Source: Alphaproteobacteria bacterium
GTDB taxonomy: Bacteria; Pseudomonadota; Alphaproteobacteria; Rs-D84; SZUA-605
Length of the DNA: 64,000 nucleotides
Assembly: GCA_031549385.1 (NCBI GenBank)
Contig: JAVBPW010000001.1
Coordinates: 390,661-454,660, forward strand
Direction of reading: 5' to 3'
In this document: piece after piece, positions 1-64,000 of the stretch
Position numbering within the stretch: the stretch's first letter is position 1
How the letters are laid out: every line of letters begins with the position of its first letter
Program-made: the position numbers and the translations under genes
The notes under the pieces: generated by a model
Told to the model about the DNA's origin: nothing
The model's database searches: none
Seen by the model: only the letters and a program-made list of their open reading frames with translations

Positions 1-132
1 ACAATAATAAAAGTATAGATAGTTTTTTCAAAACAGTACTCCTTTGGTGCTATTATTATATCAAATTTTTGACCTCCTTGCAACTGCTTTATTGGGCTTG
101 ACAAAAGTCTGATTTTTGTAGATATTATAACA

Positions 133-954
133 ATGATTAAATTGATAAATCTTATTGGAAAATTTTTTGGATATGTGAAAGTTTTGTTCCTAACTTCACT
201 GGTTGCTTTTTTAATTAGCTCTTTTTATACAATGTATCATTTTCATGTTATTGCGCCTGTTGCTGTGTTTGCTAATTTGATTGCTGTACCGTTTTTTTCT
301 TTCTTTATTATGCCTCTTTGTACTTTGATTTTATTTTTGTTGCCTATTAATGGAGCTGAAATTCCTCTTCAAATTTTAGATCAACTATATTTTGTATTTA
401 AAAACATTTCTCAGTTTTTTGATTCTTGGGATTGGAATTTTATGGTTGGAGCTATGCCTTCTTGGACTTTGGGATTTTTTTCTTTTTCTTTTTATTTTTT
501 TATTGCTTTTAATAACAAATGGGTAAAAAGATTTTGTGTTTTTGTTATGCTGCTATGTTTTGCTTCTCCTCTTTTTTATAAAACACCTAATATTTGGATT
601 GCAGAAAATGGTCAGTTGATTGCTGTTAAAAAAGAAGATGGAAGATTGCAATTTTTTGGAAATGTTTCTCTTAATAAGTTTATTGCTGATGAATGGATAA
701 GAATTAATGGACAGGAAAATATACTTAAGTCTGAGAAAAATTATTGTTCACGTAAAAAGTTTTGTTATTATCAAGTTGATGGAAAAACTTTATATATTTT
801 AAATGATTTTTTTGATATCTATAGAAATATTATGATTGCTTGCGATGATGAAAATGGTATTATTGTTTCATCTTATGAAATAAATAATCCTGCTTGTAAA
901 GCTCAGTTAATCGACAAAAAATATCTTCAAGATAATGGATATCAAACTTTTTAA
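133..954 (+). CDS. ComEC/Rec2-like polytopic membrane protein, probably a C-terminal fragment or pseudogene. Upstream frames are closed and a hydrophobic stretch continues in another frame in the first 100 nt.
   Basis: Multi-TM N-terminal half with 'ANLIAVPFFSFFIMPLCTLILFLLP', which matches the conserved ComEC helix motif aNllavPl..vPlalla. No metallo-beta-lactamase domain. Stops occur in all frames before position 133. Confidence 0.4.
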   Translation: MIKLINLIGKFFGYVKVLFLTSLVAFLISSFYTMYHFHVIAPVAVFANLIAVPFFSFFIMPLCTLILFLLPINGAEIPLQILDQLYFVFKNISQFFDSWDWNFMVGAMPSWTLGFFSFSFYFFIAFNNKWVKRFCVFVMLLCFASPLFYKTPNIWIAENGQLIAVKKEDGRLQFFGNVSLNKFIADEWIRINGQENILKSEKNYCSRKKFCYYQVDGKTLYILNDFFDIYRNIMIACDDENGIIVSSYEINNPACKAQLIDKKYLQDNGYQTF

Positions 955-1000
955 TTCATTGACAATTTGAATTTTCGTTGGTAAGTATCTATATATTAGG

Positions 1001-1009
1001 TGTTATAAT
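1001..1009 (+). promoter_or_regulatory. Extended -10 promoter element TGtTATAAT
   Basis: Exact TGnTATAAT consensus at 1001-1009. A TTGACA hexamer sits at 959-964 but is too far away to serve as its -35. The predicted TSS is about 1016-1018. Confidence 0.3.
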
Positions 1010-1016
1010 AATTCAA

Positions 1017-1425
1017 ACTTAAATTTAAAACATATGTACCATACTTTAGTGTCTGATGTTGATAGGAAATTTTATGAGGGTGGTTGGTCAAATTCATATG
1101 AATTGGAAAATGAATCACCATTTATTTCGATTTTTGAACGAAAAGTGTGTATTTGTAAAAATATCACTCACCGTGAGACAGGGGCCAAGGATTTATTCCT
1201 TTATTTTCCCCGCCAACCCTTTATTCAAGAGGATGCCTTTGTTGGTGACCAAGAAGTAAGGAATAGTTTGCTTGGTTTTAAATCAGCTGTTTTTAATGGA
1301 TTGCGTGATCAAAGAACTTGGTTCAAGGTTGAGAAAAATGAAGGCGCAGATCTGTTATATACAGGCTGGGGTGGGTAATTCATTTACAAAAAATTTAGGC
1401 TGGAATTTCCAGCCTTTTTTATTTC
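1017..1425 (+). ncRNA. Candidate non-coding transcript (about 400 nt) or degenerated gene remnant, running from the promoter to the intrinsic terminator
   Basis: The segment 1100-1390 is GC-elevated. The only ORFs (114 and 67 aa) have no recognisable protein features. It is bounded by an extended -10 promoter and a perfect terminator. It contains a degenerate reverse-oriented piece of the intergenic repeat around 1090-1160. Confidence 0.25.
1397..1425 (+). terminator. Rho-independent terminator (AGGCTGGAA/TTCCAGCCT stem plus T6)
   Basis: Perfect 9-bp inverted repeat followed by TTTTTT. Confidence 0.7.
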
Positions 1426-1970
1426 CCTTTTAAACCTAGCTGATAAATTTTTTCTAACATTTTTAATCTTTTTTCTTGGCTTACAAATTGTACACTGTAA
1501 AGAGGTGTTCTTTTTGCCTTAAATCCACAAAATTTAAAAATATGTCTGTTTAAACATTTCCATGTTACAAAGCCTGTTATTAATTGGTAAATCCAAGGTC
1601 CATTTAATGTATAAATAAAACGTACAGTTTTACCTTTCATTAATTTTGCTGGAATCATTCCTTTTCCATATTTGAAAAATACTCCGTGAACTATTGTTTT
1701 GTCTATCCAACCTTTGAATAAAGCAGGAACTGTGCCCCACCAAATAGGACTTTCAATTACTATATGGTCAGCCCATAAAAACCATTTTTGATGTTCTTGT
1801 ATGACTGGTTCAACCATCATGTTGCTGTTTGCAAGTGGGTCGAATTTTGTATCACGTAAAACTATTTTATTTACTTTGTTTTCTTTTTTTGCACCTTTTT
1901 CATAAGCTTCTATTAAGGCTTGTCCGAATGAGCCATGGAATGGGTGGGTGTCTATAATCAGTATATTCAT
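1419..1970 (-). CDS. Flavodoxin-like-fold NAD(P)H dehydrogenase (quinone), KefF/MdaB/general stress protein 14-like
   Basis: 'MNILIIDTHPFHGSFGQALIEAYEKGAKKENKVNKIVLRDTKFDPL' has the N-terminal flavodoxin_2 pattern, with ...WWGTVPALFKGWIDK downstream. AAGGAG RBS on the minus strand at 1977-1982. Confidence 0.6.
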   Translation of the reverse strand: MNILIIDTHPFHGSFGQALIEAYEKGAKKENKVNKIVLRDTKFDPLANSNMMVEPVIQEHQKWFLWADHIVIESPIWWGTVPALFKGWIDKTIVHGVFFKYGKGMIPAKLMKGKTVRFIYTLNGPWIYQLITGFVTWKCLNRHIFKFCGFKAKRTPLYSVQFVSQEKRLKMLEKIYQLGLKGK

Positions 1971-1990
1971 AATTTATCTCCTTGGGGGTA

Positions 1991-2115
1991 CGTTGAATTT
2001 TGGTTACGATTCAAAAGGATTTAAAATTTAAAGACGCATCACGTAGCCATATGTACGCTCAGGTCTTAAAATTTTAAATACTTTCGTTCTCACTCAAAAT
2101 TGAACGACCAATGAT
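1991..2115. repeat. MITE-like intergenic palindromic repeat, copy A (subfamily 1)
   Basis: Terminal inverted repeats CGTTGAATTTTGG...CTCAAAATTGAACG. Internal long hairpin with arms TTTAAAATTTAAAGAC/GTCTTAAAATTTTAAA around the palindromic core CGTAGCCATATGTACG. About 70% identical to copy F. Confidence 0.7.
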
Positions 2116-2242
2116 TTAATATCATTTTAATTATATCAAATTTTTGAATCCTTTACAATATGACAATATTCTCTTAAAAAAGATTGCAAAATTGTTATTT
2201 TTTTTCTATTATTGACCTTTGAATAAAAAAAGGAAAAAGACT

Positions 2243-5200
2243 ATGGCATATCCAAAAACTAATGTATCTGTAAACTTTGTAGAAATAGAAAAAAATATCC
2301 AAAAATTTTGGGAAGATAATAAGATTTTTATGAAGTCAATTGATATTAGAAATGGAGCAGAGGATTTTGTGTTCTTTGATGGACCTCCTACTGGTAATGG
2401 TTTGCCTCATTATGGACATTTGGCAGTGTCTGCTATGAAAGATTGCGTTTGTCGTTATAAGACTATGCAAGGGTACCGAGTTATTAGAAATTTTGGTTGG
2501 GATTGTCATGGACTTCCTGTTGAAATAGAAGTTTGTAAAGAACGTGGACTTGCTGATAGAGATGCTATTTTATCTTATGGTATAGAAAAGTTTAACGGCG
2601 AATGTAAAAAAGATGTTATGAAATATCGTTCTATTTGGGTTGATACTTTAAATAGAGTTGGCAGATGGGGTAACTTTGATGCTGAATATAAGACTATGGA
2701 TTTTTCTTATATGGAATCTGTTATGTGGGCTATTTCTGAGCTTTATAAAAATGATTTACTTTATCAAGGTTATAAAGTTATGGCTTATTCTTATGGAGCT
2801 GAAACATCACTTTCTAATTCAGAAGCTAAGATGGAATATAAGGATAAAGTTGATCCTGCTATTACTGTTGCTTTTAAATTAAAAGATGATTTCTTAAGTA
2901 AGGAAACTCATGTTCTTGTTTGGACTACTACACCTTGGACACTTTGCACTAATTTAGCTTTGGTTGTTGGAAAGGATATTGATTATTCTGTTATGGAAGA
3001 AGATGGAACACAATATATTCTTGCTTCTGCTTTGGTTGCTAATTATAAAAAACAATTAGAAAATGCTACTCTTGTTAAAACTATTAAAGGTTCGGATTTA
3101 TTAGGTAAAGAATATGTGCCTATGTTTGATTATTATGCTCATCTTGAATTTAATAACGCTTTTAAAATCTATGATGCTGATTTTGTTTCAATAACTGATG
3201 GAACTGGAATTGTGCATATGGCTCCTTATGGAGAAGATGACTTTGAAGTTTTAAAGAAAAATAGTATTCCTGTTGTTTCTCCAGTTGACGGAAAAGGTTT
3301 GTTTAATTCAGAAGTTAAAGATTATGCTGGTATGCTTGTTTTTGATGCATCAGAAAAAATTATTCAAGATTTAAAAGAAAGAGGAGTGTTGATAAAAAAA
3401 GAAAACTATACTCACTCTTATCCTTATTGTTGGAGAACTAAAACTCCACTTATTTATAGACCTATGGAATCTTGGTTTGTGAATGTGGAAAAAATAAAAC
3501 AAAATATTATTGATGAAAACAAAGAAATAACTTGGGTGCCTGAACATCTTCGTGATGGACGTTTTGGTAAATGGTTAGAGGGTGCTAAAGATTGGGGTAT
3601 TTCAAGAAATCGTTTTTGGGGATGTCCGCTTCCTATTTGGGTAAGTGATAATCCTGATTTCAAAAGAATTGATGTTTTTGGATCATACGAAGAAATTGAA
3701 AAAGTTTCTGGTCAAAAAATTAGTGATCCACATAAACCTTTTATAGATGAAATTACTTATAAAAATCCTGATGATCCTTCTGGAAAAACTTTGATGAAGA
3801 GAATTCCTGATGTTTTGGATTGTTGGTTTGAAAGTGGAGCTATGCCTTTTGCTGCTCTTCATTATCCGTTCGAAAACAAAGAATTGTTTGAGGAAAGATT
3901 CCCTGCTGACTTTATTGTCGAAGGACAAGACCAAACACGTGGATGGTTTTATACTTTGATGGTGCTTGCTGTTGCATTATTTGGAAAGAAAGCATTTAAG
4001 GTTTGTATGGTTAATGGATTGGTTTTAAATGTTGAAAAGAAAAAACTTTCTAAATCAGAAAAGAATTATGTTTCACCTGATGTATTATTTGAAAGTTTAG
4101 GGGCTGAAGCTTTTAGATGGTATATGCTTAGTTCACCTTTGTTTAAAGCTGAATCTGTGGCATTTGATGAAAAGTTAACTGCTAAGGCTATGAGAGATGC
4201 TTTGATACCTTTATGGAATAGCTATCACTTCTTTACACTTTATGCTAATGCTGATAATGTTGATGCAAAAGAAATTGTAACTTCTTCAAATGTACTTGAT
4301 AGATATATTTTAGCAAAACTTAAAAAATTGTCTGTTGATGTTAAATCTAATATAGATAATTGGTCAGTTGATAAAGCATGTGTTAAAATTGTTGATTTCT
4401 TAGACGTTTTAAATAATTGGTATATCAGACGTTCTCGTGATAGATTCTGGGGGACTGGAATAACTAAAGAAATGTCAATGGAGGCGTTTAATACTCTTTA
4501 CACTGTACTTGTTAATGTGTGTAAAACTATTGCTCCTATTATGCCTCATGTGTCAGAATTTATTTATAAAAATTTAACTAATGAAGAAAGTGTGCATTTA
4601 GTTTTATGGCCAGATTTATCAACAATAGCTGATGAAGATGATTTGATTAAGGCTATGGATCAAGTGCAAGATGTTTGCAGATGTGGTAAATTTATACGTG
4701 AAGAAGAAAGTTTGCGTAACAGATTGCCTCTTGCTTCTGCTACTGTGGTTGGAATCGAATTGGAAGATTATTCTGATGTTATTGCTGATGAGTTAAATGT
4801 TAAAAAAGTTATATTCGATAAAAATCTTCCTCAGTATGCTGATAAGTTTTTGTATTTGATTACTCCTAAGATTGGGGAACGCTTAGGTGGAGCTTTAAAA
4901 GATATTATTCCTGCTTCTAAAAAAAGTGAATATAAACTTGCTAATGGAAAGTGTATTGTTGCTGGGTTTGAATTGAATAATGATGAATTCGAAGAAAGAC
5001 TTGTTTTGAAAAATGGAGTGCATGGAAAAGCATTATCTGATAACAGTGCTGTTGTTATGCTTGATTTAGTTGTTACTCCTGAATTGAAAAAAGAAGGAAT
5101 GGTTCGTGATTTTGTTAGAGCTGTTGCTGATGAAAGAAAAGAAATAGGTTTGGAAGTTACTGACAGAATTAAGCTTTATTATGAAACAGATAATAACGAA

Positions 5201-5338
5201 GTTATAGATGCTTTTAATACTTATTCAGGATATATAAAAGAACAAGTTCTTGCAGAAGTTTTTGAGAAAAATAAGATGGCTAAAAAAGAAGTTTTATTAG
5301 GAGATGTTAAAATATATTTATATTTAACTAAAAATTAG
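2243..5338 (+). CDS. ileS: Isoleucyl-tRNA synthetase, type 2 (eukaryote-like)
   Basis: HYGH motif ('PPTGNGLPHYGHL') and KMSKS motif ('KKLSKSEKN'). The ORF-track start at 2219 is TTG; ATG at 2243 is preceded by an AAGGAAA RBS. Confidence 0.95.
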   Translation: MAYPKTNVSVNFVEIEKNIQKFWEDNKIFMKSIDIRNGAEDFVFFDGPPTGNGLPHYGHLAVSAMKDCVCRYKTMQGYRVIRNFGWDCHGLPVEIEVCKERGLADRDAILSYGIEKFNGECKKDVMKYRSIWVDTLNRVGRWGNFDAEYKTMDFSYMESVMWAISELYKNDLLYQGYKVMAYSYGAETSLSNSEAKMEYKDKVDPAITVAFKLKDDFLSKETHVLVWTTTPWTLCTNLALVVGKDIDYSVMEEDGTQYILASALVANYKKQLENATLVKTIKGSDLLGKEYVPMFDYYAHLEFNNAFKIYDADFVSITDGTGIVHMAPYGEDDFEVLKKNSIPVVSPVDGKGLFNSEVKDYAGMLVFDASEKIIQDLKERGVLIKKENYTHSYPYCWRTKTPLIYRPMESWFVNVEKIKQNIIDENKEITWVPEHLRDGRFGKWLEGAKDWGISRNRFWGCPLPIWVSDNPDFKRIDVFGSYEEIEKVSGQKISDPHKPFIDEITYKNPDDPSGKTLMKRIPDVLDCWFESGAMPFAALHYPFENKELFEERFPADFIVEGQDQTRGWFYTLMVLAVALFGKKAFKVCMVNGLVLNVEKKKLSKSEKNYVSPDVLFESLGAEAFRWYMLSSPLFKAESVAFDEKLTAKAMRDALIPLWNSYHFFTLYANADNVDAKEIVTSSNVLDRYILAKLKKLSVDVKSNIDNWSVDKACVKIVDFLDVLNNWYIRRSRDRFWGTGITKEMSMEAFNTLYTVLVNVCKTIAPIMPHVSEFIYKNLTNEESVHLVLWPDLSTIADEDDLIKAMDQVQDVCRCGKFIREEESLRNRLPLASATVVGIELEDYSDVIADELNVKKVIFDKNLPQYADKFLYLITPKIGERLGGALKDIIPASKKSEYKLANGKCIVAGFELNNDEFEERLVLKNGVHGKALSDNSAVVMLDLVVTPELKKEGMVRDFVRAVADERKEIGLEVTDRIKLYYETDNNEVIDAFNTYSGYIKEQVLAEVFEKNKMAKKEVLLGDVKIYLYLTKN

Positions 5339-5419
5339 TAATTTACCTGATAAAAAACCTCTTGTGTTGATGTTAAAATTATGGTATATTTAATACATCA
5401 ATAAAAAGAGAGGAAAATT

Positions 5420-5917
5420 ATGATAAAAGTTTCTTACGTTATTTTAGCATCTGTTTTGCTAGTATCTGGCTTTGCAGAAGCACAAAGAACAAATGATGGT
5501 ACAGCTTCACGTGCTGGAGTTAGCCGTTTAAATACTGGTGTTGCAAAACCTGCAGCGTCATCTGAAATCAGACCTGCTATTGCTAAACCGACTGTTGCTA
5601 CTGCAGTGAAACCTGTGGAAGCTCAAAAAGTTACTGAAATTGTAGAACCTGTTAAAACTACTGCTATTATAGAAGATACAGAATTAATCAAAAAGAAACA
5701 GGAAGAGTTGGCTAATAAGCAAGCTTTGAAAGAACAATTAGAACTTGAAATCTCTCAAATAGAATCTGAACAAAAACGTTGCGATAAGCAAAAGAAGAAC
5801 TGGACTATTGCAACAGTTGCTGGGTCTGTGGGAACAGTTGCTGGTACTGTGGGTGCTGTTATTCAAGGTAAAGACTTAAAAGAAAAGAAAGAAACACTTA
5901 ACGAGTTAAAGAATTAA
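5420..5917 (+). CDS. Secreted coiled-coil protein with a C-terminal glycine-zipper helix (paralog family member 1)
   Basis: Signal peptide ...SGFAEAQ. N-terminal 'AQRTN..SRAGVSR' is like that of the 731-aa protein. Coiled coil present. C-terminus 'KRCDKQKK..TVAGSVGTVAGTVGAVIQG'. Confidence 0.7.
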   Translation: MIKVSYVILASVLLVSGFAEAQRTNDGTASRAGVSRLNTGVAKPAASSEIRPAIAKPTVATAVKPVEAQKVTEIVEPVKTTAIIEDTELIKKKQEELANKQALKEQLELEISQIESEQKRCDKQKKNWTIATVAGSVGTVAGTVGAVIQGKDLKEKKETLNELKN

Positions 5918-5929
5918 AGGAATTTGAAC

Positions 5930-7213
5930 ATGAAAAAAAGTATATTAATTTTATCAGGCTTGTTGGTTTCACTTAATGCATATGCGCAACAATCAACTAA
6001 ACCTACTGGACTTGTTTTAGAAAAACCAGTTGCACCAACTGCTTCTGGAGTTTCTGCTGTATCAATAAATAGTGAAATTGAACTTGATAATGCAATATTA
6101 AAATTAGATAAAGAAATTAAAACACTTTCTGAAACTCGTCAAAAGAAAGAAGATGAACTTGATAAGTGTTCTAAATCAGTTAAAGGATTTAAAGTTGCTG
6201 GTATTTCCACTTTGTCTGCTACTGGTGTGCTTGCAGGTGTTAATATTTACCAAGGTGTTCAACAAGGTAAATTGAAAGATGAAATTAGAGATGCTTCTGT
6301 TATTAAAGCAGAAAGAGAAAAATTAGTTCAAATTATTAAAACTATTCAATCTACAAGAACAATTACTATGGATCAAATGAGAACTTTGAGAAGTAATTTG
6401 GATAAGTTAACAGAACAAGATAAAGCAGATCTTAGAACTGCTTTAACAGGAAGTAAGATTACTGTTAATTCTGAACGAGAAAAATCAGAAATGGAAGATT
6501 TCTTAAAGATGTTAGATGTTGCTGGTTATACAGTTAATGTTAATCCATTTGTTACAGTTGGTGGACATTGTGTTACTCCTGTAGAAATTTTACAATTTTC
6601 TAATCAAATTCAATATTTAGATACACCAGAAAAGTGCTGTGGAGAACATTTAGTTTGGAATGATGGTAATAATCCAGAAACTAGAAATACAAAAAATATA
6701 AGACCTTATCCAAGATGTGAATTAGATAAAGCTGGATTAGAAAAAGTTCTTGAGTTTGTTTGTAAAAATAATTTAAGATACCATAATACATACGATAATA
6801 TTTATAATTATACAAAAGAAGCCCAAGATTTATTTGAAGAAGCTTCAGGTAAAAAAGGAACTTCAGAAAAAGAATCTCTAGCAAAGATGAAAGCTTATTG
6901 CAAGAAACTTAATTTCAATAATGATTATAAATTTATAAATACAATAGAAGAAGTAAAAAAAGTTGATAATACTTTTGCAACTTTTACAGAAAAATATAAT
7001 GCTATGAAAGATAAATCAGAATTAGTGTTTGGTGATATTCAGTTTTTAATGTGGAATAAAGATTATGTTAAAAATGCTAAAGATAATGCTGTTAGAACAA
7101 GTTTAAAAGGTAAAAAAGTTGTTTTAACTGATAATGAAAAAAAACAAGCTGACCCTTGGATTAAAGAGTTAGAACTTGAATTAACAATTGAGGTTAAGGA
7201 ATCTAAGAAATAA
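5930..7213 (+). CDS. Secreted coiled-coil protein with K-C...glycine-zipper motif (family member 2)
   Basis: Signal peptide ...LNAYAQQ. Motif 'DKCSKSVKGFKVAGISTLSATGVLAGVNIYQGVQQ' is nearly identical to the one in the next gene. ATG at 5930 (track start 5924 is TTG). Confidence 0.7.
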   Translation: MKKSILILSGLLVSLNAYAQQSTKPTGLVLEKPVAPTASGVSAVSINSEIELDNAILKLDKEIKTLSETRQKKEDELDKCSKSVKGFKVAGISTLSATGVLAGVNIYQGVQQGKLKDEIRDASVIKAEREKLVQIIKTIQSTRTITMDQMRTLRSNLDKLTEQDKADLRTALTGSKITVNSEREKSEMEDFLKMLDVAGYTVNVNPFVTVGGHCVTPVEILQFSNQIQYLDTPEKCCGEHLVWNDGNNPETRNTKNIRPYPRCELDKAGLEKVLEFVCKNNLRYHNTYDNIYNYTKEAQDLFEEASGKKGTSEKESLAKMKAYCKKLNFNNDYKFINTIEEVKKVDNTFATFTEKYNAMKDKSELVFGDIQFLMWNKDYVKNAKDNAVRTSLKGKKVVLTDNEKKQADPWIKELELELTIEVKESKK

Positions 7214-7271
7214 TATCAATAAAAAATAAGGGGGGCTTGAGAAAGCCCTCTTTTTATTGTATAATATCTTT

Positions 7272-8066
7272 ATGAAAATTTTATTAGCACTATTATTGTT
7301 TTTTTCTTTTAATGGGTTTGCTCAGTCTGTTGATGCTCAGCTTTTATCTGTTAATGAAAAAATTGAAGAATTGATAAAAATAAAAGATAAAAAATTAATT
7401 GAACTTAATAAATGTGCTAGGTCTGTAAAAGGTTTTAAGGTTGCAGGGATTACTACTTTAACTGCGACTGGTGCTTTGGCAGGGGTTAATGTTTATCAAG
7501 GGGTTGAACAAATTAAAACTCAGAATGCTATTAATGATGAAAAGAGTAGATTAGAAGCTTTAAAACAAGATGAAATAAAGATTATTATTGTTCCAGGGGA
7601 AACTACTGATAGTTTAGTAAAAGATAAAAATAAAACAGAAGAAGAACTTAGAGAGCGTATTAAGAATATGACTCCTGAAGAACGACAAAAATATATAGAT
7701 AGTCAATACTGGCAAAATACTTCAGAAAAAGATATGTATGAAGCAGGTGTTGCTTATTTGGAAAAAGGTCAAAATCAAACTGCTATTGAAAGATTTAATA
7801 AGGCTTTAGAAATGAATCCTAATAATCCTTTTTCTTACTATGGAAGAGGGGCTGCAGAATATCATATAGGAAAATTAAATGAAGCTAAAGCTGATATAGA
7901 AAAATCGCTTGAACTTTGGGTGTTGGATGTAAAATTACCTTTTCATGATTTGAATGTAATATGTTTTAAATGTAGTGCTAAATATGATGAGGTTAAAAAG
8001 GTTTGCTACCGAACAGCTTCTGATGGAAAGCGAGCTGATTTGACTGATTTAAATAAATGTAAATAA
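7272..8066 (+). CDS. Secreted protein with K-C...glycine-zipper motif plus a C-terminal TPR repeat (family member 3)
   Basis: Signal peptide ...NGFAQS. Motif 'NKCARSVKGFKVAGITTLTATGALAGVNVYQGVEQ'. TPR-like segment 'AYLEKGQNQTAIERFNKALEMNPNNPFSYYGRGAAEYHIGKLNEA'. ATG at 7272 (track start 7257 is TTG). Confidence 0.65.
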   Translation: MKILLALLLFFSFNGFAQSVDAQLLSVNEKIEELIKIKDKKLIELNKCARSVKGFKVAGITTLTATGALAGVNVYQGVEQIKTQNAINDEKSRLEALKQDEIKIIIVPGETTDSLVKDKNKTEEELRERIKNMTPEERQKYIDSQYWQNTSEKDMYEAGVAYLEKGQNQTAIERFNKALEMNPNNPFSYYGRGAAEYHIGKLNEAKADIEKSLELWVLDVKLPFHDLNVICFKCSAKYDEVKKVCYRTASDGKRADLTDLNKCK

Positions 8067-8070
8067 AAAT

Positions 8071-8092
8071 AGCCCCATAAGGGGCTTTTTTT
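8071..8092. terminator. Bidirectional intrinsic terminator between convergent genes
   Basis: AGCCCCATAAGGGGCT hairpin flanked by T/A runs on both strands. Confidence 0.7.
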
Positions 8093-8927
8093 AAAACTTC
8101 ACTGGAATATTTTTTGCAACTGAGTCAATCAGTTTCAGTTTTTCCAGTAATGACTTCATGTCTTCCAACCTGATGGAGTTTGGTCCGTCAGATGGAGCAT
8201 TGTCAGGATCGTCATGCGTTTCAAGGAACACACCCGCCATTATTCCTGTAGAAAGCGCGGCACGAGCTAATACTTCCACATGGTCTCTGTTTCCTCCTGT
8301 AGTTGCACCTGCACTGCCCGGTTGTTGGACTGCATGAGTTGCATCAATAATCAGAGGGTAACCAGCGTGACCCATTATGGGAAAGCCTGTTATGTCTACC
8401 ACCAAACCGCCGAAGCCAAATGTAGTTCCCCGTTCAGTGAACATAATATTATCGTTCCCTGTTGAGGCTGCTTTTGCAGCTAAGTTTTGCATCATTTGAG
8501 GGCCTAAAAATTGACCCTTTTTGATGTTAACAACTTTTCCGGTTTCTGCAGCTGCAATCACCAAATCGGTTTGGCGACAAAGAAACGACGGGATTTGCAG
8601 AATATCTGCTACCTGCGCTGCCTTTTCACACTGAATTGTCTCATGCACATCGGTGATTATGGGAAGATTTAATTCTTCCTTAATCCCTTTAAGGATACGT
8701 AATCCTTCTTTCATGCCTACACCTCTTTTTGAGGTGAGGGAAAGCCGGTTTGCTTTGTCGTATGATGATTTGAATATAAGGTTTATATTCAAATCTGTGC
8801 AGACTTTTTTTAGGTGTTCTGCTATCATAAAGCAATGAGCTTCACTTTCAATCTGGCAAGGGCCAGCAATCAATGTGAATGGCAGGTTATTTGCCATTAA
8901 GAAGTTTTTTATTTTAATTGTTTTCAT
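8091..8927 (-). CDS. kdsA: 2-dehydro-3-deoxyphosphooctonate aldolase (KDO-8-phosphate synthase)
   Basis: N-terminus 'ANNLPFTLIAGPCQIES' aligns to the E. coli KdsA 'ANDLPFVLFGGMNVLES'. Length is DAHP/KDO8P-synthase-like. Confidence 0.9.
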   Translation of the reverse strand: MKTIKIKNFLMANNLPFTLIAGPCQIESEAHCFMIAEHLKKVCTDLNINLIFKSSYDKANRLSLTSKRGVGMKEGLRILKGIKEELNLPIITDVHETIQCEKAAQVADILQIPSFLCRQTDLVIAAAETGKVVNIKKGQFLGPQMMQNLAAKAASTGNDNIMFTERGTTFGFGGLVVDITGFPIMGHAGYPLIIDATHAVQQPGSAGATTGGNRDHVEVLARAALSTGIMAGVFLETHDDPDNAPSDGPNSIRLEDMKSLLEKLKLIDSVAKNIPVKF

Positions 8928-9072
8928 GTTTATGTTTAATTTTTAAGTTTATGGCTTTAATATAGTGGAAAAATTATTATTTGTCAATATTTTACAAAAA
9001 TATATTATAATATGAATAAAGTAAAAAAATAACTCTATTTTCATAGAGTTATAATCTATTATAGATTAAATA

Positions 9073-10551
9073 TTACTTTTCTTCCTTTTTCTTTTCTGGT
9101 TTTAAAGTTGGAAAGGCAATAATATCACGTATGTTTTGATTGTTTGTTAGGAACATTATCAATCTGTCTATTCCTATTCCCATTCCGCCTGTTGGAGGCA
9201 TACCATATTCAAGAGCTGTGATGAAATCTTCATCCAAATCCTCAGCTTCATCGTTTCCTGCTTTGGATTGTCTTACTTGGTCTTCCATACGTTCTCTTTG
9301 ATCCCTTGGATCTGTTAATTCAGTGTATGCATTTGATACTTCTTTTCCATTTATTCTTGTTTCAAAGCGTTCTACTAAACGAGGATGTAGGCGATGCTCT
9401 TTTGTTAATGGTGAAATGTCTTTTGGATAGTCTATTACATGAATTGGTTGGATTAGTTTTGGTTCTACTAATTCAAAAATTGCTTCAATTATTTGACCCC
9501 AATTCTTTCCTTCTTCTACAAAAACTTCTAATTCATCTGCTATTTTTCTTACATCTTGGACAGTTGAATCTAATGAAATATCTCTGCCTAAATATTCTTT
9601 TATTAATTCAAACATTGTTGCGCGTCGAAAAGGTGGTTTGAAATTAATTAAATTTTCACCAACTTGAACTTCATATGTGCCATTGAATTTTAGACATAGA
9701 TGGCCTATTAAATCTTCAAGTAATTTCATCATGTCATTATAGTCTGCATATTGTTCGTATAATTCCATCATTGTGAATTCTGGATTGTGTGTTAGGTCTA
9801 TACCTTCGTTTCTAAACATTTTTCCAATTTCGAAAATCTTTTCATATCCACCTATGATTAATCTTTTTAAATATAATTCTGGAGCAATACGCAAAAACAT
9901 ATCCATATCAAGAGTGTTGTGATGTGTTATAAATGGTCTTGCTGCTGCACCTGTTTTTGTTGTTTGTAGGATTGGTGTTTCTACTTCTATGAATCCAAGA
10001 TTAATTAAAAAATTTCTTATTTCTTGAATCATTAAAAAACGAGTCATAAGAGTATCTCTTGTTTCTTTATTTGAAATCATATCTAAATATCTTTGGCGAT
10101 ATTTTACTTCGTGATCTACTAGCCCATGGAATTTTTCAGGTGGTGGTAATAAATTCTTTGAAAGCATTGTTATAGCTTTTGTACGTACTGTTAATTCACC
10201 AGCTTTTGTTTTAGAAATGATACCTTCTACTCCAACTATATCACCCACTGAAATAGATTTTAGTATCTTTTGGTTTAATTCGTCTAAATCATTTTTGTAT
10301 GAAAATATTTGTATCTTTCCTGTTTGGTCTTGCATGTCCATGAACATGCCAGAATTACGATATGCATAAACACGGCCTGCTACTTTTACTACATCAGTTG
10401 TTGTTTCTTCTGGTTGTAAATTTTTATATTTTTCTTGCAAATCACCGGCTTTTGCTGATGGTTTGAAGATATGTGGGTAGGCATTAATATTTAATTCTTC
10501 TAGTTGTGCTAGCTTTTCTAATCTTGAATCTCTTTGTGGGTTTTGGCTCAT
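9073..10551 (-). CDS. lysS: Lysyl-tRNA synthetase, class II
   Basis: 492 aa. N-terminal OB anticodon-binding region and class II motifs ('FRNEGID', 'GGMGIGIDRLIMFLT'). Confidence 0.95.
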   Translation of the reverse strand: MSQNPQRDSRLEKLAQLEELNINAYPHIFKPSAKAGDLQEKYKNLQPEETTTDVVKVAGRVYAYRNSGMFMDMQDQTGKIQIFSYKNDLDELNQKILKSISVGDIVGVEGIISKTKAGELTVRTKAITMLSKNLLPPPEKFHGLVDHEVKYRQRYLDMISNKETRDTLMTRFLMIQEIRNFLINLGFIEVETPILQTTKTGAAARPFITHHNTLDMDMFLRIAPELYLKRLIIGGYEKIFEIGKMFRNEGIDLTHNPEFTMMELYEQYADYNDMMKLLEDLIGHLCLKFNGTYEVQVGENLINFKPPFRRATMFELIKEYLGRDISLDSTVQDVRKIADELEVFVEEGKNWGQIIEAIFELVEPKLIQPIHVIDYPKDISPLTKEHRLHPRLVERFETRINGKEVSNAYTELTDPRDQRERMEDQVRQSKAGNDEAEDLDEDFITALEYGMPPTGGMGIGIDRLIMFLTNNQNIRDIIAFPTLKPEKKKEEK

Positions 10552-10613
10552 TTTTTTCTCCGTTAACTTTTTCTTTTCTATTATATTTGAGGCAATTTAA
10601 AATACAATAAAAA

Positions 10614-10640
10614 AAGCCCATGAAGGGCTTTCTTTTATTT
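10614..10640 (-). terminator. Intrinsic terminator for rpsT (minus strand)
   Basis: AAAGCCCTTCATGGGCTTT hairpin followed by a U-run on the minus strand. Confidence 0.65.
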
Positions 10641-10658
10641 ATCTTAAAAGCCCTGAAA

Positions 10659-10922
10659 TTATTTCATAGATTTTAATTTAGCTGCCATTCTTGCTGTCTT
10701 TCTTGACGCAGTATTCTTTTTTACTAAACTCTTTGAAGAACCTTTTGCAAGTTGACTTTGTGCTTCATTAAAAGCAGATGACGCTTCTTCTTTATTTCCT
10801 GAAGTGAAAGCTGTTTCAAACTTTTTAACAAAAGTTCTTAATGCTGAAATAACACTTTTGTTTGATTGTCTTTTAGCTTCATTTCTTGTTATTCTTTTTT
10901 TTGCAGATTTATGATTTGCCAT
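10659..10922 (-). CDS. rpsT: 30S ribosomal protein S20
   Basis: 'MANHKSAKKRITRNEAKRQSNKS...' is a typical S20. Confidence 0.95.
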   Translation of the reverse strand: MANHKSAKKRITRNEAKRQSNKSVISALRTFVKKFETAFTSGNKEEASSAFNEAQSQLAKGSSKSLVKKNTASRKTARMAAKLKSMK

Positions 10923-10934
10923 AATTAACTCCTA

Positions 10935-11583
10935 TTATTTCTTTGGTTTTGCTGCTTTTGCTGCGGCTGCTGGTGCAGATGATGCTGCAGGAGCTGCTTT
11001 TTCTTCTTCCATTCTTGAAACACGTGATGGGAGTAAGTTTGCAATTGTATAGTTTATTTTTGTGTCATATAACTTTGCACCTTCTGGAAGATTTAGGTCA
11101 AATAATTTTACAGCACTGTTTGCTGCAAGTGGAGCTAAATCAACTATGATTTGATTTACTATTTTATCAGCATCACATAATAATTTTACAGCACGGATAA
11201 TTACATTTAATGTTCCACCTTGTTTTAAAGCTGTGTTCTTATCACGATTTTCAAAAATAACTGGAACAGAAACTTTTACTTTCTTGTCTTTTGAAATTCT
11301 TAAAAAATCTATATGTAATGGAGTATCTTTTACTGGGTGAAATTGTACGTTTTGGCAAATACATGTTTCTTTTTTGCCGTCGCAGTCAATTTCGAAAACT
11401 CTAGTTTTGAAACCAGGTTTTGTTAATTCCATCATTAATGTTTTTGGATCTGTATTGATTAATACAGGATTTGCATTGTTTCCATAAATTACGCCGGGTA
11501 CAAGGTCTGATCTTCTTGCAGCTCTTGCGGCCCCCTTACCAGCTTCTTTACGGACTTGCACTTTTAAGTTTGTTTTATTCATT
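10935..11583 (-). CDS. rplY: 50S ribosomal protein L25, general stress protein Ctc form (long)
   Basis: 'MNKTNLKVQVRKEAGKGAARAARRSDLVPGVIYG' plus an Ala/Lys-rich C-terminal tail. ATG at 11583; the track start at 11627 is extended. Confidence 0.9.
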
Positions 11584-11711
11584 GCTTTGTCCTTTTTTGT
11601 TATTACGAGTGCCTCCAAGGGTGTCACTCAGGAGTGAGATTATGAAGTAGATTTTACTTAAAGTCAAGAAATATCTTGAATTTTTTTACAATTTGCAGTA
11701 ATGTTAGCCCT

Positions 11712-13391
11712 ATGATAGTTAAAGATAAAATATTGAATTTATTTGGGGATTTAGGGCTGGATTTCATTAATATTAGGAAGTCTGATAGACCTGATTTATC
11801 TGATTTTGCATCTACTGATTGCCTACGTATGGCAAAAGTATTAGGAAAAAAGCCTTTAGATATTGCTAATGAAGTTAAGGAAAAAGTGTCTGGATATGAT
11901 GTTTTTGAAAGTTTATCAGTTGATGGACCTGGTTTTTTAAACTTCAAAATGTCTCAAAATTTTTGGATGGATTGTGTAAATGAGCTTGGAGATGGTAACT
12001 TTATTTATAAAGAAGTTAGTCCTCGTAAGATTATTATTGATTATGGTGGACCTAATATTGCTAAACCTTTACATGCTGGACATTTGCGTTCTGCTGTTAT
12101 TGGGGAAGCTTTAAAGAGGATATTAAAAGAGCCTGGAAATGAAGTTATTGCAGATATTCATCTTGGAGATTGGGGTCTTCAAATGGGATTAGTGTTTGTT
12201 GGGTTGGAAGAAGAAGGTTATAATGCTGATGATATAACTATGGATTTACTTAATGATATTTATCCTAAATATTCTAAATTATCGAAAGAAGATGAATCAC
12301 TTTTAAAGAGAGCTCAAAATTATACATATTTACTTCAAGAAGGTGATAAAAAGTTAAAAACTTTGTGGCAAAAATGTTATGATGTATCTGTTGCTGCTAT
12401 TAAAGAAAATTATGAAAAATTAGATATAACTTTTGATCTTTTTTTAGGAGAATCAGATTCAGAAAAAGTGCTTGTTAATTTGGTTAATGAATTGAAGAAA
12501 AAAGAAGAACTTACTTTTTCAGAAGGTGCTTATGTATTAGAAGTTAAGGAAGATAATGATAAAAAAGAAATGCCTCCACTTCTTATTGTAAAGAGTAATG
12601 GAGCTTTTGGATATCATGGTACAGATTTAGCTACAATTAAACAAAGAGAAGATGATTATCATCCAGATGAAATAATTTATGTTACAGATTTTCGTCAAAA
12701 TTTACATTTTGAACAGGTTTTTAGAGCTGCTAAAAAAGTTGGTGTAATTCGTAAAGAAGTTGGTTTAGTTCATGTTGGTTATGGAACTATGAATGGAACA
12801 GATGGAAAGCCATTTAAAACTCGTGATGGTGGGATTCTTCGTTTAGGTGATTTTATTGAGATTGTTAAAAGAGCTGGTCTTTCTAAAATTAAAGAAGATA
12901 AAATATCTGATACTAATGAAAAGAATCAATTAGCATTAGATATTGGTGTTGCCGCACTTAAATTTGGTGATTTATCTAATGTGGCTACTTCTGATTATGT
13001 TTTAGATTTAGATTCTTTTACTTCATTTGAAGGAAAAACTGGACCTTATATTCAATATAGTGCCGTTAGAATTAAATCATTGCTTGAAAAAGTTGGTAAG
13101 GTTTATAGCGAGATAAAATTCTATAATGAATATGATTTGGATTTAGCTAAGGCTATTTTAGAATTTGATGATGCTTTTGTTGAAGCATACCAAAAATTAG
13201 AACCTCATCATATTTGTTTGAAGGCTTATGAAATTGCTCAAAAGTTTAATACATTTTATCACTTCTGTCATATAGTTTCTGAAACTGACGAAGAGAAGAA
13301 AAACTCTTGGGTGGCTTTATCGTCTTTAACTTTAAAAGTATTTGAAAAGTTCGCTGATTTGGTTGGATTTAAAATAGTGGATAAAATGTAA
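11712..13391 (+). CDS. argS: Arginyl-tRNA synthetase
   Basis: 'PNIAKPLHAGHLRSAVIG' HIGH motif and class I ArgRS C-terminus. Start is uncertain: 11676 in the track, or ATG at 11712. Confidence 0.9.
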   Translation: MIVKDKILNLFGDLGLDFINIRKSDRPDLSDFASTDCLRMAKVLGKKPLDIANEVKEKVSGYDVFESLSVDGPGFLNFKMSQNFWMDCVNELGDGNFIYKEVSPRKIIIDYGGPNIAKPLHAGHLRSAVIGEALKRILKEPGNEVIADIHLGDWGLQMGLVFVGLEEEGYNADDITMDLLNDIYPKYSKLSKEDESLLKRAQNYTYLLQEGDKKLKTLWQKCYDVSVAAIKENYEKLDITFDLFLGESDSEKVLVNLVNELKKKEELTFSEGAYVLEVKEDNDKKEMPPLLIVKSNGAFGYHGTDLATIKQREDDYHPDEIIYVTDFRQNLHFEQVFRAAKKVGVIRKEVGLVHVGYGTMNGTDGKPFKTRDGGILRLGDFIEIVKRAGLSKIKEDKISDTNEKNQLALDIGVAALKFGDLSNVATSDYVLDLDSFTSFEGKTGPYIQYSAVRIKSLLEKVGKVYSEIKFYNEYDLDLAKAILEFDDAFVEAYQKLEPHHICLKAYEIAQKFNTFYHFCHIVSETDEEKKNSWVALSSLTLKVFEKFADLVGFKIVDKM

Positions 13392-13903
13392 TGGATTTGA
13401 AAAACATTAAACTTATTGTTGGGCTTGGTAATGTTGGTGATAAATATAAAAATACTCGTCACAACGCTGGTTTTATTCTTGTTGATAATATTCATGATAA
13501 ATATAATGGTTCTGATTGGAAAACTAAATTCAAAGGTGAAATTTCTGATGTTAAAATAGATGGAAATAAAATATACCTCCTAAAACCTTCTACCTATATG
13601 AACTTGTCTGGGGAAAGCGTTTGTGAGGCTGTGAAATTTTTCAAAATAAAAATAGAAGAAGTATTAGTTGTCCATGATGAAATAGATTTAGAATTTGGGC
13701 AAATTAAAATTAAACAAGGTGGTGGAAATGCTGGTCATAATGGACTTAAAAGTATTTCTCAAATTTGTGGAAATGACTATTTTAGATATAGAGTAGGGGT
13801 TGGTCATCCGCGAGATATTATTCCTGGAATGGAAGTTGCTGATTATGTGTTGAGTAAGTTTAGTTTAGAAGAATTGAAAGAAATTAAACAATTGACTTTC
13901 TGA
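13391..13903 (+). CDS. pth: Peptidyl-tRNA hydrolase
   Basis: 'LIVGLGNVGDKYKNTRHNAGF' is the canonical Pth N-terminus. The ATG overlaps the argS stop (TAATG). Confidence 0.95.
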   Translation: MDLKNIKLIVGLGNVGDKYKNTRHNAGFILVDNIHDKYNGSDWKTKFKGEISDVKIDGNKIYLLKPSTYMNLSGESVCEAVKFFKIKIEEVLVVHDEIDLEFGQIKIKQGGGNAGHNGLKSISQICGNDYFRYRVGVGHPRDIIPGMEVADYVLSKFSLEELKEIKQLTF

Positions 13904-13957
13904 GTTCTTAGCATTAGCTTTTAGTTAAAATAAAATTTCAAATTTAAAAAATCGTAT

Positions 13958-14503
13958 ATGGATAAATTAATTAGTAGGGATAAGTTCCCTTTGATGTGTA
14001 TGGTGTTTGCACAAATACCTGAGGTATATTGGTCCGTTTATAAAAAAGGCGTTTACACTTTAAATATTGGCTTTCGACAGTTTGCAAACTGTTTTGACTA
14101 TGAAATAACTGAGGTTGTAAATGACTTTGAGAAACTTACTATATCTGACCTTAAAAGTTGGTACAAAGTTTTTCAAAAAATTGAAGAGGTTGAAGAAATT
14201 GATGTTGATGGAACTACTTTTAGGAAATTTAAAATAGGAAGCGATTTTTTCTATTTTAGGAAATTGTGGCGAAATGTTTTCCTTTTTGCTGTTCCATATT
14301 GCAAATGCTGCCAGCCGGATACTCAATCTGAAGCTTTTAAGACTTCTAATAAACGGCTTAAGTATGAAAGGCTTCGTACTTCTTCATATATGTATGGAGA
14401 TTTTGTGTATGAACATACATCAACAACTTGTCGGAATAGTCCTGTTGGAGGACGAGGGACTAGTTTTTTGGTGGTACGACACAGTTCGTATCATTGTCCG
14501 TAA
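13958..14503 (+). CDS. Hypothetical protein; coding status uncertain, 3' third compositionally atypical (GC-rich, Cys/Arg-rich)
   Basis: 181-aa ORF ending at a plus-strand intrinsic terminator. No recognisable motifs. The GC-rich 14280-14500 stretch was scanned for tmRNA, RNase P and SRP signatures without a match. Confidence 0.3.
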   Translation: MDKLISRDKFPLMCMVFAQIPEVYWSVYKKGVYTLNIGFRQFANCFDYEITEVVNDFEKLTISDLKSWYKVFQKIEEVEEIDVDGTTFRKFKIGSDFFYFRKLWRNVFLFAVPYCKCCQPDTQSEAFKTSNKRLKYERLRTSSYMYGDFVYEHTSTTCRNSPVGGRGTSFLVVRHSSYHCP

Positions 14504-14518
14504 AATGTTATTAATCAA

Positions 14519-14550
14519 TAAGGGGCTTTATGCTCCTTATTTTTTTCTGA
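14519..14550 (+). terminator. Intrinsic terminator (AAGGGGC-UUUAU-GCUCCUU plus U7)
   Basis: 7-bp stem with one G-U pair, followed by ATTTTTTT. Overlaps the 3' end of the convergent minus-strand gene. Confidence 0.6.
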
Positions 14551-14995
14551 AATCATCAAGTGATATGATTTTATCTTCTTCTTGAATGAAACCTAGTTCA
14601 GGGTCTGTTTCATAGTTTGAAAAATCTTTTGTTTCTGGAAGTGAAAATTGTAATGTGAATTTTACACTTGGGTCTGAGAAATTTATTATTGCTTCAAATG
14701 GAACATGTACATAATAATTTTTATTATTAAAACGAAGAGTTACTGCAAATTCTCTTTCAGATACATGTAAGTTTGAAAATTCATATTGTAATACTAATGT
14801 TATAGTGTCTGGATGTTTTGCTAATAAAAATTCTGGGAGTTTTACACCTGGGTGTTGGGTTTTTAAAGTTATGTAAAAATGATGGTTTCCAGGAAGTCCC
14901 TTTTTTTCAATTTCTTTTAATGTTTTTTTTACTACCTCTAGGAGAGCTAGCTCAATCATTTCTTGGTAGTCGATAGTATCATTTTTAATAATCAT
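14537..14995 (-). CDS. SspB-like ClpXP adaptor, alphaproteobacterial type (tentative)
   Basis: 152 aa. 'LPGNHHFYITLKTQHPGVKLPEFL...ITLVLQYEF..L.V.E.EFAVTLRFNNK...VPFEAIINFSDPSVKF' resembles alphaproteobacterial SspB homologues. Called from memory only. Confidence 0.4.
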   Translation of the reverse strand: MIIKNDTIDYQEMIELALLEVVKKTLKEIEKKGLPGNHHFYITLKTQHPGVKLPEFLLAKHPDTITLVLQYEFSNLHVSEREFAVTLRFNNKNYYVHVPFEAIINFSDPSVKFTLQFSLPETKDFSNYETDPELGFIQEEDKIISLDDFRKK

Positions 14996-15094
14996 TTATA
15001 AACTCCATATTGTGGACTGCAAATCATGTTTGTATTAAAAAATCCACTTTATCAGTATCTATAACATAGGAAAGTTTTGGTTTTTTTGCAATGA

Positions 15095-16027
15095 TTATTT
15101 TTTTGATAATGGATGGTATTTCATATAAACTTCTTTTAAATGATTATCTTGAAGTTTTGTGTAAACTTGGGTTGTTGATAAATTAGCATGACCTAATAAT
15201 TCTTGAATAGATCTTAAATCAGCTCCATTTTTTAATAAATGTGTTGCAAATGAATGTCGCAGTGAGTGTGGTGTTATGTCTTCTGGAAGACCAACATGCC
15301 TTCTGATTTTTTCAATTAACCTTTGAATTTGACGTGGGTTTAATTGTTGTCCATTTAAGCCTATAAATACTGGGTCGCCCATAGGGTTTCCATAGGGTTT
15401 TATTCTTATATAATTTTCTACTTCTTGGATTACTTGGTCTATTAATGGAACTAGTCTTTCTTTATCGCCTTTTCCTCGTATTCTTAATATACCAGATGTT
15501 TCTGCACCATACCAATCATTGAATGTTAATTCTAATGCTTCTGAGATACGAAGACCACAGCCATAAAGTAAATATAGAATTGCTTTGTCTCTTGCTGCTA
15601 TCCATGGAGTTTTATCGAATTCTTCTACACTTTTAAAGAAGGCATCTATATCAACTTCTGATACTGTTTTTGATAGTTTCTTTTGTACTTTTGGTGCTTT
15701 AAGAAGTTCTATTTCAGAGTTTTCTGTTTCATATTCATTATACAAAAATCTGTAAAATGTTTTTATAGCTGAAATATTACGGGCTATACTTTGGTTTGAT
15801 AAGTTATTTTCTTTACGGGAAAATAAGAATGAACGAAACTCTGTTATTGTTACTTTTGATAAGCTTTCTGGTGTTACATCTTCATTTGTTGCTTTTTTTA
15901 GGAATATTAGGAAAAATGTTAAATCCCTTACATAGCTTGATGCTGTGTGTTTGGAAAACCTTTTTTCGGCTAGTAAATATCTTTCAAAAGATTTTGTTAA
16001 TTCTTGTATCATGAGTGTATTATACAA
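15095..16027 (-). CDS. Tyrosine site-specific recombinase, XerC/XerD family
   Basis: C-terminal catalytic region 'HSLRHSFATHLLKNGADLRSIQELLGHANLSTTQVYT' carries the R...HxxR...Y signature. Confidence 0.85.
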   Translation of the reverse strand: MYNTLMIQELTKSFERYLLAEKRFSKHTASSYVRDLTFFLIFLKKATNEDVTPESLSKVTITEFRSFLFSRKENNLSNQSIARNISAIKTFYRFLYNEYETENSEIELLKAPKVQKKLSKTVSEVDIDAFFKSVEEFDKTPWIAARDKAILYLLYGCGLRISEALELTFNDWYGAETSGILRIRGKGDKERLVPLIDQVIQEVENYIRIKPYGNPMGDPVFIGLNGQQLNPRQIQRLIEKIRRHVGLPEDITPHSLRHSFATHLLKNGADLRSIQELLGHANLSTTQVYTKLQDNHLKEVYMKYHPLSKK

Positions 16028-16151
16028 CTTTTTATATTAATTTGAAAAGAAGAAAAAGTTTCTAGTAGTGCTTAAAATAAGTTGACATTATTGATTGTTG
16101 CTTTATAGTGGGGAAAGATATTAAAAGTTCAAACTTAAAAAATCAAAAATT

Positions 16152-16706
16152 ATGTTAACAAGAGATGCAATATTGCAACAAGTCATGTTGGGTAATATAG
16201 TTATTACTCCATTTGATGAAAAATGCATTGGAAGCAATTCGTATGATTTGCATCTTTATAAGATGCTTAAGGTTTACGATTGTGCTGAGCTGGATTGCCG
16301 GAAGCAAAATCCTACTATTGAATTTGAAATTCCCGAAGAAGGGTTTGTTTTACAGCCGGGTATTTTATACTTGGGAAGTACTATTGAGTATACTGAAACA
16401 GACTTGCATATTCCGGAAATCAATGGGAAATCTTCCCTCGGCCGGTTGGGGTTGGATATTCATAAGACTGCTGGGTTTGGCGACCTTGGTTTTAGAGGTC
16501 AATGGACTTTGGAAATGGTGGTTGTTCTTCCTCTTCGAATTTACCCTGGTCAGAAGATTGCACAATTGCAATTTGATGTTCCGGTGGGGCCTATTACACA
16601 TTTGTATAGGAATAAACCCGATCAGAAGTATGCAAACCAATCTGGTCCGACGGCTTCAAAAATGCATGAAAACTTTTCAAATGCGGAAAGTAATGGTTTA
16701 GGTTGA
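16152..16706 (+). CDS. dcd: dCTP deaminase
   Basis: 'GKSSLGRLGLDIHKTAGFGDLGFRGQWTLEMV...PGQKIAQLQF' matches Dcd/dUTPase-fold motifs. The gene is noticeably GC-richer than its flanks. Confidence 0.85.
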   Translation: MLTRDAILQQVMLGNIVITPFDEKCIGSNSYDLHLYKMLKVYDCAELDCRKQNPTIEFEIPEEGFVLQPGILYLGSTIEYTETDLHIPEINGKSSLGRLGLDIHKTAGFGDLGFRGQWTLEMVVVLPLRIYPGQKIAQLQFDVPVGPITHLYRNKPDQKYANQSGPTASKMHENFSNAESNGLG

Positions 16707-16731
16707 TTGAAAAATCAACCTATTTTTTTAT
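16701..16731 (+). terminator. Intrinsic terminator (GGTTGATT-GAAA-AATCAACC plus T-run)
   Basis: Perfect 8-bp stem followed by TATTTTTTTATT. Confidence 0.6.
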
Positions 16732-17468
16732 TCTTCGTCATCCATATCTACATCAAAACTTGATGTGTCATTCTTTTTATCTGATTTATATAAATCATTT
16801 ATTTCATAATAACTGTTTTGTTGGTACATTGATTTTGAGGCTTCGTAGAAGTCTATACTTTGCTTTTTCAAGCTTTCTACCGTTTCATAGCTTCTTGCAT
16901 ATGATGTGAATAAGTCTGAGCCTGTTAATACTGTTTCAACAAAAAATGATTTTGGTATTAAGATTGTTGGATCAAGTATTGCATTTAATCCCATTGCAAC
17001 AAAGTCTCTTGTATTTGTTGGTCTTATGAATGGAACTGCTAGATAAGGACCATCTGCTACATTCCACTTTCCAAGTGTTTGGTTGAATCTTTGGCGGTGT
17101 CTTTGAAGGCCTATTTGATCTGCTATTTCAAATGTTCCTGCGAATCCTAGTGTTGAGTTTATTGCAAATCTAGCTACTGTCTTTCCACTTTCTATGAATT
17201 GCAATTGCAAAATGTTATTTACAAAAGTTAGTGGCTCTTCTAAATTTTTAAAGAAATTATTTATGTTATATTGGAATGTTTCTGGGACTATATACAAATA
17301 TCCTCTTACTACTGGGTCTAAAAATGTTTCTTCCATATACATGTTAAATGCAAAAACTTTACGGTTTGTTTTTTCATATGGGTCGTATGTATTATCTGGT
17401 TGAGTTGCAGCACAACCTGATAATATTGAAATAAAAGTTACCAAAGAAAATAGTTTTTTAATTTTCAT
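16728..17468 (-). CDS. mlaA: MlaA/VacJ outer-membrane lipoprotein
   Basis: Lipobox '...ILSGCAAT'. Conserved MlaA core ('FAINSTLGFAGTFEIADQIGL', 'GPYLAVPFIRPTNTRD'). Confidence 0.85.
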   Translation of the reverse strand: MKIKKLFSLVTFISILSGCAATQPDNTYDPYEKTNRKVFAFNMYMEETFLDPVVRGYLYIVPETFQYNINNFFKNLEEPLTFVNNILQLQFIESGKTVARFAINSTLGFAGTFEIADQIGLQRHRQRFNQTLGKWNVADGPYLAVPFIRPTNTRDFVAMGLNAILDPTILIPKSFFVETVLTGSDLFTSYARSYETVESLKKQSIDFYEASKSMYQQNSYYEINDLYKSDKKNDTSSFDVDMDDEE

Positions 17469-17527
17469 TTTATTAATTATAGAAAATATTTCTTAAATTT
17501 CAAAGGTTTTTATGGTATAAGTGGTTT

Positions 17528-18211
17528 ATGATATCTGTTGAATATATAAAAAAGATTTTTGATAAAACTGTTCCTTGTGTTTTACATAAGGATGATGATA
17601 AGGCATCGGCTGCCAAATTATGCAAGACTGCTATTGATATGGATTTCAAAAAACTTTGTGTAAAACAATCTTTATATGATTTTACTTTTAATTGTTTGGA
17701 TAGAAAAGGTAAAGACTTAGCTTTGTACCTTGTTGGAAAGTCTATTGGTGATATGCAAAAAAATATTTTAATGTACAAAGATTATAATGTTAAAAATATA
17801 TTTGTGATGTTTGATAAAGAAGTTATAGAGCTTTCTGATATTGATTCTGTGTTTGGTGAATTAAAAGGTGTGTTTGAATTATCTAAGATTGTTTTTTGTA
17901 TCAGGTCCGATGATTTTATTTTGTTTGATGATATTGGAAAATTTGTACAAAAATTGAAAAGCTATGGAATAAAGAAAATTAATATTATTGAGAGGGGTCA
18001 TAAAATTACTATCTCTGCTTATGATTATTTGAAATATTTGCATGATGAAAATTTGAGTGTGGTTCTTTATTTTACTCCAGATGTTTATGATGATGCCGAA
18101 CTAATTTATCGAATTTATGAAAGTAAGCGAATCGTAAATCCTAATCAAAAGATTTATTTCTGCTTTCCTTTGAGTATGGCTATTACTCGTAATATTACTT
18201 TGGTAGAATAG
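17528..18211 (+). CDS. Hypothetical cytoplasmic protein (possible degenerate DeoC-like TIM-barrel; weak)
   Basis: 227 aa, no signal peptide or TM helix. 'HKDDDKASAAKLCKTAIDMDFKKLCV' loosely recalls the DeoC N-terminus. Confidence 0.4.
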   Translation: MISVEYIKKIFDKTVPCVLHKDDDKASAAKLCKTAIDMDFKKLCVKQSLYDFTFNCLDRKGKDLALYLVGKSIGDMQKNILMYKDYNVKNIFVMFDKEVIELSDIDSVFGELKGVFELSKIVFCIRSDDFILFDDIGKFVQKLKSYGIKKINIIERGHKITISAYDYLKYLHDENLSVVLYFTPDVYDDAELIYRIYESKRIVNPNQKIYFCFPLSMAITRNITLVE

Positions 18212-18306
18212 GTTAATGTTCCTATTGACATAATTAAACTTATGTCATATTAGGAAATAATAGAACAATAATGTTTTAAGTTAATAAATATATAAATTTC
18301 TAAATA

Positions 18307-18567
18307 ATGGGTAAAAAAGTTCCACATGAGAATGGTGGTGATGCCACTTGGTCTCAAGTTATTAATAATGCTGAAAGGTGGTTAGGAGATGATTCTCGCC
18401 AATCTGATGATAATAAGTCTCAAGTTTCTGCAGATGGAACAAGAGCTATTCGTATGGGAGATCATGAAACAAAAACAGATACACCTCATGTACATTTTGA
18501 AGTACGTGCTGAAGATGGGGTAACTGTTATCGCTGATAATCGGGTTAATATAACCAGTTATGATTGA
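18307..18567 (+). CDS. Small GC-rich ORF with an M23-peptidase-like 'PHVHFEVR' zinc-ligand motif (fragment, or minimal toxin-like domain)
   Basis: 86 aa. 'TKTDTPHVHFEVRAEDGVTVIADNRVN' versus M23 'TGxSTGPHLHFEVRxNGxxVNP'. Lacks a canonical HxxxD motif and a signal peptide. GC clearly above local background. Confidence 0.4.
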   Translation: MGKKVPHENGGDATWSQVINNAERWLGDDSRQSDDNKSQVSADGTRAIRMGDHETKTDTPHVHFEVRAEDGVTVIADNRVNITSYD

Positions 18568-18932
18568 TTTTTGAGGGGGAGTTTTTCCCCTTCATTAATA
18601 TAGGAGTTAAAATGGGGTATGTTCAAAAAAGATCTGAAAAGTTTTATTTAGATAAGTCTAAAGATGAGTATATTGTTTTATTTAAAGGGTATAATGATGA
18701 TCCTGTTGATGGCAATATTCATTATTTGTTTGAATATTATTATGAGGGTAGAATAGAAGGTGATAGTTTTATTGCTGAAAGAAAACTAAATGATAAACTA
18801 TATAAGTTTGGAGCTAAAATAAATTCAGCATTAAATTTAAATGATTTAATTTATGGTATAATTAAATTTGCTATGGACACATATGAGGTTCATATAGACA
18901 GAAATGATATTATAGATTTTGTTGAATTTTAA
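18564..18932 (+). CDS. Small acidic hypothetical protein, overlapping the previous ORF by 4 nt (immunity-like partner?)
   Basis: 122 aa, no signal or TM. ATGA overlap suggests translational coupling. Confidence 0.4.
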   Translation: MIFEGEFFPFINIGVKMGYVQKRSEKFYLDKSKDEYIVLFKGYNDDPVDGNIHYLFEYYYEGRIEGDSFIAERKLNDKLYKFGAKINSALNLNDLIYGIIKFAMDTYEVHIDRNDIIDFVEF

Positions 18933-18933
18933 C

Positions 18934-20439
18934 CTATTTTTTCTTTTCACTTTTTTTCACAATGTTTAAAACAAAAGTTATTCCAAGCAATAATACACAA
19001 AATATAAATAATGGGATTTGCTTGGTTACTGAGTAAATGGTTGCATATCCTCTGTCTGGAATTTTAAAGTCTATTATTCCTGATGTGTTTAATGGAAGAG
19101 ATTTTAAAATTCTTCCGTTTGAATCTATTACTGCTGATATTCCATTATAGCCTGCGCGAATCACTGGTTTGCCTTCTTCGATGGCTCTTAGTTGTGCTTC
19201 TACTAAATGTTGATATGGGCCACGTGATAAGCCATACCATGCATCATTAGTTAATATAAGTATGAAGTTTGGGTTGGTGTTCTTTTGAACTACTTGGCCT
19301 GAGAATATTCCTTCATAACAAATTAATGGTGAGAATGAAAAGCCGTCTGCTGTTATTGTTTCTAATCCTTCACCTGGTGTTAAATCAGTTAATTGATTTG
19401 TTATTGTTTTCATTGGGATATATTTTTTAAATGGAATGTATTCGCCAAACGGAACTAAATGTGATTTTGCATAGGTGGCTATTACTCCACTTTTGTTAAA
19501 TAAGCCCACCATATTAAATAGTTTTCCAGAATTGTCTGCATGAGGGAAGCCTGTAATTAAATAATTATTTTCATTTAATATTGAAGTTGCTAATGTTCTT
19601 GCAGTTGTTGCATTGATTAAATCATATGAAACTGCTGTTTCTGACCAGATTATGAAGTCTGCTTTTTCACCTTGTTTAGAGAATTCTAAATGAGTTAGAA
19701 AATTTCTTTCTACTTCTTCTGGTTTCCATTTTAATTTTTGTTGGATTCCTGGTTGAACTATTTTTACTGTTTGGTCTGTTAGTTTTATTGGTCTGATTGT
19801 TATGGTGTTTATTACCATTAATCCCATTACAGCAAGAGAAGTAAAACCTATTAATGAAGAAATAGATTTTTTGTTTTGTTGAAAGTTAAATATTAAATAT
19901 ACAAAACAGCCTAATAGTATTGTTAGGAATGTTAGACCGTTTGTTCCTATGATTGATGCGCTTTGTAGAATGTAGTTATAGTCTGACCAGATTGCGCCTA
20001 TTTTATTCCATGGGAAGCCTGTTAGTAAACATTCACGCAATATTTCTAGAATAGTAAATGATGATGTGAATATTAAAACTTTTGAAAGGGAGTTTTTACC
20101 AAAGTAGGCTAATAATGATGGAATTGCAAAGAATAAACCAAAGACTATACCAACACCTGCATAGAAAAATGGAATTAGCCAACTGAAGGTGTCTATTGTA
20201 AATTCGTCTATTAGTAATGCGTTTGTTATCCATGATAGACCAAATACAAAATGTGAGAATCCAAAAATATATCCATAAAGAAATGCTTGTTTTTTGTTTT
20301 GTGCATTAAATACTATGAATGTGAAGATTATGAATGGTATGAAAAATGCTGGTAAAAAGTTGTTTGGAGCGAATCCATGGTTTGATATAAATCCTTTTAG
20401 AGCTAGGGCTATGTATTTTAAAATTTCTTTTATCTTCAT
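18934..20439 (-). CDS. lnt: Apolipoprotein N-acyltransferase
   Basis: N-terminal multi-TM region plus C-terminal CN-hydrolase domain ('LICYEGIFSGQ'). Confidence 0.9.
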   Translation of the reverse strand: MKIKEILKYIALALKGFISNHGFAPNNFLPAFFIPFIIFTFIVFNAQNKKQAFLYGYIFGFSHFVFGLSWITNALLIDEFTIDTFSWLIPFFYAGVGIVFGLFFAIPSLLAYFGKNSLSKVLIFTSSFTILEILRECLLTGFPWNKIGAIWSDYNYILQSASIIGTNGLTFLTILLGCFVYLIFNFQQNKKSISSLIGFTSLAVMGLMVINTITIRPIKLTDQTVKIVQPGIQQKLKWKPEEVERNFLTHLEFSKQGEKADFIIWSETAVSYDLINATTARTLATSILNENNYLITGFPHADNSGKLFNMVGLFNKSGVIATYAKSHLVPFGEYIPFKKYIPMKTITNQLTDLTPGEGLETITADGFSFSPLICYEGIFSGQVVQKNTNPNFILILTNDAWYGLSRGPYQHLVEAQLRAIEEGKPVIRAGYNGISAVIDSNGRILKSLPLNTSGIIDFKIPDRGYATIYSVTKQIPLFIFCVLLLGITFVLNIVKKSEKKK

Positions 20440-20441
20440 TT

Positions 20442-20885
20442 TTAATCCTTATATGGGTTTTTGATATTTAACTTTTTTAAAAGTTCAATTTCTTTTTGTT
20501 CCATTTTATTTGCATCTTTATCTTTTATATGGTCAAGACCTTGTAAATGCAAAATCCCGTGTATTAGCAAATGAATAAAATGATCGTCTGTTTTTTTACC
20601 TTGTTTCTTTGCTTCACTTCTTATTTTATCAATAGATATTATAATGTCACCTAAATAATTTTGGTCTTTTGTTTCAAAAGATAATACGTTTGTTGGTTTA
20701 TTTTGATTCCTGAACTCTTTGTTTAGTTTTTGAACTTCTTTGTTGTTATCTATTACTAATGTTAGTTCTTTTTTGTCAGATTTAAATAAAGGTAGAACTT
20801 TATTAATCAGTTTTTGAATGTCTGAGAGATAGAACCATGTTTTTATTTTACAATTATTGATTAAATTAATCTGCATTGATTTCAC
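20442..20885 (-). CDS. ybeY: Endoribonuclease YbeY (rRNA maturation factor)
   Basis: 'HLLIHGILHLQGLDH' zinc-binding H3xH5xH motif. Confidence 0.9.
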   Translation of the reverse strand: MKSMQINLINNCKIKTWFYLSDIQKLINKVLPLFKSDKKELTLVIDNNKEVQKLNKEFRNQNKPTNVLSFETKDQNYLGDIIISIDKIRSEAKKQGKKTDDHFIHLLIHGILHLQGLDHIKDKDANKMEQKEIELLKKLNIKNPYKD

Positions 20886-22149
20886 CTCTTAGGGAACTTT
20901 GAGTTCCTGATGTTATTTTTACTTTTTGAATTGTGTTTGTTAATTTTGGACTTCCTTCCAATATAACATTTTGCATATAAATAGTGCGGCCAGATAGTTT
21001 TGTTTTGGTTTTATCATAGCCGTCTATTAAAACATCCATTGTTTTACCTACACATGATTGATTGAATTCTTTTTGATTTTTTAATAATGCGGTTTGTAGT
21101 CTTTTTAATCTTTCTTCTTTTATAGGATCGTCTACATCATCTTTTAAGATATATGCAGCTGTATGAGGACGTGGTGAATATTTGAATGAAAAGGAAGTTA
21201 TGAACTTTACTTTTTCTACTATATCCAATGTATCTTCAAAGTCTTTTTCAGTTTCTCCTGAGAAGCCTACTATAAAATCAGATGAGATTTGAATGTTTGG
21301 GTTTGTCTTTTTTAGTTTTTCTATGATACCTAAATATTCTTCTCTTGTATATCTGCGGTTCATTCTTTTCAAAATTTTATTTGAGCCTGCTTGAATTGGA
21401 AGATATATAAATGGAACTAGCTTTGGAGTTGTTGCAAATAATTCAATTTGTTCATCTGTTAAATATGATGGGTAAGATGTTGTAAAGCGAATCTGTTTTA
21501 CTTTATCTATCTTTGCTGTCTGGTTTACTAAATCAACTATTGTATAATTTTCATATTTGTAGTTGTTTACATTTTGGCCTAAGAAATTTATTTCTAATGC
21601 TCCATTTGCAACCAAATTATTTACTTCTTCCATTATATCTTCAAAAGGTCTAGAAAATTCACGGCCTCTTGTGTATGGAACTATACAATATGTGCAAAAA
21701 TTATCACAACCTTCCATGATTGAAACAAAACCAGTTGAAGTTTGATTTTTTGATTGTGGAAGAGAATCGAATTTTTCTATACCACGATAATTAGTATCAA
21801 TTACTTTTAAATCGTTTTTTAATGCAGTTAGAAGTATATGCCATGATTGTGGTCCAAAAACATAGTTAACATATGGAGCTCGTTTGAATATTTCATTTTC
21901 AGCTTCTTTTGCTACACATCCTATTACTGCTATTTTAGCTTCTTCTTTTTTTGCTTTTTTAAAACGACCAAGTTGAGAAAATATTTTGTCTGTTGCTTTT
22001 TTTCTTACAGCACAGGTGTTTACTATTAATAAATCTGCTTCTTTTAAATCAGTTGTTTCTTTCCATCCTTCTTTTATTAATGCATCAGATAAACGAGTAG
22101 AATCGTAAACGTTCATTTGACAGCCAAAAGTCTTTATTAAAAAGTTCAT
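20866..22149 (-). CDS. miaB: tRNA-2-methylthio-N6-dimethylallyladenosine synthase
   Basis: 'FLIKTFGCQMNVYDS' MTTase N-terminus. Radical-SAM 'CDNFCTYCIVP'. TRAM C-terminus. Confidence 0.9.
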   Translation of the reverse strand: MNFLIKTFGCQMNVYDSTRLSDALIKEGWKETTDLKEADLLIVNTCAVRKKATDKIFSQLGRFKKAKKEEAKIAVIGCVAKEAENEIFKRAPYVNYVFGPQSWHILLTALKNDLKVIDTNYRGIEKFDSLPQSKNQTSTGFVSIMEGCDNFCTYCIVPYTRGREFSRPFEDIMEEVNNLVANGALEINFLGQNVNNYKYENYTIVDLVNQTAKIDKVKQIRFTTSYPSYLTDEQIELFATTPKLVPFIYLPIQAGSNKILKRMNRRYTREEYLGIIEKLKKTNPNIQISSDFIVGFSGETEKDFEDTLDIVEKVKFITSFSFKYSPRPHTAAYILKDDVDDPIKEERLKRLQTALLKNQKEFNQSCVGKTMDVLIDGYDKTKTKLSGRTIYMQNVILEGSPKLTNTIQKVKITSGTQSSLRGEINAD

Positions 22150-22290
22150 TTATTCACCTGTTTGATATTCAACTGTGTTTGTTACTATTTTTTGTTTCAT
22201 TTTTGGAATGAAAAAACATAAAAATATTGCGATTACAATTAATATTATTTTAAAATATTTTCTGTGTTTGTTTTTACGAAATCTTGGCAT
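22150..22290 (-). CDS. 46-aa small membrane protein directly upstream of, and abutting, miaB (TAAATG junction)
   Basis: MPRFRKNKHRKYFKIILIVIAIFLCFFIPKMKQKIVTNTVEYQTGE: basic N-terminus plus one TM helix. Below the ORF-track size cutoff. Confidence 0.3.
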   Translation of the reverse strand: MPRFRKNKHRKYFKIILIVIAIFLCFFIPKMKQKIVTNTVEYQTGE

Positions 22291-22428
22291 TTTAACCTTC
22301 TTTATAATTTTAATTGCTTATATTATAGAAAGTATTTTATAAAAAACATTAAAAATTTAATAAAAGTGCTTTTTTTTTGTCCATTTTTGTGATATTATCT
22401 TTGTAGAGAGAAATAAAAGGAGATTTTT

Positions 22429-24624
22429 ATGAATAAAAAGTTTTTTATAGGATTGGGCGTTTTAGTAGTTGTTTTAGGTTTTAGTGCTAATGCTTATGCT
22501 CAACGTGCTAATACATCTGCAGCTGTGAAAAAACAACAAACTGGTAGAGCAGGAGTTGCACGAGCAGGAATTACACGTATAACAACTGTTGCGACAAAAG
22601 TTCCAACAAGTGGTGGTACAACTACAGATACAACAACTGATGATACAAAATTAGATTCACTTGCTTGTTCAAAAGCTTTTTATAATAAACTTGTTGAAAG
22701 TGGAGTTTGTGGGGGAGCCAACTTATCTACATGTAATGCTGATTTCAAAGTTTCTTTGATGAATGGGGATTATACAGCTTTTATGGCAAGTAAAGGTTAT
22801 ATAGCTCAAACAGTATTTACAAATTGTGATTGTGGAACTGACAGTGCTGGAACTGCTTTGGATTGTAAGAAGGTTGCTGCTATGTATGTTGGTTCTGTTA
22901 TGACTGATGGAATTATTAAAGATTATTATTCTTGCCAAAGAAGTTTTAATTCTTGTGCTAATGCAGTTTGTGGAACTGATTATGCTAATTGTGCTGATCT
23001 GTTAACAGAAAAAACTTATCCAACTGATGGAGTTGAATCTGCTCAAGCTATTTCTAGAGAATTAGAAAAGTTATTAGGTGAATTAAACTCAGGTAGTGCT
23101 TATGCTTCTACTATTTCAGGAGTTGGTACAAGACTTCAAAAAAGATTAGGAGAATGTCGCGCTAATATCTTAGATAAGTGTGAAATCGCTTCTGCTGATG
23201 GTACTTCTGATAATGCTACAAGAAGACAAGAAATCTTTGATGAATATAGAGATGGATTAATCAGAAATGGTTCAAAAGCTTTGATTGCTCGTTATGGTAA
23301 TGATGCTAAGAAAAGTATTATGGATGCATATTCATGTGTTGATTCAGTTGATGCTTGTATGAAAAAACAATGTGGAAGTGACTATAACAAATGTTTAAAT
23401 GATGACTTTACAGTTAATACTTCTGCTGTAAATAACTTCAAATCACTTTGCCAACAAGATCTTATTTCTTGTGCTGAAGTAAGAGCATTGGCTCAGTTAG
23501 AGGGATACCAATACTTAGCTGATGTTAAGGTTGACGGTGTTGCTCAAGTATGGAATGATTTTATTACAAACAGAGTGCTTGCTTATGCTAATGCAAAAGC
23601 TGTGGATCGTAAGAAATTAGAAGAAAAATTAGAAAATCTATTATCATTTGCTCAAAAGAGCTGTCAAGATAATGGTGGTGTAGTTCAATTTATCCAAGAA
23701 AAATTGGCTATCTACGACGCAAAATATGGTACATCACGTACAAACGATCAGGTTGCTAATGATACTGGATTGTTTGGAACTACTACAGTTGATGGTGATT
23801 TAGAATATTCAACAACTGCAAATGATGGAGCTCGTAAAGGGGATAGATTTTATAACAAAATGGTTTGTGCGTTCCCGTTAACAGGAAACAAAGATGCTAA
23901 TTCAAATATGCCAAAAATCATATTAATGGGTGAAAGCAAGGTTTGTGATGCTACATTCTTTGATGTTGATAAAAAAGCTGGTGGAAGAATTGTAGGTTCT
24001 ATCGTTGGTGCTGGAGTTGGTACTGCTGCTGGATTGTTGACAAGTGGTGCATTGAAGAAAGACCCATCAAAAGATATTGCTGATATTAACATAGCTATTC
24101 TTAAAGTAGAAGAATGTATAGCAGCAAAAGATGATGTTAATAAATATGATAAACTTAGAGAAGAAGCAGCTAATTTAGTTAATAAGGCTGGTGTTATGGT
24201 AACTGTTGATAATGCTTGTGATTCTGGAACAAAAGCGAGTTTGACTAAAAAGTTAGATCAAGGTGGTGGAAAATTAATTGAAAATCAAAAAGCTCAAAAT
24301 GCTGTACTTGGTACTGCTGGTGGGTTAGCTCTTGGTGCTGCTGGATTTGGTGTTGGTTCTGCTATTGATAAAAAGAATGCTGAAAAGAAACAAGATGAAT
24401 TGAAGTGTGTTGTTGGTGGAAAACAATATGCAATTGGAGAAACAATTACTGTTGCAAGAAGCTCAGCTTTCAGAGAACTTGAAGATTTCTATCAACAAAA
24501 TCCTAACTTGTTGGCAGAAAGAGGTGAATACATCAATTCTAAGTACAGAGGTGAATCTGTAGTTGCTGGACCTCAAGGAGATCAGAAAGATAGCAATATT
24601 AAGAATGAAAGTTTATTCCAATAA
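22429..24624 (+). CDS. Large secreted Cys-rich protein (731 aa) carrying two glycine-zipper helices of the 5.4-8.1 kb family
   Basis: Signal peptide ...ANAYAQR. N-terminus 'AQRAN..TGRAGVARAGITR' resembles the 5420 protein. About 30 Cys in paired CxnC spacing. 'GGRIVGSIVGAGVGTAAGLLTSGALKK' and 'NAVLGTAGGLALGAAGFGVGSAIDKK'. Strong RBS. Confidence 0.75.
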   Translation: MNKKFFIGLGVLVVVLGFSANAYAQRANTSAAVKKQQTGRAGVARAGITRITTVATKVPTSGGTTTDTTTDDTKLDSLACSKAFYNKLVESGVCGGANLSTCNADFKVSLMNGDYTAFMASKGYIAQTVFTNCDCGTDSAGTALDCKKVAAMYVGSVMTDGIIKDYYSCQRSFNSCANAVCGTDYANCADLLTEKTYPTDGVESAQAISRELEKLLGELNSGSAYASTISGVGTRLQKRLGECRANILDKCEIASADGTSDNATRRQEIFDEYRDGLIRNGSKALIARYGNDAKKSIMDAYSCVDSVDACMKKQCGSDYNKCLNDDFTVNTSAVNNFKSLCQQDLISCAEVRALAQLEGYQYLADVKVDGVAQVWNDFITNRVLAYANAKAVDRKKLEEKLENLLSFAQKSCQDNGGVVQFIQEKLAIYDAKYGTSRTNDQVANDTGLFGTTTVDGDLEYSTTANDGARKGDRFYNKMVCAFPLTGNKDANSNMPKIILMGESKVCDATFFDVDKKAGGRIVGSIVGAGVGTAAGLLTSGALKKDPSKDIADINIAILKVEECIAAKDDVNKYDKLREEAANLVNKAGVMVTVDNACDSGTKASLTKKLDQGGGKLIENQKAQNAVLGTAGGLALGAAGFGVGSAIDKKNAEKKQDELKCVVGGKQYAIGETITVARSSAFRELEDFYQQNPNLLAERGEYINSKYRGESVVAGPQGDQKDSNIKNESLFQ

Positions 24625-24636
24625 AATTTAAAAATT

Positions 24637-24666
24637 AAAGCCCCATTTTATGGGGCTTTTTTATAT
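24637..24666 (+). terminator. Intrinsic terminator (AAAGCCCCAT-TTT-ATGGGGCTTT plus T-run)
   Basis: Hairpin followed by TTTTTT. Confidence 0.7.
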
Positions 24667-24757
24667 CTTTAATATTAAAATATTTTTTAATTTTCTTTAT
24701 TTTAAATAAGTAATCTTTATAATCAATTTATATAATTAGTAAAAAGATGAGGATAAA

Positions 24758-25426
24758 ATGAAATCATATAAATATCTTTCTGTAATATCAGGTTTGTTTG
24801 TTATGACGTTGATTCTATCAAACGTATTGGATACAAAAATTTTTAATTTATTTGGTTTTATCGACTTACCAACTGGTATTTTAATATTTCCACTTGCTTA
24901 TGTGTTTGGAGATGTGTTGACTGAGGTTTATGGATATGCTGCATCCCGTAAGGTTATTTGGACTGGATTTATCTCTCTTATAGCTTTTACTTTATTTACA
25001 ACTTTGGCGATACATTTACCTGCAAGTTCAGGTTGGACATTGCAAACTGAATTTGCTTCAGTATTTTCCCATATGCCAAGAATTGTGCTTGCAAGTATAA
25101 TTGCATATTTTTGTGGTGAGTTTGTGAATTCTTATATCGTTGCAAAAATGAAAGTTTTTACTGATGGGAAAAGAATGCCATTGCGATTTGTTGTATCAAC
25201 TATATTTGGAGAATTTGTAGATATGATATTGTTTGCAGTAATTGCGTTTGCAGGGGTATTGCCATTTAAGTTGTTAATTTCATTAGGACTTTGTGCTTGG
25301 GCCTTTAAAATTGTATGGGAAATTATAGCTTTGCCAATAACATTACCATTAGTAAAAAGATTAAAGAAAATTGAAAACGAAGATTATTTTGATCAAAAAA
25401 CAGATTTTAATCCTTTCAAATTATAA
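24758..25426 (+). CDS. yhhQ: Queuosine-precursor transporter, YhhQ family
   Basis: 'FPLAYVFGDVLTEVYGYAASRKVIWTGF' conserved YhhQ motif. Six or more TM helices. Confidence 0.8.
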   Translation: MKSYKYLSVISGLFVMTLILSNVLDTKIFNLFGFIDLPTGILIFPLAYVFGDVLTEVYGYAASRKVIWTGFISLIAFTLFTTLAIHLPASSGWTLQTEFASVFSHMPRIVLASIIAYFCGEFVNSYIVAKMKVFTDGKRMPLRFVVSTIFGEFVDMILFAVIAFAGVLPFKLLISLGLCAWAFKIVWEIIALPITLPLVKRLKKIENEDYFDQKTDFNPFKL

Positions 25427-25445
25427 TTAAATAATTTGTAATTAT

Positions 25446-26438
25446 TTATGGGTTGGTTAGCTGGAATTCTATACGTCTGTTGTATTTTCTGTGTGCTGGA
25501 GTGTCGTTTGGAGCCAATGGTTGATATTCCCCAAAGCCTGTTGGAACTAGGTATTTTGCAGGAACACCTTTTTGTGTTAGGTAAGTTACTACTGCTCTTG
25601 CTCTTGCATAAGAAAGGTCGAAATTGTCTTTAAATCTTGTATTTGTTTTGCTTAATGGAACGTTATCTGTGTGGCCGTCTACACGAACTATCCAATCTAT
25701 ATTTTCTGGAATCTTTTGAATAATATTTTTTAATATTGTCGCTACTTTATCAAGTTCTTTTTTACCATTTAATCCTATATTATCTGAACCTGGAGCAAAT
25801 AGTAATTCACCTTGTAATACAAATCTGTCACCTTTTTTTTCTATGGCTTCTTCTGAACCAATTGAGGAATTTAATTCTTGAAAGAATTGTGAACGAACTT
25901 CCATTAAGTCTGCTGTCTTATTTGCCAAAGCTCGGTTTAATTGTTTTCCTAGTTCAACAATTTCTACATCTCTTTTTAGCATTTCTACTCTATCGTTTTC
26001 TAATATAATACTTAGCTTTGATATTTCATTTGTTAATTCTTGAATCCTTCCTTTCATAGCTGTCTTTGTTAGGTTTTCTTGATTTAATAGACTGTCGTTT
26101 TCTATGATTTTGCCTTCTAGTGATGCTATTACTTGATTGTATTTATCAATTTGATCTTTGTAGGAAGTTAATTCACTTTCTTTATTATTCATATTTGATG
26201 ATAGTTGATTTATTCTGTTTTGTAGGAGAGCTATTTCTTGTTGTTTCTTTAAGTTTTCTTTGTGCAATACTTCAAAGCTTGCTTGTTGCTTTGTGGTTGT
26301 TGATAATTTGTAATTAAGTAAGAATTGAAACATTACAAATATGAATAGAAAGAATAATAATAGAGCTATTGTATTTGAAAATAAGTCTATAAATCCTGAA
26401 CCGTATGCTTCTTCAACTGTTTGGTTTTGTCTTCTCAT
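25446..26438 (-). CDS. MotB/OmpA-like protein: N-terminal TM helix, ~150-aa coiled coil, C-terminal OmpA-type peptidoglycan-binding domain
   Basis: TM 'IALLLFFLFIFVMFQFLL'. Heptad-rich residues about 45-200. C-terminus 'VRVDGHTDNVPL...LSYARARAVVTYL...NRRIEF' is an OmpA_C-like motif. Confidence 0.75.
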   Translation of the reverse strand: MRRQNQTVEEAYGSGFIDLFSNTIALLLFFLFIFVMFQFLLNYKLSTTTKQQASFEVLHKENLKKQQEIALLQNRINQLSSNMNNKESELTSYKDQIDKYNQVIASLEGKIIENDSLLNQENLTKTAMKGRIQELTNEISKLSIILENDRVEMLKRDVEIVELGKQLNRALANKTADLMEVRSQFFQELNSSIGSEEAIEKKGDRFVLQGELLFAPGSDNIGLNGKKELDKVATILKNIIQKIPENIDWIVRVDGHTDNVPLSKTNTRFKDNFDLSYARARAVVTYLTQKGVPAKYLVPTGFGEYQPLAPNDTPAHRKYNRRIEFQLTNP

Positions 26439-27409
26439 TATCCGTTCTTTTTATTCTTTATTGATTTACTTAATATTTTAATGTCATTTGAAAGTTGTGA
26501 TTTCATTATTTTTAAATCTGCTTCTACATTTGATGAACTTTCTAATCTTTTTGCTGTTACCATAAATTGTAAAGATAAGTCTTGTAAGTTTTTAATTGTT
26601 TCTGATAAAGATTTTTCTGAATTTATAATTGTATTTTCAAGTTTGTTTATTGTTTCTGCATTTTGTTCAAGCAAAGATAGAAGATATGGGGAAACATCAC
26701 CACTTGATGCTACGTTTGCATTTGAAATGATTGTTAGGGCTGAAAGATTTTCTTCTATGTAATTGTAAAAATCATTTTGAGCCAAACTTATTTGTTGATT
26801 TATGAAACTTAATATTAGGGAACATGAAAGACCTATGAATGAAGAAGAGAAAGCAATAGACATTCCATTTAATGGTTTTGATAAATCATTTTTTAATGCA
26901 TCAAATACAAGAGTGAAATCTGTTGATGTTACTGAGAAGTCTGTAATAACGCCTGATATAGAATGAATTGTTATTAAAAGGCCTAAGAATGTTCCTAAGA
27001 GGCCTAAAAAGATTAATAGGTTGGAGAAATAACGACCTGTTTCTTTGTTGTCTTGTAAACGTGAATACATTATGTCTAAGATTGATTGCAAAGAAGTTGA
27101 GTTGAGTAAAAACTTTTTTTGATTTTTTGTTATCTCATATAAAGGTAGTAAAATCTTAGGTTGTTGATTATTTGGCTTTTTATTTAAAAAATTTTTAAAC
27201 CATACTAATTCTGGTTCAAGTGTTAAAAAGTATGTGAATGATTTATATAATCCTACACTAAATACACAAATAATGATTAAATTTAGTTCTGGATTTGATA
27301 AAAATAATTTTATAAATTGCGGGAAAAATGCAAGAACTATTATTGCTATTGCTAATATAAATAACATTATATATTTGAAATATTTATCTAAAAAATTTTT
27401 TGAATTCAT
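26438..27409 (-). CDS. MotA/TolQ/ExbB-family proton-channel-like protein with a C-terminal coiled-coil tail
   Basis: Four predicted TM helices including 'FLGLLGTFLGLLITI' (MotA/ExbB GLLGT signature) and 'MSIAFSSSFIGLSCSLILSFIN'. About 120-aa coiled-coil tail. Its stop overlaps the start of the downstream MotB-like gene (TAATG). Confidence 0.75.
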   Translation of the reverse strand: MNSKNFLDKYFKYIMLFILAIAIIVLAFFPQFIKLFLSNPELNLIIICVFSVGLYKSFTYFLTLEPELVWFKNFLNKKPNNQQPKILLPLYEITKNQKKFLLNSTSLQSILDIMYSRLQDNKETGRYFSNLLIFLGLLGTFLGLLITIHSISGVITDFSVTSTDFTLVFDALKNDLSKPLNGMSIAFSSSFIGLSCSLILSFINQQISLAQNDFYNYIEENLSALTIISNANVASSGDVSPYLLSLLEQNAETINKLENTIINSEKSLSETIKNLQDLSLQFMVTAKRLESSSNVEADLKIMKSQLSNDIKILSKSIKNKKNG

Positions 27410-27557
27410 TACTAGCCCTTTTGTTATGACTACTTTTATAGCAAAAATGCAGAATTGTCAAATTAAATTTTTCTCTCTGTAAAGTATTAATTCACTATGG
27501 ACAAATCAATTTGTGAATGCTAAACTCGCTTAAAGGATATCTTTAAGAGGGGTAAGG

Positions 27558-28553
27558 ATGAAGAAATTTTTAATACTATTTTCTGTATGCTTTATGGCAA
27601 TTAGCAGCTCTTATGCTGGATTGCTTGATTGGTTTTCAAGTGATGAAGATTATACTACTACTATTGCTGATTATACAGGGGAACCTGATGTTAGAGTTGT
27701 TAGTGCTGAAGAACGATATGAACTTGATAGTTATCAAGTGCCTTTTTATGTGAAAGAAGAACCTTATGCTGTGCCTGAAGTGAAAACTCCTCCTGTTCTT
27801 TGGGGAAAAGATGATCTTTATTACCCTTATCAATTAGAACCACATGTTTCTAAAAAATCATTTCAACAAGTAACTGCTCAGCGACCTTTTGCTCAAACAG
27901 CACAAAATGTTACTGTGGTTTGTAGAAAGGCTGGGTGTACTCGTCTTAATGATAAAGTTACACGTCAATTCTTATTCAGTAACTTATTAAATGTATTTAT
28001 TAATAATAAATTTACACAAGTTAGTATGTGTGAAGCTGATCCTAATTCACGAGCTTGTTTGTCTAATTCAATCCGTTTTGGTGGAAGAGTTGGTGGAACT
28101 GCTTCTTTAATTCAAATTTATTCTGCTTATGTAGCTGATTTGCGTTTTACTAAATCTATGAATAAATTGGATATTTATTTGATGTATAATGTTTATATTA
28201 ATGGTGTTAAATCACAATGTAGTGGCGCTTTGACTGCAGTTGAAGTTTTTTCTAATGACCAAGTTATTATGAGAGATGAAAGTTATAAATGCCAATTGAC
28301 TTCTGGTGTACCTACAACAGTGTTTTCTATGTTCAATGTTGATTATATCGACCTTGATTATGGTTTGATCGGTGGATATTATTCTATTGGTCTTTCTGGT
28401 GAATCTGCAGCTGGTGGAAATGGTTATGTTTTAATGAAATTTACTAAAAACACTAGGAATTCAGCTTTCAGAGAAAATCCAAAAGATGGTGAAGGGTTTG
28501 CTGGATACGAAGTTCCTGCTGGTGAATATGAAGTTAGACCTTTAGCAGAATAA
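27558..28553 (+). CDS. Secreted hypothetical protein (331 aa)
   Basis: Signal peptide 'MKKFLILFSVCFMAISSSYAG'. No recognisable domain. Confidence 0.6.
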   Translation: MKKFLILFSVCFMAISSSYAGLLDWFSSDEDYTTTIADYTGEPDVRVVSAEERYELDSYQVPFYVKEEPYAVPEVKTPPVLWGKDDLYYPYQLEPHVSKKSFQQVTAQRPFAQTAQNVTVVCRKAGCTRLNDKVTRQFLFSNLLNVFINNKFTQVSMCEADPNSRACLSNSIRFGGRVGGTASLIQIYSAYVADLRFTKSMNKLDIYLMYNVYINGVKSQCSGALTAVEVFSNDQVIMRDESYKCQLTSGVPTTVFSMFNVDYIDLDYGLIGGYYSIGLSGESAAGGNGYVLMKFTKNTRNSAFRENPKDGEGFAGYEVPAGEYEVRPLAE

Positions 28554-28671
28554 AATTTATTGATAAATCAATATTTTAAGAATATTATTATAATTTTATT
28601 GACAAATAATATGTTTTGAGTTATATTTTAATTATAGATAATATTAAACCTAAATCTTAAAAACACCAGCA

Positions 28672-28884
28672 ATGAAAGAATTTATTAATATGTACAAATG
28701 GTGGTTATTGATACCACCGGTGGCTTTTGTAATAGCTGCGTTCTTGATAGAAAAACATACATTTATTGCCTACATCTTTTTGGCAATAGGAGCATTTGCA
28801 ATGGGCTGCTTTATAGCCTGGTTTTCTGGAAAACAAAAAACCATCCGAAGGGTGGAGAAACTAGTTAAAAACATTAAATATTAG
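28672..28884 (+). CDS. Small two-TM membrane protein (70 aa)
   Basis: Two hydrophobic helices. Followed by an intrinsic terminator. Confidence 0.4.
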   Translation: MKEFINMYKWWLLIPPVAFVIAAFLIEKHTFIAYIFLAIGAFAMGCFIAWFSGKQKTIRRVEKLVKNIKY

Positions 28885-28910
28885 GAGCCGAAATGCTCCT
28901 TTATTTTTTT
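28884..28910 (+). terminator. Intrinsic terminator (GGAGC-CGAAAT-GCTCC plus T-run)
   Basis: Hairpin followed by TTTATTTTTTT. Confidence 0.55.
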
Positions 28911-28950
28911 CAGGTTTGACAAAATTCGTTTTTTTACCTATACTTTAAGA

Positions 28951-29628
28951 ATGGAAAAACTGGCTACTGTTTTAGTTGTAGATGATGATGTTAAGTTGCT
29001 TAATCTTATTAAAACCTATTTAGAAAATAATGGGTTTGAAGTTTATACAGCTGAAAATGGAATCGATGCTCTTAGAGTTCAAGATTTCTATGTTTTTGAT
29101 ATTATTGTTTGTGACTGGATGATGCCTGTGATGGATGGTATGGAATTTGTTACAAAACTTAGAGAAAAAAATTCTGTTCCTGTACTTATGCTTACTGCTC
29201 TTTCTGAATTAGATAATAAAGTTATGGCTTATGAAGGTGGGATTGATGATTATATGGCAAAACCTTTTGAACCTAAAGAATTATTACTTAGAATTAAAAG
29301 TATTTTAAAACGTTCAAATTCTTCTAAACCAAATAAAAAAGAAGTTATGTTTGGTAATTATATTTTTAATGTTTCTGATTTAACTTTATTTAAAAATAAA
29401 GAACAAATTATACTTACTGATGCAGAAAAAACTGTTTTGAAAATACTGTCATCAAAGTATGGTGAAATAGTTAGTCGTGAAGCTTTGGCTGATGCTCTTA
29501 ATTATGGTAATGAACTTAGAGGAGTTGATGTAGTTATTGTTAGACTTAGAAAAAAAATTGAAGATAACCCTAAGAAATCTTTATTCTTACAAACTGTTAG
29601 AAATAAAGGGTATCTGTTAAAAGGATAA
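28951..29628 (+). CDS. Two-component response regulator, OmpR/PhoB family
   Basis: Receiver domain 'VLVVDDD...D' plus C-terminal winged-helix ('VDVVIVRLRKKIE...TVRNKGY'). Confidence 0.85.
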   Translation: MEKLATVLVVDDDVKLLNLIKTYLENNGFEVYTAENGIDALRVQDFYVFDIIVCDWMMPVMDGMEFVTKLREKNSVPVLMLTALSELDNKVMAYEGGIDDYMAKPFEPKELLLRIKSILKRSNSSKPNKKEVMFGNYIFNVSDLTLFKNKEQIILTDAEKTVLKILSSKYGEIVSREALADALNYGNELRGVDVVIVRLRKKIEDNPKKSLFLQTVRNKGYLLKG

Positions 29629-29630
29629 AT

Positions 29631-30950
29631 ATGAGATTGAGATTTAGACATTTTTTACCTAGAACTTTTTTATGGAGAACTATTTGTCTTACTATATTGC
29701 CTTTATTGATTGCTGATATTTTACTTGCTCAATTCTTTTTAGATAGACATTGGAATGCTATTGGTGAACAGTTGGCGACTAATTTAGTTTCTGAAGTTAG
29801 TTTGCTTTTAAAAGACTTTGATGAAGTTGAATCAAGTGAATATCATAAGGTGTTTAATAAATATAGAGATACTTTTGATTTCCATATTGGATATGTAGAA
29901 GAGGCACCTGATTATAACTCGTTTAAAAAACAAAAGAAATTTCAAACAGCTTATTTGCGTGATGCTGTTAAGAAGAAAATTCCTTATCCTACACTTGTTT
30001 CTTTGCAAAATAAAAAACAATTAGAAATTTATATTTGGCATCCAAAAGGGTTGATTACTGTTGATACTATATTATCACGTGTTTATGCATCAACTACACA
30101 TTTGTTTTTTGCTTGGATGATTGGAACTTTGTTAGGTATTATTTTAATTGTTATTCCTTTTATTAGGGGGCAAGTGAGGTCTATTAAAAAATTATCTGTG
30201 GCTGCTAATAAGTTTGGTAAGGGAGAAGATTTTTATTATTCACCTTCTGGATCTGCAGAAATTCGACAAGCAGGACAGGCTTTCTTAATTATGAAAGCAC
30301 GTATTTCTAGATTTATTGAAGGAAGAACTCAAATGCTTTCTGCTGTGTCTCATGATATTAGAACTCCGCTTACTCGTATGAGATTATCTTTGGAATCAGT
30401 TAAAGATAAAAAAGTTAAGCAAGATTTATTAGATGATATTAAAGATATTGAAATTATGGTTAATTCTTATCTTGATTTTGTTAGAGATGAAATTAAGGAA
30501 GATCCTAAAAAAATAGATCTTAAAATTTTCTTGGAAGATATAAATAAAGATGTAATTTGTAATGGCAAAAGAATAGAAAGTGTTAATTTGAAAAAGGGTA
30601 TTAAATGCAAATTATTTGTTAGAGAAAATGAGTTTAAAAGAGCTTTAATAAATGTTTTAAATAATGCTTGTAGATATGCTAAATCCAAAACTTTAGTATC
30701 TTATATTAATAATGGAAAGTATATTGAAATTTATATTGAAGATGATGGTCCAGGAATTCCAAAAGATAGACGTGATGAAATGTTTAAGCCTTTTGCAAGG
30801 ATGGATAAATCACGTAATAAAGATAATGGTGGTGTGGGATTAGGCCTTACTATTGCAAAAAATGTTATTCAACATCATGGTGGAAAAATTACACTTCTTG
30901 GAAGTGAAAAACTTGGTGGATTAAAAGTTAAAATAGTATTACCAGTATAG
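29631..30950 (+). CDS. Sensor histidine kinase (EnvZ/PhoR-like)
   Basis: Two TM helices and a HAMP-like region. H-box 'LSAVSHDIRTPLT'. N, G1 and G2 boxes ('NNACRYA', 'DDGPGIP', 'GGVGLGL'). Confidence 0.85.
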   Translation: MRLRFRHFLPRTFLWRTICLTILPLLIADILLAQFFLDRHWNAIGEQLATNLVSEVSLLLKDFDEVESSEYHKVFNKYRDTFDFHIGYVEEAPDYNSFKKQKKFQTAYLRDAVKKKIPYPTLVSLQNKKQLEIYIWHPKGLITVDTILSRVYASTTHLFFAWMIGTLLGIILIVIPFIRGQVRSIKKLSVAANKFGKGEDFYYSPSGSAEIRQAGQAFLIMKARISRFIEGRTQMLSAVSHDIRTPLTRMRLSLESVKDKKVKQDLLDDIKDIEIMVNSYLDFVRDEIKEDPKKIDLKIFLEDINKDVICNGKRIESVNLKKGIKCKLFVRENEFKRALINVLNNACRYAKSKTLVSYINNGKYIEIYIEDDGPGIPKDRRDEMFKPFARMDKSRNKDNGGVGLGLTIAKNVIQHHGGKITLLGSEKLGGLKVKIVLPV

Positions 30951-30959
30951 GAAGAGATT

Positions 30960-31961
30960 ATGAAAAATAATAAGCCTAAAATATCTTTGATTATTCCTGT
31001 TTATAATTCGGAAAAATACTTGCCTGAATGTTTAGATTCTGTTTTAGAACAAACGTTCAAAGATTTTGAAGTTGTTTGTGTAAATGATGGATCAACAGAT
31101 AGTTCTTTATCTATATTAAAAAAGTATGCTGCAAAAGATGCACGAATCGTTATAAAGAGTCAAAATAATGCAGGTGTTAGTGCTGCAAGGAATGCAGCTC
31201 TTGAATTGGCTAAAGGTAAATATATTGCTTTTTTAGATTCTGATGATTTTATACATCCTGATTATTTGAAAGTTTTATATGAAACTATGGAATTGAAAAA
31301 AGCTGATTTAGTTTGGTGTGGATTTCTACGAGTTAATCAAAATATATTAAGACAAGAAGTTAAAGTTTTAGTTGGAAAAAGATATCCTATTAAAGTATAT
31401 GATAATATTTTTGATGATTTTATAAAGGGCAATATTAACCCAGAAGTCGCTTTATGGAATAAGTTGTATAAATCTGATTTGGCTAAACAAATAAAGTTTG
31501 TTGAAAACATTGCTGCTAGTGAAGATTTTCTTTATGTGGTTTCTTATTTGTACAAAACTAATAAAGTTGCTTTTGTTAATGCTGAATTGTTGTTTTATAG
31601 AGTTACTGATACAGGGCTTACTCATAAACCTGTAAAAGCTAAATATATTGAAGATCATTATAATATGTGTCTTTACTTGAATAATTTTTTTAAAAACGAG
31701 ACTTTAAAAGAAGATGTTAGAAAAGCATTGGATGAAAGAATTGCTAAGACTTTATTTAAAGCCTCCATAACTTGGCCTTATAAGAGGTCAGCGAAAGATT
31801 CCTATATGGATTATTGGAAGATTTATTGTGTAAAATTGTTAAAAATGAAGGAAAATGGGATTTATAAGCCAGAATTGCTTAATTCAATAGATAGGTATAA
31901 ATCTGACCTTTATATTAATAAAAAGTTCGGATTATTAAGGTTCTTATTACTTTTTACTTGA
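30960..31961 (+). CDS. Family-2 glycosyltransferase
   Basis: 'ISLIIPVYNSEKYLPECLDSVLEQTF.DFEVVCVNDGSTD' is the GT2 N-terminus. DxD motif 'FLDSDD'. Confidence 0.8.
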   Translation: MKNNKPKISLIIPVYNSEKYLPECLDSVLEQTFKDFEVVCVNDGSTDSSLSILKKYAAKDARIVIKSQNNAGVSAARNAALELAKGKYIAFLDSDDFIHPDYLKVLYETMELKKADLVWCGFLRVNQNILRQEVKVLVGKRYPIKVYDNIFDDFIKGNINPEVALWNKLYKSDLAKQIKFVENIAASEDFLYVVSYLYKTNKVAFVNAELLFYRVTDTGLTHKPVKAKYIEDHYNMCLYLNNFFKNETLKEDVRKALDERIAKTLFKASITWPYKRSAKDSYMDYWKIYCVKLLKMKENGIYKPELLNSIDRYKSDLYINKKFGLLRFLLLFT

Positions 31962-32086
31962 CTTTTGTAAAAGAATTTTATATAATATGTTTATTGTTGG
32001 ATTAGAAGATGAGTAGGTGTTGAGAAGAAAAAACCTCTCATTTTTTTTTGAAAAAAGATTGATATAGAACAAAGGAGTTGAAAGTT

Positions 32087-33655
32087 ATGGATTTTTCAAA
32101 GGCTATGCCAAGACCAGAATTAATTGCTATGGTGCAAACTCTTGCCGAACAAAAAGGGCTAGAGAAAGAAGTAATGTTCCAAATATTAGAAGATGCAATG
32201 TTAAAGATTGCTCGTAACCAATTTGGACATGAACTTGATTTACAAGTTATGATTGATAGAAAAACAGGAGCTATTTTAGTTAAAAGAAAAATGACTGTTG
32301 TTCCTGATGACTATGTAACAAAAACTGAAGTTATAGAAGCGCCAGATGATGGTACAGAACCTGAAATAATCGATCTTTTTAACGAAAATAGAAATTTAAC
32401 TTTAACACAAGCTAAAAAGAAAGATAAAAATCTTAAAGTTGATGATGTTGTTGAAGACTACTTACCAGCTCTTTATTTTGGAAGACAAGCTTTCCAATCT
32501 GTACGCCAAATTGTTATGGCTAAAATCAAAGGTGCTGATAGAGAAAAGCAATATGAAGAATTTAAAGATAGAATCGGCGAAGTTGTTAACTGTGTTGTTA
32601 AACAAAATGAATATGGAAACTTATATGTTGAAATAAATAATAAAGCTGAAGGATATATCAAAAGAAATGAATTAATACCAAGAGAAATGCCTCATACAGG
32701 AGATCGTTTCAGAGCTTTGGTTTTATCTGTGGAAAAATCTACATCTGGTCCTCAAATCTTTTTATCACGTTCACATCCTAATTTTATGGCAAAACTTTTT
32801 GCTATGGAAGTTCCAGAAATTTATGAAGGAACTATTGAAGTTAGAGCTGTTGCAAGAGATCCAGGGTCACATGCTAAAGTTGCTGTTTGGTCAAAAGATC
32901 CTTCACAAGATCCTGTTGGAACTTCTGTTGGTATGAGAGGTTCAAGAATCCAACCTATCATAAATGAATTGCAAGGTGAAAAAATCGACGTTATTGCTTG
33001 GTCTGATGATGTTGCGGAATTAGCTGTTAGAGCTATTACTCCTGCTAAAGCATTAAAAGTTGTTGTTGATGAAGAAGACCATAAAATTGAAATTGCTGTT
33101 GCTCAAGATAACTTGTCTCAAGCTATTGGCCGTGGTGGACAAAATGTTCGTTTGGCTTCTAAATTAGTTGGATGGCAAATCGATGTTATGAGTGAAGAAA
33201 AAGAAGCTGAAATCAGAACTAAAGAAATTAATGAAAGAATATCATTGTTTATTGCAGCTTTGGATATCGATGAAGTTATTGCAAGATTACTTTTATCTGA
33301 AGGTTTCAGAAATATTGAAGAAATTGCTTATGTTGATAAATCTGAACTTACTTCTATTAACGGTTTTGAACCTGAACTTGTTGATGAATTACAAATCAGA
33401 GCTCAAGCTTACTTGAATGCAAAACAACAAGAATTCGATAAGAAAGTAAAAGAACTTAAGATTGATAAATCTTTAATTGATTTCGAAGATGTTAATATGG
33501 ATCAAAAAATTCTTTTAGCTAATAGTGATGTTAGATCTCGTGAAGATTTAGCTGATTTATCTACTGAAGAATTACAAGCTATATTAACTGATTTAGATGA
33601 AAATCAAATTAACAAAATTATTATGAAGGCTAGAGAAATCTGGTTTAATGAATAA
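32087..33655 (+). CDS. nusA: Transcription termination/antitermination factor NusA
   Basis: S1 and KH domains ('AIGRGGQNVRLAS') and a C-terminal acidic repeat region. ATG at 32087 with AAGGAG RBS (the track start at 32078 is TTG). Confidence 0.95.
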   Translation: MDFSKAMPRPELIAMVQTLAEQKGLEKEVMFQILEDAMLKIARNQFGHELDLQVMIDRKTGAILVKRKMTVVPDDYVTKTEVIEAPDDGTEPEIIDLFNENRNLTLTQAKKKDKNLKVDDVVEDYLPALYFGRQAFQSVRQIVMAKIKGADREKQYEEFKDRIGEVVNCVVKQNEYGNLYVEINNKAEGYIKRNELIPREMPHTGDRFRALVLSVEKSTSGPQIFLSRSHPNFMAKLFAMEVPEIYEGTIEVRAVARDPGSHAKVAVWSKDPSQDPVGTSVGMRGSRIQPIINELQGEKIDVIAWSDDVAELAVRAITPAKALKVVVDEEDHKIEIAVAQDNLSQAIGRGGQNVRLASKLVGWQIDVMSEEKEAEIRTKEINERISLFIAALDIDEVIARLLLSEGFRNIEEIAYVDKSELTSINGFEPELVDELQIRAQAYLNAKQQEFDKKVKELKIDKSLIDFEDVNMDQKILLANSDVRSREDLADLSTEELQAILTDLDENQINKIIMKAREIWFNE

Positions 33656-33668
33656 GAGGTAGTAATAT

Positions 33669-36023
33669 ATGGAAGATACAAGAAAAAAATTAACTTTATC
33701 TATTAAATCTGCTCCAGTTAGCAATGCGCCTGGTGGAGTTAAGATAGAACGTAGAAGAAAAATTTTTAAGCCTGGAGAAAGTGTTGTTTCCAGTACTAAC
33801 TTGTCGTCTTCTGCTTCTGCAGAGCGATTGAAAAATATTTTAGATCAGGCGAAAAAAACTGATGAAAATAAATTAGATTTTTCTGCTCTTGATTCTAAGA
33901 GAAGAACTCTTATTGAAGAAGATAATCAAATCAGACAAGAAAGACAAAAGAAAGTCGAAAGTATTGTTGAAGAAGAAAAGAAAGAAGAAACTTCTAAACA
34001 ACCATCTCATGATTCTGGAAAAACCTTTAAAAGAACTGAAGAAGAACAACCAAAATCTTCTTTTATTAAAGAAGTGCCTAAAAACTTTAAGAAAGCAGAT
34101 AATTTTGATAAAAGAAAAATTACTGTTAAAGATATTTATGTTGATAATGGTGATGAATCAGGTGATGTTGTTGTTAGAGAAAGAAGACGCTCAATTGCAT
34201 CTTTCCAACGTAAACTTGAAAAACAACGTTTGAAAAATCTTGAAAAACAAACTGAATTAAAGCCTGTTATTAAAGAAGTTGAAATCCCTGATTTCATTTC
34301 TGTAAAAGATTTAGCGAATCGTATGTCTGTTGTTTCAGCACAAGTAGTAAAAAAATTAATGGAAATGGGTGTTATGGCTACTCTTAACCAAATTATTGAT
34401 GCCGATACTGCTCAATTAATTGTTGAAGAATTTGGTCATAAATTTAAACGTGTTGGTGAAGAAGAAACTATTGAAGGTACATTGAAAACTAAAGATGATG
34501 AAGCAACTCTAAAATCACGTCCACCTGTTGTGACTATTATGGGGCATGTTGATCATGGTAAGACTACATTATTAGATGCTTTGCGTGAAACTGATGTTGT
34601 GTCTACTGAAGCTGGTGGAATTACTCAACATATTGGTTCATATCAAATTGAAACAAAAAGTGGAAAACGAATCACTTTTATAGATACTCCTGGACACGCT
34701 GCATTCTCTGCTATGCGTGCAAGAGGTGCTAATATCACTGACATAGTTGTTTTAGTGGTTGCTGCTAATGATGGAATTATGCCACAAACAGTTGAAGCTA
34801 TTAGTCATGCTAAAGCTGCTGGAGTACCTATTATTGTTGCTATTAATAAGATTGATTTGGCAGAAGCAAATCCAACTAAAGTTAGATCTGAGTTATTAAC
34901 TCACGGGTTGGTTACTGAAGAATTTGGTGGAGATATTTTATCTGCTGAAATTTCTGCTAAGAAAAAAATGAATCTAGATAAGCTTGAAGATTTAATTTTA
35001 TTACAAGCTGAGATGTTGAATTTAAAAGCAAACCCTGATCGTAGTGCTGAAGGGGTGGTTATTGAAGCTGAAGTTGAAAAAGGATTTGGTTCTGTTGCTA
35101 CTGTTTTAATTCAAAAAGGTACTTTGAAGATTGGAGATGTTTTTGTTTCTGGTCAACAATGGGGACGTGTTAGAGCTTTAACTGATGCTTATAAAAATAA
35201 ATTAATTTCTGCTGGACCTGCTTTCCCTGTTATTGTTCTTGGATGGACTGGAAATTCTTCTGCTGGAGATGATTTTGTTGTAGTGGAAAATGAAGCAAAA
35301 GCTAGAGATATTGCAGCATATCGTGAAAAGAAATATAAAGAACATTTATTGGCTATTAAATCTAAATCTATGATGGAACAATTAATGAATGGTGTTAAAG
35401 ATGGAGATGTTAAAAAACTTACTATTTTGATTAAGGCTGACGTGAATGGATCAGCTGAGGCTATTCAAACTTCTATTATGCAAATTAAATCTGATAAAGT
35501 TAAACCTGAAGTTATTATGAGTGGGGTTGGTGAAATAAACGAATCAGATATTACTTTAGCTAAAACTGCTCGTGCTCTTGTTATTGGATTTAATGTTAGA
35601 GCTAATGCAACTGCTAAAGAATTGGCTAAACAAGAAGGAATTGATATAAGATATTATTCTATTATTTATAACTTACTTGATGATATTAAAATGGCTATGG
35701 AAGGTTTGTTAACTCCAGAAATAAAAGAAAATATTATTGGTACTGCAGATGTGCTTCAAGTATTTACAGTTGGTAAAGGAACTAAAGTTGCAGGGTGCAG
35801 AGTTGCAGAAGGTATTATTAAAAGAAATGCTAAAATACGTTTAGTTAGAGATAATATAGTTTTATACCAAGGTGAAATAGGACAAATGAAGCATGGTATG
35901 GACGATGTTAAAGAACGTAAAGAAGGCCAAGAATGTGGATTGTCATTTGATAAGTATAATGATATACAAGTGGGTGACAAAATAGAATGTTATGAAGAAG
36001 AATCAATCAAAAGTTCATTATAA
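33669..36023 (+). CDS. infB: Translation initiation factor IF-2
   Basis: G-domain '[14 protein letters not shown]', 'DTPGH', 'NKID'. Lys/Glu-rich N-terminal region. Confidence 0.95.
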
Positions 36024-36036
36024 TGGACTTGGGGCG

Positions 36037-36169
36037 CATTGAATTTTGGTTGCAAAGCAAAAGAGAAACTAAAAAATTTAACTTCACCGTATTTTAATAC
36101 GCCATCGTCAAATTTTTTAATTTACTTTTGTTTTCACTCAAAATTGAATGGTCAATGATATGTTTAAGA
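36037..36169. repeat. MITE-like intergenic palindromic repeat, copy B (subfamily 2)
   Basis: Head 'CATTGAATTTTGGTTGCAAAGCAAAAGAG', central palindrome 'CGTATTTTAATACG' flanked by inverted arms, tail 'CACTCAAAATTGAATGGTCAATGAT'. The tail is the inverted complement of the head (TIR). Confidence 0.7.
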
Positions 36170-36215
36170 AAAGTTTTTAATAAAAAATAAATATAAATTT
36201 AAAACTTAAAATTCT

Positions 36216-36860
36216 ATGAATGAAAATCAATATTATCGAATCGATGAAGGAAATCCTACTTATCTTCCTAATAAGTCTTTGAAGGTCTTTATGGAACTTT
36301 CTTCTCATAAAGGAGTTTATATCTTTAAGGAAATAGGTAAGTTTTATAAAGTAGACGTGTATGAAAAGAAATATAAAATTCTTTTTCATATTCCGGCTTC
36401 AGATGAAATGTTTCTTTATGATAAATATTCTTTGTCATATGAGAAAATTTTTGAAGGAGAAACTGGTGTTTCTTTTGAGATTAAGGAAACTTTTTATGAA
36501 GGTGGATTTTTGATAAAGAGGAATGATGAATTCTTCTTAACTAATTACTTTGCAGAAGTTACTTTGCTTGGTATGGAAGTTGGGCTTAATTGTTTTCTTA
36601 AAAAAGAGCAAAATCCAAATAAGCCGGAATTGAAGTATAAAATTTCAACAATTTATAAAGATGGTGTTGGAGAAGATCGTTGTTGCAGTTATGTTTTGGA
36701 AAAAGGATTTGTAGTTTGTAAGGATTTAAATAATCAATTACAAGTTTATCCAAGAGCTCCTGGGCAATATATTATTGAAGAAAACAATGAAATACGGGTT
36801 TATGTTTGTAAAGGTTCCTATTGGATATTGGAAAAATTCAATGTTCCAAGTAAAGAGTAA
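36216..36860 (+). CDS. Hypothetical protein (214 aa), island gene
   Basis: No signal or TM. No homology recognisable by eye. Ends at a bidirectional terminator. Confidence 0.5.
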   Translation: MNENQYYRIDEGNPTYLPNKSLKVFMELSSHKGVYIFKEIGKFYKVDVYEKKYKILFHIPASDEMFLYDKYSLSYEKIFEGETGVSFEIKETFYEGGFLIKRNDEFFLTNYFAEVTLLGMEVGLNCFLKKEQNPNKPELKYKISTIYKDGVGEDRCCSYVLEKGFVVCKDLNNQLQVYPRAPGQYIIEENNEIRVYVCKGSYWILEKFNVPSKE

Positions 36861-36863
36861 AAA

Positions 36864-36892
36864 AGCTCCCCGAAAGGGGAGTTTTTATTTTT
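36864..36892. terminator. Bidirectional intrinsic terminator (AAAAGCTCCCC-GAAA-GGGGAGTTTTT)
   Basis: Perfect hairpin with A/T runs on both sides, between convergent genes. Confidence 0.7.
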
Positions 36893-37556
36893 GTTTAGTA
36901 TTTGTTAAGAGCCATTGTTTGAATTCTACTATATCTTTTACTTCAGGAATCCAATTTAAATCTTCTGGTAAGTCTGTTGTAAATTCACAACGCATTCTTA
37001 TTGGATGAGCACCAACATTAATTGCTGCATGTTGATTATAGATTCTGTCATCTACTAGTATAGTTTCTTCAGCTTTTAATCCATATTTTTCAAAACAACT
37101 TTTTAACATATCTTCTTTTGCTGTGTCATGCATGAATTGTCTATGTTGTACGCATTCTATTGTAAGAAAATCTGTTACATCTTTTAAAAGTTCATTTAAT
37201 AGTTTCTTTTTTGTTTCTACATCAAAAGTAGCTGACATTGTGAATTGTTTGTAGCCTAATTCATTTAATTCTTTTAATGTTTCAATTACATTTGGATATA
37301 ATGGGCGATTGTTAAAGAATTCTAAACTGCTTGTAAAATCTTTATCCATTTGAGTTCCAAGTTCTGGATGAGTTTTTAATTCTAGTGCTCCATATTTTGG
37401 ACTTATTGGTAAAACTTTTGGTAGTTCTTCCCATTTAATTTTTCCATATTTATCTGAATAATTTGGATGTTTTGTTAAAAAATTAAAATATGCATAGTTT
37501 AAATTTGCTAATACTCCGTCTACATCCCAAAAAATGTTTTTTATTGTTTTTTTCAT
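36885..37556 (-). CDS. HAD-superfamily 5'(3')-deoxyribonucleotidase-like hydrolase
   Basis: HAD motif I 'IFWDVDGVLAN' (DxDGVL, as in the NT5C-type family). Downstream 'VDD' motif. Confidence 0.6.
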   Translation of the reverse strand: MKKTIKNIFWDVDGVLANLNYAYFNFLTKHPNYSDKYGKIKWEELPKVLPISPKYGALELKTHPELGTQMDKDFTSSLEFFNNRPLYPNVIETLKELNELGYKQFTMSATFDVETKKKLLNELLKDVTDFLTIECVQHRQFMHDTAKEDMLKSCFEKYGLKAEETILVDDRIYNQHAAINVGAHPIRMRCEFTTDLPEDLNWIPEVKDIVEFKQWLLTNTKQK

Positions 37557-37587
37557 GCTATTTAGTTTACCTGCTAAATTGTTATAA

Positions 37588-37950
37588 TCAATGGTTATTT
37601 AAAAACCTATAAAGTTGACTGGGTGTTAGAATCCAAAATTTCCTTATTCCTAAGATTTTCTTTATTAAGCCTACACATGAAAATCCAAAGAAGTACCATT
37701 TGGTTGATGGGCCGTAGAATTTTGTTTGTAATATTTTATATTCTTTTTTGAATTTTTTTAATGTGTCTTTTTCTTTTGTAAAGATTATTTGCGTCCAGCC
37801 TAGAAGGGGGTCTATGTATAGAAACCCTTCTTTGTTTTGTAACAATAGACTGCAATGTCTTTTTCCTTTTTTTAATGGTTTTAACATAATTAAATCACTA
37901 TCTTTAAAAAGAACATAAGCTTTTTTCCAATTACTTAGAGTTAGCTTCAT
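37588..37950 (-). CDS. Hypothetical small protein (120 aa), middle gene of the minus-strand island operon
   Basis: Overlaps the upstream ORF by 20 nt. Basic, with one hydrophobic segment 'WYFFGFSCVGLIKKILGI'. Confidence 0.45.
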   Translation of the reverse strand: MKLTLSNWKKAYVLFKDSDLIMLKPLKKGKRHCSLLLQNKEGFLYIDPLLGWTQIIFTKEKDTLKKFKKEYKILQTKFYGPSTKWYFFGFSCVGLIKKILGIRKFWILTPSQLYRFLNNH

Positions 37951-38296
37951 ATATAAATCCTTTCTTTTTGAAAATTACTGTTAGTTTATCTATGGCATCG
38001 TCCCACCATAGGGCGTGCAAAGATTCCTCTTTTATTCTGTAATCTGGAATGTAATAAAGATTTCCATATTTTGTTAATGTGTTTATATGTCGCTTTTGTA
38101 AGATACCTGCTAGGTTTAATTGTAGAACTATTTGTAAAATGTCATCAGGTGAACATGGGCGAATCGGTGAATATGAATTCTTTTCAAATCTGCTTAATTC
38201 TTGCCTTGCTTTTTGTGATCTGCAAAACCAAAACCATATTTCTTCTGCATTGTTGAATAATGTGTATCTTACTTCTTCTTGACTATGTATTTTCAT
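37931..38296 (-). CDS. Hypothetical small protein (121 aa), first gene of the island operon
   Basis: Trp-rich ('EEIWFWFCRSQKARQEL'). No recognisable domain. Confidence 0.45.
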   Translation of the reverse strand: MKIHSQEEVRYTLFNNAEEIWFWFCRSQKARQELSRFEKNSYSPIRPCSPDDILQIVLQLNLAGILQKRHINTLTKYGNLYYIPDYRIKEESLHALWWDDAIDKLTVIFKKKGFIYEANSK

Positions 38297-38451
38297 TTTG
38301 TATTTTCCCCTTCCTTATTAGAACAAAACTAGAACAAACATAACAGTGTAAAAATTAAATGTCAATATGTGAAAAGGAAAAAATTCTTTTTATTGTTGAT
38401 TTTTATCCTATAATATAGTATTACTAGAATAAAGAAAAAGAGGTATATTAT

Positions 38452-38682
38452 ATGAATCATGAACAAATATGGGTTGCTATAGATAAATTGGCTGAAATGA
38501 AGCATGTGTCTGTGTCTAGACTGGCTAGAGATGCTGGTTTAGATCCTACATCGTTTAATAAAAGTAAGAGAGTTAATTTTTGTGGGAAGAAAAGATGGCC
38601 TACTACTGAAAGCTTGGCTAAGGTGTTGGATGCAACTGGGGTTGATATTATGACTTTTGCTAAATTAGTTAATGGAAAATAA
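38452..38682 (+). CDS. Phage-repressor-like HTH DNA-binding protein (N-terminal domain only, no S24 peptidase domain)
   Basis: 'IWVAIDKLAEMKHVSVSRLARDAGLDPTSFNKSKR...RWPTTESLAKVLDATGVDIMTFAKL' resembles the N-termini of alphaproteobacterial CI/LexA-like prophage repressors. Divergent from the minus-strand operon. Confidence 0.55.
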   Translation: MNHEQIWVAIDKLAEMKHVSVSRLARDAGLDPTSFNKSKRVNFCGKKRWPTTESLAKVLDATGVDIMTFAKLVNGK

Positions 38683-38752
38683 TTTATATAAAATACTTGA
38701 CAAATAATGATTTTGTACTATATTAACAATATAAACTTAAAAAATATATAAC

Positions 38753-39028
38753 ATGAACACCAAATTTTTTATTAGGGCTCCAAAGGCTACACCATGTATT
38801 TTAATGAATTTTTTAAAATTCGTGGCAACAGATCAACCGGTTGAACAAATGATAGACGAAGGTAAGATGGATCTTAAGAAAGATTATAATCTTACTGAGG
38901 ATTTAATCATGTTCTTTGCTACTATTGTTGCTTTGAACACACCGTTGATTTTTAACGAAAGGGCAATGGAAATACTGGCTCAGAAGGAAAGCGTGCCGTA
39001 TGAGCAATTCTGTAAAATGTTTACATAA
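38753..39028 (+). CDS. Hypothetical small protein (91 aa)
   Basis: ORF followed by an intrinsic terminator about 39057-39088. Confidence 0.35.
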   Translation: MNTKFFIRAPKATPCILMNFLKFVATDQPVEQMIDEGKMDLKKDYNLTEDLIMFFATIVALNTPLIFNERAMEILAQKESVPYEQFCKMFT

Positions 39029-39088
39029 AATATAGTGTGAAAAGGTTAGTTGAGAGATAAGGTCGGAATTTACGGCCTTATTTTTTTA

Positions 39089-39439
39089 TTAAAATGCGTT
39101 TTTAATGTGTTTTGGAAGGGTGGTTTTGCTGAATGCTATGCAATCGAATCGATAGTTTGATTTTTGATATTTTGGGTTTTGCTTTATATATAAATTTGCA
39201 TTGTTTCTTATTCTTTGTTTTTGATTTTCAGATACTGAATGTAATGAATCTGACATGTTTTTCCTGAATTTAATTTCTATAAAACAAATTGTGTTTTTCT
39301 TTTTTGCGATTAGGTCTATTTCACCATTGGAACCTTTTTGACCGTGGCCGAATCGATGTTGCAATATTTCATAACCTTTTAATGCTAAGATTAACATTGC
39401 AACATATTCAGCTAATAATCCTTTTTTATTTCTTTGCAC
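39089..39439 (-). CDS. yraN: YraN-family (UPF0102) endonuclease
   Basis: 'GLLAEYVAMLILALKGYEILQHRF...GEIDLIAKKKNTICFIEIKFRKN' is the UPF0102 signature. Confidence 0.75.
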   Translation of the reverse strand: MQRNKKGLLAEYVAMLILALKGYEILQHRFGHGQKGSNGEIDLIAKKKNTICFIEIKFRKNMSDSLHSVSENQKQRIRNNANLYIKQNPKYQKSNYRFDCIAFSKTTLPKHIKNAF

Positions 39440-41222
39440 TCTTTTTAGTTTTTTTGTCTTGTGTTTTGAATTGTAAATTATACAAAGAATAATATGTTCC
39501 TTTTTTCTTCAATAATTGTTCGTGAGAACCTTGCTCTGTGATTTGACCTTTGTCTACTACATAAATTATATCTGAATTTATAATTGTTGATAGACGGTGA
39601 GCAATTGTGATTGTTGTTCGGGTCTTTATCAAATTATCAAGTGATTGTTGAACCAATTTTTCTGATTCAGTATCTAATGCAGATGTTGCTTCATCAAGAA
39701 GTAGAATTGGAGCATCTTTTAATATTGCACGTGCAATTGAAAGACGTTGCTTTTGTCCGCCTGATAGACGTATTCCTGCTTCACCTATTACTGTTTCATA
39801 ACCTTCAGGTAATTCAGAAATAAATTTATGTGCATTTGCTAAACGAGCTGCATTATAAATATCTTCTTTTGAAAATCTTTTGTTTGTTCCATAAGCAATG
39901 TTATTGAATATTGTATCATCAAATAAGATTACATCTTGTGATACTAAACCTATTTTATCATGTAAAGAATGTTGAGTTATTTCTTTTATGTTTTGATCAT
40001 CAATATATATTCCACCTTTGATAGTATCATAAAATCGTGGTATCAATTTTAATATAGTTGATTTACCACCACCTGATGGACCTATTAATGCTATGCTTTG
40101 CCCATGTTTGATTTTCATGTTAACATTTTTTAAAATAGGTTCTTCTGGATTGTAATGAAAGTCTACATTTTTGAATTCTATGTCACCTTTTTTGAACTTT
40201 AATTCTGGAGCATGTTTTACATCTTTGATTTCTGGTTCAAGGTCGAATACTTCAAACATTCTTTCTGCATTCTTTAGGGATGTTTGCATTTCTGCTACTA
40301 TTTTCGATAGACCTTTTAATGGACGATAACATGCAAATAAAGCTGTTAAAAATGTTGCAAATTGACCAGTTGTTAGTACTCCTAAAGATATTTGCCAGCT
40401 TCCAAAAACCATTGCACCTGCGATTGCAAATCCGCCTACCATTTCAAGAACAGGGCGATTGATTGCTCTTACTTTTAAATCTTTTTTGTTGATAGAATAC
40501 ATATATTCTATAATTTCACCAGCTCTTTTCTTTTCTGTGTTTTCTTTATTATAGATTTTTACAATAGGAATACTTTTGAATATTTGTGTTAAGTAACTTG
40601 TTATAATTTCATTTTGTACCATGCTTTTTCCAAATAACTTACGAACTCTTTTACCAAATCTTGATAAAGGAAGAATTACTGCTGGAAGGACTACTAGGAT
40701 TATTAATGACATTTGCCATGATTGAAATACCATTAAAACAAGTAAACAAATTATTGTTAATATTTCTTTCATGAAATCTGTGAAGAAATTTTGTAATACT
40801 TTATTTACTGCTTGAGAGTCTATTGTGTAGTTTGTTAGTAATGTTCCTGTTGATTTAGTATGAAAAAAATTTACATCCATTTTCATAAAATGACCAAACA
40901 TTCTGCTTTGAACTTCTTTTGTTATTTTTAATCCTGCTATACCCATTATATATGTATGAGCAAATAAAGATAAATTTTTTACACAGAACATTGCAACTAC
41001 TTGGAAAGCTATTATGTTTATCATTTTATAGTTTTGAACTAAAAATCCTTCATCAAAAATATCTTTCAAAAATGAATATGTGTAGGCTTCTGATGCTGCT
41101 GAAATTACCATAAAAATTACTGCGAAAATAACATATTTTACATATCTTTTTAGTGCAAAATTCCAGAGCTTTTTTATTAATTTAACATTGTCTTTAGTTA
41201 GTGTAAATTTTTCTTTTGCCAT
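39426..41222 (-). CDS. ABC transporter, fused permease and ATPase, MsbA-like lipid exporter
   Basis: Six-TM N-terminal domain. Walker A 'GPSGGGKST', ABC signature 'LSGGQKQR', Walker B 'ILLLDEATSALD'. Confidence 0.85.
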   Translation of the reverse strand: MAKEKFTLTKDNVKLIKKLWNFALKRYVKYVIFAVIFMVISAASEAYTYSFLKDIFDEGFLVQNYKMINIIAFQVVAMFCVKNLSLFAHTYIMGIAGLKITKEVQSRMFGHFMKMDVNFFHTKSTGTLLTNYTIDSQAVNKVLQNFFTDFMKEILTIICLLVLMVFQSWQMSLIILVVLPAVILPLSRFGKRVRKLFGKSMVQNEIITSYLTQIFKSIPIVKIYNKENTEKKRAGEIIEYMYSINKKDLKVRAINRPVLEMVGGFAIAGAMVFGSWQISLGVLTTGQFATFLTALFACYRPLKGLSKIVAEMQTSLKNAERMFEVFDLEPEIKDVKHAPELKFKKGDIEFKNVDFHYNPEEPILKNVNMKIKHGQSIALIGPSGGGKSTILKLIPRFYDTIKGGIYIDDQNIKEITQHSLHDKIGLVSQDVILFDDTIFNNIAYGTNKRFSKEDIYNAARLANAHKFISELPEGYETVIGEAGIRLSGGQKQRLSIARAILKDAPILLLDEATSALDTESEKLVQQSLDNLIKTRTTITIAHRLSTIINSDIIYVVDKGQITEQGSHEQLLKKKGTYYSLYNLQFKTQDKKTKKSAKK

Positions 41223-41271
41223 TTTTTCTCTTTTATTTATTTGTTAAATTGAAGTGTATTATAAAAAGAAC

Positions 41272-42510
41272 TTAAAGTAAAGTTCCTTGTTTTAATTTAG
41301 TTTGAACTTGAACTTTGCCGTCAAAGAATTCTATTTCATTTATCTCTTGGTTCTGAGAAGATTCAAGAGATGTTATTAATTTATCATTTTTATCACGTAT
41401 GATTGCGAATCCACGTTTTAAAACATTTTTAAATGAATAACTTTGAAGTAGTGAATTGAAACTTGTTATTTTATTTGAAGCTAATTCAAACTTTTGTTTG
41501 ATTATTCTTTGTATCTTGTCTGTCTTTTCATCAATTATTCTTAAGTATTCTTCTATGATTCTTGAAGGTGTTAAAATCTTTGATGATGAAGCTTGAAGCT
41601 TTAATCCATGTTTTTCTATAAAATTATATATACTAGTTCTTATTCTTTTTTCTTTTGTTAATAGTAGTTGTTCAACTTCTATTTTGACTGGGGTTGCATA
41701 TTCGGCTGCACCTGTCGGAGTTGGAGCACGAAGGTCTGAAGCAAAGTCTATTAATGTTGTATCTGTTTCATGGCCGACTGCTGATATTATTGGAATTACA
41801 GAATTTGCTGTTGCACGAACTACATTTTCTTCGTTAAATGGCATGAGGTCTTGAAATGAACCTCCACCACGAGCTACTATTATCACTGTTGGTCTTATAC
41901 TTTCTTCCATAGTGTTAAAATGATTAATTGCGTTTGATATATACACATCAGCCCCTGAACCTTGAACAGGTACAGGGTAGACTATTATTCTTGTTGGAAA
42001 GCGTTCTGTTATTCTGTGAATGATATCTTTGATTACTGAGCCTGTTGGGGATGTTACTACACCAATGATTTTTGGCATAAATGGAATTGATTTCTTTTTT
42101 GATTGATCAAATAAACCTTCTTTTGATAATCTTGCTTTTCGCTCTTCAATTTGTTTTAAAAGAGCGCCTATACCTGATACTTCAATTGCTTCAACTGTTA
42201 ATTGATAGTTTGACTGACCTGCATAGGTTGTTATTTTTCCGGTTGCTACTACTTCAAGTCCATTTTCTGGTATTGTTGATAATCTTGTCCATTTCCAAAC
42301 TACTGATTTTAATATGTAGTCTTTTCCACCAAAACTTTCTTTTAAATCAAAATAATAATGTCCATTACTGTGTTTTTTTAATCCACTGATTTCACCTTTG
42401 ATGCGAACTTTGGCAAATGCTGTTTCTACAACTGTTTTTAATACCTCTGAAAGTTGAGATACTGAGAGTTCTGTTGTGGAATTTACTATAGGATTTGGTT
42501 TTTCTATCAT
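41272..42510 (-). CDS. xseA: Exodeoxyribonuclease VII large subunit
   Basis: N-terminal OB fold ('VRIKGEISGLKKHSNGHYYFDLKE') and central catalytic region ('VIIVARGGGS'). Confidence 0.85.
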   Translation of the reverse strand: MIEKPNPIVNSTTELSVSQLSEVLKTVVETAFAKVRIKGEISGLKKHSNGHYYFDLKESFGGKDYILKSVVWKWTRLSTIPENGLEVVATGKITTYAGQSNYQLTVEAIEVSGIGALLKQIEERKARLSKEGLFDQSKKKSIPFMPKIIGVVTSPTGSVIKDIIHRITERFPTRIIVYPVPVQGSGADVYISNAINHFNTMEESIRPTVIIVARGGGSFQDLMPFNEENVVRATANSVIPIISAVGHETDTTLIDFASDLRAPTPTGAAEYATPVKIEVEQLLLTKEKRIRTSIYNFIEKHGLKLQASSSKILTPSRIIEEYLRIIDEKTDKIQRIIKQKFELASNKITSFNSLLQSYSFKNVLKRGFAIIRDKNDKLITSLESSQNQEINEIEFFDGKVQVQTKLKQGTLL

Positions 42511-42600
42511 TGTTGTATTATATGAGGGAAAATAGATGTTTTCAATAAATAATTTGACAAGAGAGCCAGAATTTACGATAATAGAACTATGCGACTTAGA

Positions 42601-43689
42601 ATGCCTCGTATTATTAGTTTTTATTTAATTTCTCAATTTTTGAGAAACTTTTTTATTTTAATGTTTTCATTTACTGGAATCGTTATGATTGGGGTGTTTA
42701 TTGAAAAGTATAAAAAATATGAAAGTTTAGATTTTATTAATGCTATTGGACTTATAGTTATGCAATTGTTTGAATTTATACATCCGGTTGTGCCATTATC
42801 TGTTTTGATTGCTATTATGATGACTTTTTGGAAAATGACTAGAACTTCTGAAATGGTGGTTATTAGAGGGTCTGGTATGTCTGTGTGGGGAATTCTTCGA
42901 CCTTTTATTACTTGTGTGTTTGTTATTGGACTTCTTGATATTTTTGTACTTAATCCTTTTACAGTTTATCTTAATAAGAAAGTAGAGGTATTACATTATA
43001 AGTATGGTATTTCTGCACAATCACCTTTTGCTTTATCAGAAAAAGGATTTTGGCTTCGTGAAAAAAAAGAAGATGGATATAATATCCTTTATGCTGATAA
43101 AATTAAGCAGGTTGAAAATAAGCTTTATTTGAATTCTATTATAATTTTTTATACTGACTTCGACCATAACTTTGTTAAAAGAGTGGAAGCAACAACTGGA
43201 GTGTTAGATAATTATTCTATATCATTTAAAAATGTTAAAGAAATTGCCCCTGGAAAAAAGATTGTTAGTTTAAAGCATCTTGTTATTCCTACACAACTTT
43301 CTATTCAAAAAATTAAAGATACTTATGCTTCAACAGATATTATTTCTTTTTGGGAATTGCCTGGACTTATTAGTTTCTTTAAAGATTTGGGTTTTTCTGT
43401 AAGACGACAGGTTTCATATTTTCTTAGCTTACTTATATTTCCATTATTTTTAGTTTCATTTGTTTTGATTGGAGCATGTTTTTCTTTGACTACACAACCC
43501 CGTGGAACTAAATTTTTTGCTAAGATGTCGCTGGGTATTGGGTGCGGATTTATAGCATATTTTATGGATCAAATTGTTTCTTCAATGGGTGCCAGTGGTG
43601 GTTTGCCAGTAATTCTTGGAGTTATTGGAATTCCTATGATGGCGATTTTCTTTTCTGTGTGGGGGTTATTTTACCTCGAAGAAGGGTAA
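42601..43689 (+). CDS. LptF/LptG-family LPS export permease (YjgP/YjgQ)
   Basis: 'RIISFYLISQFLRNFFILMFSFTGIVMIGVF' is the LptF/G N-terminus. Six TM helices with a periplasmic beta-jellyroll insert. Confidence 0.75.
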   Translation: MPRIISFYLISQFLRNFFILMFSFTGIVMIGVFIEKYKKYESLDFINAIGLIVMQLFEFIHPVVPLSVLIAIMMTFWKMTRTSEMVVIRGSGMSVWGILRPFITCVFVIGLLDIFVLNPFTVYLNKKVEVLHYKYGISAQSPFALSEKGFWLREKKEDGYNILYADKIKQVENKLYLNSIIIFYTDFDHNFVKRVEATTGVLDNYSISFKNVKEIAPGKKIVSLKHLVIPTQLSIQKIKDTYASTDIISFWELPGLISFFKDLGFSVRRQVSYFLSLLIFPLFLVSFVLIGACFSLTTQPRGTKFFAKMSLGIGCGFIAYFMDQIVSSMGASGGLPVILGVIGIPMMAIFFSVWGLFYLEEG

Positions 43690-43700
43690 AAATTTAATAC

Positions 43701-43795
43701 TATGGTCTGCAAATAATATTTTCATAAAATTTCCCAACATTGATGTATGCCAATACGTCTTCGTCGTTCAATTTTGTGAGAAATATCATTGTTCA
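43701..43795. repeat. MITE-like intergenic repeat, copy D (subfamily 2, 3' modules inverted)
   Basis: 'TGGTCTGCAAATAAT...GTATGCCAATACGTCTTCGTCGTTCAATTTTGTGAGAAATATCATTG'. The central palindrome is conserved. The tail submodules are present as reverse complements of those in copy B. Confidence 0.5.
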
Positions 43796-43823
43796 ACTCA
43801 TACTATTAAATTTTTTTAATTGA

Positions 43824-44624
43824 ATGTTTTTTAAGTTTGTTTTAATATGCATGTCTATGAGGGAGTTTAAATTTATTATTATAGCTTTATTGCTTATGTC
43901 ATCTGTTGCTTTTGCACAAAAAGTAAATACAGAAGATTTTAATTATATGGCTCCTGTCGATATTATGGGATTTTCTTATATTAAAAATACTAATGGAAAA
44001 GATTCTGTTAAAGGCAAAATACATGAGGTTATTAATAAATTTGCTAAAGAACAAAATAGAAAAGCTAATTTTATAACTGATTCAAAACTTAATTATAATA
44101 AAATTATTAGTTCTGTTATGGAAGGTAGTTTTGGAACAAATCGAATCGATTTTGTTGGTGGAATTTACTATGATGAACAAAATCTCCGTTATTTGAAATA
44201 TGTTAATAGACCTATTGCTCAGGATAATTTTATAGTTGTTTATAGACGTGATTTGAAAAATAAATATGTAGGTCTTAATGATTTTGAAAAATTAGTTAAT
44301 TCGTCAGCTAATTTGATAGTTATTGATGGGCAGGGATTTGAAGAGCTTTTGACTAATAAGTCAGTTGCTTCATATAATGATATGAAAACTTGCTTAGATA
44401 GAATTATGAAAAAAGATGAGATATTTGTAGGAAGTGAGAGAAATTTGAAGTCTTTTATTTTGAATAATCCTGAATATAAAGATCAAATAGTTGCTTTTAA
44501 TCTTAAAAGAGATGGTAAAATACTAACCCGTCGCCTTTACTTTGCTTTTAATAGAGATTTCTTAGATATGCCTGAAAATGCTGACCTTTTTAAGAATTTC
44601 TTCAATTTTCTCAAGAATTACTAG
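43824..44624 (+). CDS. Secreted or periplasmic hypothetical protein (266 aa)
   Basis: Signal peptide 'IIIALLLMSSVAFAQ'. No confident domain call. Confidence 0.55.
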   Translation: MFFKFVLICMSMREFKFIIIALLLMSSVAFAQKVNTEDFNYMAPVDIMGFSYIKNTNGKDSVKGKIHEVINKFAKEQNRKANFITDSKLNYNKIISSVMEGSFGTNRIDFVGGIYYDEQNLRYLKYVNRPIAQDNFIVVYRRDLKNKYVGLNDFEKLVNSSANLIVIDGQGFEELLTNKSVASYNDMKTCLDRIMKKDEIFVGSERNLKSFILNNPEYKDQIVAFNLKRDGKILTRRLYFAFNRDFLDMPENADLFKNFFNFLKNY

Positions 44625-44760
44625 AATTTAATATAAGTTTCCCTAATTTCCGGCTGTTTTATGGCCTAACTGTAATATATTGTAACATTTATTGATTTGT
44701 AAAAAGGCTGGTTTGGCTTTATCTTTAGAGTAGAAATAATACAAAGAAAGAGAAGTTATA

Positions 44761-45612
44761 ATGAAAGAATTTATGAACAATATAACACCATTAGTTGGAA
44801 AAGGCAATATCCATCCATCTGCTATTATCCATCCTACAGCAATTATAGAAGCTGGGGCTGTTATTGAAGCTGATGTTAAAGTTGGACCATACTGTGTTGT
44901 TGGTGCTGAAGTTATATTGCAAAAAGGTGTAGAATTAAAATCTCATGTGGTGGTTGCTGGGGTAACTACTGTTGGGGAAAATTCTTGTATCTATCCTTTC
45001 GCTGTTATTGGTGAAATTTCTCAAGATATGAAATTCTATGCTTCAAAAGAATACACTCCACTTGTAATTGGAAAAAATAATATTATTCGTGAACATGTAA
45101 CTATGCATATGGGAACACCTGCATCAACTGGAACAATTATTGGTGACAATAACTTATTCATGGTTGGAGTACACGTTGCACACGATTGTATAGTTGGAAA
45201 TAACTGTTTCTTAGCTAATAATGTAGGTTTAGCTGGACACGTTGAAGTTGATGATTTTGCTATTATCGGCGGTCAAACAGGAGTTTTACAATTTACTAAG
45301 ATTGGAAGAAACGCTATGGTTGGCGGTCAAACAGGATTACGTCAAGACGTATTACCTTATTCTATTGTTGAAGGAGCTCCTGCTTACTGGCAAGGTTTAA
45401 ACTTGGTTGGTTTGAAACGTAAAGGTTTTACTTTAGATCAAATTAAATCTATGCAAGAAGCTTATAATATCCTTTTCTCAGATAAAGGTGTTGTTGCTGA
45501 CAGAGTGAAAGAAATGAAAGAAAAATATTCTGATTTACCTGAAATAGCAGAAATTGTTAAGTTTATTGAAACAGGTTCAAAACACTCATTCCATCAACCT
45601 GTTAGAAAATAG
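44761..45612 (+). CDS. lpxA: UDP-N-acetylglucosamine acyltransferase
   Basis: Left-handed beta-helix hexapeptide repeats. 'MHMGT...HVAHDC' catalytic His region. Confidence 0.9.
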   Translation: MKEFMNNITPLVGKGNIHPSAIIHPTAIIEAGAVIEADVKVGPYCVVGAEVILQKGVELKSHVVVAGVTTVGENSCIYPFAVIGEISQDMKFYASKEYTPLVIGKNNIIREHVTMHMGTPASTGTIIGDNNLFMVGVHVAHDCIVGNNCFLANNVGLAGHVEVDDFAIIGGQTGVLQFTKIGRNAMVGGQTGLRQDVLPYSIVEGAPAYWQGLNLVGLKRKGFTLDQIKSMQEAYNILFSDKGVVADRVKEMKEKYSDLPEIAEIVKFIETGSKHSFHQPVRK

Positions 45613-45632
45613 TTTTCAAAAGTGGTAAAAAA

Positions 45633-45668
45633 ATCCCTTGTTTTCATTCAAGGGATTTTTTGTTTTTC
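45633..45668 (+). terminator. Intrinsic terminator between lpxA and lpxB
   Basis: AAATCCCTTG-TTTTCATTC-AAGGGATTT hairpin plus TTTTTGTTTTT. Confidence 0.65.
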
Positions 45669-45715
45669 AGTTTTTAAAGCTTTCTTTTATTATTAATTTT
45701 TGATATAATAATGCT

Positions 45716-46858
45716 ATGGCACAAAAGAAAATTTTCGTTATTGCAGGTGAAGCTTCAGGAGATATTTTAGCAGCTTCCGTTATTAGACAACTTAAGAATA
45801 AGGGTTGTATTATTAAGGGTCTTGGAGGAGCTGAAATGGAAAAGGTTGGAGTGAAGTCTATTGCTTCTATTGCCCCTATTTCTGTTATGGGAATTATGGA
45901 AGTTATTCCTAATCTTTTTAAAATTAAAAAACTATTTAAGAAAGTTATGAAGTCTATTAATAGATTTAAACCTGATTGTGTTTTAACTGTTGATTCTACT
46001 GGTTTTAATTTTATGATTGCTAAAGAATTACGTAAGCAAAATTATAAAGGGAAAGTTATTCACTTTGTATCACCTCAGATTTGGGCTTGGAAGGAAAAAA
46101 GAAAATATAAGGTTGCTAAGTTATATGATGAACTTCTTTGTCTTTTCTCTTTTGAAAAACCTTATTACAAAGGATTGAAATTAAAAGTACAAGTTGTTGG
46201 ACATCCTATTGTTGAACAAGGTGCTGATATGGGAAATGCGTTTAAATTTAAACGTAGAAATAAAATAAAAGATAATTCATTTATATTTGGAATTTTACCA
46301 GGTTCTCGTATGAGTGAGGTTTCTAAATTACTACCTGTGTTTTTAGAAACTGCTAAAAATATTTATCAAAAACATAAGGATGCTTTGTTTGTTATTCCTG
46401 TACTTCCTAATACTAAAAAGTTTATTAAAGAAGAAGTTAAAAAATACAAACTTCCTATTAAAATAGTTGAAGTTAATAAACATGATCGTTATGATATGTT
46501 TGCTGCACTTAATGGTGCTATATCTGCTTCTGGTACTGTTTCACTTGAACTTGGGTTAGCACGTGTGCCTCATTGTATATCTTATAAGATTAATGCTTTA
46601 ACTTATTTTATGGTAAGGCTTTTAATTAAAGTTAAGTATGCTAATATTTTTAACTTACTTGCGAATCGATTTTTAGTAAAAGAATATATTCAAAATGATT
46701 GTAATGTTAAGGATTTAACTGAATTTGGAGAAAGTCTTTTTGATAAAAGACAAACTGCTAAAATGAAAGAAAATTTAAAATATGGTGTGCAATTGTTAAG
46801 AGCAAATCATTTGTCACCTTCAAGAAAAGCTGCTCGAGAAATTTTAAAGGAGATTTAA
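45716..46858 (+). CDS. lpxB: Lipid-A-disaccharide synthase
   Basis: 'KIFVIAGEASGDILAASVIRQLK' is the LpxB N-terminus. GT-B fold, about 380 aa. Confidence 0.9.
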   Translation: MAQKKIFVIAGEASGDILAASVIRQLKNKGCIIKGLGGAEMEKVGVKSIASIAPISVMGIMEVIPNLFKIKKLFKKVMKSINRFKPDCVLTVDSTGFNFMIAKELRKQNYKGKVIHFVSPQIWAWKEKRKYKVAKLYDELLCLFSFEKPYYKGLKLKVQVVGHPIVEQGADMGNAFKFKRRNKIKDNSFIFGILPGSRMSEVSKLLPVFLETAKNIYQKHKDALFVIPVLPNTKKFIKEEVKKYKLPIKIVEVNKHDRYDMFAALNGAISASGTVSLELGLARVPHCISYKINALTYFMVRLLIKVKYANIFNLLANRFLVKEYIQNDCNVKDLTEFGESLFDKRQTAKMKENLKYGVQLLRANHLSPSRKAAREILKEI

Positions 46859-46859
46859 G

Positions 46860-47468
46860 ATGAAAAAAAATGGCGTTAATTTTTGGACCATTCCAAATAT
46901 TTTAACTTATATACGAATTATATCTATTGCACCTATGATTTGGTTGATGTTCTTGGCTAAAGGGTCTAATAATTATTTTGATATTTTTTTCTTTGGTAAT
47001 GTAGAATTTATGAGTTTTTTAGCTGCTTTCATTTATGCTTATGGAGCAGTGACTGATTGGCTTGATGGATATATTGCTAAGAAATATAATCAATTTTCTG
47101 ATTTTGGAAGAGCATTGGATCCTATTGCTGATAAGTTAATTGTTATAGCTGTTTTAATGGTTTTGTGTTTTACTAAATTTAATGCTTTTGAAGTTGTTCT
47201 TGCTTACTTGATTGTGTTTAGAGAAATTCTTATTTCTGGTTTTAGAGAAGCATTGGCTGATTATAATATGAAGATGCCTGTTATATTTGTTGCTAGAGTA
47301 AAAACATATATTCAAATGTTTGCTGTAGGCTTTTTAATGGCTTTTGATAGAACCAATATTTGGTATGATGTTGGTTTCTGGTTATTAGTTGTTGCTGTGG
47401 TGCTTACTCTTTATACTGGAGTGATATATATGAATACTATTATAAAAACACTTGTAGGAAAGAAGTAA
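46860..47468 (+). CDS. CDP-alcohol phosphatidyltransferase (PgsA-like)
   Basis: 'DWLDGYIAKKYNQFSDFGRALDPIADK' is the CDP-OH P-transferase motif D-x2-DG-x2-AR...G-x3-D-x3-D. Confidence 0.8.
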   Translation: MKKNGVNFWTIPNILTYIRIISIAPMIWLMFLAKGSNNYFDIFFFGNVEFMSFLAAFIYAYGAVTDWLDGYIAKKYNQFSDFGRALDPIADKLIVIAVLMVLCFTKFNAFEVVLAYLIVFREILISGFREALADYNMKMPVIFVARVKTYIQMFAVGFLMAFDRTNIWYDVGFWLLVVAVVLTLYTGVIYMNTIIKTLVGKK

Positions 47469-47470
47469 AC

Positions 47471-47588
47471 ATTTGAAAATTGGCTGCAAAGCAAAAAGAG
47501 TTAAAAGATTGCTTCACAATCACGTATATTAATACGCTCATGCGAAGACAACTTCCAACTTTTTAGTTTTCGCTCTATTTTGAAATGT
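47471..47588. repeat. MITE-like intergenic repeat, copy C (subfamily 2)
   Basis: 'TTGAAAATTGGCTGCAAAGCAAAAAGAG...CACGTATATTAATACGCTCATGCG...TTTTAGTTTTCGCTCTATTTTGAAATG'. Lies between convergent genes. Confidence 0.65.
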
Positions 47589-47593
47589 TTTAA

Positions 47594-48373
47594 TTAAAGA
47601 TAGGAAGAAAAGGTTATTAGTTTTTTAAAGCTTGGTAATTTAAACTTTTCTTTTGAGTTAGAGGTTTGTGCAAGGTTTTGTGAAGGAAGAGTGGCAAATG
47701 TCCATCCTTTCTTTTTTAATTCTGTGATTGCTTTTTTTAATCCTTCATAGGTTTCTGATTCTGGATGATTCATGTGAGCTATGATAATGTCACCAGATTT
47801 TACTTTGATTGTATTTTTATAAACTTGTTCCTTTTTTAATTTAGCACCTTGATCTGCGTTGATTGCAAAGCCTGCTATTTTGATGTGTTGAGATGATATT
47901 ACTTTTATTCCATTCTTATCATAAGTAGCAGTTCCTGAACGAAACCATGATGGTTTTGTGTGAGTTAATTTTTCTATTTCTTTTGAATTGTCTGTAATTT
48001 CATTAATTAATTCTTCTTTGGACTTTGTTCCTTTTATTCCATATACTGTTGTTTCTGTGGTTGATGCTGGTTTGTGATTTGTTCCATGATTTTCTATTTT
48101 AAATAATGGATTTAAAGATAATTTTTTTGCAATTTCAGGATTCTTTTTAATCCATTTACCTGATAAAAATAAAGTTGTTGGAATTTTGTTTTGAGTTAGA
48201 AAAACTATTAACCTTTTATCTGTTTTTCCATTGCAAGCATCTAAAGTTAAATATGCTATTTTTTCTTTTGTTGGAATGTTTGTTATGATTTCTGAAGAAT
48301 TAGAAATCATTGCAGCAAAAGACGTGCAAGAAAAACTCATTAAAAATGAGAATAATAGAATAGCTTGTTTCAT
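47594..48373 (-). CDS. Polysaccharide deacetylase (CE4/NodB-like), secreted
   Basis: Signal peptide. 'YLTLDACNG' resembles the NodB-type 'TFDDG' motif 1 (TLDA for TFDD). His-rich 'IENHGTNH' and 'IIAHMNHPE'. Confidence 0.6.
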   Translation of the reverse strand: MKQAILLFSFLMSFSCTSFAAMISNSSEIITNIPTKEKIAYLTLDACNGKTDKRLIVFLTQNKIPTTLFLSGKWIKKNPEIAKKLSLNPLFKIENHGTNHKPASTTETTVYGIKGTKSKEELINEITDNSKEIEKLTHTKPSWFRSGTATYDKNGIKVISSQHIKIAGFAINADQGAKLKKEQVYKNTIKVKSGDIIIAHMNHPESETYEGLKKAITELKKKGWTFATLPSQNLAQTSNSKEKFKLPSFKKLITFSSYL

Positions 48374-48378
48374 ATATT

Positions 48379-48690
48379 TTAAAATAATCCTGGTGGAATT
48401 GGTAAATTGCCAGTTGCAGATTTCATTTCTTTTTCTGAAGCTTCTGCTACTTTTGATAAAGCGTCTTTCATTGCAATTAATACTAAATCTTCTAATGTTT
48501 CTTTGTCGCTTAAAAGTTTGTCTGATATTGAAATTGATAATGGTTCTCTTTTACCATTTAATTTTATTGATATTAAATCATTTGAAGCAGAACTAGTAAA
48601 TTCCATAGCATTTAATTTTTCTTGTGCTTCTTTTATTTTTCTTTGTAGTTCCTGTGCCTTTTTTATCATATCAAACATTTTAAACTCCAT
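48379..48690 (-). CDS. ybaB: Nucleoid-associated protein YbaB/EbfC
   Basis: 'MFDMIKKAQELQRKIKEAQEKL...' is the YbaB signature. Follows dnaX as in many bacteria. Confidence 0.85.
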   Translation of the reverse strand: MEFKMFDMIKKAQELQRKIKEAQEKLNAMEFTSSASNDLISIKLNGKREPLSISISDKLLSDKETLEDLVLIAMKDALSKVAEASEKEMKSATGNLPIPPGLF

Positions 48691-48750
48691 CTTATTGGTT
48701 GCAAATAATGATAAAATTTTTGATTTTATACATTATTTTCTTTTTTATTT

Positions 48751-50286
48751 CTAATTGTTACTAATTGTTTCTATTTTTGCTCCTAAGCTATTGATGAGTT
48801 CGTTTACTACATCATTGTTTTGAGCGATTTCTTTTTTCTTTGTTTCTATTGAGCCTTTTAAGGTGCTTGGAATTATTTCTATGTTCCAATTGTCATCTGT
48901 ATAAGTGGCTAAGAAAGTTTTTAACTTTAATACAACAGATTCATTTTCTTTGATTGGAACTGTGATTGAAATTTTTCCTTTCACAAAGTTTTCAAATATT
49001 ACTTTTGTTTCTAAATCTTTTTTGAAAATTGCTTCGTTTTTTTCATCAAGTATTTTTAAAAGAGTTTCTAAATTAGGTATTTCATGAACTTCTTTTATTT
49101 TTTTTACTGAAGCAATTTCTGGTTTTTTAATTTCTGTATTTGTTAACTTATTTACTATATCAATAGGAAGTGGTTGTGTTGAAATATAACACATTCTTAC
49201 TGTTATCATTTGTAAGGCTGTCAATGATTGGTTGGAGATTCTTATTTCTTCCATACCTTTTAATAACATTTGCCACATGCGTGATAGAGAGGCTATTGAT
49301 AATATCTCTGATAATTCTTTTATTTGGTCTAAATGTTCTGGTGAAAATAAAAATGAGTCTATATTTTTTGATATTTTATATCTCATTATCCAATAATTAA
49401 TGTCTAATAAATCAGCAATTATAGATTCTGGATTTCCACCTAAGTCATAAAGTTTTTGTGTTATTTCAATTGCAATTTCTGCTTCACCTTTATTTATTGA
49501 TTTGAATAAATCAAAGATTTTTGTGCGGTCTACTAAGCCCAACATGTCTGAAATTATTTGTGTTGTTAGTTCCCCACTTGATAATGATATTCCTTGATCA
49601 AGAAGTGATAAGCCGTCACGGATAGAGCCATCTGCTGCATTTGCTATTAATGAAATAGCTTCGTCTTCATATTTTATGTGTTCTGAATTTAAAACATTTT
49701 TGTAATGGTTCATTAAAGTTTCTACTTTAACGCGTGGAAGGTCGAATCGTTGGCAACGTGACAATATAGTTACTGGAACTTTTTGAATGTCTGTTGTTGC
49801 AAGGATAAATACTACATGAGCAGGTGGTTCTTCTAATGTTTTTAATAGTGCATTAAAAGCACTTTTTGAAAGCATGTGAACTTCGTCGATGATATATACT
49901 TTATAACGTCCTAATACTGGAGCGTAACTTATTGTGTCTATAATATCTCTAATATTATCTATACCTGTGTTTGATGCAGCGTCAATTTCAAGAACATCCA
50001 AATGTTGTGATGCTGCAATTGCTTTACAATTAGAACAGACTCCGCATGGAGTTGTTGTTGGTTCTTTATTGTTACCATCTGCTCCTAAACAATTTAGAGC
50101 TTTTGCAAATATACGAGCGGTTGAGGTTTTTCCTACACCACGAATACCAGTTAGTATATAACCATGTGCTATTCTTTTTTGATTTATTGCATTTTTTAAT
50201 GTTTGCACGAGAACGTCTTGGCCTATTAGGTCATCGAATGTTTGAGATCTGTATTTTCTGGCTAAAACTTTATAATCGTGTTCCAC
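48751..50286 (-). CDS. dnaX: DNA polymerase III subunit tau/gamma
   Basis: AAA+ 'GIRGVGKTSTARIFAKALNC'. Zn module 'CGVCSNCKA'. Box VII 'SRCQRF'. Confidence 0.9.
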   Translation of the reverse strand: MEHDYKVLARKYRSQTFDDLIGQDVLVQTLKNAINQKRIAHGYILTGIRGVGKTSTARIFAKALNCLGADGNNKEPTTTPCGVCSNCKAIAASQHLDVLEIDAASNTGIDNIRDIIDTISYAPVLGRYKVYIIDEVHMLSKSAFNALLKTLEEPPAHVVFILATTDIQKVPVTILSRCQRFDLPRVKVETLMNHYKNVLNSEHIKYEDEAISLIANAADGSIRDGLSLLDQGISLSSGELTTQIISDMLGLVDRTKIFDLFKSINKGEAEIAIEITQKLYDLGGNPESIIADLLDINYWIMRYKISKNIDSFLFSPEHLDQIKELSEILSIASLSRMWQMLLKGMEEIRISNQSLTALQMITVRMCYISTQPLPIDIVNKLTNTEIKKPEIASVKKIKEVHEIPNLETLLKILDEKNEAIFKKDLETKVIFENFVKGKISITVPIKENESVVLKLKTFLATYTDDNWNIEIIPSTLKGSIETKKKEIAQNNDVVNELINSLGAKIETISNN

Positions 50287-50369
50287 TTTCTATCCTCGTT
50301 TTTTATCTGTTTTGATTATAAGAGTTTTGAAATATATTGCAATAAAAAAGAGCCTTTTAAGACTCCTTT

Positions 50370-50897
50370 TTATTGTGAAATTATCATTGATAGTTTTTTA
50401 CCTTCCATCAAAGGTTCTTTTTCTATTTTAAAGTTGCCTTGTAGGTCAGCCTTGAACTTTTGTAGTAAATCATAACCCTTTTGTTTGAATTGTAGATCAC
50501 GACCTTTGAAACGTACTGTTAATTTTACTTTATCACCATGTTCTAAAAACTTTTGTGCTGCTTTAAGTTTTACTTCATAGCCTTCGCCTTCTATTGATGG
50601 ACCAAATGTTAATTCTTTTAGTTTTGTTATAACTTGATTCTTTTTTGCTTCTTGTTTCTTTTTTTGTTTTTCAAATTTGAAACGTCCATAATCCATGATT
50701 TTACATACTGGTGGCTCAAGGTTTGGTGAGATTTCGACTAGGTCTAGTCCTGCATTGTCAGCCATTGATAGAGCTTGAGATAGAGAGATTACTCCTATGT
50801 TTTCCCCGTTTTCGTCGATAAGACGTATTTGAGAAGCTCTGATTTCTTTGTTTTTTCTTAATTCATCTTCTTTTTTTACAAATTTTTTGTTGTCCAC
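50370..50897 (-). CDS. infC: Translation initiation factor IF-3
   Basis: 'KEIRASQIRLIDENGENIGV...DLVEISPNLEPPVCKIMDYGRFKFE'. GTG start in the track. A non-canonical AUU/AUA start upstream is possible, as is typical for infC. Confidence 0.9.
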   Translation of the reverse strand: MDNKKFVKKEDELRKNKEIRASQIRLIDENGENIGVISLSQALSMADNAGLDLVEISPNLEPPVCKIMDYGRFKFEKQKKKQEAKKNQVITKLKELTFGPSIEGEGYEVKLKAAQKFLEHGDKVKLTVRFKGRDLQFKQKGYDLLQKFKADLQGNFKIEKEPLMEGKKLSMIISQ

Positions 50898-51002
50898 ATT
50901 TATCCTTTTTATATGGTTATATCTATATTTTATAATATAGATTTGCTTTAGTCTAGTAAAAGTTGTGAGTTTTTAAGAAAAGTTTTAGTATTACAGGCAA
51001 AA

Positions 51003-51179
51003 CTATTTTGGTTGTTTTGCTTCTGTAAATTCAACATGCTTTCTTAATTTTTTGTCATACTTTTTGAACTTCAATTTTTCTTGAGTATTCAAGCTTTTAG
51101 GATTCTTTTTAGTTACGTAATAAGTTCCTGTTTCTTTGTTCATTAAACGTATGAAAATTGCATTTGCTTTTGTTGCCAT
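51003..51179 (-). CDS. rpmG: 50S ribosomal protein L33
   Basis: Translation MATKANAIFIRLMNKETGTYYVTKKNPKSLNTQEKLKFKKYDKKLRKHVEFTEAKQPK matches the L33 pattern (..TG.FY.T.KN......KL...KYD...RKHV.F.E.K). Below the ORF-track cutoff. Confidence 0.8.
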   Translation of the reverse strand: MATKANAIFIRLMNKETGTYYVTKKNPKSLNTQEKLKFKKYDKKLRKHVEFTEAKQPK

Positions 51180-51337
51180 TTTTTAAATTCCTTTATTCTT
51201 TGTGTGAATATAATAAACAATTACTTTTGAAATTTCAAGCAAAAAATAGGCTTTATTGACAAATTGACTTTTTGGGTTTAGATTGATTTGGAAAATATAT
51301 AGTCAAACTTAAATTTAAATCAAAAACATTAAAACAA

Positions 51338-51676
51338 ATGAAAGTAAATCTTTGGCAAGAAACTGAAGCTGCCTTGAAGGAGCATGATATCGATTTTGAC
51401 CGCGACGTTAATAATGTCGTTATCAATGGTCATCTTATAAATAAAGGTGATTTTATGCGGTTGGCTGAACGAACTAATTATGAAGATGTTTATGCCACTA
51501 AGTTTGAAATTAATCCAACGCTTATGATTGTTGGTGGAACTTGGTGGATGAAACGTTCAAGTTCACCTTCACAAAGCATTGGATCAGTGGAAGGTTGGGA
51601 GTTTCATAGACAACCTGAAGTGCCTGTTGTTTATAAGGAAATTAAAACCTTGATGAACACAAAAAAATATGAATAG
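51338..51676 (+). CDS. Hypothetical protein (112 aa), slightly GC-enriched
   Basis: ORF ending at a strong bidirectional terminator. No recognisable domain. Confidence 0.4.
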   Translation: MKVNLWQETEAALKEHDIDFDRDVNNVVINGHLINKGDFMRLAERTNYEDVYATKFEINPTLMIVGGTWWMKRSSSPSQSIGSVEGWEFHRQPEVPVVYKEIKTLMNTKKYE

Positions 51677-51687
51677 TTTTAAACATT

Positions 51688-51716
51688 AAAAAACCCCCAA
51701 ATTGGGGGTTTATTTT
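51688..51716. terminator. Bidirectional intrinsic terminator (AAACCCCCAA-ATT-GGGGGTTT)
   Basis: Perfect GC-rich hairpin with A/T runs on both sides, between convergent genes. Confidence 0.75.
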
Positions 51717-51891
51717 ATTCTGGATCGATTGCATTAACCGGACAAACTTGAGCGCACATGCCACAGCTTACGCATTTTTCTGGGTCAATTTTTTCTTTTC
51801 CATTTGGTTGTCTTGCAATTGCCATTTGTGGGCAGATAGCTTCACAACTTCCACAACCTATACATTTTACTTCGTCTATTTTATATGCCAT
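51715..51891 (-). CDS. Small 2x[4Fe-4S] ferredoxin (58 aa)
   Basis: Translation MAYKIDEVKCIGCGSCEAICPQMAIARQPNGKEKIDPEKCVSCGMCAQVCPVNAIDPE has two CxxCxxCxxxCP motifs. Below the ORF-track cutoff. Confidence 0.7.
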   Translation of the reverse strand: MAYKIDEVKCIGCGSCEAICPQMAIARQPNGKEKIDPEKCVSCGMCAQVCPVNAIDPE

Positions 51892-51909
51892 TTTATTTTT
51901 TTCCTTTTA

Positions 51910-52623
51910 TTATTTTCTGTCCCCACCACCTGTTAAGCGTAAGATTGCTAAGAACAAGTTGATGAAATCTAAGTACAATGTTAATGCTCCAAATACTGCT
52001 ACATTTTCTGATTTTGAACTTCCACCCATTTGAGTGTGAATTACTTTTAGTTTTTGGATGTCATATGCAGTAAAGCCTACAAAGATTATTACTGTTAATA
52101 TATCAATTATAAAACTCATTTGAGCTGAACCTAAGAAGATGTTGATGATTGATGCTATGATTACTCCAATTAATCCCATGAACATGAATGAACCAACAGA
52201 TGTTAAGTCTTTCTTTGTTGTGTATCCATAGATAGACATTGCACCAAAAGTTGATGCTGTGATTAAAAATGCACGAGCAATGCTTACTACTGAATAGCCT
52301 AGTAATGAAATGCTTAATGATAATCCCATTAATACTGAGAAAGCAAAGAACATGCCTTTTGCTTTAGCTGGTTCCATGGTATAAAGTTTGTTTGCTATGA
52401 AAAACAAGAATATCAATGGAGAGAATATTACTAAGTAACCTAGTAATGAAAGTGATGCTCCATTTGCTGATACTTTTATAAATAATGTTATTAGGTTAAA
52501 ATTTATTGTTAAAAATGCTGTAAGAGCACTTATTAATAAACCTGCACCCATATAGTTAAATGTGTTTAGTATAAAGCTCTTTAAGTCGGTTTTTTGAGCA
52601 ACTACTGTTGTTTTGTTTTTCAT
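51910..52623 (-). CDS. Bax-inhibitor-1/YccA-family (TMBIM) membrane protein
   Basis: 237 aa with seven TM helices. The C-terminal pattern is typical of the BI-1 family. Confidence 0.7.
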   Translation of the reverse strand: MKNKTTVVAQKTDLKSFILNTFNYMGAGLLISALTAFLTINFNLITLFIKVSANGASLSLLGYLVIFSPLIFLFFIANKLYTMEPAKAKGMFFAFSVLMGLSLSISLLGYSVVSIARAFLITASTFGAMSIYGYTTKKDLTSVGSFMFMGLIGVIIASIINIFLGSAQMSFIIDILTVIIFVGFTAYDIQKLKVIHTQMGGSSKSENVAVFGALTLYLDFINLFLAILRLTGGGDRK

Positions 52624-52857
52624 TTTTCATCTCCGTTTTTTAAGGTTAGTATTAATATATCTTTCAAAAAGGGGTATTTCAAGCACAAAATTTTATTTTT
52701 TTCTTGTAATTTCAAATATTTTTGTTTATATATTATCTATCTTTTTGAAATAAAAAGAAATTCACATGTTGCAAATGGGCCTTTAAAAAAACCTAACGGT
52801 GCTCGAAAGAGTGTAGTGCAACAGAGGTTAACCGGTAAATATAAAGGAGTCATTAAA

Positions 52858-53664
52858 ATGAGTTTACCAAACGTTGATATTAAAGAATTAATTGAAGCTG
52901 GTGTTCACTTCGGACATCAATCTCGTCATTGGAATCCTAAGATGTCTAAGTACATCTATGGAACAAAAAATAAAGTGCATGTTATTGATCTTCGCCAAAC
53001 TGTGGTGATGATGCAAGATGCTCTTAAAAAATTAGAAGAAATTGCTGCAAATGGTGGAAAGTTCCTTTTTGTTGGAACAAAAAGACAAGCTGCTGACTTA
53101 GTTAGAGATGAATCTGAAAAAGTTGGTCAATACTATGTTAACCATAGATGGTTGGGTGGTATGTTGACTAATTGGAAAACTGTTAGTGCAAGTATTAGAA
53201 AAATGAAGCAAATCGAAAAACAAATCGAAAATGCTCAAGAACTTAAATTAACTAAAAAAGAAATCTTAAATTTAACTCGTGAAAGCGAAAAATTAAGAAT
53301 GGTATTAGGTGGTATTATGGATTTAGATGGAACTCCATCTGCATTAATTGTTATTGATGTACCACGTGAAAAATTGGCTATTGCTGAAGCAAATACTTTA
53401 GGTATTCCTGTTTTTGCTATTTGTGATACTAATGCAAATCCTGATGGAATTGATTATATAATTCCTGGTAACGATGACGCTTTTAGAGCTATTTCAGTTT
53501 ACCTTGATTTGATGACTAAAGCTATACTTTCTGGATTTGAAAAAAGAGTTGGAAATATGGAAGCTAAATCATCTGCTAAAGTAGAAGTTAAAAAGGCTGA
53601 AAAAGTTGAAGTTAAAAAAGAGGAAGTTGTTGCTACAGAAACTAAAGAAAATAAAGGAGAATAA
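52858..53664 (+). CDS. rpsB: 30S ribosomal protein S2
   Basis: 'LIEAGVHFGHQSRHWNPKMSKYIYG' is the canonical S2 N-terminus. ATG at 52858 with AAAGGAG RBS. The track ORF is extended upstream to 52594. Confidence 0.95.
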   Translation: MSLPNVDIKELIEAGVHFGHQSRHWNPKMSKYIYGTKNKVHVIDLRQTVVMMQDALKKLEEIAANGGKFLFVGTKRQAADLVRDESEKVGQYYVNHRWLGGMLTNWKTVSASIRKMKQIEKQIENAQELKLTKKEILNLTRESEKLRMVLGGIMDLDGTPSALIVIDVPREKLAIAEANTLGIPVFAICDTNANPDGIDYIIPGNDDAFRAISVYLDLMTKAILSGFEKRVGNMEAKSSAKVEVKKAEKVEVKKEEVVATETKENKGE

Positions 53665-53666
53665 TT

Positions 53667-54530
53667 ATGGTACAAATTACAACACAAATGATTACTGAAT
53701 TACGCGCTAAAACAAGTGCTGGAATGATGGATTGCAAAACTGCTTTAGTTGAATGCAATGGTGATTTCGAAGCTGCTGTTGATTGGTTACGTAAAAAAGG
53801 TTTAGTTAAAGCTGGTAAAAAATCTGAAAGAGTTGCTGCTTCTGGATTGGTTTCATTTGATGTTGAACCAGGTAGAGGTGTTATTGTTGAAGTAAACTGC
53901 GAAACTGATTTTGTGGCTAAAAATATTGATTTCCAAAATTTAGTTAGACAAGTTGCTAACAGTGCTTTGGTTGTTGATGGTGATTTAGAAAAAACTAAAG
54001 AAATCCAAGCTGATGCTGTTGCTAATGCTATTGCTACAATTGGTGAAAATATTCAAATCAGAAGAACTGCTTTTATTAAAGCTCCTGTGATTGCAAGTTA
54101 CTTACATACAGAAACTGCTCCAAGAATGGGTAAGATTGTTGTGCTTGTTGGACTTGAAGGTGATGATCAAAAATGTGCAGAAGTTGGACGTAAAGTTGCT
54201 ATGCATGTTGCTGCTTCTAAACCTGATTATTTAGATATCGAATCTGTTCCTTCAAATGTAGTAGAAAAAGAAAGAGATTTCCAAAGAGAACAATCTTTAG
54301 CTTCTGGAAAACCTGCTGACATTGTTGAAAAAATGTTAACTGGTAGAATTCAAAAATTCTATGAAGAAATTGTACTTTTAGAACAACCTTTTGTTATGGA
54401 TCCTGCTAAAAAAGTTAAAGATGTTTTGGAAGGATGTAAGGTTACTGGTTTCAAGATGTTAATTCTTGGAGACGGAGTCGAAAAGAAACAAGAAGATTAT
54501 GCATCTGAAGTTGCTTCTATGCTAAAATAG
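53667..54530 (+). CDS. tsf: Elongation factor Ts
   Basis: 'ITTQMITELRAKTSAGMMDCKTALVECNGDFEAAVDWLRKKG' is the EF-Ts N-terminus. Immediately follows rpsB. Confidence 0.95.
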   Translation: MVQITTQMITELRAKTSAGMMDCKTALVECNGDFEAAVDWLRKKGLVKAGKKSERVAASGLVSFDVEPGRGVIVEVNCETDFVAKNIDFQNLVRQVANSALVVDGDLEKTKEIQADAVANAIATIGENIQIRRTAFIKAPVIASYLHTETAPRMGKIVVLVGLEGDDQKCAEVGRKVAMHVAASKPDYLDIESVPSNVVEKERDFQREQSLASGKPADIVEKMLTGRIQKFYEEIVLLEQPFVMDPAKKVKDVLEGCKVTGFKMLILGDGVEKKQEDYASEVASMLK

Positions 54531-54551
54531 TTTTCTTGAAAAACAAATTTT

Positions 54552-54590
54552 AAACCTCTGAGAAATCAGGGGTTTAATTTTTTTATTTTT
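54552..54590 (+). terminator. Intrinsic terminator after tsf
   Basis: AACCTCTGA-GAAA-TCAGGGGTT hairpin plus a T-run. Confidence 0.65.
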
Positions 54591-54655
54591 TATCTGTGGA
54601 TAATTATCAAAAAATATGTATTTTTAATGTTGGAAATTTTGAGAAGGAGGTAAAC

Positions 54656-55147
54656 ATGAAAACTTTTATAACTGGTCCTATGTTTAGTGGAAAAACTACT
54701 GTGCTTTTGATGTTTTATAATAATTATAAAGGTAAGAAAATGCTGTTTAAGCCCTCTGTGGATAATAGAGAAGGAACTTGTAAGGTTGTATCTCGTGATG
54801 GGTTGGTTGCTGATTGCCAATTTATAGAAAATGAATTTCCTAATGTAGATAAAGGTGTTCATATTTTTATTGATGAAGCTCAATTTTTAAGTGAAGAAGT
54901 TTTAAAAGAAATATTAAAATATGAAAATGTTACTTTTTGTGGGCTTAACACTGATTGGCAAGGTAATAAATGGCCTTATTTAAATGTGGTTGATGAAATT
55001 AGACCTCTTAAAACTATTACTTGTTCTGCTGTTTGTGATTGTGGAAAACCTGCTTATTTTAGTAAAAGACTTAGCAAATCTGTTTATTTGGTTGATGTTG
55101 GGCATGAATATAAACCTGTATGTGAAGATTGTTTCAAGAATAAATAG
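54656..55147 (+). CDS. tdk: Thymidine kinase
   Basis: 'MKTFITGPMFSGKTT' P-loop. C-terminal Zn ribbon 'CSAVCDCGKPAYF...CEDCF'. ATG at 54656 with GAAGGAGG RBS (the track start at 54596 is GTG). Confidence 0.85.
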   Translation: MKTFITGPMFSGKTTVLLMFYNNYKGKKMLFKPSVDNREGTCKVVSRDGLVADCQFIENEFPNVDKGVHIFIDEAQFLSEEVLKEILKYENVTFCGLNTDWQGNKWPYLNVVDEIRPLKTITCSAVCDCGKPAYFSKRLSKSVYLVDVGHEYKPVCEDCFKNK

Positions 55148-55210
55148 TTGACAAAATTGAATATATTCAATATGTTTTAGGTAAAATATAAAATCAAATT
55201 TAAATAATAT

Positions 55211-55687
55211 ATGAAAAAGTTAAAAGATTTACGGATAGGGGATTGTCTTTATCATGACTGTAGTTATTTTTTTATTTCAGAAAAGTTAACTAGGAAAGAA
55301 GTTAAGGATAGAGTACTAACCTATCATGGGTGTGTTTTTGAAGTAGGTAGTAGCAAATTGGCTTTATCACCGGATCTTCGGGTTTCGCAATCTGAAGATT
55401 GTGTGAAAAGATATTTGGAAGAGATTGCTGGAGTTGAATATATGCAGCTTCCTGACCCTGTTGATGTTGCTAAGGCTTTTATGGAGCATACCTTTATTTT
55501 TAAATCATTTGAGGAGCGTTTTTGGCTTCGTACATTTTCTCATAACCGAATGCTTGCAAGTGTTGAGCCGCAAGGTTTTATTTGCGAAAGTTCTTTGACT
55601 GCTGAATTGGCGGTTATAAAAATGGTCTATGATTTAAATAAAATCAAAGATTGGCATCCGAGTATGAAAGAGATAGGAGTGGTTTAA
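55211..55687 (+). CDS. Hypothetical protein (158 aa)
   Basis: No signal or TM. No recognisable motif. Confidence 0.4.
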   Translation: MKKLKDLRIGDCLYHDCSYFFISEKLTRKEVKDRVLTYHGCVFEVGSSKLALSPDLRVSQSEDCVKRYLEEIAGVEYMQLPDPVDVAKAFMEHTFIFKSFEERFWLRTFSHNRMLASVEPQGFICESSLTAELAVIKMVYDLNKIKDWHPSMKEIGVV

Positions 55688-55779
55688 CCACTCTTTTTTT
55701 ATTCATTGACAAAAGATAGGATTCAAAATAAGGTTTGAAGTAATCAAGTAAAAATTAAAATTAAAAAATCAATATAGAT

Positions 55780-56616
55780 ATGAGAATGATGACAGAAGAG
55801 TTGGGGAAGAGGATTCTGACTCATAGTAGCGAAACAATGAGTGTTTACAATTTTCTTTATTATGGTGTGTTTGATCCTAAAGAAGAAAATGGACCTAGCC
55901 GCCCGGGAAGTTATTTCAGTGCATATGAACAAATCTTTGAACAATTAAGTTCAAAACAAATTTGCATTGGAAATTCAGTGAAATGGTTGCATTTTGAAAA
56001 ATTGGATAATTTGAAGATTTTTGATTATGCAAAAACCATTGAAAGTTTTCCTATTATGGCTGTGTGTGCACGCAATTTTTACCCGTTTAACGCTGGGTAT
56101 CATTGCTATGATTGGAATTATTTGCTTCCTATCATTGAAATGGCAATTGAGCAAAAACAAGAAGAGTTTTTATTCTATCTTATTTATGCAAACCTTTTGC
56201 CGTTTGATAGAGTAAATCAATTGTGGCATGCGGCGTGTGAAAATGATTTTTATCATATTATGTTTCTTTTGTTGAAGCTGTATGGTAATAAGTCAAACAA
56301 CTTCAATTTGAAAATTATCCAATGGATTCTTGAAAAGCCTAAAGATCCTGAGAAGGATAAATTAGCAATTAAATTGCTTTTTTATTTTACTGATCTTTGG
56401 TCTCAAGGTTACCTACATGTAGGTAAAGATACTTATCCTATGGAGGCTGTTTGGGCAGTGCAAGATACTTATGTTGTTTGGTGGCAGAGTATTTTTAAAA
56501 ACTTGCAAAATTATTATACTGTTCGAAGAGCTTTTGCAATAGAAACAGGGTATAGTCTTTTGAATTATATTTTTAAAAGTAATTATGGTCCTGATTATTT
56601 GTTGAAACAGTTGTAA
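55780..56616 (+). CDS. Hypothetical protein with degenerate ankyrin-repeat-like segments (effector-like)
   Basis: 'NQLWHAACENDFYHIMFLLLKLYGNKSNN' and 'NYLLPIIEMAIEQKQEEFLFYLIYANLLP' resemble the ANK consensus (-LH-A---G----V--LL--GA--N). No signal peptide. Confidence 0.4.
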   Translation: MRMMTEELGKRILTHSSETMSVYNFLYYGVFDPKEENGPSRPGSYFSAYEQIFEQLSSKQICIGNSVKWLHFEKLDNLKIFDYAKTIESFPIMAVCARNFYPFNAGYHCYDWNYLLPIIEMAIEQKQEEFLFYLIYANLLPFDRVNQLWHAACENDFYHIMFLLLKLYGNKSNNFNLKIIQWILEKPKDPEKDKLAIKLLFYFTDLWSQGYLHVGKDTYPMEAVWAVQDTYVVWWQSIFKNLQNYYTVRRAFAIETGYSLLNYIFKSNYGPDYLLKQL

Positions 56617-56626
56617 ATTTATTATG

Positions 56627-56656
56627 GGTAGCTAATTTTAGCTACCTATTTTTTGT
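56627..56656 (+). terminator. Intrinsic terminator (GGTAGCTAA-TTT-TAGCTACC plus T-run)
   Basis: Perfect 9-bp stem followed by TATTTTTTG. Confidence 0.65.
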
Positions 56657-56734
56657 CAATGTAAATATAGTTGTAATTGAAAATTTTATCCTTATAATTT
56701 CTTGCATATTTAATTTAAAAGGAAAGGGTTTATC

Positions 56735-57043
56735 ATGTTTATTAGTAATGCTTTTGCTCAAACTGAAGTGGCTGCTGTTGCTGCTGGCTTTAATTGGATT
56801 GGAACTGTATTTTATATAATTGCTTTAGGAATTTTGTTTTTCTTCTTGTTTATAAGACCTCAAAGAAAACAAATGTTAATGCATAAGCAAATTATAGAAT
56901 CTCTTAAAGTTGGTGATGAAGTTTTAACTAACTCTGGGATTGTTGCAACAATTAAAAAAATAAAAGAAAAAGAATTTGTTATTGAAATTGCTAAGGGAGT
57001 AGAAGTTACTATTCTTAAAGCATATATCGTTGGAAAAGTTTAA
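56735..57043 (+). CDS. yajC: Preprotein translocase subunit YajC
   Basis: Single TM helix plus '...RPQRKQMLMHKQIIESLKVGDEV.T..GI.G.I'. Precedes secD-secF. Confidence 0.85.
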   Translation: MFISNAFAQTEVAAVAAGFNWIGTVFYIIALGILFFFLFIRPQRKQMLMHKQIIESLKVGDEVLTNSGIVATIKKIKEKEFVIEIAKGVEVTILKAYIVGKV

Positions 57044-57055
57044 GGAGAATTTATT

Positions 57056-58603
57056 ATGAAGAAGAACTGGTTAAAACCTGCGCTTGTTGCTTTTTGTAGT
57101 TTGATTGCATTCTTTATTGCATCAGCTAATTTTGTGCCACAAAATATTTTACAACATTATCCTTCTTGGGCTCAACCTATATCTCTTGGACTTGACCTTA
57201 AAGGCGGAGCTTATATATTAATGGATGTTGATATGGATACTGTTCTTAAAGACAGGGTTGAACAACTTCGTATCAGTGTTAGAGAAGCTATGCTTGCTCC
57301 TAAAGAAAAAATCAGATTTTCTGGGCTTCGTGTTATTAATAATAAAGTTATGTTTTCTGTAAAAGATGAAAATCAACTTTCAGATTTAAGAAAAAAAATC
57401 AGAACATTAGATGAAGATATCAATATTGATACTGATGGAAATAATTTGACTGTTTATTATTCTGAAAAAGGAATAAAAAAATTAAAAGTTGATGCTATGA
57501 ATCGTAGTATAGAAATTGTTAGACGAAGAATCGACGCTTTGGGAACTAAAGAACCTATTATTACTGCTCAGGGGGAGAGAAGAATTTCTATTCAACTTCC
57601 TGGAGTTTCAAACCCTGAAGAAGTTAAATCATTAATTGGTAAAACTGCTAAGATGACTTTCCATAAGGTTGTTGAAAATGGTGATGGTTTAGGAGTTGAT
57701 ACTATGGTTGTTCCTTATTTAGGTAATGAAGAGCAAACTGTTAGAGTTTATAAAGAAGTTGTTGTTAGTGGTGAATATTTAACAGATTCAAGAGTTGCTT
57801 ATCAACAAGATGGACAACCTGCTGTTACAACTACATTTAATGGAATCGGAGCTAAAAGATTTGCTGATTTGACAGCTGCTAATATTGGTAAAAGATTTGC
57901 TATTGTGCTTGATGGTAAAGTTTTATCTGCACCTGTTATTCAAAGTCCTATTTTAGATGGACATGGACAAATTACAGGTGGATTTACTGCTGAAGGAGCT
58001 GCAGAACTTTCTATGTTACTTCGTTCAGGAGCACTTCCTGCACCTTTAACTGTTGTTGAAGAAAGAACTGTTGGTGCTGGATTAGGGGCTGACTCTATTA
58101 CTGCTGGTGCTGTATCTTGTGTGATTGGTCTTTTACTTGTTATGATCTCTATGTTTGTAGTTTATGGATTGTTTGGAAATTTTGTTAATTTAATATTATT
58201 CTTAAACATTGCATTAATTTTATCAGTATTAAGTTTGTTTGGTGCTACTCTTACACTTCCAGGTATTGCGGGAATTCTTTTGACGATTGCTATGGCGGTG
58301 GATGCTAACATTATTATATTTGAGAGAATGCGAGAAGAGGCGGTTAATAGATTGAGTGTAAAACAAACTATTTCTATGGCTTACAGTAATGCATTATCAA
58401 CTATTATGGATGCTAATATTACTACTATTATTGCTGCAGTTGTGTTATTCCAATTTGGAACAGGGCCTATTAAAGGATTTGCTGTGACACTTGGAGTTGG
58501 TGTTATTACATCACTTATCACATCTGTTTATGTATCAAGAATCATTATGGATGTGTGGGCTAAGAATAAAAGATCTCTCCCTATTGTAAGAAATGAAAAA
58601 TAA
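57056..58603 (+). CDS. secD: Protein translocase subunit SecD (short form)
   Basis: 515 aa, with a periplasmic domain and a C-terminal six-TM RND-like bundle ('LTIAMAVDANIIIFERMREE'). Confidence 0.9.
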   Translation: MKKNWLKPALVAFCSLIAFFIASANFVPQNILQHYPSWAQPISLGLDLKGGAYILMDVDMDTVLKDRVEQLRISVREAMLAPKEKIRFSGLRVINNKVMFSVKDENQLSDLRKKIRTLDEDINIDTDGNNLTVYYSEKGIKKLKVDAMNRSIEIVRRRIDALGTKEPIITAQGERRISIQLPGVSNPEEVKSLIGKTAKMTFHKVVENGDGLGVDTMVVPYLGNEEQTVRVYKEVVVSGEYLTDSRVAYQQDGQPAVTTTFNGIGAKRFADLTAANIGKRFAIVLDGKVLSAPVIQSPILDGHGQITGGFTAEGAAELSMLLRSGALPAPLTVVEERTVGAGLGADSITAGAVSCVIGLLLVMISMFVVYGLFGNFVNLILFLNIALILSVLSLFGATLTLPGIAGILLTIAMAVDANIIIFERMREEAVNRLSVKQTISMAYSNALSTIMDANITTIIAAVVLFQFGTGPIKGFAVTLGVGVITSLITSVYVSRIIMDVWAKNKRSLPIVRNEK

Positions 58604-58620
58604 GAAAGGAAAATAAAAAC

Positions 58621-59514
58621 ATGTTGAAAATGTTAGGAAAATTAAAATTAGTTAACTTTATCCCTATTACTGTTAATGTAAACTTTTTAAGATTTAGAAA
58701 ATTAGGATATTTAATTTATGCAATATTAATTGCTGCAACTATTGGACTTATGGTAACTAAAGGTTTCAATTATGGAATCGATTTCTCAGGTGGAATTGTT
58801 GTTGAAATTAAAACTGATGAATCTATTGAATCTTTAAGACATAGACTTTCTTCATTCGATCCAGAACTTCAAACTTTTGGTGAAAATTTAATTTCTATTC
58901 GACTTCCTGCTGCAGGGGATAATGAAGATGCTCAAATGTCAAAACTTTCAGAATTGAAAAATGCATTGGGTGATAATGTAGAATATAGAAATACTGAAGT
59001 AGTTGGACCAAAAGTTGGTGCTGAATTGATTAGAGATGGTATACTTGCATTTATTATTGCTATGGTTGCAATTGCTGCATATATTTGGATAAGATTTGAT
59101 TTTGCATTTGGATTTTGTGCGTTCCTTGGTCTTGTAGTTGATCTTTTAGTAACTATTGGATTTTTATCATTATTTCAACTTCCGTTTTCACTTGTATCTA
59201 TTGCTGCTATTTTAACAGTTGTTGGATATTCTATTAATGATACGGTGGTGGTTTATGATAGAATCCGTGAAAATCTTAAAAAATATAAAACTAAAAGTGA
59301 AAAAGAAATTATTGATTTGAGTATGAATGAAATGTTTGCAAGAACTACATTTACCACACTTACAACTATGATTGCAATTGTTGCAATTACTATTTGGGGT
59401 GGAATAGTGTTAGAAAGTTTTGCATATACTTTATTGTTCGGAATTGGAGCAGGTGTTTTTTCATCTATATTTATGGCAGCACCGATGCTACTTAATTTTA
59501 AATTAAGAGGATAA
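58621..59514 (+). CDS. secF: Protein translocase subunit SecF
   Basis: 'GFNYGIDFSGG' is the SecF N-terminal motif. Six TM helices. 'GYSINDTVVVYDRIRE'. Confidence 0.9.
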   Translation: MLKMLGKLKLVNFIPITVNVNFLRFRKLGYLIYAILIAATIGLMVTKGFNYGIDFSGGIVVEIKTDESIESLRHRLSSFDPELQTFGENLISIRLPAAGDNEDAQMSKLSELKNALGDNVEYRNTEVVGPKVGAELIRDGILAFIIAMVAIAAYIWIRFDFAFGFCAFLGLVVDLLVTIGFLSLFQLPFSLVSIAAILTVVGYSINDTVVVYDRIRENLKKYKTKSEKEIIDLSMNEMFARTTFTTLTTMIAIVAITIWGGIVLESFAYTLLFGIGAGVFSSIFMAAPMLLNFKLRG

Positions 59515-59528
59515 TTCAAATTTATCTA

Positions 59529-59635
59529 ATTGGCTCAAGCCAAAAGGATTGAAAATTTTGCCACACATCATGTATGTTTAATATACTCAGGTGGCAAAAT
59601 TTACAATACTTTCGTTTTTGCTCAATTATCTGAAT
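59529..59635. repeat. MITE-like intergenic palindromic repeat, copy F (subfamily 1)
   Basis: About 70% identical to copy A. Hairpin arms 'TTGAAAATTTTGCCAC/GTGGCAAAATTTACAA' carry compensatory changes relative to A (AAAGAC/GTCTT becomes TGCCAC/GTGGCA). Tail 'ATACTTTCGTTTTTGCTCAATTATCTGAAT'. Confidence 0.65.
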
Positions 59636-59775
59636 TTGCTTGGAAAAATATAAATTTTAAAAGTGTTTTCTTTATTAACGCTTGACAAAGTATGTATTTT
59701 TTTGATACATTTCCCCGATATGGCCAGGGAAATAAATCTAAGGCCAAATTGTTAACTAAAAAAAAGGTGTAAAAA

Positions 59776-60006
59776 ATGACTACTTTTGAAAAAGTGAAAT
59801 CTATCGTTGTTGAAAATTTAAATGCTGATCCAGAAAAAGTTACTCCAGAAGCTAGCTTTATTGGCGACTTAGGTGCTGATAGTTTAGATACTGTGGAACT
59901 TGTTATGGCATTCGAAAAAGAATTCAGCGTAGAAATTCCAGATTCAGTTGCTGAAAAAATCCAAACAGTTGGAGACGCTGTTAAATTTATAGATGAAAAT
60001 AAATAA
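59776..60006 (+). CDS. acpP: Acyl carrier protein
   Basis: '[22 protein letters not shown]' carries the phosphopantetheine-attachment DSLD motif. Confidence 0.95.
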
Positions 60007-60031
60007 TTAATTTTTTGTGGGCGAGGTATTT

Positions 60032-61291
60032 ATGAGAAGAGTTGTTGTTACTGGTCTTGGTTTGTTAACTCCATTAGGTTATGGGGTTAAAAAAAACTGG
60101 GAAAGTTTAATTGCTGGAAAGTCTGGTATTCGCAAAATCACATCATTTGACGTTTCACAATATCCTGTGCAAATTGCAGGTACTATCCTTAAGGGTACAG
60201 GTGAAGGTGAGTTTAATGCTGATGAAGTTGTGGAACCAAAAGAACAAAGACGCATGGATAACTTTATCGTATATGGCCTTGCTGCCGCAAAAGAAGCTAT
60301 TGAAGATTCTGGTTGGATGCCAGCTGATAAAGAAGATTTAGAAAGAACAGGTGTTCTTGTTGGATCTGGTATCGGTGGGCTTCAAACTATATCTGAAGGG
60401 GCAAATGTTTTAAGAGAACAAGGATTTAGAAGGTTATCACCTTTCTTTATTCCTTCTGCTTTGATTAATCTTTTGTCTGGATTTATTTCTATAAAATATG
60501 GCTTTGCTGGTCCTAATACAGCTGTTGTTACAGCTTGTGCGACTGGTACTCATGCTATTGGAGATGCATCTCGAATCATCGCTTATGGTGATGCTGATGT
60601 TATGATTGCTGGTGGGGCTGAAAATCCCGTTTGTGATTTAGGTCTTGCTGGATTTATTGCACTTCGTGCTCTTTCTTCTGGTTATAATGATACCCCTGAA
60701 AAGGCTTCTCGTCCTTGGGATACTGGTCGTGATGGTTTCGTTATGGGAGAAGGTTCTGGTATTGTTGTATTGGAAGAATATGAACATGCTAAAGCTCGTG
60801 GTGCCAAAATTTATGCTGAAGTTGTAGGGTATGGAATGTCAGGTGACGCTTACCATATTACTGCACCTCGTGAAGATGGAGATGGTGGATTTAGAGCTAT
60901 GAGAGCTGCATTAAATAATGCAAAACTTCAACCGTCTGATATTGACTATATTAATGCTCATGGAACTTCAACTCCTCTTGGAGATATGTTGGAATTTAGA
61001 GCTGTGCAAAGATTATTCGGTGAAGATTTAAGTGGAGCTTCTATGTCATCTACTAAATCCGCAACTGGACATTTATTAGGGGCTGCTGGGGCAGTTGAAG
61101 CAATATATTCTATATTGTCGATTGTTAACCAAGAAGTGCCACCTACATTAAACTTGGACAACCCTGAGGAGGGAACAAAAGGTGTTGATTTAGTTCCACT
61201 AAAAGCTAAATCAAGAAAAGTTGATTATGCTTTATCAAATTCTTTTGGATTTGGGGGAACCAATGCGTCAGTTATCTTTAAAAAGATTTAG
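60032..61291 (+). CDS. fabF: 3-oxoacyl-ACP synthase II
   Basis: 'RRVVVTGLGLLTPLG'. Active-site Cys 'AVVTACATGTHAIG'. 'HGTSTPLGD'. 'GHLLGAAG'. ATG at 60032 (the track start is upstream). Confidence 0.95.
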   Translation: MRRVVVTGLGLLTPLGYGVKKNWESLIAGKSGIRKITSFDVSQYPVQIAGTILKGTGEGEFNADEVVEPKEQRRMDNFIVYGLAAAKEAIEDSGWMPADKEDLERTGVLVGSGIGGLQTISEGANVLREQGFRRLSPFFIPSALINLLSGFISIKYGFAGPNTAVVTACATGTHAIGDASRIIAYGDADVMIAGGAENPVCDLGLAGFIALRALSSGYNDTPEKASRPWDTGRDGFVMGEGSGIVVLEEYEHAKARGAKIYAEVVGYGMSGDAYHITAPREDGDGGFRAMRAALNNAKLQPSDIDYINAHGTSTPLGDMLEFRAVQRLFGEDLSGASMSSTKSATGHLLGAAGAVEAIYSILSIVNQEVPPTLNLDNPEEGTKGVDLVPLKAKSRKVDYALSNSFGFGGTNASVIFKKI

Positions 61292-62291
61292 TAAGTTTTT
61301 TATAAAGAATCTCTGGAAATTTATTGTTCTTGGAGTTGTTATTCTTTATATTATGTTTTTTATGCATTCTTCATTAAAAGAAGATAAAGTTGTATTTATT
61401 GAAAAAGGTTCTTCGCTTAATCAAATTGCAACTAAATTAAAAAGTGAAGATGTAATTTATAGCAGAATTTTATTTAAAGTTTTTTCCTATCTTAATGGAA
61501 CTCAAAGCGATTTGAAAGCAGGTGAATATTTATTTACTAAAAATATTTCACTTTATAGAGTTAATCAAACTTTGGTTTGGGGAAGAGTTTTTGTTTATCC
61601 TTTAATTATTCCTGAAGGATATACTAATCAACAAATTTTTGAAATAATAAGAAACGCTAGTGTGTTAACTGGTGATATAGATGAAACTTTATATCGCGAA
61701 GGACAATTAATGCCTAATACATATTATGTTGTTAGAGGAATGACACGTGCTGGAATTCTTGAACAAATGAAAAGTTTGATGGATTATGTTTTGGAAGAAG
61801 AATGGCAAAGCAGAGCTCCTGGACTTCCATACAAAAATAAATATGAAGCTTTAATTATGGCTTCTATTGTAGAGAAAGAAACTGGAATCGAATCAGAGAG
61901 AAATTTAATTGCTGGTGTTTTTGTAAATAGATTGAAAAAGGGAATGAAGTTACAAACTGATCCTACTGTTGTTTATGCTATTACAAAAGGTTATGGAAGT
62001 ATGAGAGGGCAAGCTCTTTATAGAAAAGATTTAAGTGTAGATAGTAAATATAATACTTATAAATATTATGGTTTACCAATTGGACCTATTTGTAATCCTG
62101 GGGCAGCTGCTATTAATGCTGCATTGCATCCAGAAGATACTGAATATTTGTATTTTGTTGCTAATGGAAATGGTGGACATAAATTTTCAATAGATTATAA
62201 ATCTCATCAAGATGCTCATCAAGAATGGAGAGAAATTAAAAAAAGTAATGGAGGAAATTCTTCTGTTATAAAACCATTACCTAATAATTAA
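61263..62291 (+). CDS. mltG: Endolytic murein transglycosylase MltG (YceG-like)
   Basis: N-terminal TM helix plus YceG domain ('LQTDPTVVYA', 'YNTYKYYGLPIGPICNPG'). Overlaps the 3' end of fabF. Start is uncertain (61221 in the track, or ATG at 61263). Confidence 0.8.
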   Translation: MRQLSLKRFSKFFIKNLWKFIVLGVVILYIMFFMHSSLKEDKVVFIEKGSSLNQIATKLKSEDVIYSRILFKVFSYLNGTQSDLKAGEYLFTKNISLYRVNQTLVWGRVFVYPLIIPEGYTNQQIFEIIRNASVLTGDIDETLYREGQLMPNTYYVVRGMTRAGILEQMKSLMDYVLEEEWQSRAPGLPYKNKYEALIMASIVEKETGIESERNLIAGVFVNRLKKGMKLQTDPTVVYAITKGYGSMRGQALYRKDLSVDSKYNTYKYYGLPIGPICNPGAAAINAALHPEDTEYLYFVANGNGGHKFSIDYKSHQDAHQEWREIKKSNGGNSSVIKPLPNN

Positions 62292-62316
62292 ATATATAAT
62301 TTTGGGTATGAAATTT

Positions 62317-62346
62317 TAGAGAGAAAATTTTCTCTCTTTTTTATTT
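62317..62346 (+). terminator. Intrinsic terminator after mltG
   Basis: AGAGAGAAAATTTTCTCTCT hairpin plus TTTTTATTTT. Confidence 0.65.
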
Positions 62347-62504
62347 TATTATTATGTTATATTAAACATTTGAATCGCAAAAACATATATTTATAAAAAT
62401 TATTTTCATTTAGATATTTACTGAATCTAAAAAATTGATAAAGGACTCTTTTTTTTTGTTTTTAAATATGATAGTATGATAGTAGAGATAAGAGGAGAAA
62501 CAAT

Positions 62505-64000
62505 ATGTTTAAGAAAGTAATATTTGGATTAGTTGGGATTATTAGTTTTATTATGACAGATGCAAATTCTGCAACTTGGTCAGGAGTTAATACTGCAATT
62601 GTTGGTGGAAGTTTTTCTTGTGGTGGAAGTATAGACGGTGGAGTTAATGATTGTGTAACGACTGCTGCAGCTTCTTCTTTTAATTTAAGTATAAGTGGAG
62701 TTGGTTCTTTTTCAAATTATGCTAATTTAATTATAAATCATGATTTAAGTACAACAATAAATACTGTACCTCTTATAGAAGCAGGTACAGCAGCAAATTA
62801 TTTAAATATTGTTAATAATGCTTTAATACTTGGAGGAAATTTTGCTATAGCGAGGTGGGGTCCTGCAGAATATGGAAATATAACTAATATGGGGCTTCTT
62901 TATGCTTTAAGCGGAGGTGGTATTGCACTTGCTAATTATACTGGGTCTGTTTTTAATGGATATAATGGTACTACGATAAATTCAGATGCAGCTATTTCTT
63001 CTAGTTCTGCATATACAAGTTCAAATCCAAAATATGGTATTACTTTTACTGGGACTTATAATAATGTAATAATAGATAATTATGGTATTATTGGTAGTTA
63101 TGTAGATTCTTCTAGTCTATTTAGAGAGGTTTACTATTCTCTTTATTTACAGGGTGTAGTAGGAAGCCTAGAAAATCCTTCAAAATTTATAAATAGGCAA
63201 GGTGGTATTATTTCTGGACAGAATGCTGCTATTACTGTTATGTGGACAAATGCTAATGTATATGCTGATTTTACAAATTTAAGTTCTATTATTGGTTATG
63301 CAGGTCCTGGTTTTAATGTATCAGAAGGGGCTAGTTTAAATGGTAATTTATATAATGGATGGAATGGAGTTAATGGAGCAGGGTCTGTAATAGATATAAA
63401 CGCTAAAATTAAAGGTACTACGGCTATTGGAATCAATTCTAATAATGCTACGGTAGGGTTGGTAAAACTTAATATTTTTAATTATGCTATTATAGGGGGT
63501 GATTTTCAAACACTTACAGGTACTATAAAAACAGCTGGAGTTGCTATTAATGTGCTTAATTGGCTACCAGCAAGAATTGATCCTGTATATTTAAATATTT
63601 ATAATTATAGTAGTGGTAGTATAACAGGAGGTACTGCAATATCCTTTAATGGAAAAGTTGAAGGAAATATAAGTAACTTAGGAATTATTGAAGGAACAAC
63701 TAATCATGGTATAGTTTTATCAGGTGGTACATTTACGGGTTCTATTGTTAATGGGGCTTCTAATAATTCAACAGCTTTTATAACTAGTCAAACATCTACT
63801 ACAGGAAATAGAGGTATAAATATTTTATCTGATATAGTTGGAAATATTGAAAATTATGGAATTATTCAAGGAATGCATGCAGGAATATATTTTGATACAA
63901 ATGTAAATTTTACTGGAAAAATAATAAATTATGATGGAGGTGTTATAAAAACAGCATGGCCAACAAGTTATTATTCTATATACAATGCTTCATTAAACCA
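62505..64000 (+). CDS. Partial (5' end) large secreted beta-helix surface protein, autotransporter passenger / Pmp-like; continues beyond the window
   Basis: RBS AGAGGAG. Signal peptide 'VIFGLVGIISFIMTDANSA'. Gly/Asn/Ser/Thr-rich repeats with recurring 'NYGII', 'GG(T/I)AI..N' and 'GxIxG' units typical of parallel beta-helix passengers. No stop codon before position 64000. Confidence 0.6.
   Translation, partial: MFKKVIFGLVGIISFIMTDANSATWSGVNTAIVGGSFSCGGSIDGGVNDCVTTAAASSFNLSISGVGSFSNYANLIINHDLSTTINTVPLIEAGTAANYLNIVNNALILGGNFAIARWGPAEYGNITNMGLLYALSGGGIALANYTGSVFNGYNGTTINSDAAISSSSAYTSSNPKYGITFTGTYNNVIIDNYGIIGSYVDSSSLFREVYYSLYLQGVVGSLENPSKFINRQGGIISGQNAAITVMWTNANVYADFTNLSSIIGYAGPGFNVSEGASLNGNLYNGWNGVNGAGSVIDINAKIKGTTAIGINSNNATVGLVKLNIFNYAIIGGDFQTLTGTIKTAGVAINVLNWLPARIDPVYLNIYNYSSGSITGGTAISFNGKVEGNISNLGIIEGTTNHGIVLSGGTFTGSIVNGASNNSTAFITSQTSTTGNRGINILSDIVGNIENYGIIQGMHAGIYFDTNVNFTGKIINYDGGVIKTAWPTSYYSIYNASLN

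What the first reader, a model, noticed from the sequence alone, without database searches (positions are those of the whole stretch)
22429..24624. 731-aa secreted, disulfide-rich protein with two glycine-zipper helices
It has a strong RBS and signal peptide. About 30 cysteines occur mostly in paired C-x(3-10)-C arrangements across residues 80-420, suggesting a disulfide-knotted extracellular domain. It is rich in Thr, Gly, Asp, Ala and Asn. The C-terminal third carries two copies of the family glycine-zipper helix ('GGRIVGSIVGAGVGTAAGLLTSGALKK', 'NAVLGTAGGLALGAAGFGVGSAIDKK'). I see no similarity to known adhesin or toxin domains. It is the largest member of the family at 5.4-8.1 kb and a candidate surface antigen or effector.
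Basis: seen in the sequence. Interest (0 to 1): 0.5.

Follow-up and report, generated by a model that had tools for sequence, protein, structure and literature searches.

The report
Disulfide-rich envelope protein with glycine-zipper hairpin
This is an intact, exported 731-residue protein of a very small, uncharacterised family from uncultured low-GC Alphaproteobacteria: a cysteine-rich helical domain joined to a two-helix glycine-zipper hairpin of the kind that anchors small outer-membrane lipoproteins such as SlyB. It is most likely a lineage-specific cell-envelope protein, not a toxin or effector.

Summary
The ORF at 22429-24624 (+) is real. It is monocistronic, with an AAAGGAG ribosome-binding site, a signal-peptidase-I signal peptide and an intrinsic terminator.

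It has 24 cysteines, not about 30. Twenty-two sit in columns conserved across its only relatives: seven clusters among 1.84 billion representative proteins, all from uncultured bacteria, and the three whose records carry a name are Alphaproteobacteria MAGs. Cysteine gains and losses come in twos, which points to disulfides.

Three 4-Cys modules (C-x6-C-x4-6-CG-x5-6-C) lie in a roughly 340-residue helical region. After them comes a small alpha/beta domain that carries a two-helix glycine-zipper hairpin.

In orthologues the hairpin loop is 10-25 residues, and two of five isolated orthologue hairpins match Pfam Gly-zipper_Omp. In this genome a unique 78-residue insert with two extra cysteines splits the hairpin.

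The gene sits at a conserved housekeeping locus, divergent from miaB-ybeY-lnt. No secretion or immunity genes are nearby, and there are no plasmid or phage relatives.

The claimed kinship with the genes at 5.4-8.1 kb is not supported, apart from one short N-terminal motif.

Best reading, at moderate confidence: a vertically inherited envelope protein, disulfide-stabilised and membrane-associated through a SlyB-like hairpin. It is a new variant of a known kind.

The parts
22390..22398 (+). Candidate extended -10 promoter element (TGaTATTAT), about 30 nt upstream of the ATG
   Evidence: Read directly from the sequence. It was not called by the consensus scan, which requires a -35 hexamer. Inference only.
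22416..22422 (+). Ribosome-binding site AAAGGAG, with a 6-nt spacer to the ATG
22429..24624 (+). Coding sequence, 731 codons plus stop
   Evidence: An identical protein is on record on a 455-kb NCBI contig and in Logan SRR23967709.
22429..22500 (+). Signal peptide, residues 1-24. It has an n-region KK, a hydrophobic core and A-Y-A|Q, i.e. a signal peptidase I type site. There is no lipobox.
   Evidence: Sequence. It is the strongest hydrophobic segment of the protein. An equivalent N-terminus is present in all full-length orthologues.
22501..22653 (+). Basic then Thr/Gly-rich linker, residues 25-75. It includes the motif QR-x-N...RAGV-x-R (family consensus SARR...RIN-x-GR-x-AGV).
   Evidence: Alignment A1. 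pLDDT is below 35, so it is predicted disordered. The motif is shared in the window only with the ORF at 5420.
22654..23673 (+). Cysteine-rich, mainly alpha-helical domain, residues 76-415, with 19 Cys. Residues 301-415 are the most conserved part of the family (43-48% identity to distant orthologues).
22666..22734 (+). 4-Cys module 1, residues 80-102. It is degenerate here: the second Cys of the module is Lys87.
22933..22992 (+). 4-Cys module 2, residues 169-188: CQRSFNSCANAVCGTDYANC
23335..23394 (+). 4-Cys module 3, residues 303-322: CVDSVDACMKKQCGSDYNKC
23674..23979 (+). First half of the small beta/alpha 'base' domain, residues 416-517. It has predicted strands at 418-425 and 474-505, interrupted by a disordered Thr/Asp/Gly-rich loop at 431-473. 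It contains conserved C480 and C506.
23980..24060 (+). Glycine-zipper helix 1, residues 518-544: G519-x3-G523-x3-G527-x3-G531-x3-G535
   Evidence: On its own it scores 17.5 bits (E = 0.004) against Pfam Gly-zipper_Omp, below the 25-bit cut-off. Its approximate membrane-insertion free energy is +3.5 kcal/mol.
24061..24294 (+). Insert in the hairpin loop that is specific to this genome, residues 545-622. It is predicted helical and holds two extra cysteines, C563 and C597. It is absent from all orthologues, including the 55%-identical P0002.
   Evidence: Its composition is native (GC 0.31, GC3 0.09) and it has no duplicate in the window.
24298..24375 (+). Glycine-zipper helix 2, residues 624-649
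   Evidence: +3.7 kcal/mol
24376..24543 (+). Second half of the base domain, residues 650-705. It contains conserved C660, predicted strands at 659-674 and helices at 679-698. The family motif is SAF-x2-LD-x-FY-x3-PEL-x-VQRGEY.
24544..24621 (+). Variable C-terminal tail, residues 706-731
24637..24667 (+). Intrinsic terminator: a 10-bp stem with 5 GC pairs and a 3-nt loop, followed by a T-run

Best explanation
This is a vertically inherited, lineage-specific cell-envelope protein.

Shown:
- It has a Sec/signal-peptidase-I signal peptide, so it is predicted to be exported across the inner membrane.
- Its cysteines behave as structural disulfides.
- It carries a two-helix glycine-zipper hairpin. 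The hairpin is embedded in a small alpha/beta domain and flanked by conserved cysteines C506 and C660.

Inferred:
- After export, the roughly 340-residue helical domain is oxidatively folded in the periplasm.
- The hairpin helices are too weakly hydrophobic to act as stop-transfer segments in SecYEG. They insert afterwards, from the periplasmic side, into a membrane, most likely the outer membrane as in SlyB, Pcp and the 17-kDa antigen.
- Insertion probably goes with self-association through glycine-zipper packing.
- The protein therefore ends up as a membrane-anchored, disulfide-stiffened structural or stabilising element of the envelope.
- If the hairpin spans the outer membrane, the 78-residue insert with two cysteines at the hairpin tip would be the surface-exposed, lineage-variable part.
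For: Gene and export:
- Intact monocistronic gene with RBS, signal peptide and terminator.

Disulfides:
- 22 Cys columns are conserved in 6-7 of 7 sequences.
- Mature proteins have even Cys counts: 24, 24, 24, 30 and 24.
- The window protein lost two conserved Cys together (K87, A126) and gained two together inside the insert (C563, C597).
- P0005 lost two together and gained six in one insertion.

Hairpin:
- In orthologues the two zippers are separated by only 10-25 residues.
- P0005 scores 27 bits against Pfam Gly-zipper_Omp (cut-off 25).
- Among five isolated orthologue hairpins, two match Gly-zipper_Omp (best E 8.9e-8) and one matches Rick_17kDa_Anti 'Glycine zipper 2TM' (8.2e-5).
- The best PDB sequence match of the family profile is the SlyB hairpin (7ojf residues 59-112). 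It is not significant (E = 0.79).
- Summed Hessa-scale insertion energies are +3.5 and +3.7 kcal/mol for the two zippers. The SlyB helix gives +4.4 (sequence from memory). The best transmembrane helices of inner-membrane proteins in the same window give -3.8 to about +2.

Synteny:
- The order lnt-ybeY-miaB-47-aa ORF, divergent from the target, is shared with MAG SZUA-605, although IF2, NusA and MiaB are only 58-64% identical.
- Two other orthologues (P0003, P0004) sit divergent from rpsF-rpsR-rplI.

Host envelope and mobility:
- The host is a diderm with LPS. LpxA, LpxB, LptF/G, Lnt and MlaA are in the window.
- There are no plasmid, phage, PHROG or PADLOC relatives.

Literature:
- SlyB and YfgH are 2TM glycine-zipper outer-membrane lipoproteins that oligomerise and stabilise the outer membrane (bioRxiv 10.64898/2025.12.22.696046 and 10.64898/2026.06.08.730324).
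Against: - There is no lipobox, so the Lol route used by all characterised glycine-zipper outer-membrane proteins is unavailable. No route to the outer membrane is known for such a protein.
- The window protein's own hairpin does not reach the Pfam cut-off. Nothing matches at full length, and zipper 1 alone scores 17.5 bits.
- Similarity between glycine zippers is largely compositional.
- The structure model is only moderately confident (mean pLDDT 57.5) and poor in the zippers. No disulfide map or oligomer could be examined.
- Some genuine multi-pass transmembrane helices in the window also score +3 to +4 on the crude scale, so the energy argument is not decisive.
- There are no expression or localisation data.
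Confidence: 0.45

Rival explanations
1. It is an inner-membrane-anchored periplasmic protein. The two zipper helices are true transmembrane segments that span the cytoplasmic membrane as a hairpin. Both large domains lie in the periplasm and the loop, here with the 78-residue insert, lies in the cytoplasm.
For: - There is no lipobox and no beta-barrel, so retention at the inner membrane is the default for a Sec substrate with hydrophobic segments.
- Kyte-Doolittle means of 1.56 and 1.48 over 19 residues are near the usual transmembrane threshold.
- The loops of several orthologues are net positive, for example P0005, in line with the positive-inside rule.
- Some real multi-pass helices in the window have similar crude insertion energies.
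Against: - Insertion energies of +3.5 to +5 kcal/mol are well above those of anchoring helices of single- and few-pass proteins in the window.
- Both sides of the hairpin are Lys-rich, so charge bias is not clear.
- The two cysteines gained together in the loop insert suggest an oxidising compartment. That is a weak argument.
- The hairpin matches the Pfam families of outer-membrane proteins.
Confidence: 0.22
2. It is a released or surface-associated membrane-damaging toxin or effector. The glycine-zipper hairpin forms pores in a target membrane, by analogy with Caulobacter CdzC/CdzD, VacA, glycine-zipper T6SS/T7SS toxins, or the hydrophobic hairpin of pore-forming colicins.
For: - Glycine zippers are recurrent in pore-forming and contact-dependent killing proteins (PMC5380434, PMC12955049, PMC10240207).
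- The protein is exported.
- It evolves faster than its neighbours: 34% identity in the conserved core against 47-64% for the neighbouring genes.
- It has a variable insert.
Against: - No T1SS, T6SS or immunity gene is adjacent. The neighbours are miaB-ybeY-lnt, a Vut_1 transporter, rpsF-rpsR-rplI and plsX-fabH.
- The chromosomal position is conserved across deep divergence, which indicates vertical inheritance.
- It is monocistronic.
- There are no relatives on plasmids or phages.
- Bacteriocin family hits are only noise: NCBIfam CTB E = 0.87, Bacteriocin_IIc E = 3.2.
- At 731 aa with a large conserved disulfide-rich domain, it is unlike the small Cdz and class II proteins.
Confidence: 0.12
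3. It is a soluble periplasmic or secreted multimer. The glycine-rich helices serve only for protein-protein packing and never enter a bilayer.
For: - The hydrophobicity of the zippers is marginal.
- The hairpin is embedded in a folded alpha/beta domain and could be stapled by C506 and C660.
- AlphaFold gives no confident membrane-like hairpin.
Against: - Long uninterrupted (G/A/S-x3)n runs free of charge, about 22-25 residues long and in pairs, are typical of membrane-inserted zippers, and they match the Pfam 2TM families.
- Low AlphaFold confidence in 2TM zippers is also reported for genuine SlyB paralogues (bioRxiv 10.64898/2026.06.08.730324).
Confidence: 0.15
4. It is an artefact: a chance ORF or a fusion of pseudogenes.
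For: None found.
Against: - It aligns colinearly over its full length with orthologues of 686-793 aa.
- Cysteine columns are conserved.
- It has an RBS and a terminator.
- An identical protein was recovered from two independent assemblies.
Confidence: 0.01

Closest known systems
SlyB / Pcp / YfgH / rickettsial 17-kDa antigen: 2TM glycine-zipper outer-membrane lipoproteins (Pfam Gly-zipper_Omp PF13488, Rick_17kDa_Anti PF05433)
   Same: - All have a pair of adjacent G/A/S-x3-repeat helices, about 20-25 residues each, joined by a short loop and followed by a small periplasmic domain.
- Orthologue hairpins reach Pfam significance.
- The hydrophobicity is similarly marginal.
- The host is a diderm with LPS.
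   Different: - It has no lipobox or lipid anchor.
- It is 731 aa against about 150.
- A roughly 340-residue disulfide-rich helical domain precedes the hairpin.
- The hairpin is inserted inside an alpha/beta domain and flanked by conserved cysteines.
- In this genome a 78-residue insert splits the hairpin loop.
- The window protein itself is below the Pfam cut-off.
Caulobacter CdzC/CdzD glycine-zipper contact-dependent bacteriocins (PMC5380434)
   Same: They are alphaproteobacterial, exported, glycine-zipper-containing and cell-surface associated.
   Different: As I recall the paper, which I found by search but did not read here, the Cdz proteins are small, are exported by a dedicated type I system and have a linked immunity gene. 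None of these features is present here.
Twin-Cx9C (CHCH) and twin-Cx3C helix-loop-helix proteins of the mitochondrial intermembrane space (from general knowledge)
   Same: Both have short helical modules with two pairs of cysteines at fixed helical spacing (here C-x6-C ... C-x5-6-C), and both are oxidatively folded in the compartment outside the inner membrane.
   Different: The spacing differs (x6 rather than x9 or x3). There is no sequence similarity. Disulfide connectivity here is unknown: the co-loss of K87 and A126 suggests at least one bond leaves its module. This is an analogy only.
P0009, an unannotated 1154-aa metagenome protein that is a distant relative
   Same: - It has the same build: signal peptide, Thr/Ser linker, five copies of the 4-Cys module and two glycine-rich helices near the C-terminus.
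- hhalign probability is 95%, E = 2e-8, over 224 columns.
- It lies next to lpxD.
   Different: It is much longer and has extra domains. Only the Cys-module region aligns significantly. It is equally uncharacterised.

Membership tests
Glycine-zipper 2TM outer-membrane proteins (SlyB/Pcp/17-kDa antigen; Pfam PF13488, PF05433) | Two adjacent small-x3-small helices forming one hairpin | tested here: met
   Zippers lie at residues 518-544 and 624-649. In all orthologues they are 10-25 residues apart. In the window protein the loop carries a 78-residue insert.
Glycine-zipper 2TM outer-membrane proteins (SlyB/Pcp/17-kDa antigen; Pfam PF13488, PF05433) | Score above the Pfam gathering cut-off | tested here: not met
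   The window protein has no hit at full length. Zipper 1 alone scores 17.5 bits against a cut-off of 25. Orthologue P0005 does pass at 27 bits, and the best isolated orthologue hairpin reaches E = 8.9e-8.
Glycine-zipper 2TM outer-membrane proteins (SlyB/Pcp/17-kDa antigen; Pfam PF13488, PF05433) | Lipoprotein signal peptide (lipobox with +1 Cys) for Lol-dependent delivery to the outer membrane | tested here: not met
   The signal peptide ends ...SANAYA|QR and the first Cys is residue 80. No aligned orthologue has a Cys at the predicted signal-peptide cleavage site; the one Cys in an orthologue signal peptide (P0007) lies in its hydrophobic core.
Glycine-zipper 2TM outer-membrane proteins (SlyB/Pcp/17-kDa antigen; Pfam PF13488, PF05433) | Outer-membrane localisation and ring-like oligomerisation | not testable with these tools
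   This needs fractionation or cryo-EM, or at least multimer structure prediction, which was not available.
Glycine-zipper bacteriocins and contact-dependent toxins (Cdz, class II bacteriocins, CTB family) | Small precursor, a dedicated exporter (T1SS or double-glycine leader) and an adjacent immunity gene | tested here: not met
   The protein is 731 aa with a Sec signal peptide. Its neighbours are housekeeping genes at four loci. NCBIfam CTB gives E = 0.87 and Bacteriocin_IIc gives E = 3.2.
Known cysteine-rich envelope proteins (TraN, chlamydial OmcB, Helicobacter Sel1-like Hcp) | Match to the corresponding Pfam or NCBIfam model | tested here: not met
   Full Pfam-A and NCBIfam scans of the protein, and Pfam-A scans of four orthologues, gave no hit to any such family.
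   BLASTP best E = 1.5. hhalign of A1 against A4 aligns 18 signal-peptide columns at probability 9.9%. Only the motif AQR-x-N...RAGV-x-R is shared, with the ORF at 5420.
New family defined here (P0001-P0008) | Signal peptide, basic SARR/RIN-x-GR linker, three 4-Cys modules, the VDGV-x2-VW core, a glycine-zipper hairpin flanked by conserved Cys, and a C-terminal PEL-x-VQRGEY motif | tested here: met
   phmmer E-values run from 1e-11 to 1e-76. See also alignment A1, the Cys columns and the modules.

The most novel reading that the evidence does not exclude
The family would be a new class of alpha-helical outer-membrane protein that needs neither a lipid anchor (Lol) nor a beta-barrel (BAM). A disulfide-stapled glycine-zipper hairpin would insert into and span the outer membrane. 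The hairpin tip would be displayed on the cell surface; in this genome it is enlarged to a 78-residue, two-cysteine helical module. The large twin-Cx6C helical domain would form a disulfide-stiffened periplasmic scaffold, and the domain would be a new fold.
Probability: 0.12. Interest if true: 0.7.

Novelty: new variant of a known kind. Interest (0 to 1): 0.38.

Why it matters
If the reading holds, glycine-zipper hairpins would no longer be only a feature of small stress lipoproteins. They would also serve as a modular membrane anchor for large, oxidatively folded envelope proteins in a poorly known, uncultured alphaproteobacterial lineage. That raises the question of how a non-lipidated helical protein reaches its membrane.

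The repeated C-x6-C-x4-6-CG-x5-6-C module has no match in Pfam, NCBIfam or the PDB. It is a candidate new disulfide-stabilised helical domain.

In practice, the result removes an 'effector or toxin' label that the context does not support.

Tried and rejected
Searches that found nothing useful:
- The word-indexed homology search with the protein, with alignment A1 and with core alignment A2 found only the protein itself plus the weak P0009. Low-complexity words probably swamp the candidates. The exhaustive phmmer search was what found the family.
- The single-sequence AlphaFold model was useless (pLDDT 35.6).
- The afdb50 library was not available.
- The metagenome-contig scan with core patterns found no further relative.
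- The first genome scan, with the full alignment, failed for lack of conserved stretches. It succeeded with A2.
- PDB sequence searches gave nothing for the protein. The profiles gave only an insignificant SlyB hit and noise for the hairpin alone.
- PHROGs, PADLOC, plasmid tblastn and phage tblastn gave nothing.

Ideas rejected:
- Metal or Fe-S binding by the Cys motifs. The protein is exported by Sec rather than Tat, there is no CxxCH motif, this protein has no histidine at all, and the parity and co-loss pattern fits disulfides.
- A functional link to the MotA/MotB-like pair downstream. It is not conserved in SZUA-605.
- Recent duplication or foreign origin of the loop insert. It has no duplicate and its composition is native.
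Full report
**Observation.**
The ORF at 22429..24624 (+) encodes 731 residues. AAAGGAG lies at 22416-22422, six bases before the ATG. A hairpin with a 10-bp stem and five GC pairs, followed by a T-run, lies at 24637-24659, 13 bases after the stop. The upstream gene, miaB, is on the other strand, so the gene is monocistronic.

The N-terminus is MNKKFFIGLGVLVVVLGFSANAYA|QR, a signal-peptidase-I type signal peptide. There is no lipobox, and the first cysteine is residue 80.

The protein has 24 cysteines, not about 30. That is 3.3% against 1.05% in the other 59 long ORFs of the window (P = 1.5e-6). Nineteen of them lie between residues 80 and 412.

The first is a perfect (G-x3)4-G run, which turns up in only 97 of 20,000 shuffles of the protein.

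**Relatives.**
Pfam, NCBIfam, PHROGs, PADLOC and PDB sequences give nothing for the protein. The word-indexed search finds only the protein itself.

An exhaustive phmmer search of 1.84 billion representative proteins finds seven relatives, with E-values from 1e-11 to 1e-76 and 27-55% identity.
- The full-length ones are 686-793 aa and align colinearly from signal peptide to C-terminus. The ORF is therefore intact and not a pseudogene fusion.
- The closest relative, P0002, is a contig-end fragment. Its contig starts with an Illumina adapter.
- Where records carry a title, it reads 'MAG: Alphaproteobacteria bacterium': SZUA-605, ZodW_Metabat.18 and ZodW_Metabat.337.
- A 1154-aa metagenome protein, P0009, is a more distant relative with the same build (hhalign probability 95%, E = 2e-8).
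- There are no plasmid or phage relatives.

**Anatomy.**
1. Signal peptide, residues 1-24.
2. Residues 25-75: a basic then Thr/Gly-rich linker, predicted disordered, with the family motif SARR...RIN-x-GR-x-AGV (here QRAN...GRAGVARAGITRI).
3. Residues 76-415: a mainly helical region with 19 cysteines. It holds three copies of a module C-x6-C-x4-6-CG-x5-6-C at 80-102, 169-188 and 303-322. The first copy has lost its second Cys here. P0009 has five copies. Residues 301-415 are the best conserved part, at 43-48% identity to distant orthologues.
4. Residues 416-517 together with 650-705: a small beta/alpha domain carrying conserved C480, C506 and C660 and the C-terminal motif SAF-x2-LD-x-FY-x3-PEL-x-VQRGEY.
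5. The two glycine-zipper helices, inserted between the two halves of that domain.

In every orthologue the zippers are separated by only 10-25 residues, so they form one helical hairpin. In the window protein the loop holds a 78-residue insert (545-622) that is predicted helical and contains two additional cysteines. Even the 55%-identical P0002 lacks it. The insert has native base composition and no duplicate in the window.

**Disulfides.**
Twenty-two Cys columns are conserved in six or seven of the seven sequences that cover them. Full-length members have even mature counts: 24, 24, 24 and 30, plus 25 in P0007, one of which lies in its signal peptide.

Changes come in twos:
- The window protein lacks two conserved Cys (Lys87, Ala126) and has two new ones (C563, C597).
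- P0005 lacks two others and has six extra in a single insertion.

Together with Sec export, this pattern argues that all the cysteines are paired.

**The hairpin.**
- P0005 passes the Pfam cut-off for Gly-zipper_Omp (27 bits against 25).
- Two of five isolated orthologue hairpins match Gly-zipper_Omp (best E 8.9e-8), and single members match Rick_17kDa_Anti 'Glycine zipper 2TM' (8.2e-5) and Gly-zipper_YMGG (0.0023).
- The window protein's zipper 1 alone scores 17.5 bits, below the cut-off.
- The best PDB sequence match of the family profile is the hairpin of SlyB, 7ojf residues 59-112. At E = 0.79 it is not significant.
- A crude sum of Hessa-scale insertion energies gives +3.5 and +3.7 kcal/mol for the two helices and +2.2 to +5.3 for the orthologues. 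The SlyB helix gives +4.4, using a sequence recalled from memory. The best helices of genuine inner-membrane proteins in the window give -3.8 to about +2.

These helices are thus unlikely to act as stop-transfer segments, and they resemble those of the outer-membrane glycine-zipper lipoproteins. SlyB and YfgH are described as 2TM glycine-zipper outer-membrane lipoproteins that oligomerise and stabilise the outer membrane under stress (bioRxiv 10.64898/2025.12.22.696046 and 10.64898/2026.06.08.730324).

**Structure.**
The single-sequence model failed (pLDDT 35.6). With the 8-sequence alignment the model reaches pLDDT 57.5, with 271 residues at 70 or above. These lie mostly in 165-430, 470-510, 550-600 and 660-700. 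The zippers are poorly modelled.

**Context.**
The window is a housekeeping stretch of a diderm with about 30% GC. It includes IleRS, LysRS, MiaB, YbeY, Lnt, MlaA, NusA, IF2, LptF/G, LpxA, LpxB and SecD.

The order lnt-ybeY-miaB-small ORF, divergent from the target, is the same in SZUA-605. There MiaB, NusA and IF2 are 58-64% identical to the window's proteins, Lnt is 47% and the target is 34% over its core. Two other orthologues (P0003, P0004) sit divergent from rpsF-rpsR-rplI; P0007 has a different upstream neighbourhood. No secretion-system, immunity or mobile-element gene is adjacent at any locus.

The gene looks like a vertically inherited component that evolves faster than its neighbours.

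**The claimed local family.**
The three tandem ORFs at 5420-8066 each have a signal peptide, a coiled-coil stretch, a Cys and one small-residue helix. The ORFs at 5924 and 7257 are clear paralogues of each other in their N-terminal 110 residues.

Neither BLASTP nor hhalign links them to the target beyond the signal peptide, and they do not hit the glycine-zipper Pfam families.

The one specific link is the motif AQR-x-N...RAGV-x-R directly after the signal peptide. In all six reading frames of the window it occurs only in the target and in the 165-aa ORF at 5420. Its meaning is unknown; it could be a shared sorting or anchoring element.

**Interpretation.**
My best-supported account has confidence about 0.45. 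The protein is exported by Sec. Its helical domain is oxidatively folded. The glycine-zipper hairpin then inserts after translocation into a membrane from the periplasmic side, most plausibly the outer membrane by analogy with SlyB-type proteins, and probably with self-association. The result would be a disulfide-stiffened structural or stabilising element of the envelope.

Export, the disulfide pattern, the hairpin architecture and vertical inheritance rest on sequence and comparative evidence obtained here. The target membrane, oligomerisation and the role are inferred.

The main weakness is the missing lipid anchor. No route to the outer membrane is known for such a protein, so an inner-membrane hairpin (0.22) or a soluble multimer (0.15) remain serious rivals. 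A toxin or effector role (0.12) is disfavoured by the context.

**Verdict.**
This is a real feature, not an artefact. It is a tiny, uncharacterised family that combines a known kind of membrane hairpin with an unmatched cysteine-module domain, so I rate it a new variant of a known kind. The interest is moderate: the architecture is unusual and the family is nearly orphan, but nothing yet points to a new mechanism.

Noticed in passing
window 5420-8066 (+): Three tandem unannotated genes for exported proteins: 165 aa, about 427 aa and about 264 aa. Each has a signal peptide, a coiled-coil stretch, a Cys and one small-residue (G/A/S/T) helix. The ORFs at 5924 and 7257 share a near-identical module, KC-x-[KR]SVKGFKVAGI[ST]TL[ST]ATG-x-LAGVN[IV]YQGV. 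The third carries TPR repeats at its C-terminus. The glycine-zipper-like module has no Pfam match.
   Followed up: partly
window 5420-5917 and 22501-22570: The motif AQR-x-N...RAGV-x-R lies immediately after the signal-peptide cleavage site. In the whole window it occurs only in the 165-aa ORF and in the target. The target's orthologues have the related SARR...RIN-x-GR-x-AGV. It may be a sorting or anchoring signal. Its function is unknown.
   Followed up: partly
window 22150-22290 (-): A 46-aa ORF with a basic N-terminus and one hydrophobic helix lies just upstream of miaB on the same strand. A counterpart of 47 aa occupies the same position in MAG SZUA-605 (L005 6390-6533).
   Followed up: partly
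window 25446-27409 (-): A MotA/ExbB-like protein (323 aa, weak Pfam hit) is followed by an OmpA/MotB-like protein (330 aa) with a long coiled-coil between its transmembrane helix and its OmpA domain. No flagellar or Tol genes are seen nearby. The pair is not adjacent to the target's orthologue in SZUA-605.
   Followed up: no
window 1-64000: No tRNA gene (ARAGORN) and no Rfam family at gathering threshold was found anywhere in the 64 kb, despite dense housekeeping content.
   Followed up: yes
window 2219-5338 (+): The isoleucyl-tRNA synthetase is the type with a DUF5915 C-terminal domain. It scores about 700 bits against the MupA/MupB (mupirocin-resistant) models, below their cut-offs.
   Followed up: no
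L010 1-30: The metagenome contig that carries the closest relative, P0002, begins with an Illumina adapter sequence (ctctttccctacacgacgctcttccgatct). The 286-aa 'protein' is therefore a contig-end fragment of a full-length orthologue.
   Followed up: yes
window 22429-24621: The 731-residue protein contains no histidine and only one tryptophan. Its orthologues do have conserved His, for example in HCG and ETHAK.
   Followed up: no
L003 1-1018 and 15159-16007: The SZUA-605 contig that carries the orthologue also encodes a pyruvate:ferredoxin oxidoreductase and a DsbA-like thioredoxin-fold protein. Several relatives come from sulfidic or anoxic sites, judging by the MAG names. This lineage may be anaerobic yet keep periplasmic oxidative folding.
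   Followed up: no

What the first reader, a model, noticed from the sequence alone, without database searches (positions are those of the whole stretch)
25446..27409. Orphan MotA/ExbB-like plus MotB/OmpA-like two-gene module with extended coiled coils (stator-like or Zorya-core-like ion-channel pair)
Two minus-strand genes are translationally coupled by a TAATG overlap at 26438. The first (323 aa) has the four-helix MotA/TolQ/ExbB topology, including the signature 'FLGLLGTFLGLLITI' and a fourth helix 'MSIAFSSSFIGLSCSLILSFIN', followed by an unusual coiled-coil tail of about 120 aa. The second (330 aa) has one N-terminal TM helix, then a heptad-rich coiled coil of about 150 aa where MotB/TolR carry a short plug/linker, then a C-terminal OmpA/MotB peptidoglycan-binding domain ('DGHTDN..LSYARA..NRRIEF'). 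No flagellar, Tol-Pal or TonB partner genes are nearby; the neighbours are yhhQ and a secreted hypothetical. A MotAB-like proton channel with elongated tails that anchors to peptidoglycan is the architecture of the ZorA/ZorB core of Zorya anti-phage systems. ZorC, ZorD and ZorE are absent here, so this is either a minimal or new stator-driven envelope system, or a divergent Tol/Mot paralog.
Basis: partly seen in the sequence, partly recalled or inferred. Interest (0 to 1): 0.72.

Follow-up and report, generated by a model that had tools for sequence, protein, structure and literature searches.

The report
Non-flagellar ZorAB-like envelope motor pair
These two overlapping genes are real and belong to a large, conserved but mechanistically unstudied family, mostly in Alphaproteobacteria, that looks like a proton-driven membrane motor tied to the cell wall by a long stalk; it is neither a flagellar stator nor an anti-phage Zorya system.

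Summary
A (26438-27409, 323 aa) and B (25446-26438, 330 aa) lie on the minus strand and share a TAATG stop/start. A has four hydrophobic helices and a 118-aa helical tail. B has one TM helix with the conserved Asp, one 138-residue helix and an OmpA/MotB-type peptidoglycan-binding domain.

The pair is not an orphan. A has at least 7,900 homologues (894 clusters at E<=1e-30). B follows A directly in 77 of 80 genomes, mostly Alphaproteobacteria, usually beside efp and suhB. NCBI names the two genes "flagellar motor protein MotA" and "peptidoglycan-binding protein" (PRK09039).

By sequence, ZorA is the only named motor family that A matches, but far below ZorA cut-offs. By fold, A is closest to TolQ, ExbB and ZorA, not flagellar MotA. 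The geometry is the reverse of Zorya: short A tail, long B stalk. No ZorC/D/E, flagellar, Tol or Ton genes lie in the window.

The "motA/motB" genes studied in non-flagellate Komagataeibacter hansenii belong to this family. Overexpression there gave elongated, chained cells.

Best reading: a housekeeping, proton-driven 5:2-type motor anchored to peptidoglycan, with an envelope or cell-division role. The motor core is inferred from conserved residues and fold; the output is unknown.

The parts
26438..27409 (-). Gene A: 323-aa inner-membrane subunit of the MotA/ExbB/TolQ/ZorA superfamily (predicted pentameric part of the motor)
   Evidence: ORF. Pfam MotA_ExbB 21.6 bits. PADLOC ZorA1 2.4e-10. 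At least 7,957 homologues. AF2 pLDDT 77, and Foldseek best hits are TolQ, ZorA and ExbB.
27314..27370 (-). A hydrophobic segment 1 (residues 14-32): extra N-terminal TM helix or signal anchor, which TolQ, ExbB and ZorA (three TM helices) lack
   Evidence: Kyte-Doolittle 2.71. ZorA has three TM helices.
27224..27280 (-). A hydrophobic segment 2 (residues 44-62)
   Evidence: helix 40-75 in the AF2 model
26963..27019 (-). A hydrophobic segment 3 (residues 131-149) with the invariant FLGLLGTF motif. T140 is the likely channel-lining Thr, equivalent to ZorA T147.
   Evidence: Invariant columns F134-F141. Aligned to lGviGTFmGL of Shewanella ZorA. ZorA T147 contacts ZorB D26.
26801..26857 (-). A hydrophobic segment 4 (residues 185-203) with the invariant AFSSS motif (S188, S190), equivalent to ZorA S184
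26441..26794 (-). A cytoplasmic helical tail (residues 206-323). It contains the conserved Y242-x3-LLEQ motif and is about 50 aa shorter than in most relatives.
   Evidence: AF2 helices 165-225, 241-291 and 295-321. Heptads at 243-294. Alignment gap against relatives. Tail length 118 against a family median of 173.
26436..26440 (-). TAATG stop/start overlap joining A and B (suggests translational coupling)
   Evidence: sequence read directly
25446..26438 (-). Gene B: 330-aa single-pass protein, PRK09039-type 'peptidoglycan-binding protein' (predicted dimeric axle and anchor)
   Evidence: ORF. NCBIfam NF006543 full length, 8.9e-66, 223 bits, cut-off 305. Pfam OmpA 65.7 bits. Lies directly downstream of A in 77 of 80 loci.
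26385..26387 (-). Codon of B Asp18, invariant at the cytoplasmic end of the TM helix. Equivalent to MotB D32 and ZorB D26, the proton-carrying residue of 5:2 motors.
   Evidence: Invariant column D18 in 26 sequences. Role of ZorB Asp26. The MotB D32 equivalence is from general knowledge.
26316..26372 (-). B transmembrane helix (residues 23-41)
   Evidence: Kyte-Doolittle 2.75; AF2 helix 16-46
25860..26273 (-). B periplasmic stalk: one continuous helix, residues 56-193 (about 20 nm if straight), heptad-rich in 54-157. It ends in the conserved LGxxLNxALAxK...RSxFF segment.
   Evidence: AF2. Heptad test. Conserved columns. The stalk is never short in 166 homologues.
25455..25844 (-). B OmpA/MotB-type peptidoglycan-binding domain (residues 199-328) with DGHTD, N-x2-LS-x2-RA and NRRIE motifs
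   Evidence: Pfam PF00691. Invariant columns. Foldseek best hits are MotS, PomB and MotB periplasmic domains at 27-35% identity.

Best explanation
The two genes encode a non-flagellar, non-defence, ion-driven motor of the 5:2 class.

Proposed mechanism:
- Two B chains form the central axle. Each carries the invariant Asp18 at the start of its TM helix.
- Five A chains surround the axle. A Thr140 and Ser188/190 line the proton path.
- B is held to the cell wall by its MotB-type peptidoglycan-binding domain. That domain sits at the end of a helical stalk of at least about 135 residues, presumably a parallel dimeric coiled coil.
- Because B is anchored, proton flow would turn the A ring, and with it the short cytoplasmic helical tail.

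The pair is a housekeeping module inherited vertically in Alphaproteobacteria and present in some Gamma- and Betaproteobacteria. It sits in a core-gene neighbourhood. Its most likely role is in envelope mechanics or cell division and separation.

Shown: gene structure, family membership, synteny, conserved residues, predicted folds.
Inferred: 5:2 stoichiometry, proton coupling, rotation.
Weakly inferred: the physiological output.
For: Family and synteny:
- A has at least 7,957 homologues at 35-45% identity over its full length, and 894 clusters at 50% identity with E<=1e-30.
- B follows A on the same strand in 77 of 80 loci. The three exceptions are loci where the stored contig ends close to gene A.
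- The recurrent context is TMP-TENI, EF-P, inositol monophosphatase, an OmpA-like secreted protein, A, B, then an ABC exporter.
- The whole window holds only core genes.

Motor features:
- B D18 is invariant. So are A FLGLLGTF and AFSSS, which align to the ZorA residues that contact ZorB Asp26.
- The A model matches TolQ, ExbB and ZorA chains with probability about 1.0.
- The B C-terminal domain matches MotS, PomB and MotB peptidoglycan-binding domains, and the peptidoglycan-binding motifs are invariant.

Not flagellar:
- No NCBIfam MotA or PomA model matches any of 26 family members.
- MotA and PomA structures rank 43rd or lower, with TM-scores (normalised to the query) of about 0.2.
- The cytoplasmic loop of A is only about 68 aa.
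- The family occurs in Komagataeibacter hansenii, which the authors describe as non-flagellate. The primer-encoded termini of its 'motA/motB' (MTRPTTY..., MARRSR......EFRLTDR*) match Acetobacteraceae members of this family.

Physiology in K. hansenii: overexpression gave elongated, chained cells and polar GFP foci, and disruption mutants are viable.
Against: - No multimer model or structure could be made, so stoichiometry and rotation rest on homology.
- The Pfam MotA_ExbB score of A is below the gathering threshold. Profile searches against PDB sequences give no significant motor hit; the best is ZorA at E 0.79.
- Foldseek E-values for A are only 3e-3 to 1e-2, with query-normalised TM-scores of 0.2-0.4.
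- The stalk varies greatly in length: the Asp-to-GDRF distance is 159-399 residues. Some stalks would therefore exceed the width of a periplasm if straight, so the simple 'reach the wall' picture is incomplete.
- The Komagataeibacter phenotypes are indirect and mostly come from overexpression.
- The window copy lacks the near-invariant WP before the Asp motif, lacks about 50 aa of the tail, and lacks the upstream OmpA-like partner. It may be a reduced version.
Confidence: 0.6

Rival explanations
1. A minimal or novel Zorya-like anti-phage sensor. The ZorAB-like core would detect envelope perturbation and signal through the A tail to effectors encoded elsewhere in the genome.
For: ZorA profiles are the only named family matched: all 26 members in PADLOC (best 6e-15), and NCBIfam ZorA_4 in 19 of 26. 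The best PADLOC hit of B is ZorB3 at 3e-25. The only motor recovered from PDB sequences is Shewanella ZorA. The A tail profile weakly resembles the Tsr signalling domain (E 0.016), which echoes the similarity between the ZorA tail and chemoreceptors reported in PMC11946911.
Against: - Scores are far below the curated ZorA cut-offs: 20.2 against 100 bits, and 15.7 against 500.
- No ZorC/D/E-type gene lies in the 64-kb window, and no conserved effector-like neighbour was found in 80 loci.
- The context is conserved and made of core genes, not a variable defence island.
- The tail is 118 aa (family median 173) against about 500 aa in EcZorA.
- B has a 138-residue stalk, whereas the Zorya model depends on ZorB having no linker.
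- The A model has no beta-strands, whereas the published ZorA structure has a beta-hairpin in its cytoplasmic domain.
Confidence: 0.07
2. A genuine or spare flagellar stator, as the PGAP name 'flagellar motor protein MotA' implies, docking on a rotor encoded elsewhere.
For: Source names say 'flagellar motor protein MotA' and 'chemotaxis protein MotB'. A has four hydrophobic segments, like MotA. The peptidoglycan-binding domain of B is closest to those of MotS, PomB and MotB. Many carriers, such as Azospirillum and Rhizobium, are motile (general knowledge).
Against: - No NCBIfam MotA or PomA model matches any of 26 members.
- Flagellar stator structures are poor matches.
- The cytoplasmic loop is too small for a torque-generating interface.
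- In the model, B has a 138-residue helix where MotB has a plug helix and flexible linker.
- The pair is never in a flagellar cluster in the loci examined.
- It is present in Komagataeibacter, described as non-flagellate.
Confidence: 0.05
3. A Tol-Pal-like or Ton-like force transducer. The A/B motor would energise an outer-membrane-proximal process, with the long helix of B playing the TolA role and its OmpA domain the Pal role. Alternatively it would work through the upstream OmpA-like, Pro/Ala-rich protein found in other Alphaproteobacteria. This overlaps the best explanation but specifies a pulling output rather than a rotating one.
For: The top Foldseek hits of A are TolQ chains. B has a long periplasmic helix. 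A secreted Pro/Ala-rich OmpA-domain protein lies directly upstream of A in at least 26 loci. Overexpression gives cell chaining, which resembles tol phenotypes.
Against: B has an OmpA-type periplasmic domain, not a TolR/ExbD-type one. No TolA/TonB-like gene is adjacent, and the upstream partner is absent from this window. No NCBIfam TolQ or ExbB model matches A.
Confidence: 0.2

Closest known systems
ZorA/ZorB core of Zorya anti-phage systems (E. coli and Shewanella ZorAB; PDB 8qyd, 8vvn)
   Same: - It is the nearest named family by sequence for A.
- Both have a TM core with GTF and (S/T)-rich helices facing an invariant Asp in B.
- Both A subunits have a helical cytoplasmic C-terminal tail.
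- Both B subunits have an OmpA-like peptidoglycan-binding domain.
   Different: - The tail is 118 aa (family median 173) against about 500 aa.
- The A model has no beta-hairpin in its cytoplasmic domain.
- A has four hydrophobic segments against three.
- B has a stalk of at least about 135 residues, where ZorB has none.
- There are no ZorC/D/E genes.
- The context is core genes and inheritance looks vertical.
- Scores are far below ZorA cut-offs.
TolQ-TolR and ExbB-ExbD motors
   Same: Best structural matches of the A model, at probability about 1.0. They are non-flagellar 5:2 motors acting on the envelope.
   Different: The periplasmic domain of B is OmpA/MotB-type, not TolR/ExbD-type. There is no TolA or TonB partner. 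No TolQ or ExbB sequence model matches A. A has an extra N-terminal hydrophobic segment and a C-terminal tail.
Flagellar stator MotA-MotB / PomA-PomB / MotP-MotS
   Same: The peptidoglycan-binding domain of B is closest in fold to those of MotS, PomB and MotB. A has four hydrophobic segments. The two genes are adjacent and overlap.
   Different: A lacks the large cytoplasmic torque-generating domain. No MotA model matches it. B has a long continuous helix in place of a plug and flexible linker. The pair is not in flagellar clusters. It is present in a non-flagellate genus.
Komagataeibacter hansenii 'MotA' (348 aa) and 'MotB' (321 aa) of Jacek et al. 2019 (PMC6570709)
   Same: Same family. The primer-encoded termini match Acetobacteraceae members of the family. 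Sizes and gene order agree, and the host is described as non-flagellate.
   Different: A distant orthologue; A shares roughly 32-36% identity with Acetobacteraceae members. The Komagataeibacter work reports phenotypes only (cell length, colony spreading, cellulose texture, polar foci), with no mechanism.

Membership tests
Zorya (ZorAB core with effectors) | ZorA family profile matched at the curated threshold | tested here: not met
   NF033915 20.2 bits against a cut-off of 100. NF033917 15.7 against 500. PADLOC hits cover only the TM core, residues 124-284.
Zorya (ZorAB core with effectors) | Very long ZorA C-terminal tail (EcZorA 223-729, about 70 nm) | tested here: not met
   The tail is 118 aa here, with a family median of 173. 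ZorA values from PMC11946911.
Zorya (ZorAB core with effectors) | ZorB peptidoglycan-binding domain fused to the TM helix without a linker | tested here: not met
   A 138-residue helix lies between the TM helix and the OmpA domain. The Asp-to-GDRF distance is at least 159 in all 166 homologues.
Zorya (ZorAB core with effectors) | Adjacent effector genes (ZorC and ZorD, ZorE, or ZorF and ZorG) | tested here: not met
   None in the 64-kb window. No conserved effector-like neighbour in 80 loci. The rest of the genome was not available.
Zorya (ZorAB core with effectors) | Invariant Asp in the B TM helix, facing Thr/Ser on the A TM helices | tested here: met
   B D18, A T140 and A S188/S190 are invariant. 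They align with ZorA/ZorB positions.
Zorya (ZorAB core with effectors) | Protection against phage | not testable with these tools
   Needs phage plating assays on a deletion or heterologous expression strain.
Flagellar stator MotAB/PomAB | MotA/PomA sequence model matched | tested here: not met
   No NCBIfam MotA or PomA hit at E<=0.01 for any of 26 members. Pfam MotA_ExbB is below the gathering score.
Flagellar stator MotAB/PomAB | Expanded cytoplasmic domain with a torque-generating interface of at least four helices between TM2 and TM3 | tested here: not met
   The loop 63-130 is about 68 aa and holds only short helices. Criterion from PMC12505986. MotA/PomA structures score about 0.2 TM.
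Flagellar stator MotAB/PomAB | B subunit with a plug helix and flexible linker, then an OmpA-like peptidoglycan-binding domain | tested here: inconclusive
   The peptidoglycan-binding domain is met. No plug or flexible linker is seen in the model, only a low-confidence stretch at 47-55 followed by one long helix. This rests on a monomer model alone.
Flagellar stator MotAB/PomAB | Flagellar gene context, or a flagellate host | tested here: not met
   No flagellar gene in the window or around 80 related loci. The family is present in Komagataeibacter, described as non-flagellate. The flagellar status of this organism is unknown.
TolQR / ExbBD | A-subunit fold of TolQ/ExbB | tested here: met
   The top Foldseek hits are TolQ and ExbB chains, probability about 1.0, target-normalised TM-score 0.4-0.58.
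TolQR / ExbBD | B subunit with a TolR/ExbD-type periplasmic domain, plus a TolA or TonB partner | tested here: not met
   B carries an OmpA domain. There is no TolA/TonB gene in the window. No TolQ/ExbB NCBIfam hit for A.
Alphaproteobacterial 'MotA-like + PRK09039 peptidoglycan-binding protein' pair (uncharacterised family; includes K. hansenii motAB) | B aligns over its full length with PRK09039 models | tested here: inconclusive
   NF006543 aligns residues 3-329 to model positions 8-349 of 350, E 8.9e-66, 223 bits. This is below the equivalog cut-off of 305, so B is a clear homologue but a divergent one.
Alphaproteobacterial 'MotA-like + PRK09039 peptidoglycan-binding protein' pair (uncharacterised family; includes K. 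hansenii motAB) | A aligns over its full length with the family and keeps its invariant residues | tested here: met
   35-45% identity over 80-98% of the query. All 43 invariant columns are shared by definition with the window sequence.
Alphaproteobacterial 'MotA-like + PRK09039 peptidoglycan-binding protein' pair (uncharacterised family; includes K. hansenii motAB) | A immediately upstream of B on the same strand | tested here: met
   One-base overlap here. 77 of 80 loci elsewhere.
5:2 ion-driven rotary motors (superfamily) | A5B2 stoichiometry and ion-driven rotation | not testable with these tools
   Only monomer predictions were possible. Needs a multimer prediction, cryo-EM or biochemistry.

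The most novel reading that the evidence does not exclude
The family is a separate functional class of 5:2 motor. It would be a housekeeping sister of the Zorya sensor core with the opposite geometry: a short cytoplasmic tail, and a B subunit held at the cell wall permanently by a coiled-coil stalk of at least 20 nm. It would run constitutively in Alphaproteobacteria, including non-flagellate and genome-reduced lineages, and drive an unknown envelope or cell-division process. It might also show what Zorya evolved from.
Probability: 0.35. Interest if true: 0.7.

Novelty: new variant of a known kind. Interest (0 to 1): 0.5.

Why it matters
Five functions are established for 5:2 ion-driven motors: flagellar rotation, Ton import, Tol-Pal envelope maintenance, gliding, and Zorya defence.

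This family is large, conserved and, in at least one genus (Komagataeibacter), present without flagella. Public annotation calls it a flagellar stator, which this analysis does not support. Its nearest sequence relative is a phage-defence sensor, yet it behaves like a core gene.

Working out what the A ring turns, or what the long B stalk pulls on, could add a new output to this motor class. It could also bear on the origin of Zorya.

For this particular window the result is more modest: one divergent, somewhat reduced member in an uncultured low-GC alphaproteobacterium.

Tried and rejected
- The first genome scan, with the single A protein, found no confirmed relative. The alignment-based scan worked.
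- The full-length A profile searched against PDB sequences returned only coiled-coil noise. A core-only profile recovered just Shewanella ZorA, at E 0.79.
- The afdb50 fold library was unavailable, so UniProt-named orthologues in model organisms could not be listed.
- The promoter and terminator scan was no better than shuffled sequence: 16 sites against 13.1 expected, and no terminator.
IF-2 homologues place the organism only as an uncultured alphaproteobacterium, at most about 60% identical to named taxa.
- A literature search for PRK09039 returned two papers whose titles do not concern this family; they were not opened. Searches for MotA-like or non-flagellar stators in Alphaproteobacteria, and for ZorAB homologues, found no paper on this family other than the Komagataeibacter work.
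- The 331-aa upstream secreted ORF was tested as a possible equivalent of the OmpA-like partner seen in other genomes. No similarity was found.
- Gamma- and betaproteobacterial loci were checked for a third conserved gene. Only unrelated neighbours turned up: a TonB-dependent receptor, HrpB and VanZ.
- One look-up, for the lysS product, was not on record.
- My simple ORF caller produced antisense shadow ORFs in high-GC loci (clusters c3 and c5). I ignored these.
Full report
**Observation**

The two minus-strand ORFs are present exactly as described: A at 26438-27409 (323 aa) and B at 25446-26438 (330 aa). The junction reads AAC GGA TAATG AGA AGA, so the stop of A and the start of B share one base. 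The window is about 30% G+C, where stop codons are frequent, so two abutting ORFs of over 320 codons are not a chance event. Both also have thousands of homologues.

Hydropathy gives four hydrophobic segments in A (14-32, 44-62, 131-149, 185-203) and one in B (23-41). Lys+Arg is richest in the A 63-130 loop and the 150-184 loop is net acidic, which fits both the 63-130 loop and the tail lying in the cytoplasm. Heptad periodicity is above the 99th percentile of shuffles in B 54-157 and A 243-294.

AlphaFold2 with family alignments gives these models:
- A (pLDDT 77) is all-helical, with long helices 104-157 and 165-225 and tail helices 241-291 and 295-321.
- B (pLDDT 74) has a TM helix 16-46, a low-confidence stretch, one continuous helix 56-193, and an alpha/beta domain 199-328.

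Pfam finds OmpA in B at 65.7 bits. MotA_ExbB in A scores 21.6 bits, just under the gathering score of 22.9.

**Surroundings**

Pfam annotation of the whole window shows only core genes: ileS, kdsA, lysS, argS, pth, sspB, a XerC/D-type recombinase, dcd, mlaA, lnt, ybeY, miaB, yhhQ, an OmpR/EnvZ-like pair, a glycosyltransferase, nusA, infB, an ABC exporter, xseA, lptF/G, lpxA, lpxB, pgsA, dnaX, infC, rpsB, tsf, tdk, secD, secF, fabF and mltG.

There is no flagellar, Tol-Pal, TonB/Exb or ZorC/D/E-like gene. The two flanking ORFs with signal-like N-termini (731 aa and 331 aa) have no Pfam match.

IF-2 is at most about 60% identical to any named taxon, and the named relatives are Alphaproteobacteria. 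The host is therefore an uncultured low-GC alphaproteobacterium. The same sequence sits on a 455-kb NCBI contig and a 43.5-kb Logan contig.

**The pair is not an orphan**

- A has at least 7,957 homologues, typically 35-45% identical over nearly its whole length and about 380 aa long. Sources name many of them 'flagellar motor protein MotA'.
- A profile search of 1.84 billion cluster representatives finds 894 at E<=1e-30 and 2,309 at E<=1e-10.
These are mostly Rhodospirillales, Acetobacteraceae, Kordiimonas, Devosia, Hyphomicrobiaceae and Azospirillum. A few are Gammaproteobacteria (Dokdonella, Chiayiivirga) or MAGs labelled Betaproteobacteria.
- In 77 of 80 loci a B homologue lies directly downstream on the same strand. 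The three exceptions are loci where the stored contig ends close to gene A.
- B matches the NCBIfam PRK09039 'peptidoglycan-binding protein' models end to end (E 8.9e-66, 223 bits, below the equivalog cut-off of 305).
- In many Alphaproteobacteria the neighbourhood is TMP-TENI, EF-P, inositol monophosphatase, a secreted Pro/Ala-rich protein with a C-terminal OmpA domain, A, B, and an ABC exporter on the other strand. The OmpA-like upstream gene is absent from this window.
- Gamma- and betaproteobacterial loci have no conserved third gene.

This is the signature of a vertically inherited housekeeping module, not a defence island.

**Relationship to known motors**

By sequence, the only named motor family that A matches is ZorA.
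- All 26 sampled members hit PADLOC ZorA1 and ZorA3 profiles (best 6e-15).
- In NCBIfam only ZorA_4 (19 of 26), ZorA_2 (12) and ZorA_3 (3) are hit.
- No TolQ, ExbB, MotA or PomA model appears at E<=0.01.
- A core-only profile recovers a single motor from PDB sequences: Shewanella ZorA at E 0.79. The alignment runs through the GTF and AF(S/T)S helices.
- The scores are nevertheless far below the curated ZorA cut-offs: 20 against 100 bits.

By fold, the A model is closest to TolQ, ZorA and ExbB chains (probability about 1.0, E 3e-3 to 1e-2). Flagellar MotA and PomA rank 43rd or lower, with query-normalised TM-scores of about 0.2. The C-terminal domain of B is closest to the peptidoglycan-binding domains of MotS, PomB and MotB, at 27-35% identity.

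The residues that define the mechanism of this motor class are invariant: B Asp18, A Thr140 in FLGLLGTF, and A Ser188/Ser190 in AFSSS. In EcZorAB the equivalent Thr147 and Ser184 contact ZorB Asp26. The OmpA peptidoglycan-binding motifs DGHTD, N-x2-LS-x2-RA and NRRIE are also invariant.

**How it differs from Zorya**

- EcZorA has three TM helices, a beta-hairpin in its cytoplasmic domain and a tail of about 500 residues (70 nm).
- The ZorB peptidoglycan-binding domain is fused to its TM helix without a linker. It therefore cannot normally reach the wall, which lies about 9 nm away. The proposed sensing mechanism depends on this.
- Here the geometry is reversed. The A tail is 118 aa (family median 173, n=275).
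- B always has a long stalk: the Asp-to-GDRF distance is 159-399 residues (median 211, n=166) and 185 in the window.
- A 138-residue straight helix is about 20 nm long, more than enough to place the peptidoglycan-binding domain at the wall permanently.
- The longest stalks would exceed a periplasm if straight. The stalk is therefore not a simple ruler. I leave this unexplained.

**Experimental literature**

Jacek et al. 2019 (PMC6570709) studied 'motA' (348 aa) and 'motB' (321 aa) in Komagataeibacter hansenii. They state that the genus has no flagellum, and that these were the only motility-related homologues in the genome.

Their primers (Table S1) encode MTRPTTY... for MotA, and MARRSR... 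and ...EFRLTDR-stop for MotB. These match the termini of Acetobacteraceae members of the present family:
- A: MTRPTIYLVRM and MTRPTVYLLRM.
- B: MARRR...WPGYVDALS at the start and NRRIEFRLTDR at the end.

Their genes therefore belong to this family.

Overexpression gave longer cells in chains with visible septa, more colony spreading, and looser cellulose. GFP fusions were polar. Disruption mutants are viable and make denser cellulose. No mechanism was proposed beyond 'a proton pump with an unknown partner'. I found no other paper on the family. A recent survey of MotAB relatives lists many non-flagellar 'generic ion transporters' of unknown function, but in the passages I retrieved it does not mention this family.

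**Interpretation**

I consider it settled that the pair is a divergent member of this conserved family. Compared with typical members it is somewhat reduced:
- about 50 aa are missing from the A tail;
- the near-invariant WP before the Asp motif is replaced;
- there is no upstream OmpA-like partner.

I consider it likely (about 0.7) that it assembles as a proton-conducting A5B2-type complex anchored to peptidoglycan through B. This rests on the conserved Asp, Thr and Ser residues, the fold matches and the conserved peptidoglycan-binding motifs.

The physiological output is only weakly indicated. Three observations point to envelope mechanics or cell division and separation rather than motility or defence: the core-gene context, the frequent OmpA-like partner, and the Komagataeibacter phenotypes.

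The rival readings are weighed in their own section. A Zorya-like sensor and a flagellar stator each fail several tested defining features. A Tol-like pulling device remains compatible and differs mainly in the kind of output.

**Verdict**

Relative to characterised systems this is a new variant of the 5:2 motor kind. As a protein family it is already catalogued, probably misnamed as a flagellar stator, and has been touched experimentally once.

Interest is moderate. The family deserves structural and genetic work, but this window adds only one more member.

Noticed in passing
L003-L081 (for example L036:1938-2900, L053:4780-5913); absent from the window: In at least 26 of 80 related loci, a secreted Pro/Ala-rich protein with a C-terminal OmpA domain (Pfam OmpA 44-50 bits) lies directly upstream of A on the same strand. 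It sits in an efp - inositol monophosphatase - [OmpA-like] - A - B arrangement and is a possible third component. The window organism lacks it.
   Followed up: partly
window 26441-26794 (A tail); alignment A1 profile positions 248-317: The family profile of the A tail, including the conserved LLEQTAESL motif, weakly matches the Tsr chemoreceptor signalling domain (1qu7, E 0.016). This recalls the published similarity between the ZorA tail tip and chemoreceptor signalling units. It may be only coiled-coil composition.
   Followed up: no
B homologues (166 sequences), corresponding to window 25860-26273: The periplasmic stalk of B is never short but varies greatly in length: the Asp-to-GDRF distance is 159-399 residues. 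The longest versions would exceed the width of a periplasm if straight. No explanation so far.
   Followed up: partly
window 22429-24624 (+) and 27558-28553 (+): Two ORFs with signal-like N-termini flank the pair. One is 731 aa and Cys-rich. The other is 331 aa and is transcribed divergently from A. Neither has a Pfam match, and neither resembles the OmpA-like partner seen elsewhere.
   Followed up: partly
window 27314-27370 (A residues 14-32): A has an extra N-terminal hydrophobic segment compared with the three-TM TolQ, ExbB and ZorA. In relatives it is followed by a conserved AFxANP motif. It could be a TM helix or a long signal anchor, or even a cleaved signal peptide; this was not resolved.
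   Followed up: no
whole window 1-64000: The host is an uncultured low-GC (about 30%) alphaproteobacterium. Its IF-2 is at most about 60% identical to any named taxon. The window holds only core genes, including yhhQ (Vut_1) and tdk, and many envelope genes (mlaA, lnt, lptF/G, lpxA, lpxB, an ABC exporter, mltG).
   Followed up: partly
window 52594-53664 (+): The rpsB ORF, as listed from a TTG start, has about 98 residues ahead of the Ribosomal_S2 domain and overlaps the upstream gene on the other strand. The true start is probably further downstream.
   Followed up: no
window 15095-16027 (-): A tyrosine recombinase (Phage_integrase plus the SAM-like N-terminal domain), most simply XerC/D. No other mobile-element genes were seen nearby.
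   Followed up: no

Follow-up and report, generated by a model that had tools for sequence, protein, structure and literature searches.

Probable stand-alone copy of a conserved phage-type switch downstream of infB in an AT-rich alphaproteobacterial genome

The genes rbfA, truB and pnp come after infB in other Alphaproteobacteria. A preliminary description of the DNA analysed here (64 kb in all, referred to as the window) had found these genes missing after infB, and this was borne out; no homologue of rbfA, truB or pnp was found anywhere in the 64-kb window. The locus raises the question of what stands in this position and which of its genes belong together. The features of the region are as follows, with H, W and T denoting the 76-, 121- and 120-aa proteins.

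36037-36150: imperfect palindromic repeat of 114 nt directly 3′ of infB, outside the switch
36216-36860, + strand: 214-aa ORF, in the same direction as nusA-infB
36861-36886: bidirectional intrinsic terminator, common to the 214-aa gene and the W-T-HAD transcript
36885-37556, - strand: HAD ORF, 223 aa
37588-37950, - strand: T ORF, 120 aa
37931-38296, - strand: W ORF, 121 aa
38321-38335, - strand: SOS-box-like direct repeat GTTCTAGTTTTGTTC, of the form GTTC-N7-GTTC
38337-38365, - strand: promoter of the W-T(-HAD) transcript, TTGACA, 17 nt, TG-TATGTT (10/12 matches, TG extension)
38452-38682, + strand: H ORF, 76-aa Cro/C1-type HTH protein
38697-38724, + strand: near-consensus promoter of the 91-aa gene, TTGACA, 16 nt, TATATT (11/12 matches)
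38753-39028, + strand: 91-aa ORF
39046-39092, + strand: intrinsic terminator 3′ of the 91-aa gene, hairpin and U-run (dG -19.3, z -5.0)

The ORF check returned all six reading frames at the coordinates proposed earlier, together with the 20-nt overlap of the W and T genes (19 nt in L159 and 4 nt in L153). The terminators at both ends of the region are real, with folding energies at z -4.7 to -5.8; the bidirectional one has a dG of -19.2 on the + strand and -12.2 on the - strand (z -5.8 and -4.7). The element after infB that had been called 'repeat copy B' is present as the 114-nt imperfect palindrome. Its arms lie at 36037-36061 and 36126-36150, it is 74% self-complementary over 116 nt, and partial copies occur at 2068-2115 and 47473-47537 of the window. 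The region had also been described as an accessory island. No tRNA, integrase ORF or flanking direct repeats were found at the region, and its bulk GC is not distinct from the rest of the window, which is AT-rich overall (∼30% GC). GC3 is typical of the window for the 214-aa gene (0.21) and for HAD (0.13, a value that matches core genes), and that of the 91-aa gene (0.37) is tied for the highest in the window. When IF2 was compared, no close relative was among the matches listed, the best identity being 58%. All proteins of the region were singletons in clustering at 90% identity.

In order to see which genes belong together, we examined 122 loci found through W. By phmmer, a T homologue lies directly downstream of W in 118 of them, and a divergent H, normally of 210 aa with an S24 peptidase domain, is present in about 100; a HAD homologue is present in none. 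The conserved unit is the trio, with the 76-aa H divergent from W and T, and not an operon with HAD. Judged by sequence, the trio appears to be an unannotated switch conserved in Alphaproteobacteria, with over a hundred other copies; literature searches returned no description of an H/W/T module. The preliminary description had proposed a three-gene operon ending in HAD. Co-transcription is indeed plausible, since no hairpin was found between T and HAD and transcription most likely continues into HAD, ending at 36861-36886. HAD is thus probably transcribed by read-through that starts at the W-T promoter, yet it is not a conserved member of the unit. As for the flanking genes, the 214-aa protein gave no match in Pfam, NCBIfam, PHROG or PADLOC, no significant PDB match and no viral relative, and forms a singleton cluster; the 91-aa protein gave no match to any family in the same four collections, to PDB or to viral proteins. 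The 214-aa gene, the 91-aa gene and HAD are neighbours of the switch, not parts of it.

The HAD protein had been labelled a 5′(3′)-deoxyribonucleotidase, and the operon a repressor-controlled unit coupling two small proteins to a dNMP phosphatase, acting on the nucleotide pool in defence or counter-defence. Motif I, WDVDGVL (DxDG), together with full-length matches to HAD models (HAD_2, 2e-10, residues 8-184; Hydrolase, 5e-10, residues 5-181), places the protein in the HAD superfamily, and it also matches phrog_420, of unknown function. The deoxyribonucleotidase label did not survive, as no NT5C (PF06941) match was obtained in Pfam at E ≤ 1. Two further candidates were set aside: the match to PHROG 2643 (deoxyribonucleotidase) is confined to residues 1-32 (E 0.002; 0.0023), and the PDB matches are weak generic HAD structures, none of them a deoxynucleotidase. 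By these profiles HAD is a generic HAD-IA type hydrolase and not a recognisable deoxynucleotidase. It is highly conserved: the best 120 of about 600 homologues are 77-85% identical. A KdsB-like cytidylyltransferase lies beside or near the homologue in five of the six distinct contexts examined elsewhere, and in those contexts HAD is never together with W or T. YigB and the NANP-type phosphatases of the HAD-IA group are the nearest comparison. The 223-aa protein shares with them the full-length HAD_2/Hydrolase match, a homologue carries the name 'FMN phosphatase YigB (HAD superfamily)' in one source, and the link to a CMP-sugar-type cytidylyltransferase recalls NANP-type sugar-phosphate phosphatases; the protein differs in having no equivalog-level match in the NCBIfam search.

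Because the family assignment fails and the homologues stand in other contexts, without W or T, the nucleotide-pool operon is left without support. The resemblance of the motif I string DVDGVL to 5′(3′)-deoxyribonucleotidases, the weak PHROG match and the plausible co-transcription of HAD with W-T speak for such an operon; the lack of an NT5C profile or structure match, the usual cytidylyltransferase partner and the 122 W loci free of HAD speak against it. A defence module fared no better, as PADLOC-DB 2.0 gave no convincing match but only a spurious HORMA match for the HTH protein (E 0.0039, 15 bits). We regard the dNMP-phosphatase defence operon as very improbable and already largely refuted.

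The H protein was correctly described as an HTH protein resembling only the N-terminal domain of CI/LexA-type repressors, without S24. It matches the Cro/C1 family HTH_26 in Pfam (7.7e-5), shares 52-64% identity with the N-termini of HTH+S24 repressors (COG2932, 'phage repressor protein C') and contains the invariant GLDPTSFNKSKR...WP motif of that family. Full-length homologues consist of an HTH and a Peptidase_S24 domain, with the catalytic-serine motif G.SM in 74 of 77. H corresponds to the N-terminal domain of this 210-aa repressor, its ORF stopping at residue 76. A tblastn search with the 135-aa C-terminal domains of full-length members detected no S24 remnant in 38300-39200 or in the whole window. 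Complete HTH-only forms of H are also found in L110, in L135 and in the L159/L162/L164/L173/L191 lineage.

The origin of the trio is indicated by what follows it elsewhere. Among 85 informative loci, defined by at least 3 kb of sequence downstream and scored by the portal gene, the trio precedes a podovirus-like portal-capsid-tail-terminase-lysis cluster of ∼18 kb in 71, and the portal gene is missing in 14. The cluster begins with portal, followed by Bbp19, T7-type scaffold, capsid, tubular tail proteins A and B and internal virion protein, and it also includes TerL, endolysin-like, holin and tail fibre genes. A terminator-like hairpin with a T-run lies 40-140 nt 3′ of T in 35 of 61 full elements, compared with 6 of 61 control windows, and W-T would accordingly be an early unit of its own in full elements. 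The proposal that the region is a prophage remnant is therefore upheld for H, W and T, since the same trio heads the structural cluster in most other loci. W was not found in 50,697 deposited phage genomes; consequently, calling the parent element a 'phage' depends on IMG/VR predictions together with the structural genes.

W is a member of an unannotated Trp-rich family (250 representative homologues at E ≤ 0.001) with the motif AEEAWFWF...RPC.PDDI...YG...PD...LW.EA, and the window copy keeps all invariant residues of W. Neither W nor T gave a match in Pfam, NCBIfam or PADLOC, and T also gave none in PDB. The predicted structure of W has four helices (pLDDT 90.7), and its top fold matches, which are weak, are Q21, AlpA (second-best) and sigma region 4. 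On this model W looks like a putative transcription factor. The T family has conserved motifs G[FY]RHC, DP, TCVE.VKR.LG and TP.QLY, with H32, D/N47 and C92 invariant. The window T keeps H32, C33, D47, C92, K97, T109 and P110, departs at two nearly invariant positions (E94G, R98K) and is the most divergent member of the family (23-36% identity). A permuted NlpC/P60 thiol hydrolase (LRAT/PLAAT-like) was considered for T, for which we looked for an N-terminal His on a strand, a polar third residue, a C-terminal Cys at the start of a helix and profile similarity. Using hhalign, GFRHCF...DP was paired with FYRHWAIY...HLAP of PLAAT3 at a probability of only 2.4%, and the predicted structure of T is a low-confidence model.

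Directly downstream of the -10 of the W promoter lies GTTC-N7-GTTC. This is the form of the alphaproteobacterial SOS box documented for Caulobacter (da Rocha et al. 2008, as cited in PMC9578287). L085 has an identical box in its lexA promoter. Counted in the window by itself, the box does not reach significance, with 2 matches against 1.08 expected. In orthologous H-W intergenic regions TTGACA stands at a fixed position with the box just after its -10; of 88 unique regions, 47 contain the exact box, compared with a mean of 0.53 and a maximum of 3 after shuffling, and 61, compared with 12, contain it when one mismatch is allowed. By sequence, the W promoter resembles those of the alphaproteobacterial LexA regulon, having an exact direct-repeat box (38321-38335) beside the -10 and at the transcription start that is kept across orthologous promoters; it differs in that W and T match no curated protein family. 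No lexA gene was found in the 64-kb window or in a 43-kb contig.

The repeat might instead be an operator of H, or of W, and the switch self-contained and outside the SOS regulon. The box always occurs together with H and W, and elements without it have AGGA...TCCT inverted repeats at that position. Motifs containing GAAC (TAGGAAC, GGGAACATTGTC) are also repeated at other places in the orthologous H-W intergenic regions, beside the start codon of H and 5′ of the -35, so that H itself might recognise GAAC-type sites. However, the repeat has the same form as the documented SOS box and the lexA-promoter box, and HTH dimers of the Cro/C1 type do not typically bind direct repeats spaced by 11 bp. 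No such box lies upstream of the stand-alone H homologues in Rhizobiales, which indicates that the box is not tied to H alone. We consider an H or W operator doubtful, and propose LexA as the occupant of the box.

Taken together, the conserved trio, the structural cluster that usually accompanies it, the box and the fold of W point to a relic or minimal copy of a phage-type switch. We believe, with a probability of roughly 0.6, that 37588-38682 contains, without the structural genes, a stand-alone copy of a three-gene switch of this type that is conserved in Alphaproteobacteria and responds to DNA damage. The minimal form recurs: an HTH-only H, W, T and the exact box stand among housekeeping genes in another AT-rich lineage (L159, L173 and L191). 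At least two AT-rich lineages retain an intact trio without structural genes, and the trio may therefore serve some purpose by itself and be more than a relic.

These minimal copies also bear on a reading in which the trio is a module retained by the host, selected or addictive, with W-T as an effector pair induced by the SOS response or an addiction pair; W, for instance, would be antitoxin-like and bind DNA, and T would be a toxin-like hydrolase of the Cys-His kind. Both proteins are small and translationally coupled by their overlap, the first of them has an HTH-like fold in the predicted model, and the pair is closed by its own terminator in full elements. Intact trios stand among housekeeping genes, 14 of 85 loci lack a portal, and the window copy keeps the invariant residues of W and the His and Cys residues of T. 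Yet no toxin-antitoxin or defence model was matched, the predominant position of the trio, heading a structural operon, suggests a role in regulation, and T departs from its family at E94G and R98K. The toxin-antitoxin-like cassette suggested earlier thus gained no positive support, W-T resembling such a pair in gene layout only, and we think a host-retained effector or addiction pair unlikely.

Decay would be the opposite case, with the region being remnant DNA whose ORFs have no current function. The loss of the S24 domain and of the structural genes, the divergence of T and a GC3 of 0.26-0.27 for W, T and H, mildly above the window median of 0.18, are in keeping with it. Nevertheless, three frames are intact in a genome of 30% GC, where stop codons arise easily, the promoter, box and invariant residues are preserved, and the same minimal architecture is present in an independent lineage. 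Decay is in our opinion quite unlikely, and the window copy of the phage-type switch may still be functional.

In such a switch the W promoter would be held off by LexA, bound to GTTC-N7-GTTC over the transcription start, and also by H on its own operators. DNA damage, through activated RecA, would remove LexA and, in full-length versions, the self-cleaving H, whereupon W and T would be made. W might then turn on the late genes beyond the terminator after T by antitermination or activation. In the window genome the late genes are absent and H has no cleavable domain.

The closest known systems are PrtR/PrtN (pyocin) and AlpR/AlpA (alp lysis) of Pseudomonas aeruginosa, in which DNA damage inactivates an HTH+S24 CI/LexA-like repressor, releasing a small positive regulator of structural or lysis genes derived from phages; AlpA acts as an antiterminator of the Q-like kind (PMC7969949, PMC9371919). 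The trio likewise has an HTH+S24 repressor beside a small putative positive regulator, and a terminator separates the W-T unit from the late genes in most full elements. In contrast, W does not resemble AlpA, PrtN or Q in sequence, the trio contains a second conserved gene, T, and an alphaproteobacterial SOS box is superimposed on the W promoter; in the window, in addition, the cleavable domain is missing from the repressor and there are no target genes. The parent elements share with HTVC010P-type/'Hodr'-like pelagiphages the T7-type portal, scaffold and tubular tail proteins, and their capsid is 47% identical to that of Pelagibacter phage EXVC031P and ∼31% to that of HTVC010P. Those phages are ∼35 kb long and lack W, whereas the parent elements measure ∼18-20 kb as delimited in IMG/VR and usually adjoin lysK. 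The lambdoid immunity region, with CI divergent from the early genes, and prophage induction under LexA control are similar in having a repressor divergent from an early promoter, an S24 autopeptidase in the repressor family and a position that the trio shares at the edge of a prophage-like element. The trio differs in that the elements examined (L258, L213) showed no genes for replication or integration and none of Cro-like type, and the early unit of the trio consists of two genes that lead directly to the structural genes.

Every feature that the preliminary description had placed after infB (ORFs, overlap, terminators, repeat and HTH gene) is present. The region contains the following elements, in which H, W and T denote the three genes discussed below and HAD the hydrolase gene next to them.

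Features of the region from nusA to xseA
32078-33655: nusA, upstream of infB
33669-36023: infB, followed by the palindrome and the 214-aa ORF
36037-36150: 114-nt imperfect palindrome, directly after infB
(+), between palindrome and bidirectional terminator: 214-aa ORF
36861-36886: bidirectional terminator, between the 214-aa ORF and HAD
36885-37556 (-): HAD hydrolase, 223 aa
37588-37950 (-): T, 120-aa ORF, overlapping W by 20 nt
37931-38296 (-): W, 121-aa ORF
38335-38321 (-): SOS-box-like repeat GTTCTAGTTTTGTTC, directly after the W promoter
38365-38337 (-): W promoter, TTGACA-17-TG-TATGTT
38452-38682 (+): H, 76-aa HTH protein
(+), following H: 91-aa ORF, preceded by a near-consensus promoter (38697-38724)
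39046-39092: terminator after the 91-aa ORF
Beyond that terminator: yraN, an msbA-like ABC transporter gene and xseA

The order expected after infB, with rbfA, truB and pnp, is seen in other Alphaproteobacteria, and a homology search found no homologue of these three genes within the whole 64-kb window. Family and homology searches gave no support to the 214-aa protein being a diverged RbfA or TruB, and no relatives of the 214-aa and 91-aa proteins were detectable in family, structure and viral searches. Scans of viral contigs with W, T, the 214-aa or the 91-aa protein as single queries gave zero matches. No tRNA, integrase or flanking repeat was found at the region, and the sole match in an Rfam scan was below threshold and lay at a terminator. 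The source is a metagenome-assembled alphaproteobacterium, with a GC content of about 30% in the window. A 43.5-kb Logan contig (SRR23967709) encodes the exact infB product in an identical gene order, and the best identity of IF2 relatives on genome contigs was 58% among the matches listed, none of which came from a close relative. The palindrome after infB belongs to a dispersed family with partial copies at 2068-2115 and 47473-47537, which recalls the small palindromic elements of reduced genomes.

The family to which W belongs became visible only with sensitive searches. A word-indexed search found W itself only; an exhaustive HMMER search recovered 250 representatives at E<=0.001, 70 of them at E<=1e-10, with the consensus AEEAWFWF..Q.AR..GAR...RPC.PDDI...L...HL.VL..YG...PD.R..E...LW.EA.D.L...KGIV. 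No matching family was found for W in Pfam, PHROG, NCBIfam or PDB, nor any known family for T. Loci were collected by scanning IMG/VR (41 loci) and metagenomes (80 loci) with a smaller W alignment, the larger one being too divergent for locus finding. A T homologue lies immediately 3′ of W in 118 of 122 loci, with the invariant motifs G[FY]RHC, DP, TCVE.VKR.LG and TP.QLY. In about 100 of the 122, an H homologue is encoded divergently upstream of W, typically as a protein of 209-210 aa with a Peptidase_S24 domain. The closest W homologue, on a 1.5-kb contig, is likewise divergent from a 209-aa full-length protein with HTH and S24-like domains, which belongs to the family of the 76-aa HTH protein in the window. 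The G.SM serine motif is present in 74 of 77 full-length H copies and missing from three. One full-length homologue (locus L089, 177-806 (-)) carries DDAFAP in place of the family's G.SM.P, and because of this replacement its S24-like domain may be catalytically dead.

A search of 50,697 deposited phage genomes gave no match to W, and its three distant matches in plasmids lie in other contexts. One of them, annotated 'hypothetical protein', lies without T amid many consecutive small genes of early type (L212, 6941-7306). Its replicon, the Rhodovastum atsumiense plasmid RHOApg (NZ_OW485608.1), is a ParA/ParB record of 55 kb and resembles a phage-plasmid. In two Rhizobiales loci (L082, 6001-6665; L083, 1020-1653) a stand-alone HTH+S24 homologue, here frameshifted, sits beside a response regulator without W, T or GTTC-N7-GTTC; the two have the upstream motif TTATTCCT-N8-CTTTACTC in common.

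Of the 85 loci that continue for 3 kb or more downstream, 71 have structural genes of podovirus type after T. Their order is a small phrog_831 gene, a T7-type portal (PF12236), Bbp19, a T7 capsid-assembly (scaffold) protein, the capsid (PF19821), tubular tail A, tubular tail B, an internal virion protein, the large terminase subunit (TerL), an endolysin-like protein, a holin and a tail fibre. By the boundaries given in IMG/VR the element spans about 18-20 kb, and neither replication nor integrase genes were seen in two annotated elements (L258, 1-18472; L213, 1-16502). Several of the IMG/VR entries come from the genomes of isolates. Of 46 loci whose upstream sequence is long enough, 37 have the class I lysyl-tRNA synthetase gene (lysK) next to the trio, over a range of 31-66% GC. 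The capsid shares 47% identity with its counterpart in Pelagibacter phage EXVC031P, and >520 IMG/VR contigs encode a relative of tubular tail A. Of 61 full elements, in which the trio heads the structural cluster, 35 have a terminator-like hairpin with a T-run 40-140 nt 3′ of T, compared with 6 of 61 control windows; this marks W-T as a separate early unit. The parent element may be domesticated, resembling either a gene transfer agent or a tailocin. Neither the trio nor the lysK-linked element was found described in our literature searches.

The repeat GTTCTAGTTTTGTTC has the form GTTC-N7-GTTC, which is the alphaproteobacterial SOS box (PMC9578287). Within the window alone this box is insignificant (2 matches versus 1.08 expected), and one-mismatch boxes occur across the window at background frequency. 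Among 88 unique orthologous H-W regions, an exact box in either orientation is present in 47, compared with a mean of 0.53 and a maximum of 3 in shuffled sequences; with at most one mismatch the count is 61, and the shuffle mean 12. The box lies at a fixed distance 3′ of TTGACA, which is itself at a conserved position. The lexA promoter of one HAD-bearing genome reads TTGACA...GAACtaaagtaGAAC. Elements lacking the box have AGGA...TCCT inverted repeats around the same W promoter, which are plausible operators of H. It may be that H rather than LexA binds the GTTC-N7-GTTC box, which lies in the region between H and W; no such box was found upstream of the stand-alone Rhizobiales H homologues. 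The comparative conservation, the copy in a lexA promoter, the lack of the box at the Rhizobiales H homologues and the separate AGGA...TCCT candidates for H lead us to read the box as, quite probably, a LexA site. Two more features are strongly conserved across the H-W regions of L091-L210: 56 of the 88 have CATGGGAACATTGTC directly against the H start codon, and TAGGAA is present in 71. AGGA-N6-TCCT palindromes overlie the -35/-10 elements of the W promoter. These sites are candidate H operators and suggest a very short H leader.

The copy of the trio in the window is reduced. Its H is complete yet consists of the HTH domain only, and no S24 remnant was found in the window. The 91-aa ORF was considered as such a remnant and rejected, since a search with S24 domains found none there. 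An HTH-only H accompanied by W, T and the exact box also occurs in another lineage of 31% GC (L159, L173 and L191), where the trio sits among ftsK, a SPOR-domain gene, mscS and kdtA. The two lineages are not especially close, with identities of 52% for H, 44% for W and 31% for T. All invariant residues are kept in the W of the window; its T keeps the His and Cys residues and carries the substitutions E94G and R98K. The GC3 of W, T and H is 0.26-0.27 against a window median of 0.18, and HAD and the 214-aa gene have values typical of the window. The 91-aa gene has a GC3 of 0.37, the joint highest among 65 window ORFs, and its promoter is an almost perfect sigma-70 promoter with 11 of 12 matches (promoter and gene together at 38697-39028 (+)); both features suggest that this orphan is a small gene acquired separately.

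HAD had been described as a deoxynucleotidase within a nucleotide-pool operon, and neither part of that proposal held. In Pfam it matched the generic HAD_2 and Hydrolase models only, with no NT5C match even at E<=1; NCBIfam gave generic HAD matches, all sub-threshold, and PDB weak matches to generic HADs. The PHROG '5′-3′ deoxyribonucleotidase' match is confined to motif I (residues 1-32, E 0.002), while phrog_420, of unknown function, spans the entire protein. About 600 homologues were found, the best 120 of which are 77-85% identical, in genomes that are far more distant: identity to the window proteins is about 50% for ribosomal protein S2, EF-Ts, DnaX and AspRS, and 33-35% for YraN. The contexts of these homologues (L084-L088, L293-L296) vary and contain neither W nor T; a gene for a KdsB-like cytidylyltransferase (PF02348) is adjacent or within two genes in five of the six distinct contexts that were inspected. 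The GC3 of HAD tracks each host, and its value of 0.13 in the window equals that of infB. The association of HAD with W-T is specific to the window genome. Since the 31-nt gap between T and HAD is free of hairpins, read-through from T into HAD is likely.

From the preliminary interpretation, a prophage-type remnant stands for part of the region, and the speculative nucleotide-pool defence island gives way to what is most likely an orphaned or minimal DNA-damage-responsive switch of phage type, beside an unrelated, strongly conserved HAD phosphatase. The source of the switch is most likely a widespread, undescribed podovirus-like element of Alphaproteobacteria. A fuller reading, to which as a whole we give a probability of roughly one in four, is that H-W-T is a functional host-retained switch with two never-described protein families; that its parent is an ancient podovirus-derived particle producer (gene-transfer-agent- or tailocin-like), linked to lysK, largely vertically inherited and regulated by both LexA and a CI-type repressor; that reduced AT-rich lineages, including that of the window, kept the switch alone with a non-cleavable HTH; and that the retained switch has its own function, for example DNA-damage-induced expression of W-T and downstream host genes.

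The study of phage-derived elements of Alphaproteobacteria is currently dominated by the RcGTA paradigm. The analysis exposes two uncharacterised families, W and T. At >100 alphaproteobacterial loci they keep a constant order alongside a CI-type repressor and an SOS-box-like site, and they usually head a compact podovirus-like cluster that lysK adjoins in most loci with enough upstream sequence. If W were a new class of late-gene regulator, or the parent a domesticated particle producer, this would be a new regulatory module for such elements. The single-sequence structure model of T was poor (pLDDT 57), and an hhalign alignment of its His...Asp/Asn...Cys pattern to the catalytic segment of PLAAT3/LRAT has a probability of 2.4%, which is not significant. 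Fold matches of W to Q/AlpA antiterminators and sigma region 4 had weak scores, and a BFVD fold search gave no match. In the PrtR/PrtN and AlpR/AlpA switches, phage-derived genes are turned on by a small positive regulator that is released from control by a cleavable repressor (PMC7969949, PMC9371919), and both the weak fold matches of W and its gene position agree with this logic.
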